Shown piece after piece: positions 1 through 64,000 of a DNA stretch of 64,000 bases (its first letter is position 1; every line of letters starts with the position of its first letter). Under the pieces are notes generated by a model. That model worked only from the letters and a program-made list of their open reading frames with translations. It made no database searches and was not told where the DNA came from. A program made the position numbers and the translations under genes. Origin of the DNA: Somniosus microcephalus (Eukaryota); assembly GCA_052327205.1 (NCBI GenBank), contig CM126230.1, positions 42,160,001-42,224,000 on the forward strand, written 5' to 3'.

Positions 1-20
1 AGTACTGAGTCTGTAAGCAA

Positions 21-432
21 GGGGGGAAAATTGGCTCGAGCCCCCTTTGGGGCAATAATTTCGGGAGGGCTCCCCCTCCCTCTTGGGGCGCTCCCATTGA
101 ATATCACGGCGCTATGTGGAGCAGGACCACGCGCGCCGGCACGTAACGCCGCGGTACTGCAGGACTCCCGCCCCTGACTAAAGGGGAGGGGCCTAGCGCA
201 ACGCGCACCGGGGCCCTGCTGGACTACCGGGGAGCGGGGTGCCGGCAAAAAGGGCGCGAGCCAAGTTTGCGGCTGGGGCGCGAGCGGGGCGCTGCATCAT
301 CGCCGGAGGGGGTGCAGCGGCGTGGGGCGCTACCGGCTACCGCCGCCGCTAACTTCCCGCTGAATTTCGCTTTGCGCCTCCCTCGGGGCGCTAACGGGAG
401 GCGCAAAGCAACCAAATTTCCCCCCCCCCCCC
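21..432. mobile_element. GC-rich MITE-like non-autonomous DNA transposon
   Basis: Imperfect terminal inverted repeats GGGGGGAAAATTGG / CCAAATTTCCCCCC. Internal 12-bp hairpin TTTGCGCCTCCC/GGGAGGCGCAAA at about 371-408. Confidence 0.6.
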
Positions 433-847
433 AATTTTCTATGTATCCTGTAACACAGGGTGACAATATCCTATCACTGAACCTTGTAGAACATTAATGC
501 TGCTGGCAGAAACAACTAAGAGCTTTTTTTTGACAATTCCCACTCTTCTAACAGCTGAATCTAGCACTTTTACAGTGGACAGTTAAGTGGTCGATAGTGT
601 ACGGTGGTGTAATGGTTATGTAACTGGACTAGTAATCCAAAAAGTCCCAAATTAACGAGCTTGTTCGAAAACCGAATTGCTAACTACATTGTCTTGCCAT
701 TCACGGACTATTTTCATTAAAACAGGGATGATTTGACAGCAGTGTTTAAAATTGTGAAGAGATGGAGATGGAAACAGACTTCTCTTCCAGTGATTGAGGG
801 ATCTAGAATCAAGCCACATAGATATAAGATTAAATGTAAGAGATTTA

Positions 848-1165
848 GCACAGCTCAATCCCACAAACAGCAATGTGATGATGACCAGATAATCCAGGCT
901 TTTTTTATAGTGATGATGGTTCAGGGATAAATATTGGCCTCGGACATCAGGGAGAACTCCCCTGCTCCTCTTCAAAATAGTGGCATGGGATCTTTTACAT
1001 CCACCCGAGAGAGCAGACGGGGCCTCGGTTTAATGTTCCAACCGTAAGACGGCACCTCCGACAGTGCAGCACTCCCTCAGTACTGCACTGGAGTGTCAAC
1101 TTAGATTCTGTGCTCCAATGGGACTTGAACCCACTACCTTCTGACTCACTGGTGAGAATACTACC
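848..1165 (-). mobile_element. SacSINE1/Deu-type SINE, partial
   Basis: Matches the other copies (CCCACAAACAGCAATGTGAT...GGAGAACTCCCCTGCTC). Confidence 0.75.
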
Positions 1166-1249
1166 CTCATTAGGAATTGTATTGTGAGAAAATTAGAGTA
1201 AATTCACTGTTGTGGCTCATCTGTTCCAATGATCTCCTGATCAGCCTCA

Positions 1250-1958
1250 ACCCTCCATATTCTGAAGCTCGTCAAAAACTGTGCTGCCCGATCTCACACC
1301 GAGGCCCGTTCACCCATCAACCCTGTGCTCGATGACCTACATTGGCTCCTGGTCATCCAACACCACCGATTTAAAATTCTCATCCTCGTCTTCAAATCCC
1401 TCCATGGTCTCACCCCTCCCTATCTCTGTGGCCTCCTCCCTCCCTACAGCCCTCCCAGAACTCTGTGTTCCTCCAACGCCGGCCTCTTTTGCATCGCCCA
1501 GTCCCTTCACCTCACCTGTGGCGGCCGTACCTTCAGCCACCCAGGACCAGGCTCTGGAAAGGCCTTTCTTAAAACCCACTGACATGAATCAGTCATTCAT
1601 GAAAGAAAGACTTATGAAATAATACTGAGCGGCCTACGGGTTGCACTGTCCAGGGAGAGTATAAATACTCGGGCACGGGCCCAGCTTGCGCAGGACATTC
1701 TTAACAGGAACTAGTGAAGGACACAACTGGACCTCCATGTTGTAAAACAGTTGATTAAAGCTTTGTTTAACGCTTAGACCAAGTGCCTAGTAGTTTTCTT
1801 ACATCACCCACCTCTTCGGCCAATCTTTTGGTCAGCCCTCCTAATATCTCCTTCTTTGTCTCGGCATCCATTTTTGCAGAATTACCTTCCCCCCCCACCC
1901 ACCCAACCCCAGGGAAGCACCTTGGAATATTTTTCTACGTTAAAGGAGCAAGTTGTTG
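1250..1958 (+). mobile_element. L2-like LINE 3' fragment, split by a solo LTR
   Basis: LHWL...FKILILVFKSLHGLTPPYL motif and a tail shared with the other copies. Confidence 0.75.
1580..1806 (+). mobile_element. Solo LTR copy 1 (227 bp)
   Basis: TG...CA ends, 5-bp TSD CCCAC, TATAAATA at 1660, ATTAAA at 1754. Interrupts an L2-like fragment. Confidence 0.85.
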
Positions 1959-2073
1959 CTGTGAGGGAAACCACTTTAATAGAAGCCAGACAGAATCCTT
2001 TGCATTAACATGGTCCCGCTCACTGGCAGTGGGACGCACATACCTGCCTGGGGGAAGATAACCGTGTGGCTAA

Positions 2074-2300
2074 TGACATGAATCAGTCATTCATGAAAGA
2101 AAGACTTATGAAATAATACTGAGCGGCCTGCGGGTGGTGCTGTCCAGGAAGAGTATAAATACTCGGGCATGGGCCCAGCTTGCGCAGGACATTCTTAACA
2201 GGAACTAGTGAAGGACACAACTAGACCTCCATGTTGTAAAACAGTTGATTAAAGCTTTGTTTAACGCTTAGACCAAGTGCCTAGTAGTTTTCTTACGTCA
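2074..2300 (+). mobile_element. Solo LTR copy 2 (227 bp)
   Basis: TG...CA ends, its own 5-bp TSD GCTAA, 8 substitutions relative to copy 1 by manual comparison. Confidence 0.85.
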
Positions 2301-3199
2301 GCTAAGACAGATCATTGCCCTTTGGGTCTCACAGAAACCAGTGTAAGAGGGGAACAACAGCCTTGTGAGGTATGAGGCACTTCCAGGATAACAGCATGTC
2401 ACTGGCACTTTTGCTATTTCCAATGCAGCGTGACCAAATGCCTCAAATTTCATTGGAAGCTGATAAAATAGTAACAGCAGGAACCGTAATGGCACCCAGG
2501 CAGAACACATATCACTGTACTTTATTGACGAGATGTCACAGCCTTGATATGAAAACCCTTCAAAGTCATCTGAATGCAAGATTGTGTTACAGAGGAAAGC
2601 TGAGTGGAGGCCAGGCACATCGCCGCTGAGAAAATATCAAAGGGAAAGTCAGTGTGACATTGGCGCCGGTCTGCAATCAGGTCGAGGGCTGTCCCTTCGG
2701 CCGGAAGTTTACAGTGCGAGTGGTCCACAAGGAAAGAAAAGATAACGCTCCCGAATTTCCACGGGCGGTAATCTCGGTGATGGTGTTGGTATCGCGACCT
2801 GCTGGTGCCCTCACTGACCCCACCAGAGTTGGCGAGGCCAGTGGGAGAGATTAACAGGCGCCCAACAGGCGCAAGCACAACTTGGAGCACGTCCTTGGCC
2901 GTGGAAATACAGCCAGGATAGTTGTTCCTAAAACTTTTGTTTTTTTCTTATTTAATCGGAAGTCCTGGCCACCCACGAGTGGGACCCAGCGGCGCCTGTG
3001 CTGATACACCTCATCTTTCCTGATATACCCTGGAATGGGGCTTTGAACCCATAAACTTTCCGACTCAGAGGTGAGATTGCTGTCACTGAGCCATAGCATA
3101 TGCACAATGTAACATCAACTTCCGATTGGGAAGTTCACAAATGAACACTTAATATGCTCATAATACATTCCTGTTATTTGTACAAAACCATGAACTCAC

Positions 3200-4140
3200 G
3201 CTTTGCAGAGAAAAGTTCTAGCCTATTGTATTTTGTGCTGTGTACAGTTTTGGTCTCCTTACCTAAGGAAGCATATATTTGCCTTAGAGGGAGTGCAACG
3301 AAGGTTCACCAGACTGGTTCCTGGGATGGGGGGGTTGTCCTATGAGGAGAGATTGAGTAGACTAGGCTTATATTCCCTAGAGTTTAGAAGAATGAGAGGT
3401 GATCTCATTGAAACATATAAAATTCTAACAGGGCTTGACAGGGTAGATGTTTCCCCTGGCTGGGGAGTCTAGAACCAGGGGTCACAGTCTCAGAATAAGG
3501 GGTCGGCCATTTAGGACTGAGATGAGGAGAAATTTATTCAATCAGAGGGTGGTGAATCTTTGGAATTCTCTACCCCAGAGGGCTGTGGATGCTCAGTCGT
3601 TGAGTATATTCAAGACAGAGAGCGATAGATTTTTGGATTTTCCAGTGAATCACGGGATATGGAGATAGTGCGGAGAAGTGGAAACATAGAAACTAGGAGC
3701 AGGAGTAGGCCATTCGGCCCTTCGAGCCTGCTCCGCCATTCAATGAGATCATGGCTGATCATCCAAACCCTAGCACCCGGTCCCTACACCGACAGCCATC
3801 CCACCCAAGCCCTATCCCCGTAACCCCACATATTTAATCCCCCCTAACACTAAGGGCCAATTTTTATCATGGCCAATCAACCTAACCCGCACATCTTTGG
3901 ACTGTGGGAGGAAACCGGAGCACCCGGAGGAAACCCACGCAAACACGGGGAGAATGTGCAAACTCCACACAGACAGTCACCCGAGGCCGGATTTGAACCC
4001 GGGTCCCTGGCGCTGTGAGGCAACAGTGCTAACCACTATGCCACCGTGCTGCTAGATGGTCAGCCATGATCTTATTGGATGGTGGCACAGGCTCGAAGGG
4101 CCGAATGGTTGACTCTTGTTCCTATTTCTTATGTTCTTAT
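3200..4140 (+). mobile_element. CR1 LINE 3' fragment (host of the HE1 SINE)
   Basis: CVQFWSPYLRK...LEFRRMRGDLIETYKI and RGHSLRIRGRPF motifs. 3' tail resumes at 4052-4140. Confidence 0.85.
3683..4050 (-). mobile_element. HE1-type V-SINE inserted in a CR1 3' end
   Basis: tRNA-derived head (GGTGGCATAGTGGTTAGCAC...GGTTCAAATCC), V-domain (CCGGGTGCTCCGGTTTCCTCCCACAGTCCAAAGATGTGC) and CR1/HER1-like 3' tail. Confidence 0.85.
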
Positions 4141-5564
4141 TTTCTTGTTTACGGTTAATGCAACAGTAACAGAACTATCCATGGTATCTGTGTAGTTTTA
4201 CCACTGTACTTAGTATACGTTCAGCATCACAGTGTATAAACTGAAAGCAAACAAAACTGATCACCGCTGGGAGCCAGGACTTTCCCACAACCTGTGACAG
4301 TCCATGGATTAACATTTACTGTGTTGGAAACTGGTGGCGCCTTGAAATGAAGGACCACTCCTTGAAATAAATGGTCCAACATGTTCAGGGTTAATGCTGT
4401 TGGGAAACAAATTCTCTCATAACATATTACAGAACATCTAAAAAAAATAATTGCAAGTATTAAAAGAAACTAGATTGTCAGAGGCTAACTAGAAATAATA
4501 CACCTTGGACCATTTCACTGTAACCATAATATTTCCAAACTCACTTTTTCCTAATAAAGTATCATTGTCACTTCACCCTGCAATAGCAGGAGAAAGTTCC
4601 CAGTCCCCACAGCTGAATAAATTATTCAAACAACAAAGCTCTAAGTTTAGTCCATACTTTATTTTGTAAACCCATATAAATATATATTACTCCTATATTC
4701 ATTCGCCTGTATTCTGCCAGATAAAATAGTAGTTATCACTTGGTACCGTATATCTTTAGGTCCAACAATACTACAGATACACCCTTATCTGTATCACCTG
4801 CATCATTCACGTGGATGATTCAAGAGGAGTGCCCATCACCACCTTCTCAAGGGCAACTCGTAAATGCCGGCCTTGCCAGCAACGCCCACATCCCGAGAAT
4901 GGATTACAAAAAAAACACTTCCCAATGGCTGTGGAAAAAAAACCAACATTCAGCGTTGCTAAACAACACAAGCAAGCTTTGACAATAAATATAAACACTT
5001 CGTGGTATAGTATAATGAATAAAAATATGACTGGCAGAGATAGAGGGCACTAATTCAACCTAAGAGTTCTGGTGACATTGAATACCACTCGTGCTTAGCT
5101 CATGGTTCATGACACCAGTGGAATCCCTTTGATTCGTTCCTCTCTTGTATCTCACTATAGATCATCTATTATCTTATATATAGGACGTGGTCCCTCATTT
5201 CAGGCCAGGGACATCATAAAAGGGCAGGATCCTGACAATAATTAGAAAGTTCTTTTTATTTCTAGTTAACCTTTGGCAAGCTAGTTTCTTTTAATACTTA
5301 CAATAATTTTTTGGGGATATTCTGTAATATGTTATGAGAGAATTTGTTTTCTGACAGCATTAACCCTGAACACGTTGGACCATTTCACTGTAACCATAGT
5401 ATTTCCAAACTCACTTTTTCCTAATAAAGTATCATTTTCACTTCATCCTGCAATAGTTTGGAAAGGAGTTTCCACTGTAAAATCTCTTTTATGGTGCTCA
5501 TTATTTTGATGGTTTTCTGCAGCTAAAGGATAGAGTAGACAACCGTAAGAGCAACCTGCATTTA

Positions 5565-6027
5565 AAAAGAAAGACTTGCATTTATATAGCGCCTTTAATG
5601 ACCACCGGACGTCCCAAAGCGCTTTACAGCCAATGAAGTACTTTTTGAAGTGTAGTCACTGTTGTAATGTAGGAAACGCGGCAGCCAATTTGCGCACAGC
5701 AAGCTCCCACAAACAGCAATGTGATAATGACCAGATAATCTGTTTTAGTGATGTTTATTGAGGGATAAATATTGGCCAGGACACCGGGGAGAACTCCCCT
5801 GCTTTTCTTCAAAATAGTGCCATGTGATCTTTTTCGTCCACCTGAGAGAGCAGACAGGGCCTCGGTTTAACATCTCCTCTGAAAGACGGCACCTCCAACA
5901 CTGCAGCACTCCCTCAGCACTGGAGTGTCAGCCTAGATTTTTGTGCTCAAGTCTCTGGAGTGGGACTTGAACCCACAACCTTCTGACTCAGAGGTGAGAG
6001 AGTGTGACCCACTGAGCCACAGCTGAC
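5565..6027 (-). mobile_element. SacSINE1/Deu-type SINE, full length
   Basis: tRNA-like head, Deu-like core and TGCAAGTCTTTC tail. Multiple copies in the window. Confidence 0.8.
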
Positions 6028-6038
6028 ACATTTATACG

Positions 6039-6243
6039 CAGAAAATTGCTGCAAACACTCAGCAGGTCAGGCAGCATCTGTGGAGAGAGAAACAGAGTTA
6101 AAATTTCAGGTCGATGACCTTTCGTCAGAACGACCTAAAACATTAACTCTGTTTCTCTCCTCGCAGGTGCTGCCTGACCTGCTGAGTGTTTGCAGCATTT
6201 TTCTGTTTTTATTTCAGATTTCCAGCATCCGCAGTATTTTGCT
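6039..6243. mobile_element. Penelope-like foldback fragment
   Basis: Inverted arms (CAAACACTCAGCAGGTCAGGCAGCA / TGCTGCCTGACCTGCTGAGTGTTTG) around a CTGACGA...GAAA core on the minus strand. Confidence 0.65.
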
Positions 6244-7789
6244 TCTGCATTCATGCACTGTTCCCTTAAAGGCAGAAAAGCTTCCCAGGGCGTTTCACGG
6301 AGGCGTAAGGGGAAAAAATGGACCCAGAACCAAAGAACGAGAGATCAGGAGAGGTGAGCAAAAGCTTGGTCAAGTAGATGGGTTCTAAGGAGAGGAGGCA
6401 GAGAGGTGGAGATTTTGGGATAGAATTCCAGACTATGGGCTGGAAGCACAGCCACCATTGCTGACTTTACGTGAAGCGATCAATTCCAAGGCATAGTATT
6501 AATGGTCCTAATGTCTGTTACAACTCCACAGTGCTTTCTCTAAAATATTTTAACTTTTTACATTAGAAGGTCTGAGCCTTGTCTGATGCTTAACTGAATA
6601 AATATATCATGAATTATGGAATTAGAGCAGCTATTTTTCAGGTTTTTTCCCCCTCTGGTGCAGTTATCCTGTCCCATTTGCATGCTTTGCAGCAAGGCAC
6701 AGCTGACAGTATAACTCCAGGGTCAGATCCCATCTGACTCCAGTGGTGCGAGACTCCTCAGCCCCTCCCATTTCCTTCCCCGGGGAGGCTGTCTCATATC
6801 GTTTGGCACCTCATGGGGTACGCCAGGTTTACAGAGAGTTCAGGGAGACTTTATAAGCTTAAGCAGAGCTCGTGGTTACAGCTACACTCTCAATACATTG
6901 AAAACTTACTGCCAGAGTGCGGAGTTCTACACAGTGGTATAAGCGCATAGGTGCAGCCCTCTCTACTGGCTGCGAGAGTCAAATTCACAAACAGGCAGTG
7001 TAAGTAAACAAGGTGCAAATCCAGACTCCAGCCGCTGATCTGAGACTGGTAGCAACAGTATAGCTCCACCCTAAGACACACATTCTTTGACATATCTACG
7101 GGTTTCACTGATTCTCTTGTTTGGTCGGGAGGTTGAGTGATTTCCAGGAACTGTTGCATGGATCCAGGTAGATGCAGGTGGCTTAAAATGTCTTCATTTG
7201 CTACATTACTTAAAGCCTAAGTCTGATCTTTTGGCGTTTCAGGATATGAAAGTTCCAAAGTTCACTTTCTTTGTCTCTGCGTTGTCATGTGCTTGTGCAG
7301 TTGCAGCAAGATAGCTGACACCTTTTTGTAAAATCCCATCTTCCTGTCACTCCCTTGTTGAAAGATGCCTGGGAGTGTGCAGGATCATCTGCTTTCCTCT
7401 AATCCAGCTTGTCCTGACAAGCAGCTCACCGCCCCTGACATTACGCAGGACCACCCCAGAAAGACAAATAGTTTGAACAAGGCAGAGACTTGACTTTGTC
7501 TCCAGAAAGAACCACAAACGATGAAATCCCCGACCTAGCTATCTACTTCTGTACAAATCTATCGATGGAACATCTTTTACTGCATTTAACTTTTTTTCAT
7601 ATGACATTTTGATTAAAAAGTAAAAATCCCACTGAAACATTTGCTGCTTAATATCTCAAATATAAGAATTATACGACTGGTGTGAGCACATTTAGCCAAT
7701 GTATTAAAAGATAACTTGAGCCAATAGTAATGTTGCATGGGGCTCATGGCAGAATGATACTGTACCAAATCATACCAGAGCAGGCAAGT

Positions 7790-8113
7790 TGAATCTTCCC
7801 TCTCTGTCTGCGTTCCTCCAACTCTCACCTCTTGTCCATCCCCCACTTCGTTCACCCCACCATTGGCGGCCGTGCCTTCAGCCATCCCGGCCCTAGGCTC
7901 TGGAATTCCCTCCCTAAACAGCTCCGCCTCTCCAGCTCTCTCTCCTCCCTTAAGATGCTGCTTAAAACCTATCTCTCTGACCAAGCGTTTGGTCACCTGT
8001 CCTAATGTCTCCTTCTTTGGCTCGGTGTCAGATGTTGTCTGATTACGCTCCTGTGAAGCGTCTTGGGACATTTTACTATGTTAAAAGCACTATATAAATG
8101 CAACTTGTTGTTG
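7790..8113 (+). mobile_element. L2-like LINE 3' fragment
   Basis: GGRAF...LWNSLP-coding region and (TTG)n tail. Confidence 0.75.
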
Positions 8114-8477
8114 TTTAGCCACACCATTGTGTGAGCTGCTGATTAGAAGGGTAAGTGCCTCTCTAGATGAATGACCCTCTCAGCTGTAATTGGAGGCCAG
8201 GAGAGAAAATGGGAACAATGGTAACAGGGATGAAGCACACACAACGGCAAACAAAACCTCCTCTGGATCCAACACTGACATGAAATGAGGTGCAGAGACT
8301 AACGTTGGCTTGCCTGCTGTCTCATTTGTAACAAAGTTTTGTTTGTCAATATGGTTAGAAGGAATGTTCTAATGGATAGAGTGCTGGGTCTCAAGTTTTA
8401 ATTAACTGGAGAACTACCAGCACTGAGGAAGGAAGGAAGAAAGAAAGAGAGAGAGAGAGAGAGAAAGAGAGAAAGAA

Positions 8478-8780
8478 AAAAGACTTGCATTTATACAAGG
8501 CCTTTCAGGACGCCTCAAAATGCTTTACAATCGATTAATTGCTTTTTCTTTTCGAAGTGTAGTTACTGTTTTAATGTGGGAAACGCGGCAGCCAATTTGT
8601 GCACAGCAAGCTCCCACAAACAGCAATTAAATAAATGACCAGATCATGTTTGTTTAGGTATTGGTCAGGACGCTGGAGAGAATTCCCCTGCTTTTCTTCA
8701 AAATAGTGCCATGGGATCTTTTACATCCGCCTGAGAGGGCAGACGTCAGTTTAACCTCCGACAGTGCCGCTCTCCCTGAA
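8478..8780 (-). mobile_element. SacSINE1/Deu-type SINE, partial, with GA-rich tail at 8428-8480
   Basis: Similarity to 5565-6027. Confidence 0.7.
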
Positions 8781-11242
8781 TAGCATCCAGCAGCACCGGG
8801 TTTGGAATGAATGACAGGGAACCCGTTGACATCCAAAAATGAGAAGGATGCAGACTCCCACTGTGGCCGATCAGATGCCCACCAACCGAGGTCACGACCG
8901 GTGTCAGCTGAGTACGTGTCAGAGCCTCGGCTTGAACTGAAATGTCGGGACACATCAGGGTGCTGGGAACTTCTGCAAGATCGTGATTTCTCTGAACAGG
9001 TCGGAGAGAGTTCCAGGAAATTTTAAATGGGAACTGTAGAAAAGAAAGAAGTGATTTGAAAGTACTTGCACCAAAAGCACCGCCCGCCTTTATTTAAAGA
9101 GGCTGAGACATGTATAATGGGAACCAATAAATGGACAGATCCTCCATTTAAAATTTCAAGTGTGTTCAAAGAATGCAGTGGTATGTGGCCCCCTTAATGA
9201 ATCCAGAGTTATGTTTTTGATCTTCAAAGTGGGATTTAACATTCATTATACTTTGTTCTTCTGGACAATTGTTGTTTTTTTTGGTCCAAAATAAATAATC
9301 TTCGAAGTAACTAACTGTTGGGTGTACATTATTTAATTGATACACAATGGGCTGTGTGTAGTCCTGTGAAAAGCTGTGCTAAACATTAATTCAGCAGCGT
9401 ATTAAGTCCAGTAATAATAGAAGAGATTACTTTTTCTATCCTGATTGATAACAGGGATTTACTTCCATTTGTGCAGTCGTTAATAGTTGGAACTGGTGTT
9501 GGACATGAGGTGCATTAACTAGATTAGCAACCTGTGAATAATGAGAAATAAAGCACATTCTGAGGTAATCTAATGGACCTCAAGTGCACTGGGATGTCAC
9601 TCAATCATCTGTCTTTTCACTAAACTACTGCTCACCATCATTTATCCCCCTTTTGTGTACCGGGATGTCCAAATGCTCACCATTTTGTTCACCGATGCAA
9701 AGAAAATGGGAGAAAATTGGAATTGCTTGCAAGTTAATTCAGGCCATCTGCACCCCAGCTACGCGTCAAAGCACTTGCCCTTTGCTCATCCATCAGGAAG
9801 GAAAAGAAAGTAAAGGGGGGAAGAAAGGAAAAGTTAACAAAACAAAAATGAAACTACTGAAAAATTTGAGGAACTGTACAAGAATGCCACGTTTTGGGAG
9901 GAAAATATAAGCGAAAGAAGACAGACAGCTTTGAAAGATTTAAAGCAAGGCACAGTGAGGAAATATGATACATCGCTGGGTAATAATCAGGGCCACGGAG
10001 CCCATATGACTGAATAAGGCAAATTCCAGCATTATTACGTGGAATTCAAGGAGTTTTATTGCTCTTTTTGGATCATGTTTCATGATTCGGTCCATTTATA
10101 ATTGGGCCTATCGGTGACTGAATAAGTCAAATTCCATTTTTATTATATGGGATTATGAGATTTCGGGAACCCTGTTCCATGATTCGGATCATTTTTTCCA
10201 TGAAAACCACAAACTAGTGGGTTTGGTCACAAGCGTCACGGAAGCGTAGAAACATTTCCAGATTCAGTCCTGGGCTTTGAGTTCGCTGATCACAGCTGGG
10301 ATTGTGGGTGGGTAGCAACATAGGCCGCTGTTCAGTTCTGGGATTTTTTTGGCCATTTTTCCACAGAAGGAAATTGAAAATAAGTTAATTTTAATGTTTT
10401 AGCAAAGTGTATTCACAAGAGTTTAAAAAAAAAAGGAACCTGGGTGAAAGGTGTAAGTTTTAACTGAATGGAAATTGCTTCCCTGGAGATTAAACAATAA
10501 GGTATTCAATTAGATTGTCCAGGTATTCAGAAAACACATCACACCCATTGAGTTGGAAAGTATTTTGATCCCTGTGTGTCTGAACAGAAGGCAGATAAAG
10601 CAAAAGTGAGAGAGAGAGTCTTTTTGATAACAGAAAGACTATGGGGACAGTCAGGCTTTTAAACAGAGAGCTGTGAAAACTACTGGCAGACTCAGAAAGT
10701 CAGAAATTCTGGATGGACAGTCAGAAGATGTCTTTTCCAAGCCATGTAAGGTGGCCTACTGATGTGGGGAAGCATAGCGTGCTCTTTATTTTATACCACT
10801 ACAGGAAAAGAAATTGTTCCGATTGACTTAAGTGAATCTAATCATAACTGTTATTCTTTATGTTCACTCATTGTGGAAAAAAAGCAGGTTAACTATTCGT
10901 ATCCAGCCTTGGCTCACTGAGTGTTAACTCACTCTGCCTTCTGAGAGATTGAAGAAACAATTGTGCAAAAGGCACAGCTATTCAGTCCCAATTACAAGGG
11001 GACGCTGATGTTACATCCCTGAGTCACACGATTGTACAAGTAGATGTAGAACAGCAGGAGTCTGTAAGATATTCACACTACTGGGAGGAAGTGATGCCAC
11101 TAAACCCAAAAAGGCATCGACAGGAGACTTGAATTTGTAACAGCTGTGGTGGTCCCAAGCTTTGGAGGGGGGAATCATCAGTCTTGTTTCCAACCCTTTA
11201 GCTCACAATTCCTACTGAGAGATCATCATACAGTGGGTGTAA

Positions 11243-11640
11243 AAGAAAGAAAGACTTGCATTTCTATAGCGCCTTTCACAACCTCAGAACGTCCCAAAGC
11301 GCTTTACAGCCAATGAAGTACTTTTGAAGTGTAGACACTGTTGTAATGTAGGAAACGCAGTAGCTAATCTGTGCACAGCAAGCTCCCACAAACAGCAATA
11401 TAATAATAAAACCAGATAATCTGTTCTTAGTGATATCGGTTGAGTGATAAATATTGGCCAGGGCACCGGGGAGAACTCCCCTGCTCTTCTTCGAAATAGT
11501 GCCATGGGATCTTTTACATCCACCTGAGAGAGCAGACGGGGCCTTGATTTAACATCTCCCCTGAAAGACAGCACCTCTGACAGTGCAGCACTCCCTCAGT
11601 ACTGCACTGGAGTGCCAGCCTAGATTATGGGCTCAAGTTT
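11243..11640 (-). mobile_element. SacSINE1/Deu-type SINE
   Basis: Similarity to 5565-6027. Confidence 0.8.
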
Positions 11641-12351
11641 GTAGTCTGTCGGGGCAATGGTCCTGGACTAGCACCCCAGAGGTATTGAGTTCAGCATGGC
11701 AAGTTGTGACATTGAATTCAATAAATCTTGTAACTTATGACTGGCAGCAGAAGAGTGACCATGAAAGCTGCCAGGTTATTGTAAAGACGAAACTGGTTCA
11801 CTAATGTGCATATTCCCACCCGTTCAATCCATTTAAACCATTATGGGTTTGGCTGGTCTCGAGATCAGCAGCTACAGTATAATTACAGCTTAAATATTAG
11901 GTTGTTGCTTTTATCTATTCAATTTGGCAATGAGTGCTTTTGCTTGCTGTGATAGTGTTAAAGAAATCCGAGAGCTGGATATGCTTGTCGCATCTATTGT
12001 AAAGTACCTATCATCACATTGCACATACTGTATAAATGCTCTGTTTATTTTTTTTTCTAGATAATTCCACTCAAATGACTAGGTTGAATCTACCTCACTG
12101 GTTTGGGAAATGGAAAGCGTGATGTAATATTTTATTAGATCTGTTGTTTAAAGATGTTCTGTGTGACCTGTATGTTCTTTAGGGTCTCTCACTTCACTGC
12201 ATAAGTTGTCTTCATGTTTGCCCTCCTCTATGATATTTCATTTAATACAAAATAAATACTTCAGGTATAAATACGAATCATTTTATAATCTATCTCTGCA
12301 TACAAATATAGCTCAGGATTGAGATTTTATATATATATTAACTTTTTAAAG

Positions 12352-12757
12352 CTTCCCGATTAAAATTCTCATCATTGTTTTCAAATCCCTCCATGGCCTC
12401 GCCCCTCTCTATCTCTGTAATCTCCTCCAGCCGCGCCCCCCAAGATATCTGCGCTCCTCTAATTCTGGCCTCTTGAGCATCCCTGATTATAATCGCTCAA
12501 CCATTGGCGGCCGTGCCTTCTGTTGCCTGGGCCCTAAGCTCTGGAATTCCCTGCCTAAACCTCTCCAAATCGCTACCTCTCCTCCTTTAAGATGCTCCTT
12601 AAAACCTACCTCTTTGACCAAGCTTTTGGTCACTTGCCCTGAATTCTCCTTATGTGGCTCGGTGTCAAATGTTGTTTGATAATCGCTCCTGTGTCGCGCC
12701 TTGGGACGTTTTACTACATTAAAGGTGCTGTATAAATACACGTTGTTGTTGCTGTTG
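12352..12757 (+). mobile_element. L2-like LINE 3' fragment
   Basis: ORF 12473 encodes IGGRAFCCLGPKLWNSLPK. (TTG)n tail. Confidence 0.8.
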
Positions 12758-13079
12758 TTATAGCTGAATTTTCTCTGTAGTAATGTGAGGAGAGAAGTTT
12801 GTTCTTTCTCTTTCTTTCACGCCATTTTATTTTTACAACTGGTAACAATGTTTTCCTTCAAGGTCTTGAACGATCTTGAGCGTTACAATTTCTCTGTAGC
12901 TCTGTCACAGCTAAATATAGTTTTCTACCAGCTCCATCCTAGCAATGGAAAATACTGCCCCAGATCGCCACTATATTGACGACTTGCCTGAGCCCTTTCA
13001 CTCTGTGCCTCAATGTTAAAGTATCCTCAGTCAGTCTGGTAGAGATTCCGCTTTAACTGTGGGGCTTTGGGTAGATTGT

Positions 13080-13388
13080 GACGTAGACCAACTTTTTTGG
13101 TTGAAGGGCCCCCTTTTCAAATGTATTAGTAATCACAGTCCTCCCATCTAAATTATAATACTATATATTACTCATAGCTGCTTGTGAAGAGTGCTTTAAT
13201 AATGCTTTTGAGGAAATAGGTATTTACTTACAGGTATCAGTGAGATGGGTGTGCCTGCTTCTCACTGCAGAGTCTGTCTATCCGTAAGGCCGGCCCTGCT
13301 CGGTAAGCACTTTCACATTATTTTGCAGACCCCCGGAAAGTCTCTATGGACCCCCGGGGTCTGTGGACCCCCAGTTTGAGAAACGCTG
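13080..13388. mobile_element. hAT-like non-autonomous element fragment
   Basis: Terminus GGACCCCCAGTTTGAGAAACGCTG is typical of hAT/Charlie MITE ends. The other end is degenerate. Confidence 0.5.
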
Positions 13389-14241
13389 GCGCGGACAATC
13401 TCCAAGAGAATGACACAAAAACGCACCTTAGTGATGGCATGATGTAAATTCTGGTCAAACCAGTGGGGCACAAATCCATATATCTAAAATCGCCGTTAAA
13501 CCTCCATTCACTTGAAAAAAGATATTTACAAATGCGATGAATTAGAGCGCCAAACATTAACACACGCTAAGTCACAGGAGAGTGAATTTTGTTTTTAAAC
13601 TTGCCCATTTCGCAAAATGCTAAAAATGTTCTGTAAAATGGTTGTGCAATATTTTTTTTTAAGTGTGGAATCACAAACGAGCTGGATAGACTTCTGTGTC
13701 ACACATTTCCACTTCAGGGATATTATTATGTGTGGTTCTGAACAATAAAAGGGTGTGGATTTGGCAACTGCTTTCTCAGAACCCTGAACTACCCAATCTT
13801 TGTTGCAATGGGAGGAAGTTACAAACTGAGACTGGTAAATTGTAAAACACTTAATTTCTTCAACCATACGTTGCTGCTCTAAGAGCTCTCGGTTACAACT
13901 GTGGTGAAATACAAGTCACCTAAACTGGGTTACCATGACAACAAGTTCGAGTTTTGACCGGTCTTTTTTATCCATTGCGGACAACTCCCTTTGAAAGAAG
14001 GTAAAGCCATTTACTCCCTGTGAGGTCATGAAAACCTAATTGAAAGCAGAATACTTTACAAACCTTGAGATTATCCTGTCCAGTGCCTAAGTGACTTGTG
14101 CATCTGACAAGGCAATTCCAGGTTTCAGTATTCATAGAAATATATAAAAGAAACAGGCCATTGGGCCTGGCCAGGTTCTGTCCACACAACCTCCAGGCCA
14201 GCAGATAGCCCCTATCACATTTACCCGCCCTGTGCTCATAT

Positions 14242-14785
14242 TAACAACAACAATTAACTAGCATTTATATTGCGGCTTTAACATAGTAAAACATCCCAAG
14301 GCGCTTCACAGGAGTGATTATCAAACAAAATTTGACACCGAACCGCGTAAGGAGATATTAGGACAGATGACCAAAGCTTGGTCAAAGAGGTAGGTTTTAA
14401 GGAGCATCTTAAAGGAGGAGAAAGAGGTCGAGAGGCGGAGAGGTTTAGGGAGGGAATTCCAGAGCTTAGGGTCTAGCCAACTGAAGGCACGACCGCCAAA
14501 GGTGGAGCGAAGAAAATCGGGGATGTGTAAGAGGCCAGAATTGGAGGAACGCAGAGACCTTGGAGGGCTGGAGGGCTGGAAGAGGTAACAGAGATAGGGA
14601 GGGGTGAGGGATTTGAAAACAAGGATGAGAATTTTAAATCAAGAACATTGCCAGTCTGAGATCCAATATTTGTCAGCGAGCACAGAGGTGATGGGTGAAC
14701 GCGACTTGGCGCGAGTTAGGATACGGGCAGCAGAGTTTTGGGTGAGCTCAAGTTTATGGAGGGTGCAAGTTGGGAGGCTGGCCGG
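14242..14785 (-). mobile_element. L2-like LINE 3' fragment
   Basis: Reverse complement of the 12352 copy. Confidence 0.8.
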
Positions 14786-14789
14786 GAAT

Positions 14790-15565
14790 CATAGAATGGT
14801 TACAGCACGGAAGGAGGACATTCAGCCCGTCGAGCCTGTGCCGGCTCTCTGCAAGAGCACTTCAGCTAGTCCCATTCCCCCGCCCTTTCCCCGTAGCCCT
14901 GCAATTTTTTTTCTTTCAGGTACTTATCCAACTCCCTTTTGAAAGCCATGATTGAGTCTGCCTCCACCGCCCTTTCAAGCAGTGCATTCCAGATCTTAAC
15001 CACTCGCTGCGTAAAATGTTTTTTCTTAGGTCGCCTTTGGTTCTTTTACCAATCACCTTAAATCTGTGTCCTCTGGTTCATGATCCTTCTGCTAATGGGA
15101 ACAGTTTCCCTCTATCTACTCTGTCCAGCTACCTCATGATTTTGAACACCTCCATCAAATCTCCTCTCAATCTTCTCTGCTCCAAGGTGAACAACCCCAG
15201 CTTCTCCAGTCTATCAACTTAACTGAAGTTTCTCATTTCTGGAATCATTCTCGTAAATCTTTTCTGCACCCTCTCTAAGGCCTTCATATCTTTCCTAAAG
15301 TGCGGTGCCCAGAATTGAACACAATACTCCAGTTGAGGCCAAACCAGTGTTTTATACAGCTTCATCATAACTTCCACACTTTTGAACTCAATACCTCTAT
15401 TCATGAAGCCCAGAATCCCATAAGCTTTTTTAACTGCTTTCTCAACCTGCCCTGCCACATTCAACAATTTGTGCACACATACCCCCAGGTCTCTCTGTTC
15501 ATGCACCCGCTTTAGGATTGTACCCTTTAGTTTATATTTCCTCTCCTCATTATTTCTACCAAAAT
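14790..15565 (-). mobile_element. CR1 LINE 3' fragment
   Basis: ORF 15219-15593 encodes LEYCVQFWAPHFRKD. Confidence 0.85.
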
Positions 15566-17436
15566 ATCCTTTCCATTGTGTGGAACCCAACATTACACAC
15601 AGTGCTCCAACTGAGGTCTTATTATGGTTTTATATAGGCTCATCTTTGCTCTTTGGTGGTCTTTTGTGGTCATATGACTATGAACGTAAACTACACTTAA
15701 TACGGCATTAATGTATAAAGTCTGATATTCTGTTCTAACCAAGGGTCTACGCCCAACCTTATCTGTCCTTTCTCTTTACAAATGCTGAAGGAGTTGCTGT
15801 GTATTTCCAACATTTGCAGATTTCCTTAGATTACAGCGAAACCCAAGAATAGGGAATGGTGAATCTACACAGCAATTTCTGCTTCACACCAAGCTACGCC
15901 TGCAGTGTTAATCCAGAGTCAGGGTCCATCCTGACTCCAAAGCCAAGCAAGGGGATGGGAGGTAGTCTTACATCATTTGGGTTTGACACCACACGGAGTG
16001 TAAATCTGAGGTGGTTTCAAACCTGCTTTGTAAAGTGCTGAGGGGAGAGATTGTTGGTCTAGAGAGTGGGGATTCCTCCCTCCTCTCTCTATGTTAAGGA
16101 TACATTCACACTACAGCTGTAGGCAGTATGATGTGATTCGCTTCCATGCCCATGTGGCAGTTACAATGTGAATGCAGCTTTATTCCAGCATCAGGGTCCA
16201 ACCAGACTCCAGAGAGAATTCGAGTGACACATCCTGGAGGAGGTAATCTCACTCTACTTCACTTCAGTGTCCATTCGGGTCTTGACGTCTGAATTACACT
16301 GCACAAGGTTAGCACCTATGTCAAGCCAACACTGCTTCCGACTTGTGGTGTGAATGCACCATTCATTTCTAACCTTTGGGTGCCAGCTCTATCCGTGCCT
16401 GTATCTAGACTCACACAAAGCCCTCTCTAAAACAAGACAGTTATGGTTCCAGCAGGAACCAGCTGTGTAAACAGGGTTTGGCCTGGCTGGAAACTGAACT
16501 GCAACCACTGGTCTCAGAGTGGGGCTCAGATCGAACGCTGCAGTGTAAATGTATGCTGTGACTATCAAATGTATTGAATTAATCGAAATATTTTGCACCT
16601 TGAAGCAAAATGTATATCTCTCATCTGCTTATTTCCTACATTACAACAGTGACTACACTTCAAAAGTACTTCATTGGTTGTAAAGTGCTTTGGGACATCC
16701 TGAGGTCATGAAAGATGCTGGAGAAATGCAAGTTCTTTCATTCTTTCTTTTTATTTGCAAAAAGCACAGGGCCCATGTTTAGAAAGAAGTTAGAACTAAC
16801 CGCACAGTAAAATACCAAAGGTATGTAATCACAGTACAATATTGCCTTGAAACGCCTAGATGTTTAAGCATAAGGGATAATCAAAGGCAAACAAGATGCC
16901 TGGAGTGTTAAACAAATGCAAGCAAACATTGTGAAGTTTATTGGTATCCAATCACCATCAAGTGCACAAATAAATTCCTTGAGTGTGTTTGCTGTCAACC
17001 GGAGATGTGATGACACGCTGTTCACTCGATCCAAGACATCAGTGCAACAATACTCAGCAAAATCCAGTTTCACAATCCTGCCCAATTCCTTTTGATTCTG
17101 CATTGGGAGTTGCTCATTCCGAAAAAACACTTGAGCTCAACTTCATATTATTACGGGAACATCCCAAAACATCAAACTTATGGATGCTGGCTGTCCAGCT
17201 ATGTATTTCCAGCTTTTTATGTTTTTATTTTGCATTATTAATTATGATTTTCTGATCAGAAATTATGTTTTATGTGGTTATCTAATTTAATTTTTGGCCC
17301 TTTTATTTATGTCTTTATATCTGTAAAAAGGTTTGTGAGACCCGTTGCAAGGCAATCATCGCTTTGTGATTTGAGCATATTCAGGTGTGCCTACAGTGAA
17401 CTTCAGCAACTTCCTCCTGTGGGTTGTCCAGTTTGG

Positions 17437-19270
17437 AACATAAAAACATAAGAACATAAGAATTAGGAGCAGGAGTCTCCCATTCAATGAGATCATGGCT
17501 GATCTTCTGCCTCAACTCCATTCACCGGCCCTATCGCCATATCCCTTGATGCCCTTACTAGTCAGAAATCTATCGACTTCTGTTCTAAATATACCCAATG
17601 ACAGAGCCTCCACAGCCCTCTGGGGTAGAGAATTCCAAACATTCACCACCCATGTGTGAAGACATTTCTTCTCATCTCAGTCCTGAATGGCCTACCCTTT
17701 ATCTTGAGGCTGTGGCCCCTAGTTCTAGACACCCCAGCCAAGGGAAATATTCTCCCAGCATCCATCCTATCAAGCCCTGTCATAATTTTGTATGCTTTAT
17801 TGAGATCCCCTCTCATTCTTCTGAATTCAAGAGAATACAGGCCTAGTTTACTCAATCTCTTCTCATACGACAGTCCCGCCATCCCAGGAATCAATCTCGT
17901 GAATCTTCGTTGCACTCCCTCTATGGCAAGTATATCCTTCCTTAGGTAAGGAGACCAAAATTGTACACAGTACTCCAGGTGTGGTCTCACCAAGGCCCTA
18001 TATAATTGGAGTAAGACTTCTTTACTCATGTACTCAAATCCTCTTGTAATGAAGGCCAGCATACCATTTGCCTTCCTAATGGCTTGCTGCACCTGCACAT
18101 TCACTTTCAGTGACTCATGTACAAGGGCACCCAGGTCCCTTTGAGTATCTGCATTCCCCAATCTTTCACCATTTAGGAAATACTCTGCCTTTCTGTTTTT
18201 TCTACCAAAGTGGATAACTTCACGTGGGCCCAGAAATTCGGGTCGGGAGCTTCCCGCGGGTGCAAGCCCCCGACCTGCACTTACCTTGCGCGCCGGCCGT
18301 TGAGCTGTGCGCCCCCGTGGAATTCCGATCCGGGGCCTGGTCCAGCTGCTGGTGCGCAGTGCTTGCGTATCCCAGGGGCGCAGTTAGTTCGATGCGTCCC
18401 CTGGGATCACGTGGGCCATGGGGAGCCAATCGGAGCAGGGAATGCTCCATTCATAAGTCTGACAGGAAGAGCTGTCAAGACTTATAAATACTACGGCCCC
18501 AAAAAGCACGAAATCTTCAAATAAATTTTTAAAAAACATCACATTTTTTAAATAAACTATAGATTACATGAAATAACTATTTTAAACAATAATTTACATT
18601 TTTGAAAAAAATAATTTTATTTTCTAACAGGGCTAAAAATAAACTTACCTTTCTTTAAAGTATTTAAAAATAATAAACCTGTGGAAAAAATGTTTTAATT
18701 TTAATTAATTCACCACTTACCTTGTAAAAAGCAGGCCTTACACCTGCTTTTTAAAAGTGTAACTTCTGCAGGCTTACCCTCCCGGAGAAACCTGTAAAGA
18801 AAACAAAGTTCGATGCACACGCACAGCCTTTCCCGCACACACGTTCAACCTCTGAACCCCTGCTTTCAGGGGAACAGAAGTGCCGGTTTCCCACGCATGC
18901 GCAGTGCATGCAGGAAACCGGCACTTCCATTGGGCCTACGGGTGAGTACCCTGTGCGTACTCACCCGTGGAGACCCGAATTTCTGGGCCTACATTTATCC
19001 ACATTATATTCCATCTGCCATGTTCTCGCCCACTCACTGAGCCTGTCGAGATTCCCTTGAAGCCTCTTCACATCCTCTTCGCAACTGACACTGCCACCTA
19101 GCTTTGTATCATCAGTAAATTTGGAAATGTTACATTTAGTCCCCTCATCCAAATCATTGATATAGATTGTGAATAGCTGGGGCCCAAGCACCGATCCTTG
19201 CGGTACCCCACTAGTCACAGCCTGCCATCCTGAAAAAGACCCGTTTATCCCTACTCTTTGTTTTCTGCCT
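17437..19270 (-). mobile_element. CR1 LINE fragment (RT to 3' end) interrupted by a MITE
   Basis: SGVPQGSVLGPQLFTIYIND...KFTDDTKL and the C-terminal ORF 17643-18161. Confidence 0.9.
18226..18990. mobile_element. MITE (765 bp) inserted into a CR1 LINE
   Basis: 18-bp TIR GGCCCAGAAATTCGGGTC / GACCCGAATTTCTGGGCC, flanked by ACGT/ACAT (probable 4-bp TSD). CR1 sequence resumes precisely on each side. Confidence 0.85.
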
Positions 19271-19439
19271 GTTAACTTTTCTGCCTGAAAAGTTCAGACT
19301 AATTGTTCAACACTGGGAACTTTGGTTTAACCCCATAATTGCCAGGCTGGCACGCAAATCAGACAACTTTAGTGCTATTGACCCGAATCTCAGAACTATA
19401 AGAATCAAAGTTCTTTGCCAGCCCAATAACTTTTAAACT

Positions 19440-20580
19440 TACAAAGAACTTACAGCGCAGAAACAGGCCATTTGGTCCAACAGGTTTATGCTCCACACAA
19501 GCCTCCTCCCACCTTAGTTCATCTCACCCCATCAACATATCCTTTCTCTTTCATGTACCTATCCAGCTTCCCCTTAAATGTATCTATGCTGCTTGCCTCA
19601 ACCACTCCCTGTGGTAGCGAGTTCCACATCCTCGCCATCTTCTGGGTAAAGACGTTGGAGTGAAAGAGAGAGAAAGAATTTGCATTTATATAGCGCCTTT
19701 CGTGACCTCTTTTCACTTTTGCTCAGTTTTGCTATTTCAAAAGTTTGCATGACAGTGGATTTCAGACAACCCATTGTCAGCCAAATAATCCCGAGGTCAA
19801 CATACAGCAGATAGTTCTACAATACAACTTTTAAAACCATTTAAGTTTACACCACAGAAGGAGGCCATTTGGTTCATTGTTGGCTTTTTGCTTAAGCAAT
19901 CCAAAACTCATTGCACTGCCCTGCGCTCTCCTCATAACCCTGTATCTTCCTCTCCTTCGAACAGTACTCCAATTCTCTCTTTAAAGATGCAATGGTCTGT
20001 GCCTCAACCACTCCTTGTAACAAAGCACTCCACAAGAAACTAAGAATTAGGAGCAGGAGTCGGCCATACGGCCCCTCGAGCCTGTGCCAACATTCGATAA
20101 CATTATAGCTCAACTTGGACCTCAACTCCACTTTCCCGCCCAATCCCCATCTCCCTTGATTCGCTTAATGTCCAAAAGTCTGTTGATCTCTGTCTTGATT
20201 ATACTCAATGACTGAGCCTCCACAGCCCTCTGGAGTAGAGAATTTCAAAGATTCACAACCCTCTGAGTGAAGAAATGTCTCCTCATGTCGGTCCTAAATG
20301 GCAGATCCCTTATCCTGAGACTATGCCCACTGGTTCTAGACTCTCCAACCAAGTGAAACAACCTCTCAGCATCTACCCTGTCAAGTCCTCTCAGAATCTT
20401 ATACATTTCAATGAGATCACCTCTCATTCTTCTAAACTCCAGAGAGTATCGGCCCATTCTACTCAATCTCTCCTCATAGGACAACCCTTTCATCCCAGGA
20501 ATCAATCTAGTGAACCGTCAATGTACCTCCTCTAAGGCAAGTATATCCTTCCTTAGGTAAGGAGACCAAAATGGCACACA
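19440..20580 (-). mobile_element. Cluster of CR1 3' fragments (about 19440-19650, 19855-20030, 20037-20580)
   Basis: WNSLPQGVVEA and LEFRRMRGDLIE motifs, CR1 tails. Confidence 0.75.
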
Positions 20581-21479
20581 GTTTTCAGGCTCCAAAAATC
20601 CTCTGGGTGAAGAAATGAACATTACAAACATTTTCTGTGACCAGGCCAGCCTTCTGGGCTTTTATTAAGGCGTTGAGTTATAAACAATATTATTCTTCAG
20701 TTCTGAGTCATACCAACGTTCTTGAAACAACCTCAGCCTAAATGACTTTGCGTCAATCACTCCTGCATAAGGGCAGCACATTCACTCACTCATGTCCCCC
20801 TGATGGAAAGAGTATTCTATTTAACAGCTGCCAGTACAAATAATTATTTCATGTGATGTTGATACAATACTTCATTTAGAATAAGTTGTTCGACAATCAA
20901 TAGCATATGAGCAGCACATTAAAAGTAATGACAAACGTGAATTAAAAATGATGATTGCAAAAGTGACTAATCCAACGTGTTCTCCCTTGGAAACTCAGCA
21001 TTGGTGCAACTTTCAACTGATGAAGTCACTTCTCAACCTGAATTACAGATCAGACCTTCTAAAGTACAGAACCTGGGTATTCTTCAGGTAGTTTTTGTAG
21101 ATTTGATTTCATTTGACAGCCCATGAAGCAATCAATTAGCTAAATAGAGCAAAGTTTGAATTGTTTTGAGAGGACGAGAATATTTTCCCCAGGGTGTCAT
21201 GGAGCTACAGATAAGTGGAAAATCGAATCAGTTTAGGTGTGTTCACTCTCAATCCCTTTCCTCCTAACCCCGAGGGACTTACACCCAATCTACCAGGTTG
21301 AGAAATGATGGTAGAACACGGAATGCCCAGCCAGACACTGCAATGAAAGCAGAATCCAATATAGTTTTTGAAAGAGGAAGGGGTAACTCTTCGAAAGTAT
21401 TTTCTTTTACCGCTATTGAGAAAGGGCATGAGAATGGAATGAGGTGTGTCGCTCTTTCAGAGGGTGAGCACATGTCGGA

Positions 21480-21902
21480 TGGGCTAAACCTTTATAAATC
21501 ATTGGTTAGGCCCCAGCTGGCATATTGTGTCCAATTCTGGACACCGCACTTTAGGAAAGATGTCAAGACCTTAGAGAGGGTGCAGAGCAGATTTAGTAGA
21601 ATGGTACCAGGGATGAAAGGTTTCAGTTATGTGGCGAGACTGGAGAATCTGGGATTGCTCTCCTTGGAGCAGAGAAGGTTAAAGGGAGATTTGATAGAGG
21701 TGTTCAAAATCATGAAGGGTTTTGATAGAGTAAATAAGGAGAAACTGCTTCCAGTGGCAGAAGGGTCGGTAACCAGAGGACACAGATTTAAGATAATTGG
21801 CAAAAGGACCAGAGACGACATGAGGAAAGAAAAATGTACACACCGAGTTGTTAGGATCTGGAATGCATTGCCTGAAAGGGTGGTGGAAGCAGATTCAATA
21901 AT
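21480..21902 (+). mobile_element. CR1 LINE fragment
   Basis: LYKSLVRPQLAYCVQFWTPHFRKD...WNALPERVVEADSI. Confidence 0.85.
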
Positions 21903-22660
21903 GGCCTAGATTTTACGGCATGGTAATGATGGTGAAACTGTCAGCGCTCGCCATCGTTATTCCTCTGAAAGTGACAGCAACTTCTGGAGTCAGCGAATGC
22001 ACAGATAAATGCGGGAATCCAGATGTTGCTGTCAGTGATTCTACGCTTCTCCACAGGTTGCGCTGTGGAACTCCCCAGAGCCAGCAATCAATTCAAATCA
22101 CACTGAAACGTAGTTCCTGATGAAAACTTCCCCTATTATGCTGGAATATCGCCATTAAACCACCCCACCTCCTCCAACCCCCGCCCCCGAAAAGGTTAAT
22201 CCTTGTTGAAAGAGGTGTGATTGGGTTTTAATGGTGTATTGACTGCTAAACAACTGTTCTGGCCCTGAAAAACCAGTTTTATATTTGTGGAATGTCAAAT
22301 TTTCCATTAATATGATACGAATTACATGGCTTTTAATTTCATATTTTTCTTTTTTTTAAGTTTATTTATGATATTTCAGCTTCTACCTTAATCCTACATG
22401 TATGTCCCAATCTTTATTTCGCTCTCTCTAAAATTTATTAAAAGTAATTTATAATCTGTGCATTTTACTTCCTGGTTTGCTGTCTGTGAGAATTCTTCAA
22501 TGTGATTGGCTGCTTAGCCTGCTTGATGACATCACTGTTACTGGACGCTGGAGATTCACTTGATTTTGACACCAGGTTCAAACTAACGTCGGGAGAGCTG
22601 AAATTCACGCCACGGAGATCGCTAGATCTTTGCGGGAAACACCCTGCGGAAATTCTCTCA
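21903..22660. mobile_element. Probable non-autonomous DNA transposon (GGCCTAGATTTT-type end), degenerate
   Basis: Left end resembles the other MITE termini and truncates a CR1 fragment. AT-rich core. Right end uncertain. Confidence 0.4.
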
Positions 22661-23719
22661 TGTGCCTATTGTCCGAAAAACATTTAAAAACCTCAACTGT
22701 GAACCAACAGAGCCAGTTCCCTAGAGTCCATTATCTGGGCGCTTGCTGTTTCACTAGCCTTTAGTGATTTGTGAATATTACGAACCTTACTGTCTACTCA
22801 AAGTCCTGTTTTTTCTGGAGTTCTGTGCAATAAAACGACGAGACTCCACATCATCCATCAGAGGGTTTTCTTACGAGTTGAAAGCGTGTCTAAAGTGTGT
22901 GCGTGCTAAGTAACTTATAAGCCTGAACACTGTTTTGAGGGAAAGGAAGTCAGCCTTTACCTGGCTGGGACTGTGTGCTTTTAACACGAAAACAAACCGT
23001 GTACATCTATCTATTGTGATAAAACCCTTAGGAAATGCTGGGATGAGAATGGGCAATCAGCTCCTCCCCGTCTCGCCATGGCCAGCTAATAACTGAAGTA
23101 GCTGAATATCCTGATTTATTTTTTGACTCTTTACTTGCTCACTTTACTATTCCAAACTTTTCGGGTAAAGCAATTGTTTCCCCCTTGGTACCTGTTCTAA
23201 ATATATTTTTCATCGCTTTCCATTTACAGCCTTTTCGCTTAATAAATGGCATGTCAATATTAAAGTAGATTGTTTAAGTAATCTGCCTGCTGTAACTAAA
23301 CACAGAAATGAGTTAGGTTGGGCTGCAATGGTAATGTAAGAGATTGCTTGGTGTGAATTTCCTCGAGTATTTATTATGCTTCAAAAGTCAAACTTGCGCA
23401 GTCTAAGAATGGAAATGATAAGCGGCTGGTGCAGCCCTTGTCAAAGCACAATGTGGTTTACCTGGGTCAAAGAGGAGAGTGTCCTTTAGATAAACTGTGA
23501 ACATGTCTCTTGAATGTTTTTACTCCGGTATTAGCTGATGACAGTCAACGGTGGCGTTAAATGCCTTGTGTGTTGATGCTGGAGCCGAACAGCCGGACGT
23601 GTGCAAGCTACTGACGTTTTTGTAATAAAAATTAATGCATGCTTAATTAACCCTTTGCTACCCCTTTAAAGAAAATGAACTACTAGGTGTTTTTTTGTGG
23701 GGCGGGAGGGGGGTGGGGG

Positions 23720-24075
23720 GGAGAGACCAAGAGGAGACCTGACAGAGGTCTTTATAATTATGAAGGGGTGGATGAGCAGAAATTATTTCCACTTGTGGAT
23801 GAGTCCAGAACAAGGGGACATAAATATAAGATGGTCACTAACAGGTCAAATAAGGAATTTCGGATGAAATTCTTTACAGGGAGAGTGGTGAGAATGTGGA
23901 ACTCGCTGCCACAGGGAGTGCTTGAAGCAGATGATGCAGTTAAGGGGGAGACTTGATACATACACAAAGGAGAAGGGAATGGAGGAGTACTGGGAGCGGA
24001 TAGTGTGGAAGAGGCTGGTGCGGAGTATAACACCGGCATTGAGCACTTGGATCGGATGGCCTGTTTCTGTGTTAT
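23720..24075 (+). mobile_element. Diverged CR1 3' fragment
   Basis: SRTRGHKYK...VVRMWNSLPQGV. Confidence 0.7.
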
Positions 24076-24468
24076 GAATCCTAGGTTATGTTCTAAATGT
24101 ATGCCAAGAATGCCACAGTTCTGATTTCAGGCACAGATTTTTAAGAAGCTTGGACCTGCTGTCTCTTTTTTTTAACTTTAGGTTGTGAGGGATCATTCGT
24201 TCTTTCGAATTGATTTTAAATCAATGTTGATTTTGTCCTTGGTTTCTTTACAAGAGTATATTAGATTGTCTGCGTACAGTTCAACAAATCTATACCTAAA
24301 GTACCAACCGTACATTTTAATGTCATAAATATATCTTGCGTGAAAACGACCGGTGCGGTCAGAAAAGAGGTGCATATACTGGAAATCCCAAGAGTACAGT
24401 AACTCTCATTAGGAGATGAATCGGTTGAAGTGAGATTGCAATGGATGGGACAGGCATGTAATAATGTA

Positions 24469-25040
24469 CACACAGACAGACAACACAGACCAGACAACAC
24501 AGACAGACAACACAGACAGACAGCACAAACAGACAGCACAGACAGACAACACAGACAGACAACACAAATAGACAACACAGACCAGACAACACAAATAGAC
24601 AACACAGACCAGACAACAGACGGACAACACAGACAGACAGCACAAACAGACAACACAGACCAGACAACACAGACCAGACAACACAGGCCAGGCAACACAG
24701 ACAGACAACACAAATAGACAACACAGACAGACAGCACAGACAACACAGACCAGACAACACAGACCAGGCAACACAGACCAGACAACACAGACAGACAGCA
24801 CAGACAACACAGACCAGACAACACAGACCAGACAACACAGACAGACAGCACAGACAACATAGACCAGACAACACAGACCAGACAACACAGACCAGACAAC
24901 ACAGACCAGACAACACAAATAGACAACACAGACCAGACAACACAGACCAGACAACACAGACCAGACAACACAGACAGACAACACAGACAGACAACACAGA
25001 CCAGACAACACAGACCAGACAACACAGACAGACAACACAG
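24469..25040. repeat. Low-complexity satellite (ACACAGACCAGACA / ACACAGACAGACA units), resuming at 25947-26030
   Basis: Directly visible 13-14 bp tandem units. Confidence 0.95.
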
Positions 25041-25946
25041 AGCAAGTTATTATCTTAATGGCAAGAAACTGGAAAGTACTGAAGTACAAAGGGATCTGGG
25101 GGTCCTGGTGCACGAAACTCAAAAGGTTAGTATGCAGGTGCAGCAAGTGATTAAGAAGGCCAATGGAATGTTGGCTTTCATTGCTAGGGGGATAGAATAT
25201 AAAAATAGGGAGGTATCGCTTCAGTTGTACAAGGTATTGGTGAGACCGCACCTAGAATACTGTGTACAGTTTTGGTGTCCATACTTAAGAAAGGACATAC
25301 TTGCTCTCGAGTCAGTACAAAGAAGGTTCACTCGGTTAATCCCGGGGATGAGGGGATGGACATGTGAGGAGAGGTTGAGTAGATTGGGACTCTACTCATT
25401 GGAGTTCAGAAGAATGAGAGGCGATCTTATTGAAACATATAAGATTGTGAAGGGGTTGGATCGGGTGGATGCGGGGAAGATGTTCCCGATGATGGGTGAA
25501 ACTAGAACTAGGGGGCATAGTCTTAGAATAAGGGGCTGCTCTTTCAAAACTGAGATGAGGAGGAACTACTTCACTCAGAGGGTGGTAGGTCCATGGAATA
25601 TGCTGCCCCAAAAAGCTGTAGAAGCTACATCATTACATAAATTTAAAACAGAAATAGACAGTTTCCTAGAAGTAAAGGAAATTAAGGGTTATGGGGAGCA
25701 GGCAGGAATTTGGACATGAGTCTAGGTTCGGATCGGTCATGGCCCTGTGGGTAGCGGAGCGGGCCCAGGGGCCGTGTAGCCTGATCCTGCTCCTATTTCG
25801 TGTGTCTAATTCTGTTAGATTCAGGAGATGGTTCTGTGATAGTGGATTGGCGGTTAGGATCAGATCAGCCATGATCTTATTGAATGGCGGAGCAGGCTCG
25901 AGGGGCCGATTGGCCTACTCCTGCTCCTATTTCTTATGTTCTTATG
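25041..25946 (+). mobile_element. Young CR1 3' fragment inserted in a satellite
   Basis: Uninterrupted 203-aa C-terminal ORF2 (25108-25719), TTATGTTC tail, AACACAG on both sides (likely TSD). Confidence 0.9.
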
Positions 25947-27167
25947 TAACACAGACAGACAACACAGACCAGACAATACAGACAGACAACACAGACCAGA
26001 CAACACAAACACAGACAGACAGCACAGACACGATGGAACATGGCAACAGCTAAAATCTATCTCTGGATCAACTCAGTTCCCCAGTTATACCGACCGGATA
26101 CTGAACAACGGATATTTTTTACAAGATGCAACCTTTAACAGAAATTGGGGACCAGCTAGAGTTCAAAGTTTGATCAAAAGCACGCTATGACTTTTTCAGC
26201 GAGAATGCTAAAGGATCAGTATTTCAAATCGGTTAATTCAATCAAACCCTGCTCGCATTTTTGTGAATTGTTTCAACGGGAACAATTTATTATTTTTGGG
26301 TTGGAAACTGGCCTTTCAGTGGAACACAAACATTTGTTAGTGAGTCTAACAATCCTGCTGATGACACTGGCGGGGTTTGATAAACTGCAACCTGTTGACA
26401 CAATCTCCAGCCACTCTGAACCATCTCACAACGCCACAATGTCAGAAGAGCAGTCAGTCATGGTCCCTGGGAGCAACTGTTCAAACCGGTCTAAGCACCA
26501 AGAGCAGCCTCACAGGCCTCACAAAATAAAATATTTATTGTTGCATGGCTTGGGATTTGTCTGCAGTCAGAAATCCAACTCTGGCCACACACTCACCTAT
26601 GGGTTTGAGATTCGCTTTTCCATTTTGTCCACCATAATCCGGCCTCTTCCCGTGCAGGGTGACCAGACCCAGAGCTCATTCTCCGCCGATCGGCAGCGCT
26701 TGCTCTGAACTCAAGGATTACAAATTTGTTGTCGACTTTATTCCGCCGCTGTTCTCCCATTGCTTCTTGCAGACAGTTCAATGCACAAAGCAGTCTGGCG
26801 ATGGCCGGGTGCCTTGCATTGAATGCAGGCAGATATATATATATATATATATTTATATGTGTGTGTGTGGTACCTTTATCTGGTGACGCTGGCTTTACTC
26901 CATAAATCAGGACGTCTTTTGTAATCCTTCTCTCTGACTGTAAATCGAATGCAGTCTGCAAACACTGAGCTGCTGACTGAGGAGAGACATGGTGCCGGCC
27001 GGAGTGGAGGGTGTGTGGTGGTCTGGGACAGAGCCGGGGGGCTGGCCGCAGTTACTGGACCAGGTTTCTCAGCCCCACCGGCGTGTTTCAGGCCAAAACA
27101 ATCCGCATAAAAATTGGATGTGCTGCGCTCCGGTTGTTCCTAGTTATGTTGGGATACAATGGGCTCA

Positions 27168-27192
27168 GACACACACACACACACACACACAC
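27168..27192. repeat. (CA)n microsatellite
   Basis: Directly visible. Confidence 0.9.
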
Positions 27193-29029
27193 AGAACATA
27201 GGGCAAGGAGAGAGGTTAGGAAGGAAAGCGAAGTCAGGCAAACCCGTTGAAATGAGGGGTGATTAACAGCGGGACCGAACAAGTGGTTATATTGGCGACT
27301 TGTGATGGGAATCGAGCTTGGCGGGGAATTAAAATGAGAAGCGTGTTTTTAATGGACATCTCATGGTTGATTCTACGGATAGATTGGTACTCACGGTACA
27401 TTTTCCACTTTCCTAAATGTAATCTCCCCCTTGGCTCAGGTATTCTACTGCACCAGCCAAATATTGTAAGCAACCCGACACTTATTCAATTATGAATCTG
27501 CCCGGCGCTATTATATTCTGTTGTGATGTGCAATAAATCTCAATCGCTGCAGCCGCCCCTCCCAGACAGGATGCCCTCAAAATACTGCTCTAAATATCAG
27601 CTGCTTCGCAGCAGTGGCACTTGTATTTTTTTCCAATTGCACCATCGAATCCAATAATTATACTTTCCCTGCCTGCTGAATCTCGACATGAGCTGCACCC
27701 CGGCTCAGTTTTATCACAATCCTTTGAGGTGGTTGCATTAAACTTAAAACAATGGTTCGAACCCCCGATTTCCCCAGTGAATCCCGCAAGCCCCATTTAC
27801 TCGTTGCATTGAGTTCAGTTTTTGCGGTGGATTCTTTCTGCCAAACTATTTTAATCGGAAAAGTGCGTGGGCAAAATGTTTTCTTTACCCCCCTCACTTA
27901 TTTAAAACGACAGCCATTGGGACCTGCAAAGACCCCCCCCGCCCTGATACATTTCCATCACCCAACTGCAACTGTGGCAGATTTCGTCTCTGAATTATGT
28001 GCAACAAAACAGTTAATTAATTCTTTATAAATAGATTTAAGATTTCGTTGCACAGGACACGCATCTCCCCGATATCTAGCACTGGCTGTGAGCAATGTTC
28101 TGAGACCCTAAGTAATTTCAGTCACTATCTCACCCACACCATATTAATGTCTCTAAAATAGGTATTTTCTGAGAAAAAGCTTTCAAAATAACACTAATTG
28201 GAGACTACGGTTTATTTCAGAGTTTATTTCAGCTTATTTCTAAATACAGGGTAGAAAGGTATCAGCAGAATAGATTACATCGAGTGGACTGAACCATTCT
28301 ACGCGTTTAGTTTCCAATAGATTGTTCCCACAGAATTCTCCTGCTGTGTTTAGATAAATACCATAGCTTTCAAAGAGCGCGATATGTTTCACAGCGCGGA
28401 ATTATACAGAAGGTTCACCATGCTGTCTGTGTCAGGTTGGTTTAGTGTCATTTCTGTCGCTGTATTAATATTATATAAAAGTATTAATACTTTACGTTCA
28501 CGTCGAGCTCCCCAAACTTGTTGCCCAGGTTAAGTTTGGGTGTGAATTTTTCTTCAAATCTTCTTATTCGGGCACTGTGAGTGAGTGACCAAAATTAACG
28601 GGCATGGTGTGTTTTATACAAAGTCAGATCTGCCCCAAGTTACAGAGATTTGGGAATGGGGGGGGGGGGTGGTGTGGGGGGTGGTGGTGGGGGGAATCAC
28701 AGTCACAAAAAAAACAACCCATAACACGTCATGGAGTGCTAAAACAACCTGGAGCTGTTACAGACAATCTGAAAGCTACAACCTCTGTCTCAGTCTGTGT
28801 CACTGTCACCGGCTCCAGTTCATCCGCCTCATTTCTGGAATGACTTTTAGGCAAATAAAATACAAGTAGATATGAAGTGTTGGCATCTTGTTTTTCTTGG
28901 CAATTCTCCACAAGACGTTGCTTCCCGCTGAGGTCTAACCAATCTCACCAGGCACCAGACACTGCCTCGCTGAATTGGCAATTCTCCACGAGGGAGGCGG
29001 GACAGCGATTGGTCGGCTATTCAACTGCC

Positions 29030-29270
29030 AGAGGCATTACAACCAAGCCCAAGCCCATCCTCGCCTGTCTTCCATACGTCCAATAACCAGCGGGGTCACT
29101 GAATAAACGATCTGCTTCCCCCTCCCCACCCCCCTCACCACCTTCCCCCAGGGGTCCTGAGGGCAATTGTAGTATCCTTTCTGTCGGCCTGGCTGAGATG
29201 ATCTAACTCGGGAATAGAAACTGGGATCTTCTGCTTCCCAGGGCTCCGTTCCATTCTTTGCCAACTGATG
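29030..29270 (-). mobile_element. LF-SINE-like ancient SINE (another copy at about 59340-59530)
   Basis: Minus-strand motifs ATCTCAGCC...CTACAATTGCCCTCAG...CAGTGACCCC...GGGCTTGGTTGTAATGCC, recalled as LF-SINE-like. Confidence 0.45.
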
Positions 29271-29321
29271 CAGGGGGGGTTGCAGTGATATTTTTTAAAA
29301 AACAATACTGTACTCGTTGTA

Positions 29322-29513
29322 ACAACAGAAAATGCTGGAAAAACTCAGCAGGCCAGGCAACATCCGTGGAGAGAAAATAGAGTCAACGTTTCGAGTCAAA
29401 CCCTTTGTCAAGACTCTATTTTCTCTCCACGGATGTTGCCTGGCCTGCTGAGATTTTCCAGCATTTTCTGTTGTTATTTCGGATTTCCAGCATCCGCAGT
29501 ATTTTGCTATCGC
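29322..29513. mobile_element. Penelope-like foldback fragment with 15-bp TSD
   Basis: About 65-bp near-perfect inverted arms. ACTGTACTCGTTGTA at 29307-29321 and 29514-29528. Confidence 0.75.
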
Positions 29514-29859
29514 ACTGTACTCGTTGTATTGGAGTTCCCTGAACTGATCTGAAAAGCTATTTATGTCACACTGTGCAGGCTATGTCAAACTGACTCATTC
29601 TCACACCAGAAGGGCATTTGAAAGTGATTTCCATTTCCCACGGATCCAAACCTCTGTAGTTGGGTGTTTATCTGACCAAAGACCATTCCGAGAAGGCCTT
29701 GAGTTTGACGCCAGACAGTATAACTCCACGACAGCAGCCCAGTGATATACAAAACATTGCTGAGGGCATCATTTCAAGCTTCTGCAGAGTGTATAAGTAA
29801 ATCAGTTTACTTCAATGTTTTTGCGAACGTTTTGCTTTCCAAACCGTGCTCTCGAAACG

Positions 29860-30475
29860 GATAAACAGGGACATAGGGCACAAAAGCAAGGAAGTTATAC
29901 TAAACATTTATAAATCACGGGTTAGGCCTCAGCTGGAGTATTGTGCCCAACTCTGGGCATCACACTTTAGGAAGGATGTCAAGGCCTTGGAGGGGGTGCG
30001 GAGGAGATTTACTAGAATGGTGTCAGGGATGAGGGACTTCAGTTATTGGGAGAGACTGGAGAAGCTGGGGTTGTTCTCCTTAAAGCAGAGAAGGTTAAGA
30101 GCAGATTTAATGTAGGAGTCAAAATTATGAAGCATATTAATACAGTAAATAAAGAGAAACTGTTTCTAGCGGCAGAAGGATCGGTAACCCGAGGACACAA
30201 ATTTATGGTCATTGGTATAAGAGCCAGAGGGGAGATGAGGAGAGTTTTTTTTACGCAGCGAGTTGTTGTGATCTGGAATGCGCTGTCTGAAAGGGCGGTG
30301 GGAGCAGATTCAATAGTAACTTTCAAAAGGGAATTGGGTATATAGTTGAAGGGGGAAATGTTGCAGGGCTCTGGGGAAAGGGTGGGGGAGCGAGGCTGAT
30401 TGGCTAACTCTCTCAAAGAGCCGGCACAGGCACAATGGGCCGAATGGCCTCCTTCTGTGCAGCATCATTCGATGA
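29860..30475 (+). mobile_element. CR1 LINE 3' fragment
   Basis: RPQLEYCAQLWASHFRKD...WNALSERAV. Confidence 0.85.
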
Positions 30476-30637
30476 TTGAACATGATGCTGTGGTGCAGTG
30501 AAAGAAACAAACCCAGAGCTTTCTGCCGGCCCAGAGAGCCCGAATTGCAGTCGGACTGTCTAAGCCCAGGTGCTGGTGGCTGCACACGGAGACTGAAGCG
30601 ACTGAGCTGAGATGGGGAGCTGCCGTCCAGCCGCAGC

Positions 30638-30709
30638 CACTGGTGCTGGTGTGACACTGGTGCTGGTGTGACACTGGTGTGACACTGGTGCTGGTGTGAC
30701 ACTGGTGCT
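30638..30709. repeat. Minisatellite CACTGGTGCTGGTGTGA, about 4 units
   Basis: Directly visible. Confidence 0.9.
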
Positions 30710-31382
30710 ATCGCCGCCAGTTTGGCTTCACACTGATTGTTGCAACTCGTGCAAGCGCCAATCTTTAAAACAGGTAACTTTAAAAATCTTTAAAAAGTAA
30801 CTACGCCACCCGACTGGACCAGAAACGGAAAATGCTGGAAATTTCAGTCAGCGTCAATAAAGTGAAAAGACAAGTTAATGTTTTGGGTGTGTATTCTTCA
30901 TCTGAACTCCTCCCGCAGTCTGCTGGACCACTTTCAAGTTTCTAATGTAAGAACCCCGCTATTGAATTGCCGCCTTGCCCCTCCACCACCAGAGACATTG
31001 CCCTGGCCTCGGAGAAGGTGTCGAACCAATATCCTGAATACTGACACAAAATAGTGCGGAGGCTGGCAATCTGTTAACTCTTGTTTCTCTCCAGGGTGCT
31101 GCCTGACTCGCTGAGTATTTCCAGCATTTTCTGTTAAAATTCCTTAATACTGACCAGCTTCACACACCTCCCGTGTTGCCCTTATACTGCATACCATGAG
31201 TCTGTGCTAGCTAATCGCACTGGTACAAGAGGCGCGGTATAATCCCAGTGTAACTGTATCAAACTTGCATCAATTTGGAGTTTCTCTCGCTGTTGCAAGC
31301 GGTTTCAATCAGCCTGATGCCGAGAGTCAGCAATAACATAATTGCAAACTGATTGAAGTTGATTTTTTAAAAATATATAGTT

Positions 31383-31756
31383 ACATAAGAACATAAAACG
31401 GAGGAGCAGGAGTAGGTCATTTGGCGCCTCGAGCCTGCTCCGCCATTCAATAAGATCATGGCTGATCATCGACCTCAACTCCACTTTCCTGCACTATCCC
31501 CATAACCATTGACTCCCTTATCGTTCAAAAATCTGTCTATCTCCACCTTAAATATATTCAATGACCCAGCCTCCACGGCTCTCTGGGGAAGAGAATGCCA
31601 CAGATTCGCAACCCTCTGAGAGAAGAAATTCCTCCTAATTTCCGATTTAAAAGGGTGCCCCCTTATTCTGAAATTATGCCCCCTAGTTCTAGATTCCCCC
31701 AGGAGGGGAAACATCCTCTCTGCATCTACCCTGTCAAGCCCCTTCAGAATCTTATA
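31383..31756 (-). mobile_element. CR1 LINE 3' fragment
   Basis: ORF 31475-31714 plus tail. Confidence 0.85.
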
Positions 31757-32360
31757 CTAAAGTTTAAAAAGGAACTCGGGATGTTCAGCTTCATATTTCT
31801 AATGATACGAATTTCACTGGAAATCGGAGCCAGGAAGCAGAGTATTTATTTGTTCCCCCACTGCGCTTTCCCCGAATCTGAACGATGCAAAAAGGCAGTA
31901 TAACTGCAGTCGCTTGCTCATAAATGGTGCTGGTATCAGACTGGTACTGACAGTACAACTGGGGCAGTCTGCATGTGCGCAGGGTGACCTTTAGATAAAA
32001 CACCGAGCACCCAATCAAGGCTGGAGGCTTTAAGTAAATAAGGATTTTGGTGTCATGTTCAATTAGGGTTTGCTCACTGGAAAACTAATGTAATTTTTGC
32101 CCAAGTCATCAAAATGCTGAGATTTTTTTTTAAACACTACAACTTCGCAGAGGATTAGCTGGTCTAAATGATTCAAGGAGTACTGAAATGCCATCGATAT
32201 GAAAAATAGGAATATAACATAACATGATATTGGTTAACTAAAAGCACACTTCGGGGCTGAGAGAATAAATGATAATCCGTGTTCGTGAGTAATTATACGG
32301 CGGGGATCTAATGAAGGGTTCAGGCAAGGTCATGAACTGCCAGAGCAAAGTTTCCAGTGC

Positions 32361-32620
32361 CTTACAAACAACTCGAAGGTTGTGGGTTGAAGCTCAAGTC
32401 CTGTCCATATAATCCAGGCTGACACTCCATTGCAGTACCGAGGCAGTGCTGCATCGTCGGAAGTGCCGTCCTACAGTGGGCCAGGTGAACATTACAGATC
32501 CTGAGGCACCAGTCAAGAAAAAGTTTTCTTCCTGTCCTGCCCAACACCAGCAAAAACGGATCAACCGATTATTCATCTCATTGCTATCAGTGGGATCCTG
32601 CTGTGTACAGTATGCCACCG
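32361..32620 (-). mobile_element. Diverged Deu-type SINE
   Basis: Blocks similar to the 55860 copy (GAAGGTTGTGGGTT...GGCTGACACTCC...GTGCTGCA). The match reads on +, so the strand should be verified. Confidence 0.45.
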
Positions 32621-33945
32621 CCCCGCCCCCCCCCCCCAATTGCATCCCAGTCGTAATTAATTGGAAGTATTATGGGATGTTTTTGAGATGTGATCAGGCG
32701 GAATATAAAGGCAGGTCGGTATTTTTCTGCAGCACCTGAATTTTTCCGATTGGAGTGAAGCTTTGTCAACATTCAGAGGTACCCCTTCATCTATATATTG
32801 CTTCATCTTATCTGCGAGAGGCCGTTCTATCTGGGCCCAGCAGCAGTCGACAGTAACTATTCTTGCACATTGTGTTCACCAGATTACCGCGAGACCATCA
32901 GAAAATAATATTGTTGATAATCCGGGAAAATTTACATTTGATCTATAGCAGTTCAAGTGACGAAATATGTATATGAATTATAAAACAACTAAAACGGATA
33001 CTAGTTTTTCATACATAATTTCAACAAAAATATTGAAAATTCATTTTTTAGATACATATCTAAATTATTACAGTAAAAATTACAGTTTAGAAAAATAATG
33101 GTTCTGTCAAATTCAACACAAATTTACTGCCACATTTGGATAGTCAGCTTCCGTTTTCAGTATTTTTTTCAGTGTTATTTTTCGGTTTCGATATGTTTTA
33201 ACGGTGCCAAGGTTTTCTCATTTCAGTGACACTCCGAAATGCTAAAAGTACTTGTTATAAGTAGATTATATAGTTTCATATTTTGGCATTTTCTCCTTGC
33301 AATCCTTTAAATTGTACCATTAAACACGCAATATTTAAACGAGATATCTAGCCCTTATCTTAATTCCCGGCACGCCTCTCTGAACTTATCTAACTTGCTG
33401 CAGACAGGCAGAAATCGGTGCAAAAATATAATATTGCCTGGTACACATTTTGGAACTGCGTGAGTGTGTAAAATTTGCAATGGACACATGCTGGCGCAGG
33501 TTTGTTCTCAATACCTGGACATTAAATTTTTTGCCAGTCTTTCACTTCGATGCAGACAGCTTGACGAGAGTTTCAGAGAAATAAATCCTCCCTCGTTTCA
33601 ATTTCAGCAAATTGCAAAAGCTAAAATAATTTCAGAACAGATCTCTATAACATTTTGAGGGCTGCTTCTCAAGACTGTGGCAGGAATGAGATTGAGATGC
33701 ATGGTTTTGTGTCGGGGTCGCATCTTTTGGAACCCTCTTTGTAAATGTGGTCGTTACATTAACCATGGTATTACCCAGAGCGACCGGGGAAATTCTCACC
33801 TTTTAGTAACTAAGATTAGAGTGAATGGTTAATTGCCCCCCCCCAAAATGCATTTGGACCTTTAGTAAAAAGCCAGATCCACGCTATATCAGCCTGCTAC
33901 GGGCTCCCCAGAATAAGATAGCGTACACATAGATTGTCGAATCTG

Positions 33946-33951
33946 TTTATT
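33946..33951 (-). terminator. pitx3: Candidate pitx3 polyadenylation signal AATAAA (3' UTR about 0.8 kb)
   Basis: TTTATT on + strand, with GT/T-rich sequence just downstream on the minus strand. Confidence 0.55.
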
Positions 33952-34760
33952 AAGCATCAGCCAGAGTGCAAATCAAACTTTCTTGTCTGTAAACTTTGGC
34001 CTTTTTGGGAGAAGGTTGCGCACATTCGATTAGAATGAGAAATGCCGTAGCTGCCAGCTTCAAGCGAGGAGTCAAACCGTTACAAATATTAAGAACTCGA
34101 CAAATTAAGAAGAAAAAACCTCACGGAAAATGAGTGTGTTAGTCTGCAGCCAATCGAAGATCGCGACTGGGGATGCACTGAAAGGGATGTGGTCTTTATG
34201 GTCAATGCCTGATTGAAAAATTCGTAAAAGGTCCCGTTTTTAAAAGGAAAAATGACACCGTTTGCTGGTGCAGGGAGGCTGTGCAAGGGTATACAACAGT
34301 GAATAAATCACAGCAGCCCAGTCTTTACATTCCTAATCTATTGACAAAGCCGCAACTCAAGGTATGCTGTTAGAGGACATGCTGTCTTTTTTTAACCTTT
34401 AAAAACACTACTTTATAGATAATTATTTCACATACAAAAGGAAAACAAAAAAAAAGTTCATTATATACATCATATCCCGCATTACAACCTAGAAGCCGGA
34501 GTTGTAATGGCCATGCATATTTTGAATTGTATATCAACTGGATTAGCAAATATTTATCTGCAATAGTTATGTATATAACACTCTTTTTATGAAAGCTTTC
34601 TAAACCTGTCCACATGAAAGGGGAATTTGTCTTCTCAATTGAACAGGTATCATTTTTAGCCAGCGCTGTCAAGGTGGGAGCTGGTGCTGTACATTGATGG
34701 GTCAAAGGTCATATATTTAGGGTTAAACCGATTTTTTTTAAAAAAAAATAATCACTAGGC

Positions 34761-35324
<564 letters not shown>

Positions 35325-35579
35325 CTAAACCAGAAAAGATAGATTTCATTAACTTTGGCTGGCGCGCGTGTGTATGGAACAAGTAATGGCCAAATAGATT
35401 CCTTTCCATTCAGATGTCGTTTTGCCCCCAAATACAAATGTTATTCCCATTGCATCTCACGGGTCTGGTCTGTACACATGGGAGAACATTTTGGTAATGA
35501 TTAGGCTTTATTGATAATGAACAGAAAAGCGACTATTTGATAGCAAAGTTGAATGTAAAAAAAAAAATCAGAATGTATA

Positions 35580-35830
35580 ATTCATAGGATGATACAGCAC
35601 AGGAGGAGGCCATTCGGCCCGCCGTGCCTGTGCCGGCTCTTTGAAAGAACTCTCCAATTAGTCCCACTCAACCTGTTCTTTCCCCACAGCCCTGCAATTC
35701 TTTTCCTTTTCAAGTATTTATCCAATTCCCTTTTTTTTTTACTATTGAATCTGCTTTCAGGCAGTGCATTCCAGATCACGACAACTCGCTGCGTTAAATA
35801 AACGTTCTCTTCATCTGCCCTCTGGTTCTA
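35580..35830 (-). mobile_element. CR1 3' fragment in the last pitx3 intron
   Basis: IWNALPE motif and tail. Confidence 0.75.
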
Positions 35831-36694
35831 ATTCTACCCAGATCGTGCTTGAAACTTGGTTGTCAACATAACATGGTGATCGAATGATGCATAATAATTA
35901 ATTCCGGGTCCCTGTAACTGCCAGCGTGGAAGATATATGAATTTCGCTACAAGATGAAAACAAATCTGAATCGTTCCTGGGAGTCTGTAAGGTCCAATTC
36001 TATACTGACCGTAATTACTTGAGAGAACACAACAACATATTGGCAGCTTCAGGCTAAACATAATATTGTTCTCTCACTTAAAATGCAAGGTTAATAACAG
36101 ATGCCCACCGTTAACCACCTACAGCATGTCGAAATGAGCGCTACAACTCACAGTTTTGGAATTGGCCTGTAAATGATCCAGCAAAACCAAATTCTTGGAG
36201 ATCCTACCAGATTCTTTCGCTGTTAACTTTTACTCGACATTTCTTGCATTGCTTTAGCACTTTGGAATCCTCTTGACTAGATTGCCAATAACTGTCATGC
36301 TTAGATCTGGATTTGTCTCGAGTGATCATAAAACTCAAACGCCTGGCTTGTAATATTATACATCAGTCATTTTAATTACTCATACTCCAACAAGTTCTAA
36401 ATCAAAAACATGACATGGAATGTATTTTAGGGATCATGAAGTGTGTAGAAGTTACTGTCTTCAGTGTCTAGGGTAATAAAACAACGAATAACTGGGGGGA
36501 GAGGGAGGTGGGCAATAGGCTTTGATCAGAATCCTGCACCTCACTGAATGCTGGATCGGCAATCTGTCCACAGCAATGAAAAGGAGTGGGAAATGTGTTA
36601 TTCTTTAGACTGTTTGACATTGGGTAAGTCTTTGGGATCAGGTATGCCCTTTACCTTTTAGTATTTCTCTGGGTTATCTGTGAAGCCATCATTC

Positions 36695-37050
36695 TACAAC
36701 AACAACTTGCATTTATACAGCGCCTTTAATGTAGTAAGACGCCCCAAGGCGTTTCACAGGAGCGATTATCAAACACAATTCGACACCGAGTCACAGAAGG
36801 AGATATTAGGACAGGTGACCAAAGAGGTAGGTTTTAAGGAGCGTCTCAAAGGAGGAGAGGTAGAGAGGCGGGGAGAGAGGTAGAGACTCGAGACCCCGAG
36901 AGAGGCGGAGAGGTTTAGGGAGGGAATTCCAGAGCTTGGGGCCCAGGCAACTGAAGGCACGGCCACCAATGGTGGAGCGATTAAAATCGGGGGATGTTCA
37001 AGAGGCCAGAATTAGAGGAGCGCAGAGATCTCGGAGGTTTGTGGGGCTTA
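36695..37050 (-). mobile_element. L2-like LINE 3' fragment in the last pitx3 intron
   Basis: Same family as 14242-14785. Confidence 0.8.
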
Positions 37051-37142
37051 AAGTGGCCAACTTGGCATTTGGGCAATGACAATACTTTGAATGGGACCTA
37101 TTATTAACTTTCATTCTCAGTCTAAAAATGGGACTTCACTCA

Positions 37143-37382
<240 letters not shown>

Positions 37383-38123
37383 CTAGATTAATCCTGCTCT
37401 CCTTTCCCTAAACACTTCCATAAATCCAGCTGTTTATTTTGTGGATTGTAGATAAATGCGGTCACAGGAAACATATATGTGCAGTAAATAACTGTAGTTG
37501 TCAGGGTTCTGAGTGATTGCAGCAAAGTTCTGTCACCAATACACTTATCGAGTTATGAACAAAACTAGTGTGGTTCAAATTGTTCTCTCCCCCTTTGATG
37601 GACCTATGGGATTTACAAAACTCTGTTTTTCTGAAGGTTTCGCAGAGCCGAGAAATTGATTTCGAATGTGTCGGGGCGGGTTAAAATTGCAGCTAGTCAC
37701 AGGGCAAAACAGGCGCGTTCAAGCGACGGGCGGAAGGGACGCCAGACAGAGGGGCAGTTTAGAAGCAAAATGACTTTCTGTTAGTGCAAATATTATCTTT
37801 GAACGGTCTTTGCTTTAACCTTTTCCCGATGCATTTATAACCAGATCAGGATTGCTGTGTCATTTTAAAAGATGGTATTAATTTTACATGGCAATGGCGT
37901 ATTCTGGGATGCCAAATTAAAGTAGATTATCAAAGGGCAAACGATGCTAATTACCCCTCACCTCTCACCCCCTCCCCCACATCCCCCCTCCCTCTGCACA
38001 ACATTTAATCACAGGGACAGGGAGAGGTAAATACAACCTTACTTTATAAACAATAATAATCCAGCGTTCCTCAACCGATTTGGATCATTGATTTTTCTCT
38101 CCAGGAATCGGTTTCATTCCTAC

Positions 38124-38217
38124 CTGCACATTGGCTGTTCGGGGTGTCGACCACATTTCTCAGTTGATCGGCGTATTGTCCTTTCGGGAATCGGAGCGTT
38201 TGAACATTGGCTGACAT
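38124..38217 (-). CDS. Putative alternative first coding exon of pitx3 (MSANVQTLRFPKGQYADQLRNVVDTPNSQCA, phase 1), Pitx2c-like
   Basis: ATG with G at -3, 31 open codons and a CAG|GTAGGA donor in the phase required by the homeobox exon 763 bp downstream. Prediction only. Confidence 0.4.
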
Positions 38218-41200
38218 TGCAAATCAAAACACCAGGCGAATAAATCTCAAATCTAGTTTTATCTCCTGCCTAAACAGTCGGGCGTTCAGATTGCCTTAAA
38301 ACGCAATCGTGTGCTCTGTCGCTTCCCAAGCCAGTAAGCCTCTCCCAATCCCGGGACCCCACAAAGGGCATTGATTTATCTGCGAGTAAATCCCCAGCTC
38401 AGACACACTGACAAGGGCAGGTATGAGGACCCCCTGGTCGCCGCCTTCCCTTTAACTCTTGTTTGTTAAAGGCTTAGCTTTTGGGGGCAGTTATAAATGT
38501 GTACTGGCTGAACCTTCGCACCTCTCCTTATTGTGAGGCCAAGAACCTCAAGGCGGGTCCGCCGGTGATGCAAGCTGTAAACTGACACAGAATGGCTGTC
38601 AGAAACCCTAAGCATCCGCGGAGAGCCAAAGAGAGAAAACATACACCCACGTCAGACAAAAGGGCAGACAATTTAGAATAAGCACAGCACTCTTGGTTTT
38701 TTTTTTGAATTTGGGAGGGATTAACTGCAGATAGAAGAGACGAAACAAAATATGCCCAACCCCGATTAGATTTCAAGAACTATTTGTAAGTTCAGTTTTC
38801 AAAGGCACAGACAAATCTTATAACACTGCGCTTTAGATTTTCTGTGCAACCGACACCTGGTGTATCTCTCTTTTGATTTGTTGAATTACCTGAACACAAT
38901 GAAACTTATTGTGTCTCTCCAGTTTATATACCTTTATCGCAATATTATGGGATGCAATACTTTTGCAATTGCAAGGTTTGATCATATTTCTTCCATTACT
39001 CGTTGCTACTAATTCATGAAATCGACCTGAAATGAACAACTGGAAACTGCAGCTTTAAGTGAACGGACGGATAGAATATTAATTTATATAAAACGAGATT
39101 AAATTCATAAATAGCTCTCTTCACTGGAGCTCAAGGACTAGCGTCAAACGATAACAACGAGGTCACAGCGGTTTATATATGGATGAGTCAAATGTGTGAA
39201 ATGTTAGAGAATTAACATTAAAACCAAGAAAAAAACAGCCCTGAGGTGAAACCTGTGTTAAGAGTTTATTGTGGAAGTGGAGGGTGAAATGCTTTTCCAT
39301 TTTGAGCCTTTTTCTCTGCATCACAAGTTCCTGCAGTTCAAAGCAACTCATTGCATGTGAAGCACTACATAAATGTAAGCCGTTTACTTTTTAATTATAA
39401 ATCTTACGATCAACCACCCCACGTGTATTTAAATTCGATAAGTAATAATGTGGGCAAAAGTTACATTATACGTCAAGAGAACATTAGGAAAACATGCCCC
39501 TTCATTACAATAACACCTCGGATGCAGTCAGAAACTCATGTTCGCCTCGTTCACTGTCTTGAGTTTGGGGCGCTTTCGGTGTCGGCCATAGATTGAGAAA
39601 ATAGCTGGTGAAAAATAAGCTTTTGTCACCAGTCGGGAATGTCAACAAGCCGAGATAACTGGCCAAGTTTCGCAGAGATTTCACCCGCTGTCGGTCAGTT
39701 GAGCATTTTCTAGTTAAAATGTAAGCCGAGTTCGGCAAGTGGGTTTTATGGCATCAGAATTTCACGCCGTGTCAGCAAAAAGCTGCTAAATTTCCCGGTG
39801 CATATTAATTTAACAATAATTTATGATGTGTGAGTCCTCTTGGCGCCGCGTCAAACACTTACAGGTGAGAATGCGCATTTATTCTACCGTTTCCTTTAAA
39901 AAATATATAGATTTCAGTAACTCTTAACAGGACGCTACACTCCTCGGGCGGGTACCTATCAGTGTCTGCCCTCTGTGTTATTACAATACAATCATTTCAA
40001 ATATCACTTTGCCTTTATTCCCAATTCTAACATTAACGGACTGTTCCCTAGGGTGAAAATATTGAATCCACATCTTGAATTATCCGAGTATCGTCGATGG
40101 AAATTCAGTAAAAGTTTTTTTATTTAGCAGTGAAAGAGTTAATATTCATGGTGTATAGTCATAATATTTGATGTACGTGTGGCTAGGGGAAAACTTCTTA
40201 AATATTCCTAAATGCCAGTTTCCCCAGATAGGGACTATTTACAAAAGCAGTCACAATATCTTCCTGTTCAATATTTGCTACTGTCTCTCTGATTGTAAAT
40301 TCACTCCTGGGACGGCCCCTGGCATTTGTTCATAAACTGAAGCTTATTTTAACTCGATTTAAAGTATCCACATCACAATCTCCCCAGGTGATTGCACACT
40401 AGCTTTTAAATTGCGCGAGAAGCGTGACACGGAGGGTTAAAATGCGCACAACACTGATAACAGACTGAGTTGGATCTGCAACTGATCGATGAAAGAATCA
40501 ACTCCTTAAATTGTTTGGAAAATGGACACAATCTGGGCTCTGTGTTGTTGCTGACAGACTGTGCAGTTTCTGTATCCGCACCAGAGAGAGGGCATCCCTC
40601 TCTTTCGTGCTTAAAATAAAAACCTGATTTAATAATTAGGAGGTAAAAAAATCATCATACCACCTATGGCCGTTTAGGATAACATTTATAATCTGTGGGT
40701 AATAGACATTATTACAGAGAAGCTGAAGTATTAAAGGAAGGGTTAAAGGCTTATCGCTGTGTACTGTTGGTGTTATCCGCACAGGTTTATTTCAGGATGA
40801 GGCAGAGTCCGAGTAGCCAGCAGTCTTTAATCAGCTTTCATTACAAATATAAGCATTGAGTTTAAAAACGGGAAGTTTAAATGCCTCAGGGATGTTCATT
40901 GCAAAAACTGGTTTTATTGGAAAATAACTCCCCGCAGAGAGAATGCTTTACCGAGCTGGATTTCATAATCATAGTATACGCATGCATTTTAATCCCGTTA
41001 ATCCAACCGCATCGTAAAAGAGAGAAGGGATTAATATTTATTTTATTACGGTCTGAAAGCATCTATCTGAATTGTATTTGAAGAAGTGCCCCAACATTTG
41101 AGTCCAGGATCCACTCTCTCTCTTTTCGTGTTGTGTACAGATTTGTCAAAATGATTATAGGAAGACAGCTCGTTCATATTCAGTAGGGTTTAAAATTGAG

Positions 41201-44200
41201 AGGCACGCAGCCTATTAATTAAAGTGAAGATGGTGTTTCTCCTGCAGTGACTGGAGTCTTGCCTGGTGCCGGTACATTCAAAACAAATTAAGGTAAACAT
41301 TTATTTATTTATTTCCAGCCGCTGGGAGGTTTAATTTATTTGTTGCAGTTTTTTTTCAGACATAGCATTTTGTTCACACCATGCTTTCTTTTTAAAACAA
41401 AGCGAGCAATTCGCTTTACAATTACTCGTGCGCTTTCTGCCCCAATATATTCAATGTTATTCTTTGCCAACGGCAACCGAATAAAGGAAATAAAAACGCC
41501 ATCGCTAAACAATAAATATGGCGAGATACAAGTGCATTTAAAGAGGCTATTTAGGATCAAATTGTCCAGAACTCAAGAGGTGGCTTGTAAACAATTGTTG
41601 GGTTAAAAGTGTTTATTGACAAGCCTGAGGGTATGATACACCAAGATATTACATATATATTTACTCGGGGTATTCCAAAGTCTCCTTCCTTGTACCCAAC
41701 CATAATATCAAACAATGTCATCACAGTGCCCGAGTCATTTGCAAGCACACAAAAAAATCTTCAACAGAATTCCACCCCAAAAATCACCAATGTATTTTTT
41801 TTGTACCGTGCTTAGACTGATCTGCAAATATCGGAATCAGGTCAATATTTAAATCGCAGTCACGAATATAAACAATCAGCTTTGAGCTAGACTTCAGTAC
41901 AAGTCACAAGGGCCGATTACTGACTGAAATATAATGTTGATTTCAAGTGGAAAACGCGACAATCCCTCTCTGCTTGTAGTTTTTCCCCTCTGTCGATTAT
42001 TTTTTTTACTACAACAGCCTTTCTCGCTTCCTTTCCGTCTCCCTTTTCTTTTTTTTGCGCCCAGGCCTCCACCAAATAAAGATGTGACTGATCTGTCAGT
42101 GAAAGATCAGCTTTTGTAAAGTAAATATTTTGATGGTTTTTTAAACAGAGAGCCCCATTGCGTGCCAGATCGCGGCGCCGCCAATCCCTTTTTAATCAAC
42201 TGGCTTCAATTCAATTAAAAATCCCACTTCTAAAGCCGGCAACTGCAGGATCTGCCCCTGTCTCCTCACCTCACGTCCCGGCGCTGGGAAGAAAATGTCC
42301 AAAAATGTGGTGGTCTCTGGGTTTTAGAACCGGAAGTGCCCTGCTCTGATTAGATCTTTGTTGAAATGTATGCTTTATCTTGCTCACGAATTCTACTAAG
42401 CCTCATTAAAACTCGGGAGACCATTTCCAAAGAAAACGACGCCTAATTCGACCCTGCAAGCAGTCTACAGTATATACACTGATAATATAAAAGAGAATTT
42501 TATTTTTTTTAAATGGTGCAAACTTTGACCCTTATTTAGTGGGACACCAGCTGGTAGTGTTTGAAATGTGTTACAAGTTTGAAGGTTTTGGGTGGCGGGT
42601 CAGCCTTTATTTCACAGCCACATCTCTCCAAAAATGAACATGTCTCTTTATTTCGGGGCAGAGAAGAAAACATATTTTCCTGCGCTGTTTCTTAAGTTTG
42701 TGTTGAAATCAGCAGCAGGGGAGACCTGATAAATGACTGGATGCCCTCGACTGTCTTGAATCGGAATGTGGTTTGTATTTTGGTTAGAGGTTGAAATTAT
42801 TTCAAAATATTTTAGGACTTCCATGCAAATACGGATGTTCTTTCTGGAAATGTTTACACTTTGACATTGTTCTTCCTTTTAATTAGCACTGCCCATGCAA
42901 TTAATTAAAATCTCCACTGTACAGATATGTTCATTAAGGTTCCTGAGATGGAACAAAATCGCTGTGAATCGTCGGCATTAACGCTGTTTAGAACGAAAAT
43001 ATTATTTCAGCTAAACTATCTGCATGTGAGCAGAATAAGGTTGGATATGCGGTAGGCGGGAGCGGTTTTACCCCACAGAGATCCGTAAACAGACTTATAA
43101 TAATGTGTGGTGCACGATACAGCCACAATTAATTTGATGGTCCTGGGAATTCTTACGGGGAATTCGTATGGCTTACGCCGAGATTTATTCCACTTTGTAT
43201 ATGATGTCTTTATTCCAAATCCAGTCCTGGTGGACAATTGTTTATTTTATTTGCCAGTTTGCAATACAACTAGATCAGATTCCTACTTGCAACCTGAACT
43301 ATTAAAGATTTAATGGATTTTGTTATATGAAACCAGTGGTGTGTGCGCCGCAATTTATACTTCCTAACTTAATCCAACATATTTACAAATGGCTTTATTA
43401 CAGTGTGAAGTTAATTGATATTTTATATATGTAATGGTAATCGCCGGTGCAATTTAGATTTTTGTAAATGATTCACAGGTTATTAAATGTCCCTACTTAT
43501 ATCACCAGTGTACATCATATAATACAGTAGGGATGTTTAGCATCCATATTTGTGATTATGTTATCACAAGAATATATACTATTTTATCAACTGACTTTTT
43601 AACATTTCAACAAACACACTTTTATCTTCCTGCAACCTGTAGCAAACCCAAAACAACCCACTTCCACGACAGAAAGGCCAAACTGTTTGCAGGGATGCCC
43701 CCCCTCCCCATTCAGACAGAACATGCCCACTCGAGAGGGACCAGGCGAGACATTGACAGCACCTTGAATCAAACTACTGTCACTGAAGGAATACAGCAAG
43801 GAATCGACAATGTGTATCTACAGCAGTGCTTCCGATATCCTGCTTTATCATTCCCCAATAAATAGGATTCACCAACTGCTGAACAGGTTTAAAGCCCCGT
43901 TTCAGTGCAGGTGCCCCGGCAGTAAGGGCAACAATCGCCATGTCCTTGTGCCATAGCGCGGAAATAATTAAACACGTGTTTTGTCCCTTTTCTTAATCTA
44001 GAGTTACAAGTGTGACCGCGGGCTGAGGCTGACCCAGACAGATGTTGTGACGACGCGCAATGAAACCCAGTCATGTCCCAGTGTTAAATGAATATGGTGA
44101 TAAGGCGCCGGGTCATTCTGCCATCTCACCCAGCAGACTGCCTCCTCTCTCTTCACTTCAATCTGTCTTTCTTTCTTTCATATTGTTGTAATCCGATCGA

Positions 44201-44377
44201 CTGGAGTGGATGCTCACTTGCAGCATTTTGAGAACTCCGTGCAGATTATCGACACCTATTTTTTTTTTACTTTGCAAACATGAGCAGGGGCAGTGAAAGA
44301 AATTACAGGTACAGTCGACACTATTGAGACAATAAACCTGCGTTTGCCGTTTCCCTGAGGCCCTTGTATTAAACTCA

Positions 44378-44397
44378 GCGGCCACTAGAGGTCGCCA
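44378..44397 (+). promoter_or_regulatory. Candidate CTCF site in pitx3 intron
   Basis: GCGGCCACTAGAGGTCGCCA, one mismatch from the CCACTAGAGGGCGC core. Confidence 0.5.
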
Positions 44398-44632
44398 GCT
44401 TTAAGAGTGATTCATTTTCAATCATTGATTCTTGGGCCCATTTTCTTCCCAATTGTCATCCTCCTTGCTTTTGTTCTTTGTCCCTTTTTAGGGGAAACGA
44501 GTCAGCTTTCAGCCTCTTTACAGTCTACCTCCCTATTTAATTGCTTGCTCTCCTTGCTGCCCCCCCCCCGCCCCCCGCCTCTGATGAGCTTGCAGTCATT
44601 CACAAGTGCAGTCAGAAATGCAACCAACTCAC

Positions 44633-44759
44633 CGCTGCTGTCCTGCTGTGTCTTACAGATGGGTTCCCTCTGTGGGGTCCCGGAGTCTGAGAGGGTCAGC
44701 GGGCTGTGATCAGGAGCGTCCGAGTCGGTCAGAACCCCGCTCGACAGGTTGTATTCCAT
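44633..44759 (-). CDS. pitx3: pitx3 first canonical coding exon (MEYNLSSGVLTDSDAPDHSPLTLSDSGTPQREPICKTQQDSS, phase-1 donor)
   Basis: Translation resembles the Pitx3 N-terminus (SP.L.LSD.GTP motif). GTGAGT donor at 44632-44627. Polypyrimidine tract plus CAG acceptors at 44775-44774 and 44770-44769. Confidence 0.92.
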
Positions 44760-46167
44760 CCGATGGGCCTGTGCTGCCGGAAAAAAAAACAATTCACATC
44801 CAAGTCAATACACATCAGCAAACCCAGTCTGAACAAAGACTTCTCCTTCAGCAATTCTCTCTGAGCGGGCACCTTGCTTTTGCAGGGACAGTTACCAGTC
44901 TTGATTTCCCAGGATGTGACTATGCTGTGAATATCTTCACCTGAGAATTAAACCTATTCCAAAAACTGTAACTCAGGATTACCAGTTACCAACACACGTT
45001 CTGAAGCTAGCTTCCAGCTCTGGTTGGCGATTACATCTGAAGCTTGGAAAAAAGGACGGTCACAACAATACTGATGAGGATATTCCTATTAATAGCTAAC
45101 TAAATCCCAACTGCGTTTTGTAAAATTCCTTCTCACTGTTTCATTCTTCTTTATCTTTAGAATTACGGTAATTCACAGCGGAAGCACTGACAGGGAGAAG
45201 ACAAGTTCAAATGGGACAAGACAAGTTCACACAAGTCGCGAAGGCGGCCATTCATCCATTTCCCTCCTCCTCAATATCAACCGATTTTAACATTTTTTAA
45301 AACACCACACATGGTAAAATGTACATTATGGTATTTTGTAGGAATATGGTATTCTTCATTCCATGAAGTTAATATTATAATCTATCCATCCTAGTGACCC
45401 GTGTCTTGCCTTTGATCCCAAATATCAGGCGACAGCGCACACATTTTCTGAAATAGGGTCAGTTACAATGAGTGCATCACTGGACCATGCACTGGACCAT
45501 GCACTGGACCCCACACTCTTGGCAAGAAAACCATTGAACTCCAATCTGAGCAAATTCCCAGCTTTTGCTTATTGTAACGGTGGCGTTTATTTCAAGCACA
45601 TTAATCGATATGTAAGTTTGTAATTAAACGCTGCACTCGAGCTGAGAAGTGGTAGCTGTATAATTACTGTAAGTACCTTTCTCTGCTTTACTGACTGTCC
45701 AAAAAATGCAGTCTTGTTTCTTTTGTTGTGGTGAAACTTGTTTCCAAGAGCACGCGCCTATAGTTTGCTTACACAACAATAGTCACTGTGCTCCATAAAG
45801 GCATTTATTGTCTGTAAAGCGCGTTGTGGTGTTGCGGAGAGAAGTAATAAAGTGCGGTATAAATATAATCTTCTTTTGACCAAAGATTCAGACAGCAACG
45901 TCCATCAGGAGACCATCTCCAGCCAGTCTAAGAATTGAGATGTCGCATATGACAGCCTTTGTCACAATACAATTCTGTTCATTGAACTTTTAGTTTAGTT
46001 TGGTGCATTACAGTTGGTTCAAAACACGTGACGATACAATGGCAATTTAACCAAATGGGAGCTTTGTGCTGTTCCATGCTATTTTTATCCCAAAGACAAG
46101 TGCTTTCAATTATTTTCTTAGGATCGAAATTATGCTTTATCTAAATTCTGGCCCATTGAACGATATA

Positions 46168-46270
46168 AAAAGACTTGCATTTCTATAGCGCCTTTCACAA
46201 CCTCAGGACGTCCCAAAGCGCTTCACAGCCAATGAAGTATTTTTGAAATGTGGTCACTGTTGCAATGTAG
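46168..46270 (-). mobile_element. SacSINE1/Deu-type SINE 3' fragment
   Basis: AAGACTTGCATTTCTATAGCGCCTTTCACAACCTCAGGACGTCCCAAAGCG. Confidence 0.75.
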
Positions 46271-48526
46271 GGGGATATACAGGATTCATGGGATTGCTGC
46301 CTTGTACCTATCTTTGGTGACGTGGCTATTCTGCTAGGGCGTTTCCTGGGATAGTTATTTTGATTTTTTTCCCTTGTTAAACCTTTAGCTATTTATCACG
46401 CGAGTTTGTCTGTGATTTGGAAATTCGTGCAATGATGTATTCGCACTTCGTGTCAAAACTTTAATGTCATTTGAAATAAATCCAATCAAAAGACCATTGT
46501 ACCGAAAGTCTAGGCCACCATATTTGATAGGGTCTTGGCTTCGGGTGAAACAATGAGGTGGAGGGTTCCGAACATGTGTTGTCCATAACCTAGGCTTAGG
46601 ACATGTTTAAAATGTCACTTGCAAAATAAAAGCACGCACGTTAAATAGTATATCCTGCAATTCATGAAGTCAGATACCTCCATCTGTGACCAGAGACATA
46701 ACTATGGTTTTACACAATCTGATAACACCTTCCACCGGGGGAGAGAGAGAGAAAAAAACATAAACGCGCCGTGAATTAATTTCTTGGATTAAGATTTGAT
46801 TAAGATGTGTGTCAATTTGCCGTCCCATAACTTATTAAGATGCGGCGGCTCCCGGGCTGTCCCGATATATACATATATACAGATATAGATATAGAGGGAG
46901 CAGATGGAATTTTGACGGAATGTTTGTAGATGATAATTTCAGCGTTTCTGCCCCCATTTGCATCTGATTGCATCTGTCAGGCGCCTTTCCGATCTCCAGG
47001 GCTGCCTGTCTCGGGGTGGGAGGTGGGGGGGGGGGGGGGGTCATGTAGATCAGAAACAGCTTCATTTAATTCCAAGTCACATTTATTATCCAATCTGTTT
47101 GGACGCATTAATATTCAATATTGAGCCGAGACGGAGCTTATTCGTCTTCCGAGCCGTAGCGGAGTTAATTCAAAGCACTACAAAAAAAATAATAAACCCA
47201 GCGCCTGTCGCCCTGCCGTGTGTTGGACAATAGTGGGCTCTTTTCAGGGTCCAAACGGGAACTCGAACAGGCAACAATTTTAGGAGTTATGCTGCTACAG
47301 GAAGAACACTTTGGGTGGTTAAAGTCAATTTATTAACTGATTAATCGGTTAGTCGATACGTCTCCTATCAATAAAACACAAGGAGATAAGGATGTGTGAT
47401 GGACATTATGTGTGACCTTCCCGGTGCATGGTTCGCCCTGTTCTTATTTTCTAAATGGCGTTATATTTTCTTCCGGTGAAGTGTCCCAGAGAGGGTTTAC
47501 TGAGCAGAGACTGGGATTTAGTCGCACTGTACAGCGTGTGCTAGATGCACACACACACAAACACACATCAGTAACAAGCTTGAGTTGCCAATGCGAGCAA
47601 TATCTGCGCTTTATTCGGATTTAAGGAAATTCCGAGCCCAAGATGATTGCGTTCGGAATGTTATCAGTAAATCTAATTTATCTTCACTTGGTGCAATTGC
47701 TATCTGCGGCCAGACACCTTCAGAAGGGACCCTGTCATTGTGATCTGAATATAAGGCCTTTGAAAAGGAAAGGGCGCCCATGTCTATTTCATAATTAAAA
47801 TCAAGATCAGAACTTGGCAGAAACCCCTCTCTAATTTTTCTTATTAGTTTAACAGCTCGGGTCTTGTAGTGTTCAGTGCCATTTTCGTAGCATTTACAGA
47901 ACTAATAACAGAGGAGGTCAATCGGCCTGTCTTGCCTGTGCCGATTCTCTTTTTAAATGTATCCATTTCCAAAAGTTTATTCCGTGTAGGGAAAAGAATA
48001 AATAAAAATCGACTGCAGCCTGTTTTGAGGGAGAACTGTTAAAACCCTCGTCCGTTTAATGTTCAATCTTTTGGTTTAAAATACTCAAAGACTAACTACT
48101 CGTGACATTTATTCGTCTTCAAAATAAGAGACAGTTCGTGTGAAATTACTCTCAGAAAGAATGCACACGCTGCCCTTGTATTCCTTTCGGATGGTCTCTA
48201 TAATCAGTCCGAACGCTGCATTTCGTTTAGTGTCAGTAGCACAACCGCGCCGGGTGAACACACAAGGTGGCGAATTTGTTAGAATTTTGGAAACATGCGC
48301 CTTATGTTGTTCAGTCGTGTTCGTTTGTGCGGACTTATACCTCGAGCTGCAAATGTTAGTCTTAACGGCTCTTTCTGGAAAAATAAAGCGACGCCCGCCG
48401 TAGATTGTGTTACTGACTCTGAGCTCCTTTCCCTGTGAGCATATCTAAATTTGCCAGTCGCCTCAATCTGTTTCGAATCTGATACCGTGCGTATGCAGAG
48501 CAAGCAAACCACGCCGAGACACTTAC

Positions 48527-48623
48527 CACTCATGCTTGTAAAAAGCAGCGCCACTATTATCCGAAACACGGGTGATATTTTCTCGTACAACTCGCAGTTA
48601 GCGAGCGCGCACGTTGATTCCAC
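48527..48623 (-). other. Candidate upstream pitx3 exon (3' part), open in frame with the canonical CDS
   Basis: GTAAGT donor at 48526-48521. ATG AGT G| (A at -3) joins the 44773 acceptor in frame to give MSAQAHR-MEYNL. 5' boundary unknown. Confidence 0.35.
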
Positions 48624-51600
48624 TGTTTATTTAAAATCCAGATTGATAGAGGCGTTTACCCCCCAACCCCCCCTTCTTACTGAACTCCAAACGCCCCGTG
48701 TTGTCTCTGGTACTTTCTCCAACTTGAGTGTTGTCCCTTGCAGTAACTGTGCTGAAAGTTTGCGGGTCTTATACCGAGTCTCCCGTGGCTAGGACGCACC
48801 TGCTGGCCATCAATATCCCATCCGAACCCGCTCGGCACAATCGTGAAAGATTCCTTTTGTTCACTGCCCAGCCACACACGGGACAGCAGAATATATTATA
48901 TTTATATATATATGTATCTGTATTGTTTGAGGAAGCAGTTATTCTGTCCCGGGCCTACTTGGATTGGATCTGAAAGTAAGTGTCAGAATCCAAACCGATT
49001 TCAAATGATTCGCCCTTACCCTGGTGCGTTGAATAACGCCCAGAGCACTCGGTAATAAACCCGAACAACTGCTGCATTCTTTAGAGACAAGCCCATTAAT
49101 TGTTTTGAGCAAGACAAAAAATATATATTTTACCACTTCTGAAAAAGGCTATTTTTAAAACCATTTTAGGCTGGATTGGTATTTTTCAATCTCTTTACAT
49201 TTAAATAATAGTTTAAAAGTAGGCTAAGGTCTTTTCAATGTCTTTTCCTTCGGCCCGGATTTTTAAAAAAAATTTCAGCCAGCTAATATCAGCATAGTAA
49301 TAATCTGAACATCATTCAAATCCTTGTCAAATCGTGGGTCTGTCGGCTCTTGCTGCGTTAGATGGAAGAATGTATTGTTGGATTTGCAGCTGCCCGCTCA
49401 GCGAAAGGGTGACATAATTTCAAGAGAATGTTACTTTTGCACAAACAAATCGGTCCTATTCCTGCCCACTAAAAAATGAAGCCTTACTTGCGACTTCACA
49501 TAAATGGTTGGGTTTTACTATCACAAATATATTGCAATCTTTAACTCACATCGCCTTTTTGACATGTATTTATGATGTTTGCTCATTCATTTGGATCATC
49601 TCTCATTTATAACCAAACATCATTGGGACTCTGCTTTTTGCTGATAGATTGTTTTATTTCAGTCAGATTCTGGGTCTTCCAACAGCTGCCAAGTTACTTC
49701 CCCGCCGCCTTCACTGCCCTCTTCCTTTCAAAGGTAGCTGAAAGTGACAATTGCCGTTTCAAACCTGTTTCTGGTTATGTCGTCAAATAATTGTACGGAG
49801 TTCGTAAAATCGTTTCCTTCCTGCTGTCACCGTATTTTTTTTTTAAAAAAGGTATTGGACTTGACACGCGGAACCGATCGGCCCAGCCATGACTGTATTC
49901 GCTGGTAAAAGCTAGGAATTTAGCATTGCTCGAATAAAAGTGAAGCAATCCGTTTGGAAATATTTTCAATTTTTACACACTTGCCAAGATTCGCCTGCAC
50001 TCTAAATGGAGAAGCCGCTGTAAACCCTGGTTCATTAATCATTCTCAAAATATCCCCCTGTTAGCACGCCTTCGATAGCGAGCCCTGGACATAATGGAAT
50101 AGGTCATTGAGGCTTGAAAGGGAGTAAATCACAGACAATCTCGCGCTGTTGGATCACTGCTAATAGGGTCAGACTTCAAAAAAGTTCGGAAACAACCCCC
50201 CAAAACATTCAAACATTCTCAAACGATGCATTAGGTCCAAGGCGTCGCCTAAAATACATTTAATGCACAGTACAGCTGAACTACATATCATAGATTCAAT
50301 TTCTGGGGGATTTCCTGTTTAAAGGAACAACGCATTCAATTATATATATTATATATATACATATACACGTATATTAGTTGTTGAGGATATACAACACCCG
50401 ACATGACATCCCCGACGGCAAAAGGCATGCGGCAACTCAAAAAGACCCCCACAGAATCTCAAACATTTATCAATGGGAACAAGTCGATACCGACAATCAC
50501 TTACAGCAAATCCCTCTTTAAATGAATAAATCCGGGGATAGGATAAGTTTACCGAAGATTAGTGGTTCCTGTAGCTGTCAGAATTAAGAGTTCCTTCGAA
50601 AACACGCGGCCAGGTCCTTGCACGGAGAGTCTCGGTGAAAGCCAAGCTGTGCGATCCCATTTGCTGGACAGATTGATTTTATGCCAATATCATCGGCTGC
50701 TACGAAACGACGCGACCACTGTGTGTGAGCAGAGAGGTCCAGCCCACTCGAGTACACGGCAAGTCCCAGCCCCTCGGATTCATTCAGAAGGGGTTAGGGA
50801 GACTGGATTGGATCTCTCCACACGCACGAATCCATTAAAGGCTGACAATTAACAAATTCACAGCAGGAAAAAAAAATGGCAATTTCTCTGGATTTCAGCA
50901 TCTACCTTTTCCGGATTATGAAGCGTTTGATGGGCATCTGTTCATTCATTTACCTGTCGGAAATTCACGTGTCATTACAGGGGGTGATTTTTCGTAAGCT
51001 GACTATTTAAGATCTAAATTTGATATTGTCAATTTCCTAAATTCAGGCGCAGGTGACGCACGAGGTGTCTACCTCAGCTGAAACAGGTCCCCAGGGAGGT
51101 CCACGTTAAATATTACATGCTGCACATTCCCAATAAAGGGACGAGACACTGGGGCAAAGTCTGCCGTTTTAAGGAAATATTATTTTAAAACGCTCTTTGC
51201 TTACTTGGTTTAAATTCATTGGAATCAAGTCAGATTTTGACCCTGAAACAAAATCTGTGAAGTCACAACACTCACAATGTTCCCCCCAGATTTATTCGAA
51301 TTCCTATCCCGACATTTTCAAGTCGGAAATTGTCCTGGGAATAGTCTGCGCTGCCACGGAAGGTCTTGTCATAATAAATGCATGGCTGGAGACACACGTC
51401 TGTCGTTATGAGTGTCACACCCTATTGCACATGGCAGGATTTGTTGTTTTGTGAGCGAGCTGAGCACTGCTTGCAATTCTCAGATCGTGCAACTTTCTTC
51501 ATTTGACCATTATGCGTTTTACTGCTTCACTCATTGCTTGAACATCCACCAGCGCACAACAATAAAATGGCATGAGCAACCTTTCACGGGGCGGGCGCCA

Positions 51601-51849
51601 CGTCATTTCTTTCAGTGCCAACAGACATTGCACAGAGTTCAGGGTTCACTGCAGAGTTCACAGCCAGGGCACAGGATCAAAAATAAACAACGCATGCTGA
51701 TGGATTTTATCGCAAAGGAAGAGGTGTGTTGCTGCAGGGTGCAGAGGCTGTGTGTGTGTGTGTGTGTAAGGGCCAGGCTGGGGTTGCAGTGAGTTGGGAG
51801 GGAGCCAGTGTCCCAGGACCAGGGCTTGTCCCAGCATTGAGCATCCTGG

Positions 51850-52430
51850 AGGACTGGCCCGCTATCCCAGCAACCTCTGCGGCGCTGTCGGCTCCCACTA
51901 ACTTGATGGCCGCGAGCCCGCCTCCTCCGCGCCCATTGGTCGCTCTCCCGACGCCGGCGGGCCAGACGGTGTTCCGATTGGCTGCGCCGCCCCGTCAATC
52001 ATCCCGGCGGCCGCCAGCAGGTTAGAGAGGCGGGGGTGGAGGGGGTTTGCGCCTGCGCATCGCGTCCGTGGGAGCCGGGCCGGTTCTGAGCAGGTTTGGA
52101 GCTGGGAGCCGGGACTGGAATGTAGAGCGGGGACTCGGGCCTGCCATTGCTACTGCTACTGCCGCCGCCTTCTCCTTCTCCGGTGCCGGTGCCGGGGATG
52201 TCCGAGGCGATTGGCGGGGGGACGCTCGGTGCCTGCCAGCTGCCGTGGGAGCCCGGCCGCCGCCATCTTGGATGTGTTGGAAGCCGCCGCGGGGGGTGAG
52301 TGCGCCCGGTCCCGGCCCAGTGTGCGCGAGTGTCCGGGCCCGTGTCCGAGAGTGCCCGGCCCAGTGTGCGCGAGTGTCCGGGCCCGGCCCAGTGTGCGAG
52401 AGTGTCCGTCTGTCAGAGGCCGAGGCCGGG
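51850..52430 (+). promoter_or_regulatory. CpG-island housekeeping promoter of gbf1, divergent from pitx3
   Basis: High CpG density. Inverted CCAAT boxes at 51935-51939 and 51977-51981, GC box GAGGCGGGG near 52027, NRF1 palindrome TGCGCCTGCGCA at 52048-52059, downstream YY1 motif. Confidence 0.8.
52075..52295 (+). other. gbf1: gbf1 non-coding exon 1 (start approximate)
   Basis: GC/CpG-rich leader with a YY1 motif GCCGCCATCTTG (about 52258-52270), ending at a GG|GTGAGT donor at 52296. Confidence 0.65.
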
Positions 52431-52457
52431 TTTGTGTGTGTGTGTGTGTGTGTGTGT
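52302..52457. repeat. GC-rich minisatellite (CCCGGCCCAGTGTGCGCGAGTGTCCG) followed by (TG)n
   Basis: Directly visible, immediately after the gbf1 exon 1 donor. Confidence 0.85.
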
Positions 52458-52617
52458 CTGTCCCTCCCCTCCCGGTGCGAGGCCTGAGGGCCCCAACTGC
52501 GCCGTTAATCTCCCCTCAAAGAGGGCATTGGGCCAGCGCCAAAGGCCTGACCCTCAGCTAAACCTTTGGAAACCGCCTCCGGGGGAAGTCCGCCTGTCTC
52601 TGTCTGTGTGTGGATGT

Positions 52618-52975
52618 CTGTAGATAGACTAGATGCAGGAAGGATGTTCCCGATGGTCAGGGAGTCCAGAACCAGGGGTCACAGTCTAAGGATAAGGGGT
52701 AAGCCATTTAGGACAGAGATGAGGAGGAATTTCTTCACCCAGAGAGTGGTGAACCTGTGGAATTCTCTCACAGAAGGCAGTTGAGGCCAATTCATTCATG
52801 AAATATATTCAAGAAGGAGTTGGATATATTTCTTAAGGCTAAAGGGATCAAGGGATATGGGGAGAAAGCAGGGACAGGGTACTGAATTTGGATGATCAGT
52901 CATGATCTCATTGAATGGCGGAGCAGGCTCGAGGGGCCGAATGGCCTACTCCTGTCCCTATCTTCTATGTTTCTA
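52618..52975 (+). mobile_element. CR1 3' fragment in gbf1 intron 1
   Basis: DAGRMFPMVRESRTRGHSLRIRGKPF. Same subfamily as 62203-64000. Confidence 0.85.
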
Positions 52976-53136
52976 GTGTTGGCCTCCCCCTCCCCCGCAC
53001 TGACACCCTCCCGTCACAGTGCAGAGCTTGAGAGCTCCAACTGTACGGTTAATCTCTCTCCTCAAACGGGATTGGGCACTGCCAAAGGCCTGACTCTCCG
53101 CACCCCTTTCTAAACCACCGGGCTTGCCCTCTGCTG

Positions 53137-53660
53137 GAGTATTGTGTCCCAATTCTGGCCACCACACTTTAGGAAGGATGTCAAGGCCTTGGAGAGGATG
53201 CAGAGATTTATTAGAATGGTACCAATGATGAGTGACCTGTATATGTGGAGAGACTGGAGAAGCTGGGGTTGTTCTCTTTAGAGCAGAGAAGGCGAAGAGG
53301 CGATTTGTTAGAGGTGTTCAAAATCATAAACGGTTTTGATAGAGTAGATAGGGAGAAACTGTTTCCATTGGCAGAAGGGTTGGTAATCAGAGGACACAGA
53401 TTTAAGGTGATTGGTAAAAGAACCAGAGGCGACATAAGGAATCTTTCTTTACGCAGCGAGTTTATTGTGATCTGGAATTTGCTGCCTGAAGGGGTGGTGG
53501 AAGCAGATTCAATTGTAACTTTCAACATAGAATTGGATAAATACTTGAAGGGAAAAAATTACAGGGCTATAGGGGAAAGGGCAAGTGAGTGCGATAGCTT
53601 TATCAGAGCATTCGCAGGCACGATGGGCTGAATGGCCGCCTCCTGTGCCGTATCATTCTA
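53137..53660 (+). mobile_element. CR1 3' fragment
   Basis: ORF 53245-53631. Confidence 0.85.
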
Positions 53661-53934
53661 TCACAATAGCAACTTACATTTATATAGCGCCTTTAACGTA
53701 GTAAAACATCATCAGTTGCTTACATAGAATTACATCGCATCTACAGCACAGAAACAGGCCATTCGGCCCAAGTGGTCTATGCACCACACGAGCCTCCTTC
53801 CAATCCCTTTTCATCTAACCACCATCAAGATATCACTGACATTTTTCCAAGCACAATAAAGATTAGAGATATACACAAGAAACAGCAGCGTTGAAGATTT
53901 GGTAATGGGTGTCAATGCCCTCTCACCAACAGCG

Positions 53935-54303
53935 TTGGCTCAGTGGGTAGCAGGTCCACTTCTGAGGCTTGAGTACAAAATCTAGGCTGACACTGCAGGG
54001 CCAGTGCTGAGGGAGTGGTGCACTGTCGGAGGGGCCGTCTTTTGGATGAGACATTAAACCGAGGTCCCATCTGCTCTGTCAGGTGGACGTAAAAGATCCC
54101 ATAGCACTGTTCAAAGAAGAGCAGGGGAGTTCTCCTTGCCAATATTTATCTCCCAACCAACATCACTAAGCAATAGATTATCCTGTTATCACATTGCTGA
54201 TTGTGGGAGCTTGCTGTGTGCAAATCTGTCTTAAAATACTCCTGTGCAGTGCCTTGGGATGTTTTGCCACGTTAAAGGTGCTATATTAATACAAGTTGTT
54301 GTT
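53935..54303 (+). mobile_element. SacSINE1/Deu-type SINE
   Basis: GGCTCAGTGGGTAGCA head and core shared with the other copies. Confidence 0.75.
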
Positions 54304-55074
54304 ATATTGAGTATTTTTAGAGAGGATGTATATTATGGGATGCCTATATATATGAAGGTTTAGCACCAAAGATTTCAATCAAAATACTTATTCTGAAGAG
54401 TAAGCTTTCAGAAGTACTAACTTGACAATAAGTCCTTGCAAAATAGGAACACATTTTAAAAATTGACTTGAAATTAACGATAAGGCAGTTCAACTTAGTA
54501 ATGCACATGGCATCAAAACATGAGAAATTAGCTGAAGTGACTTAATGTTAGTGGAATCTTGAGATTGATTTACTGCCTGAGACACACCCAAACATTTATT
54601 TATATTATGCAATCTATCATTTACAAATAATGTTCATCTGTTACCTTTGTTGCCTGAATGCCAGTAGAAGTAGTACAATGCAGGTGAAAGTATAATCAAG
54701 GTGATCCTGACATGAGGCTTCAAGACATTGTGCAGTGGGAAACTGCACAAATACCACTGCCTTTCTTAATAGCATATTTCCAGCAAACATATAACATTGT
54801 TTAATAATCTAAAAACAAAAACTGCTTATGGAAAGTATGCGCCAACTTGCACTTGTATAGCGCCTTTAATGTAGAAAAACGCCCCAAAGCGCCTCTTGGA
54901 GATGTAATCAATAAATGAATAGCAAGGCTTCTCCACCAACAGATCAAACTCCAATCTCAACATTGCTATTGCATTCTTTTTAAGGAAACTTAAATTCTCC
55001 CTGCAGTTTTGCAATTTATCAAAGACATTTTATCCCTAAGCTTAATGCGCTTGCTATAAAATTGCTGGAAGAAG

Positions 55075-55400
55075 GAACTTGCATTTGTATAGTGCCGGTC
55101 TCGTTCTCAGGATTTCAGAAGTGCTTTGTAGTCAATTAATTACTTTTGAAGTTTCATCCCTGTTATATAGGCAAACCTGGCAGCCAGTTTGCCCATAGCA
55201 AGTTTGCAAGAATAACAATTATGTAAAGGATCAGTTAATTTATTTCAGGGTGTTTGAGATAACCTGTTGTCGAGGGTACTGGGCGACCGCTCGTGCTCTT
55301 CGAATAGTGCCATGCAGGCTTTTATGTCCAACCGAATAGGCAAGGTGGTACTTTGGGTCAGTGTCTCATTCGAAAGGTGGCACCTCTGTCAAACCAGCAC
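55075..55400 (-). mobile_element. Diverged SacSINE1/Deu-type SINE
   Basis: Degenerate match to the family consensus seen in this window. Confidence 0.6.
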
Positions 55401-55859
55401 TCGCTCAGTACTGCACTGAATCAAATTTGTGTAAGCAAGGAAGCTGTTGTATGGCCCACAAAGAGCCCGAGAATGGTTTCCACTTCCTCAAAAAGCTCGA
55501 GGTAATTCATAATTTGATTGACACAGTTTATACCTGACCCTTGGAGTAAGGGAGTAATGTTGCTGGTGATGAGTGTTGGTGGAAACCGATACATAGACCT
55601 TGTCTTTGCTGCTCTGATAATGCTAGGTGGGAAGTGAATGTTAATAACTGAAGTCAACTCCCTTCTGATAAAGTTAATGACAATCCTTTGATCCTGGCAA
55701 ATTCGATTTGGAGAGGAGTTTCACAGTTTTTGTTTGCTTATATAGTGGCTTCCATTAAATTTCCATCAGTATATTTAAGTAATAACTGGGGCAAAGGTAA
55801 CAGTCAGTTTGGGGAGGTATTATTCCAGCAGGTAGATCGGATCATTGAAACTGGTCAGT

Positions 55860-56250
55860 GTAAGCCATGGCTCAGTTGATAGCACCCTCGCCTCCGAGTC
55901 AGAAGGTTGTGGGTTCAAGTCACACTCCAGAGACTGGAGCACAAAATCTAGGCTGACACTCCAGTGCAGTACTGAGGGAGTGCTGCACTCAGAGGTGCCG
56001 CCTTTTGGATGCTCTCTCGTAGAAGATCTCATGGCAGTATTTCAAAGAGTTGGGGAGTTATTCCAACATCACAAAACAGATGATCTGGTCATTATCACAT
56101 TGCTGTTTGTGGGAGCTTGCTGTGTGCAAATTGGCTGCTGCGTTTCCTACATTACAACAGTGACTACACTTCAAAAAGTGCTTAATTGGCTGTAAAGTGC
56201 TTTGGGGCATCCTGAGGTGGTGAAAGGTGCTATAGAAATGCAAGTTTGTC
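55860..56250 (+). mobile_element. SacSINE1/Deu-type SINE
   Basis: tRNA head with A/B boxes, core and tail. Confidence 0.8.
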
Positions 56251-56644
56251 TGTCTTTGGAATTTTGCAAATTATGCTGGTCCAGAATTGGGGACAATTAC
56301 AGCTGACTCCAGTTTTGGGAGATTGGGTATTGATATTACTGTTAATTCAGTAGTTTTGGCACCATCTGCTATTTGTTAGACAGCGAGCTTTACTTTGTTT
56401 ATTCTCTGTTCAAGTTTGGCATCTCTGAATAATCATAATTGATGTAACAGAGGTGTACTAATTTCCATTGATTATTTAAAAAAGATAAGCTTGCCCGAGG
56501 TCCTAGAATGTATTACTATGGAAAACAATTCCATGTATTAAATTTTCAAGACTGTCCATTGTTGTAGACACTTTTGGAAAGCTACAGGATTTTCCAAAGC
56601 AGTTTACTGCACTCTAAATGTCTATGCGAGTATTTAGTTTTCGG

Positions 56645-57015
56645 TAAGAACATGAGAAATAGGAGCAGGAGTCGGCCATACGGCTCTTTGAGCCTGCTCT
56701 GCCATTCAATAAGATCATGGCTGATCTTCTACCTCAACTTCACTTTCCTGCCCGATCTCCATATCCCTTGATTCCAAAAATCTATCGATCTCAACCTTGA
56801 ATATACTCAGTGACTGAGCATCCACAGCCCTCTGGGGTAGAGAATTCCAAAGATTCACAACCCTCTGAGTGAAGAAATTCCTCCTCATCTCAGTCTTAAA
56901 TGGCCGACCCCTTATCCTGAGACTGTGAGCCCTGGTCCTAGACTCTCCAGCCAGGGGAAACAACCTCTCAGCATCTACCCTGTCAATCCCCCTCAGAATC
57001 GTGTATGTTTCAGTG
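56645..57015 (-). mobile_element. CR1 3' fragment
   Basis: ORF 56715-56963 plus tail. Confidence 0.85.
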
Positions 57016-57699
57016 AGTTAATTTGTTGTAATATTTATGGGTTTAACTTAAAATTGGATACATTTTGAGGTATGACTATTTTAAAGTACAATTTTAAGTA
57101 TAATTAAATGCACAAGCAACAAAGCTAAAGAACTAATCCTGTAGAATTGGTAATATTACAGCTACATTGCATCTACTTGACATTTTAACTTTGAAAGGTT
57201 GTGGTTGCACTCTTTAAGGTAGTGTCACCTGAACTTAGGTCCTGATCTTGAGCTAGTTTTGCTACTGTTGGCTGCAATTCTTGCATCATGAGGCTGAAAC
57301 AGTTTCCCAGTGATGCAAACTATGCACTTTTCCATTGGGGTCAATGGCTAATCAGTAACACCGGCAATTCTTTCCCCCTTGATTAGCCTGGGAGTCCCTA
57401 CACAGATTACTGCCATCATGGTCGCGATCCGCTATCACAGCAGAGACCTGGAATCTTCCTAATCTGCTCCCCTCCACACCTGACGCTTCCCACAGTGGAG
57501 GAGCTCACATTGAATTATATTACTGGACGTAACTGTATTAGAGGATGTTGATCAAGTTTGAAGTAACGTGTAAAGATTATTCCTTTTTCCGTCTGGGAAT
57601 GCAGCAACTCCTTGGCCTTTTCATCTTTAATAATGCGGCTATAACTGGAAATGGAGAGTGAGCTTATGTTTCCAGCATTAAACATAATTTGGTATTTTT

Positions 57700-58052
57700 A
57701 AAAATTCATTCACTGGATGTGGACATCGCTGGCATTTATTGCCCTCGAACGTGGTGGTGAATTGTCGTCTTGAATATTTTATTTCAGAGGACAGTTAAGA
57801 GTCAACCACATGCTGTGAGTCTGGAGTCACATATCGGCCAGACCGGGTAAGGGCAGCAGATTTCCTTCCCTAAAGGACATTTATGAACCAGGCAATCGGT
57901 ACTTTCATGGTTACCATTACTGAAACTAGATTTATTACCAGATTTATTTATTTAATTTGAATACCGTGGTGGGATTTGAACTCATGTCTCTGGATCATTA
58001 GTCCAGGCCTCTCAATTACTAGCCCAGTAACATAACCACGATGCTACCGTAT
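57700..58052 (-). mobile_element. Third tRNA-SINE family (related pieces at about 598-640, 4805-4905 and 11645-11805)
   Basis: Head TACGGTAGCATCGTGGTTATGTTACTGGGCTAGTAAT matches 598-640. Tail matches 4805-4905 in reverse. Confidence 0.6.
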
Positions 58053-58134
58053 CTCCTATATGCATACAGCTGAATGAAATCCTCACTTGGCCTGTTTTTA
58101 ATCACCATTTTTCCCCATCCACAGATTCTTCACC

Positions 58135-58230
58135 ATGGTAGATAAAAGCATTTATATTGTGCAAGGTGAAATAAGTAGCGTGGTTGGTGCCATAAAGCGA
58201 AATTCAAGATGGACCACGCATACTCCTTTG
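58135..58230 (+). CDS. gbf1: GBF1 (Golgi brefeldin A-resistant Arf GEF 1) first coding exon, MVDKSIYIVQGEISSVVGAIKRNSRWTTHTPL
   Basis: Near-identical to the vertebrate GBF1 N-terminus (MVDKNIYIIQGEI..VVGAIKRNARWSTHTPL). Acceptor ccacag ending at 58124, caccATGg Kozak, GTAAGT donor at 58231. Gene continues beyond the window. Confidence 0.95.
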
Positions 58231-60559
58231 GTAAGTTTTCCTGAGGAACTTTTTCTTTTAGCTCTTCTGGTAGATCACATTAAAATAGTATGCAGAATAC
58301 ATGGTATGAGTGGAATGAGCCAGTGGGCTTTGGTGAGGTCAGGAGATTTCCTTTGTTTAATCAGTGTGACTGATTGCCAGCTCTGTTGGGGAGGACCCTT
58401 GAATCGGATTATGGGGGTTGGTAGCAGGGCTGCTCTTGTCTGCTAGTCAGTGTCTGGGTGTTGGTTGTGTCGCAATTTTGTGCATTTATACAAAAAGTGT
58501 CTCCTTCCTTGTGTGGTGCTTAAATCACGAAGTGAGTATTTTCCAGCTTGCTACCCAGCCACTGGCAGGAGGTGGGGAGTGGGAACCAGATTTTAGAAGC
58601 TACTTCATGAGTTGGCCTTTATGGATGTTATTTTTTTCAGACCGGGCTATTTTACCCAGTGTTACAAGTGCTATGGAGCTCAAAGGTTCACCTGCTGCCA
58701 TCTCAGTGGGGTGAGTGGAATGAGCCAGTAGGCTTTGGTGAGGTCAGGAGATTTCCTTTGTTTAAGCCCATAGGATCACTGTGGACAGGCCCAGGAATCA
58801 CCGCACTGGGTCCAGGCTGGTTGGTTGTGCTAGTTGAATTATTTTATCATTCAGTCGCATAGGGCTGGATCTTTGGGCGTGACCCAGGAATGTTGAGCAT
58901 TGTGGCTGCTTATCTCCAGCGTTCTACTAACGTTTTATGTTCATGTTCATCATAAACTGTTAATCTAGAACCCACAAACTAGTCATCCATTTGGATTCAC
59001 ATGTCCTGATTTGAGAGCTCAAATCTGCATGGTAATTTAAGTTAGTTTTGTTCTATTTATTCTCTGTTTCCTTAATGACCTTATACTGGGAATCAGGGCT
59101 GGGGAGATGTGAAGAGAATAATTCATGTCTTACAATAACATTGTCCAGCTGTGAGCAGCAACTTGTTTATTTAACACCTGCAAGGAGAAAGCTTCATCAG
59201 GGTGGTCCACCATTCTTTCTCTTCCCCCCCCCCCCGCCCCCCCCCACAACCCGCTCCCCCTAATTCTCTGTTTCTCTCCTAAAGACACTGACTCCATCTG
59301 TGGGGTGGTTGCACAGGTGCTGGCCATCCTTGGCTATCTCATTAAACGGACCGTTCTTCATGTCTGAGTCCAGGCCATGTATGTTGGCAGATATTATACC
59401 AGACCATCATAGCTGTGCCTGAGCCTGTCCTCACCTGATATTCACACGTTTCAGCAGAAGCTATTCAATAGAAACTGTTCTCTTTCTCCTTTCTCGCCCA
59501 GGGTCCTGTGGTCACTTGTGTGCCCTTAATGGTGTCCCAAGTAATTTTTATGTAAGGCAGTTCACCCGGGTGAGGGTGGAAAATCTTTGTCTTTAGGCAC
59601 TTGTATTGCCAATTCATTAGCCAAAATGCTTTATTTATATTCTAATGAAACTTCAAAACTGCCTTCAGGTTGGGCAATAATTATTTCGAAGGGTACGTTA
59701 GGAAAAATCCACTTTTCTGATTGACGTCCCATTGCTGTGCAGTGGTGAGATGTGGGCTTTCACTTGTAGTTCATCATGTGGGGACTACCTAACCGTGGCA
59801 ATACCGACGCTGGGAGCTGCCAAGAGGGGGCCAGGTGCTTCCATGGTGAAAGAGGGAACATTATTAGGAGGCAAGCTGTCCCAGATAAGTTATGCTCCTT
59901 TCCTTGAGGCTGGTTACAGAGGAGAGTAGGGAGCAGTTGTCCACCTGTCATTGTCTGTGAAATGATGCATTTCACAGGACCATTAAAAAAAAAAGTGAGT
60001 GTAAAGATCTGCAAACCAGCGAGGCTGTCCCGACTTAGGAATTTTAGTTATTAAAGAAGCAGATCATTGATGTAAACTGCAAATGGCTGCATCAGTGTAA
60101 GTAACAGGAGGCTCTTGTATCAGAACCAGCTGGTAGCTGTTTCATTGTGAATTTCTTTTTTAAAGGTCCCTGTCTGGAAAACATACGAGGGAAGAATAAT
60201 GTTCCTGATGGAGTTGTGAATTTTTATCTAAGTTTCCCCCCTTCCATATTTTTGTATTGTTTGTAACAATTGTAATCTTTCACTGCAGTAGCTTTCACCT
60301 GTCGAGAATTCATTCACAAGCCACCCCGTATGCTTGCTGGACAGTATGTGTCATTCTTTGACTTGGCCTGGGTAAGACAATGATGGAGATTTCCTACACG
60401 ATTGGATTAAAACTCAAGTTTGGAGCAGTTTAGGTTGTTTTTCCAGAAATTTTGGCGATTGATTCAAACACGAGCACGTGTTGGCTTCCTTGTAGGGTTA
60501 AGTCACGTTGAGATACAGAATCGGAAATGAAAAGGCAACTTTCTGACCTGGCCATTTAG

Positions 60560-62205
60560 AAAGTTTCTGTTTACATCCAATGATGTTTAAACTAATTAGT
60601 GGGGGGGGAGGTTTCTAGAGAGCAAATAATAAAAATGACAACGGAGAAGGTCATAGACCTAGGTAGCAGTGGGGGAATTAAAAACCAGAGAGTGTCAGGA
60701 AGGGACAGAATGTATGGAGTAAAAGGTAAAGTAGTAAAAGGGGAAAAAGCAGGAATAAAGTGTCACAAAACATATTTGGAAGTTCTTTATCTGAATGCAT
60801 GTAGCATTCAGAACAAAATGGACGAGTTGACGGCACAAATAACTACATATGGGTATGATCTTGTGACCATGACTGGGAATTAAACATATGAGGGTATTTA
60901 ACAATCAGGAAGGACAGGCAGGAAGGAAGGGGAGGTGGGGTGGCTATGTTAATAAAGGAAGGAATCACTGCAATACAGAGAAATGATATTGGGTCAAAGG
61001 ATCAGGATAGTGAAACAGTTTGGGTGGAGATAAGGAATAAGAAGGGGAAAAAACACTCGTGGGCGTAGTCTATAGGCCTCCTAACAGTTGCAACTCTGTT
61101 GGACGGAGTATTAATCAGGAAATAGTTGGGGCTTGTAATAAGGGAACAGCTATAATTATGGGGGATTTTAACTTTCATATTAACTGGACAAATCAAATTG
61201 GGCAGGGCAGCCTTGAGGAAGAGTTCATTGAGTGTATTAGGGATGGGTTTCTTGAGCAGCATGTAACGAAACCGACCAGGGGGCAAGCAACCTTAGATCT
61301 GGTCCTGTGCAATGAGACAGGATTAATTAAAAATGTCCTAGTAAAGGATCCCCTTGGAATGAGTGACCATAACATGGTTGAATTCCATATTCAATTAGAG
61401 GGTGAGAAGGTTGGATTTCAAACAAACGTACTGAGCTTGAATAAAGGAGACTATGAAGGTATGCGAGTGGAATTGATAGAGTGGACTGGGAAAATAGATT
61501 AAAGGGTAAGACGGTACATGATCAGTGGTGTACATTCAAGGAGTTATTTTACAACTTTCAAGAAAAATATATTCCACTGAGGAAAAAAGGGTGTAAAAGA
61601 AAAGATAGCCATCCGTGGCTAAGTAAAGTAATTAAGGATAGTATCCGACTAAAAACAAGGGCATATAAGGTAGCCAAATCTAGTGGGAGGATAGAAGATT
61701 GGGAAGTCTTTAAAAGACAGCAAAAAATAACAAAAAGATTGATTAAGAAAGGGAAGATAGATTATGAAAGTAAATTAGCAAAAAATATAAAAACAGATAG
61801 CAAAAGTTTCTATAGTTATATAAAAAGAATAAGGGTGGCTAAAGTAAATGTTGGTCCCTTAGAGGATGAGACCAGGAAATTAATGGTGGGAAACATGGAG
61901 ATGGCAAAAACGCTGAACAAATATTTTGTATCCGTCTTTACGGTAGAGGACACTAAGAATATCCCAACACTGGACAAACAGGGGGCTCTAGGGGGGGAGG
62001 AGCTAAATACGATCAAAATCACTAAGGAAGTGGTACTTGGTAAAATAATGGGACTCAAGCTGGATAAATCCCCTGGACCTGATGGCTTACATCCTAGGGT
62101 CTTGAGGGAAGTGGCGGTAGGGATTGTGGATGCATTGGTAATAATTTTCCAAAACTCCCTGGACTCAGCAAAGGTCCCGGCAGATTGGAAAACTGCTAAT
62201 GTAAC
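60560..62205 (+). mobile_element. CR1 LINE, ORF2 endonuclease region with frameshifts, interrupted by a second CR1
   Basis: YLNACSIQNK, GVVYRPPNS, IMGDFN, LGMSDHN and KSPGPDGLHPRVL motifs. Confidence 0.9.
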
Positions 62206-64000
62206 ATAGAAGATAGGAGCAGGAGTAGGCCATTCGGCCCCTCGAGCCTGCTCCGCCATTCTATGTGATCATGGCTGATCATCCAAACTCAGTACCCCGT
62301 ACCTGCCTTCTCCCCATATCCCTTGATACCTTTAGCTCTAAGAAATATATCTAACTCCTTCTTGAATATATTTAAAGACTTGGCCTCAACAGCCTTCTGT
62401 GGTAGAGAATTCCACAGATTCACCACTCTCTGGGTGAAGAAATTCTTCTTCATTTCTGTCCGAAATGGCTTACCCCTTATCCTTAGACTATGACCCCTGG
62501 TTCTGGACTCTCCGACCATCGGGAACATTCTACCTGCATCTAGTTTGTCCAGACCTGTCAGAATTTTATAAGTTTCGATGAGATCCCCTCTCATTCTTCT
62601 AAACTCCAGCAAGTATAAGCCCAATCGACCCAATCTCTCCTCATGCGTCATTCCTGCCATCCCAGGGATCAGCCTTGTGAATCTTCGCTGAACTCCTTCC
62701 ATGGCAAGAACATCCTTCCTCAGATAAGGCGACCAAAACTGCACACAGTACTCAAGGTGTGGTCTCACCCAGGCCCTGTACAACTGCAGCAGGACATCCT
62801 TGCTCCTGTACGCAAACCCTTTCGCTATGAAGGCCAACATACCATTTGCCTTCTTCACCGCCTGCTGCACCTGCATGCTTACCTTCAGCGACTGGTGCAC
62901 AAGGACACCCAGGTCTCGTTGCACTTCCCCTTCTCCCAATCTATTGTCATTCAGATAATAGTCTGCCTTTTTGTTTTTGACACCAAAGTGGATAACCTCG
63001 CATTTATCCACGTTATATTGCATCTGCCATGCTTCTGCCCAATCACCCAACCTGTCCAAATCATCCTGGAGTTTCTCGGTATCCTCCTCGCAGCACACAC
63101 ACCCACCCAGCTTTGTGTCGTCTGCAAACTTGGAGATATCACATCTAGTTCCCTTATCTAGATCATTAATGTATATTGTGAATAGCTGGGGTCCAAGGAC
63201 CGATCCCTGCGGTACCCCACTAGTCACTGCCTGCCACTCGGAAAAAGACCCCTTAATTCCTACTCTCTGCTTTCTGTCCGCCAACCAGTTCTCTATCCAA
63301 GTCAATACCTTGCCCCCAATCCCATGTGCCTTAACTTTACACGCTAATCTCTTATGCGGGACCTTATCGAAAGCCTTTTGAAAGTCCAAATACACCACAT
63401 CTACTGGTTCTCCCTTATCTATTTTCCCAGTTACATCCTCAAAAAATTCCAGTAGATTAGTCAAGCACGATTTACCTTTTGTAAATCCATGTTGACTTTG
63501 TCCGATCCTGTCACTGTTTTCCAAGTGCTCAGCTATTACATCCTTTATAATGGACTCTAGCATTTTCCCCACTACCGATGTCAGGCTTACCGGTCTGTAA
63601 TTCCCTGCTTTCTTTCTACCACCCTTTTTGAATAGTGGGGTAGCCCTCCAATCCATGGGTACAGTTCCAGATTCCAGTGAATTTTGGAAGATGATCAGCA
63701 ATGCATCTACTATTTCTAGGGCCACCTCCTTAAGTACCCTAGGATGTAGATTATCAGGCCCTGGGGATTTATCGGCCTTCAATCCCGTCAATTTCCCTAA
63801 CGCCATTTCCCTACAAATACTGATTTCTTTCAGTTCCTCCCTCTCATCAGACTCTATGTTCTCCAACATCTCTGGGAGGTTATTTGTGTCCTCCTTTGTG
63901 AAGACAGAACCAAAATATGCATTTAATTGGTCTGCCATTTCTTTGTTCCCCATTATAACTTCCCCTGCTTCTGACCGCAAGGGACCTACACTTGATTTCA
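62203..64000 (-). mobile_element. Young CR1/HER1-like LINE with an open RT ORF (563 aa visible), continuing past the window end
   Basis: ORF 62289-63980 with YRPVSLTS, QHGF, LDFQKAFDKV, GVPQGSVLGP and FADD. Intact 3' tail. Confidence 0.95.

Follow-up and report, generated by a model that had tools for sequence, protein, structure and literature searches.

A candidate c-type first coding exon in the long intron of pitx3 in the shark Somniosus microcephalus

The long intron of a shark pitx3 gene raises the question of whether Pitx3, in the manner of Pitx2, carries an alternative first coding exon just upstream of its homeobox exon and, if so, whether that exon is in use. Left-right asymmetry relies on the Pitx2c isoform, and a first-pass annotation had proposed a counterpart of its first coding exon in a stretch of Somniosus microcephalus DNA (64,000 nt of contig CM126230.1, assembly GCA_052327205.1, hereafter the window), on the minus strand at 38124-38217. 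Our best explanation, which we hold to be probable from the sequence comparisons that follow, is that this 94-nt stretch represents the Pitx3 copy of an ancestral chordate c first coding exon and that it is in use.

The candidate exon and its host gene

Sequence comparison identifies the host gene as Pitx3. Its last coding exon (34761-35324, minus strand), which encodes the end of the homeodomain and the OAR domain and was assigned by similarity and by the tree, finds its best match in Hemitrygon Pitx3 (93% identity), and in a tree of 24 last-exon sequences, with a midpoint root used for drawing only, the window gene has Hemitrygon Pitx3 as its sister (94/97), and the pair falls inside the Pitx3 group (89/84); neither of these forks is starred. 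It groups with Pitx3, and not with Pitx1, Pitx2 or the fourth paralog described below, which is the placement of an ortholog. The homeobox exon (37155-37360, minus strand) has a phase-1 acceptor, is 97% identical to that of Hemitrygon Pitx3 and is overlain by contigs of three RNA-like runs (X1, X2, and X3). The canonical first coding exon, in the a/b position (44633-44773, minus strand), has a phase-1 donor and is 93% identical to Hemitrygon Pitx3 isoform X1. Further upstream on the same strand, at 50505-50575, lies the 3' end of an exon that has two donors, after 50553 and after 50505, and is spliced to the canonical exon in relatives; it is here that the free ends of contigs from X1 and X3 match the window exactly. 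The two donors are 48 nt apart and are divided between the two relatives, X1 using 50553 and X3 using 50505; tandem acceptors (cag/cacag/, slashes marking the splice points here and below) are also found at the canonical coding exon (44768-44773), of which the relatives' contigs pick the upstream one, 44773.

Within the intron of 7,272 nt that separates the usual coding exon from the homeobox exon, and 6.4 kb downstream of the former, a minus-strand gcaATG at 38217 opens the peptide MSANVQTLRFPKGQYADQLRNVVDTPNSQCA, read from the window sequence. The start codon stands in the context gcaATGt, with a purine (G) at -3 and T at +4, and the frame runs for 31 codons plus a G (94 nt, 38217-38124) to a phase-1 donor, CAG/GTAGGA, that matches 7 of 9 consensus positions. 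An intron of 763 nt (37361-38123, GT...AG, 3' end tttcgcag) separates this exon from the homeobox exon, which opens at 37360 with AT, the exon's G and this AT making an Asp codon. Joined by coordinates, the candidate exon, the homeobox exon (37360-37155) and the last exon (35324-34761) give 287 open codons through the homeodomain and the OAR domain. The first-pass annotation had the start codon, the length, the donor at 38124, the size of the intron and the in-frame join to the homeobox exon exactly right. The stretch thus combines its own start codon, an open frame and a phase-1 donor with the position of a c exon, between the coding exon in the a/b position (ending at 44633) and the homeobox exon (37360). 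Two codons upstream of the ATG lies an in-frame TGA (38224-38226, minus strand), so that the candidate Met is the sole possible start of its frame; the approximately 34 additional in-frame residues, read from an upstream Met, that characterize PITX2Cα are absent for the same reason, and a long extension of that type is ruled out.

This anatomy alone is not rare, since 414 stretches running from an ATG over 25 to 40 codons to a phase-1 GT occur in the window, and their number favors the reading that the candidate is a chance frame in intron DNA whose likeness to c-type N-termini is accidental. A donor matching at least 7 of 9 consensus positions is found in 15 of the 414; among the 16 that lie on the minus strand of the long pitx3 intron, the candidate's donor is the best, which argues against chance, as do the comparisons of the next section. 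A repeat origin was also checked, and no in-window repeat was found across 37056-46169, while the depth over 38156-38419 is single copy in the DNA run X5. Elsewhere in the window, 24400-26200 is occupied by a long low-complexity tandem repeat with a strong A skew and spurious long open reading frames.

The exon could also be real and yet be used differently. The Pitx2b exon is an in-frame internal cassette, and the candidate contains, in codons 2 and 3, a possible phase-1 acceptor (ATGTCAG/CC, 38210-38213, minus strand; without read support), splicing at 38211/38210, which would yield an 87-nt in-frame cassette placed between the canonical and the homeobox exons. Its tract at -5 to -20 holds 9 pyrimidines of 16, against 10 of 16 for the true homeobox acceptor, and no further AG occurs within about 35 nt upstream. 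We nevertheless regard a cassette as very unlikely: the peptide resembles c-type and not Pitx2b-type N-termini (0 versus 60 of 412 control stretches scoring as high, as described below), its Met lies at the distance from the junction that is seen in paralogs, and X1 and X3 contigs skip the candidate exon.

Likeness to the N-termini of Pitx paralogs

The paralogs differ in how they begin. Five chondrichthyan "Pitx3-like" proteins (P0103, P0105, P0107, P0109, and P0111) from 5 species make up a clade of their own (100/100), which falls on the Pitx3 side of the split from Pitx1 and Pitx2 (98/99 in the tree with the midpoint root for drawing only), and represent a fourth paralog, a gene distinct from pitx3, whose termini are known from database protein annotations. 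Their N-termini are long in Hypanus and Leucoraja and short in Cetorhinus (isoform X2), Stegostoma (isoform X3) and Heptranchias, which suggests that the fourth paralog keeps a two-promoter plan. The short forms, annotated "pituitary homeobox 3-like" (P0105, P0107, and P0109), have an N-terminus of 33 to 34 residues from Met that, judging from the protein sequences, would be encoded by an exon adjoining the homeobox exon; it ends in ...GTPNSESG at the junction, with TPNS common to the candidate in register, and gives the strongest match found. All five of the Pitx1 proteins examined (P0100, P0104, P0116, P0117, and P0120) have N-termini of c-type appearance, which gives the usual start of Pitx1 the look of a c-type exon. 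For PITX2, the short form PITX2Cβ is described as starting from Met35 (PMC2330153). Like the candidate, the PITX2C exon precedes the homeobox exon and offers an alternative start of the coding sequence, with a Met some 28 to 34 residues before the junction and an end rich in Asp and Thr; the phase-1 join given for Pitx2c in the first-pass annotation fits the junction in protein alignments. Unlike PITX2C, the candidate belongs to another ohnolog, Pitx3, shares low identity with it and has no upstream in-frame Met and hence no α form.

For a quantitative comparison, N-termini were taken from the 120 listed of 454 homologs, and 31 of them, cut at the homeobox-exon junction, were used for scoring, with the 412 other ATG...GT pseudo-exons of the window serving as controls. 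The scoring scheme, namely, anchoring at the junction, lengths of 25 to 40 or of 25, 31, and 37 codons and equal weighting of the paralog groups, was settled with the candidate already known, a circumstance that favors the chance reading. Against the short Pitx3-like termini the candidate scored 26.7 (z 5.1) and against 11 Pitx2c termini 11.5 (z 3.7), no control of 412 scoring as high in either comparison, while against 5 Pitx1 termini it scored 2.8, a value reached by 11 of 412 controls. As a scale, the short Pitx3-like termini themselves score z 4.7 to 4.9 against Pitx2c, and two shark or ray Pitx1 termini score z 7.2 to 7.5. The same anchored test gave no signal with a/b-type termini, controls scoring as high in 60 of 412 cases for Pitx2b, in 192 for canonical Pitx3 and in 27 for the long Pitx3-like forms. 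When no ATG was required, the candidate donor ranked first among 377 GT sites of the intron and first among 6,905 GT sites of the window, with 14.8 against 9.7 for the next, and a chance frame would thus have to come out on top on the right strand and in the right intron. The runner-up lies in the canonical pitx3 exon (44657-44750) and contains LSDSGTP, whose likeness to c-type termini may be due to chance or go back to an ancient similarity of the two kinds of exon.

The likeness is concentrated at the junction. Scored ungapped, the last 12 residues of the candidate were matched by none of 412 controls for either the Pitx3-like or the Pitx2c set, whereas its first 12 residues showed no similarity to the Pitx3-like termini (240 of 412 controls as high). 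The length from Met to junction is 31 residues in the candidate, 28 to 34 in 14 of 15 c-type paralog termini and 25 in one, and the candidate Met aligns with Met35 of PITX2Cβ; as far as the alignment goes, the candidate matches only the short PITX2Cβ part, which begins at that residue, and not the long PITX2Cα N-terminus. Methods that ignored the junction were less decisive. In an unanchored local comparison with the three Pitx3-like termini the candidate frame came first of 2,804 frames, though narrowly (32.7 versus 31.3), and it was unremarkable against Pitx2c, with 144 of 2,804 frames at or above it. Profile HMMs built from 15 c-type termini (candidate frame 1.2 bits) and from 3 Pitx3-like termini both left the candidate frame outside the top 8 of 2,804 frames, and these two misses also favor a chance frame.

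What exceeds chance in these comparisons is the junction-anchored likeness to c-type N-termini and not the anatomy. The best match, that to the short N-termini of the fourth paralog, is also the part least exposed to the bias of having had the candidate in view, because that paralog was not cited in the first-pass annotation. Since this match, the rank among GT sites, the position of the Met and the quality of the donor stand against it, we consider an accidental frame quite unlikely. The homology to the Pitx2c-type exon that had been proposed is borne out more strongly than originally argued, with no control as high for two paralog sets, and the end of the peptide, which had been read as the counterpart of TISDTSSPEAA, is where the signal indeed resides.

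Transcripts, upstream sequence and database searches

Four of 9 listed runs were compared with the locus, namely, X1, X2, and X3 (RNA-like) and X5 (DNA). The canonical joint from 44633 to 37360 is present in X1 contigs and its equivalent in X3, X1 and X3 representing two other species, and since their contigs cross by this joint the candidate exon is not constitutive in those two species. A joint from 38124 to 37360 was not seen in the contigs of the three RNA-like runs, in which only the canonical joint occurs and from which rare forms drop out in assembly. No contig of these runs lies over 38124-38217, which counts neither way. The first-pass proposal that sharks retain a "pitx3c" isoform therefore fares differently in its two parts, the homology to a c-type exon being upheld by the anchored scores and the expected junction being absent from the three RNA-like runs. 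The DNA run X5, the only one of the four to cover the candidate exon, is nearly identical to the window, with 12 differences in 7.9 kb, and none of the 10 that are listed falls in the candidate exon, a comparison that is uninformative on selection.

Upstream of the start codon, a TATA-like word, TTTATAA (38491-38497, minus strand, about 275 nt upstream of the ATG), marks by its motif a candidate core promoter, such words being common in the intron (8 TATAA matches in 38218-39200 on both strands). This word is spanned by an X1 contig of 161 nt (38386-38546, depth 2.4, 13 differences), which was set aside as promoter evidence, because other X1 intron contigs show similar identity. The putative 5' leader contains an out-of-frame upstream open reading frame of 33 codons (38270-38371, minus strand). 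The CpG profile of the locus was uninformative. Beyond the in-frame stop, the frame at 38229-38300 includes ...NLNARL..., which bears a loose resemblance, perhaps by chance, to the LNLERL motif that P0076 has in its long Pitx2c extension.

The left-right module of Pitx2c has clustered FoxH1 sites in its last intron and goes with left-sided, Nodal-dependent expression. In the last intron of the window gene (35325-37154), no match to the FoxH1 consensus was found; elsewhere the motif occurs as three single matches in 33500-52000 and six in the window, without a cluster. With the last intron devoid of the motif, the link to left-right asymmetry that the comparison with Pitx2c had implied is unsupported. 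Elsewhere in the long intron, the stretch 40689-41202 contains several bicoid/Pitx-type TAATC(C/T) words (at 40689, 40990, 40999, and 41033) and is 88 to 95% identical to X1 contigs at a depth of up to 11.5; it is possibly a conserved autoregulatory element or an unannotated exon.

Among database proteins, a comparable case within Pitx3 itself is isoform X2 of Anguilla rostrata Pitx3 (P0022), whose alternative N-terminus of 29 residues is joined at the same junction and Asp. Six of its first 13 residues are identical to the candidate in register, and its anchored score was reached by none of 412 controls (z 3.1), through residues 2 to 12 only; over the last 12 residues there is no similarity (78 of 412 controls as high), and the unanchored score is unremarkable (69 of 2,804 frames and 18 of 414 pseudo-exons). 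The eel match is thus weak, a lead to orthology and not proof of it. Used as a query, the eel N-terminus found 3 proteins among 4 candidates, these being the eel protein itself and two canonical Pitx3 proteins found via the shared linker. A search of 1.84 billion representatives with the 31-residue peptide gave a single match, P0123, which we rejected as chance since it is a five-fold tandem-repeat protein whose E-value results from summed repeats of 22.7 bits each. The ESM Atlas gave no usable match, the 48-residue read-through frame of the candidate had none among longer proteins (weak evidence), and no protein carrying the candidate N-terminus was found in the databases searched, a result that also speaks for the chance reading; the chondrichthyan Pitx3 cluster (P0002, 36 members) may already include the isoform as a predicted annotation.

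In the open literature, covered by titles and the beginnings of abstracts, we found no description of a c-type coding exon of Pitx3. The term "pitx3c" in the mouse dopamine-neuron literature was taken to denote Cre or cKO allele names and not an isoform. Mouse Pitx3 has a muscle-specific alternative first exon that is noncoding and precedes the usual coding exon; it resembles the candidate in implying an alternative promoter inside Pitx3 and differs from it in leaving the protein unchanged. Human and mouse Pitx3 are reviewed as having four exons and one 302-residue protein (PMC10218497), and an intragenic region near the 3' end of human PITX3 is reported to have promoter-type chromatin, without being linked to a coding exon (PMC5330441).

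The metagenome search yielded 80 loci; an upstream exon was looked for in the 3 that were best among the vertebrate-like ones, and none of the 3 held an intact counterpart of the c exon. This applies to 1,645 nt upstream of the homeobox exon in a bird-like (amniote-like) locus, L001, and to 1,383 nt in a teleost-like locus, L002, both of which stop short of the canonical exon. L001 contains, at 1256-1354 and 297 nt before its homeobox exon, an open stretch without a Met that ends in ...GDTREPEVG at a weak donor and scores 13.6 against Pitx2c termini; it is possibly a decayed remnant of a c exon, or else a product of chance. Such decay, if it is one, bears on another reading of the shark exon, namely, that it descends from the ancestral c exon and is now a silent or decaying remnant, neither transcribed nor spliced. 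Several observations would fit this reading: (i) the ungapped match to the closest paralog is confined to the last 12 residues; (ii) an extension of the PITX2Cα type is cut by the in-frame stop; (iii) the leader carries an out-of-frame upstream open reading frame; and (iv) the stretch in the bird-like pitx3 may illustrate how a decayed exon appears. Against it, the start codon with its purine at -3, the open frame and the 7/9 donor are all intact, and the short Pitx3-like proteins, which are annotated products, likewise lack the α extension. On balance we judge a silent remnant unlikely.

Origin, use and meaning of the exon

We return to the reading that the stretch is the Pitx3 copy of a c first coding exon and is still in use. 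Amphioxus and tunicate Pitx genes are described as producing both a/b and c isoforms from different starts (PMC8377849; PMC3267762). They share with the proposed shark gene a plan of two promoters, in which a/b is made from upstream exons while c starts separately in a first coding exon of its own, and they differ in being single-copy genes that predate the duplications, with left-sided Pitxc expression in amphioxus; the likeness drawn here is one of gene plan, as set out in PMC8377849. Because this plan is found in both groups, inheritance of a c exon by Pitx3 is plausible, and the plan itself predates the vertebrate genome duplications. A start codon, an open frame, a donor and a peptide likeness would be unlikely to survive together under neutrality since those duplications, which argues for purifying selection. 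Descent from a c exon older than the duplications, purifying selection and present use are all inferred as probable.

If the exon is used, transcription would begin at a promoter within the long intron, some hundreds of nucleotides before the ATG, and 38217-38124 would serve as the first coding exon and be spliced in frame to the homeobox exon. The predicted product is a 287-residue Pitx3 whose homeodomain and OAR domain are unchanged and whose short N-terminus is like that of PITX2Cβ. Pitx2 isoforms are reported to bind DNA and to activate in largely similar ways (PMC3267762), and by analogy to Pitx2 the difference at the protein level would be modest, the second promoter adding a separate expression domain. 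Given so small a change in the protein, the interest of the exon would be evolutionary and regulatory rather than mechanistic.

A wider reading, which we put forward tentatively and at somewhat less than an even chance, is that cartilaginous fish, and eels too, express Pitx3c, and that all four ohnologs inherited the a/b and c starts and then divided them, Pitx2 and the fourth paralog keeping both, Pitx1 keeping mainly the c start and most bony-vertebrate Pitx3 genes losing c. If this partition is true, the expression of shark Pitx3c would point to an ancestral domain that was later passed to Pitx1 or Pitx2. If shark Pitx3 does make the c form, (i) the loss of the Pitx3 c promoter would be dated to bony-vertebrate lineages; (ii) the candidate exon would supply an isoform-specific probe for which ancestral expression domain went with the c promoter; and (iii) the Pitx family would become a clear and testable case of gene duplicates dividing ancestral isoforms among themselves.
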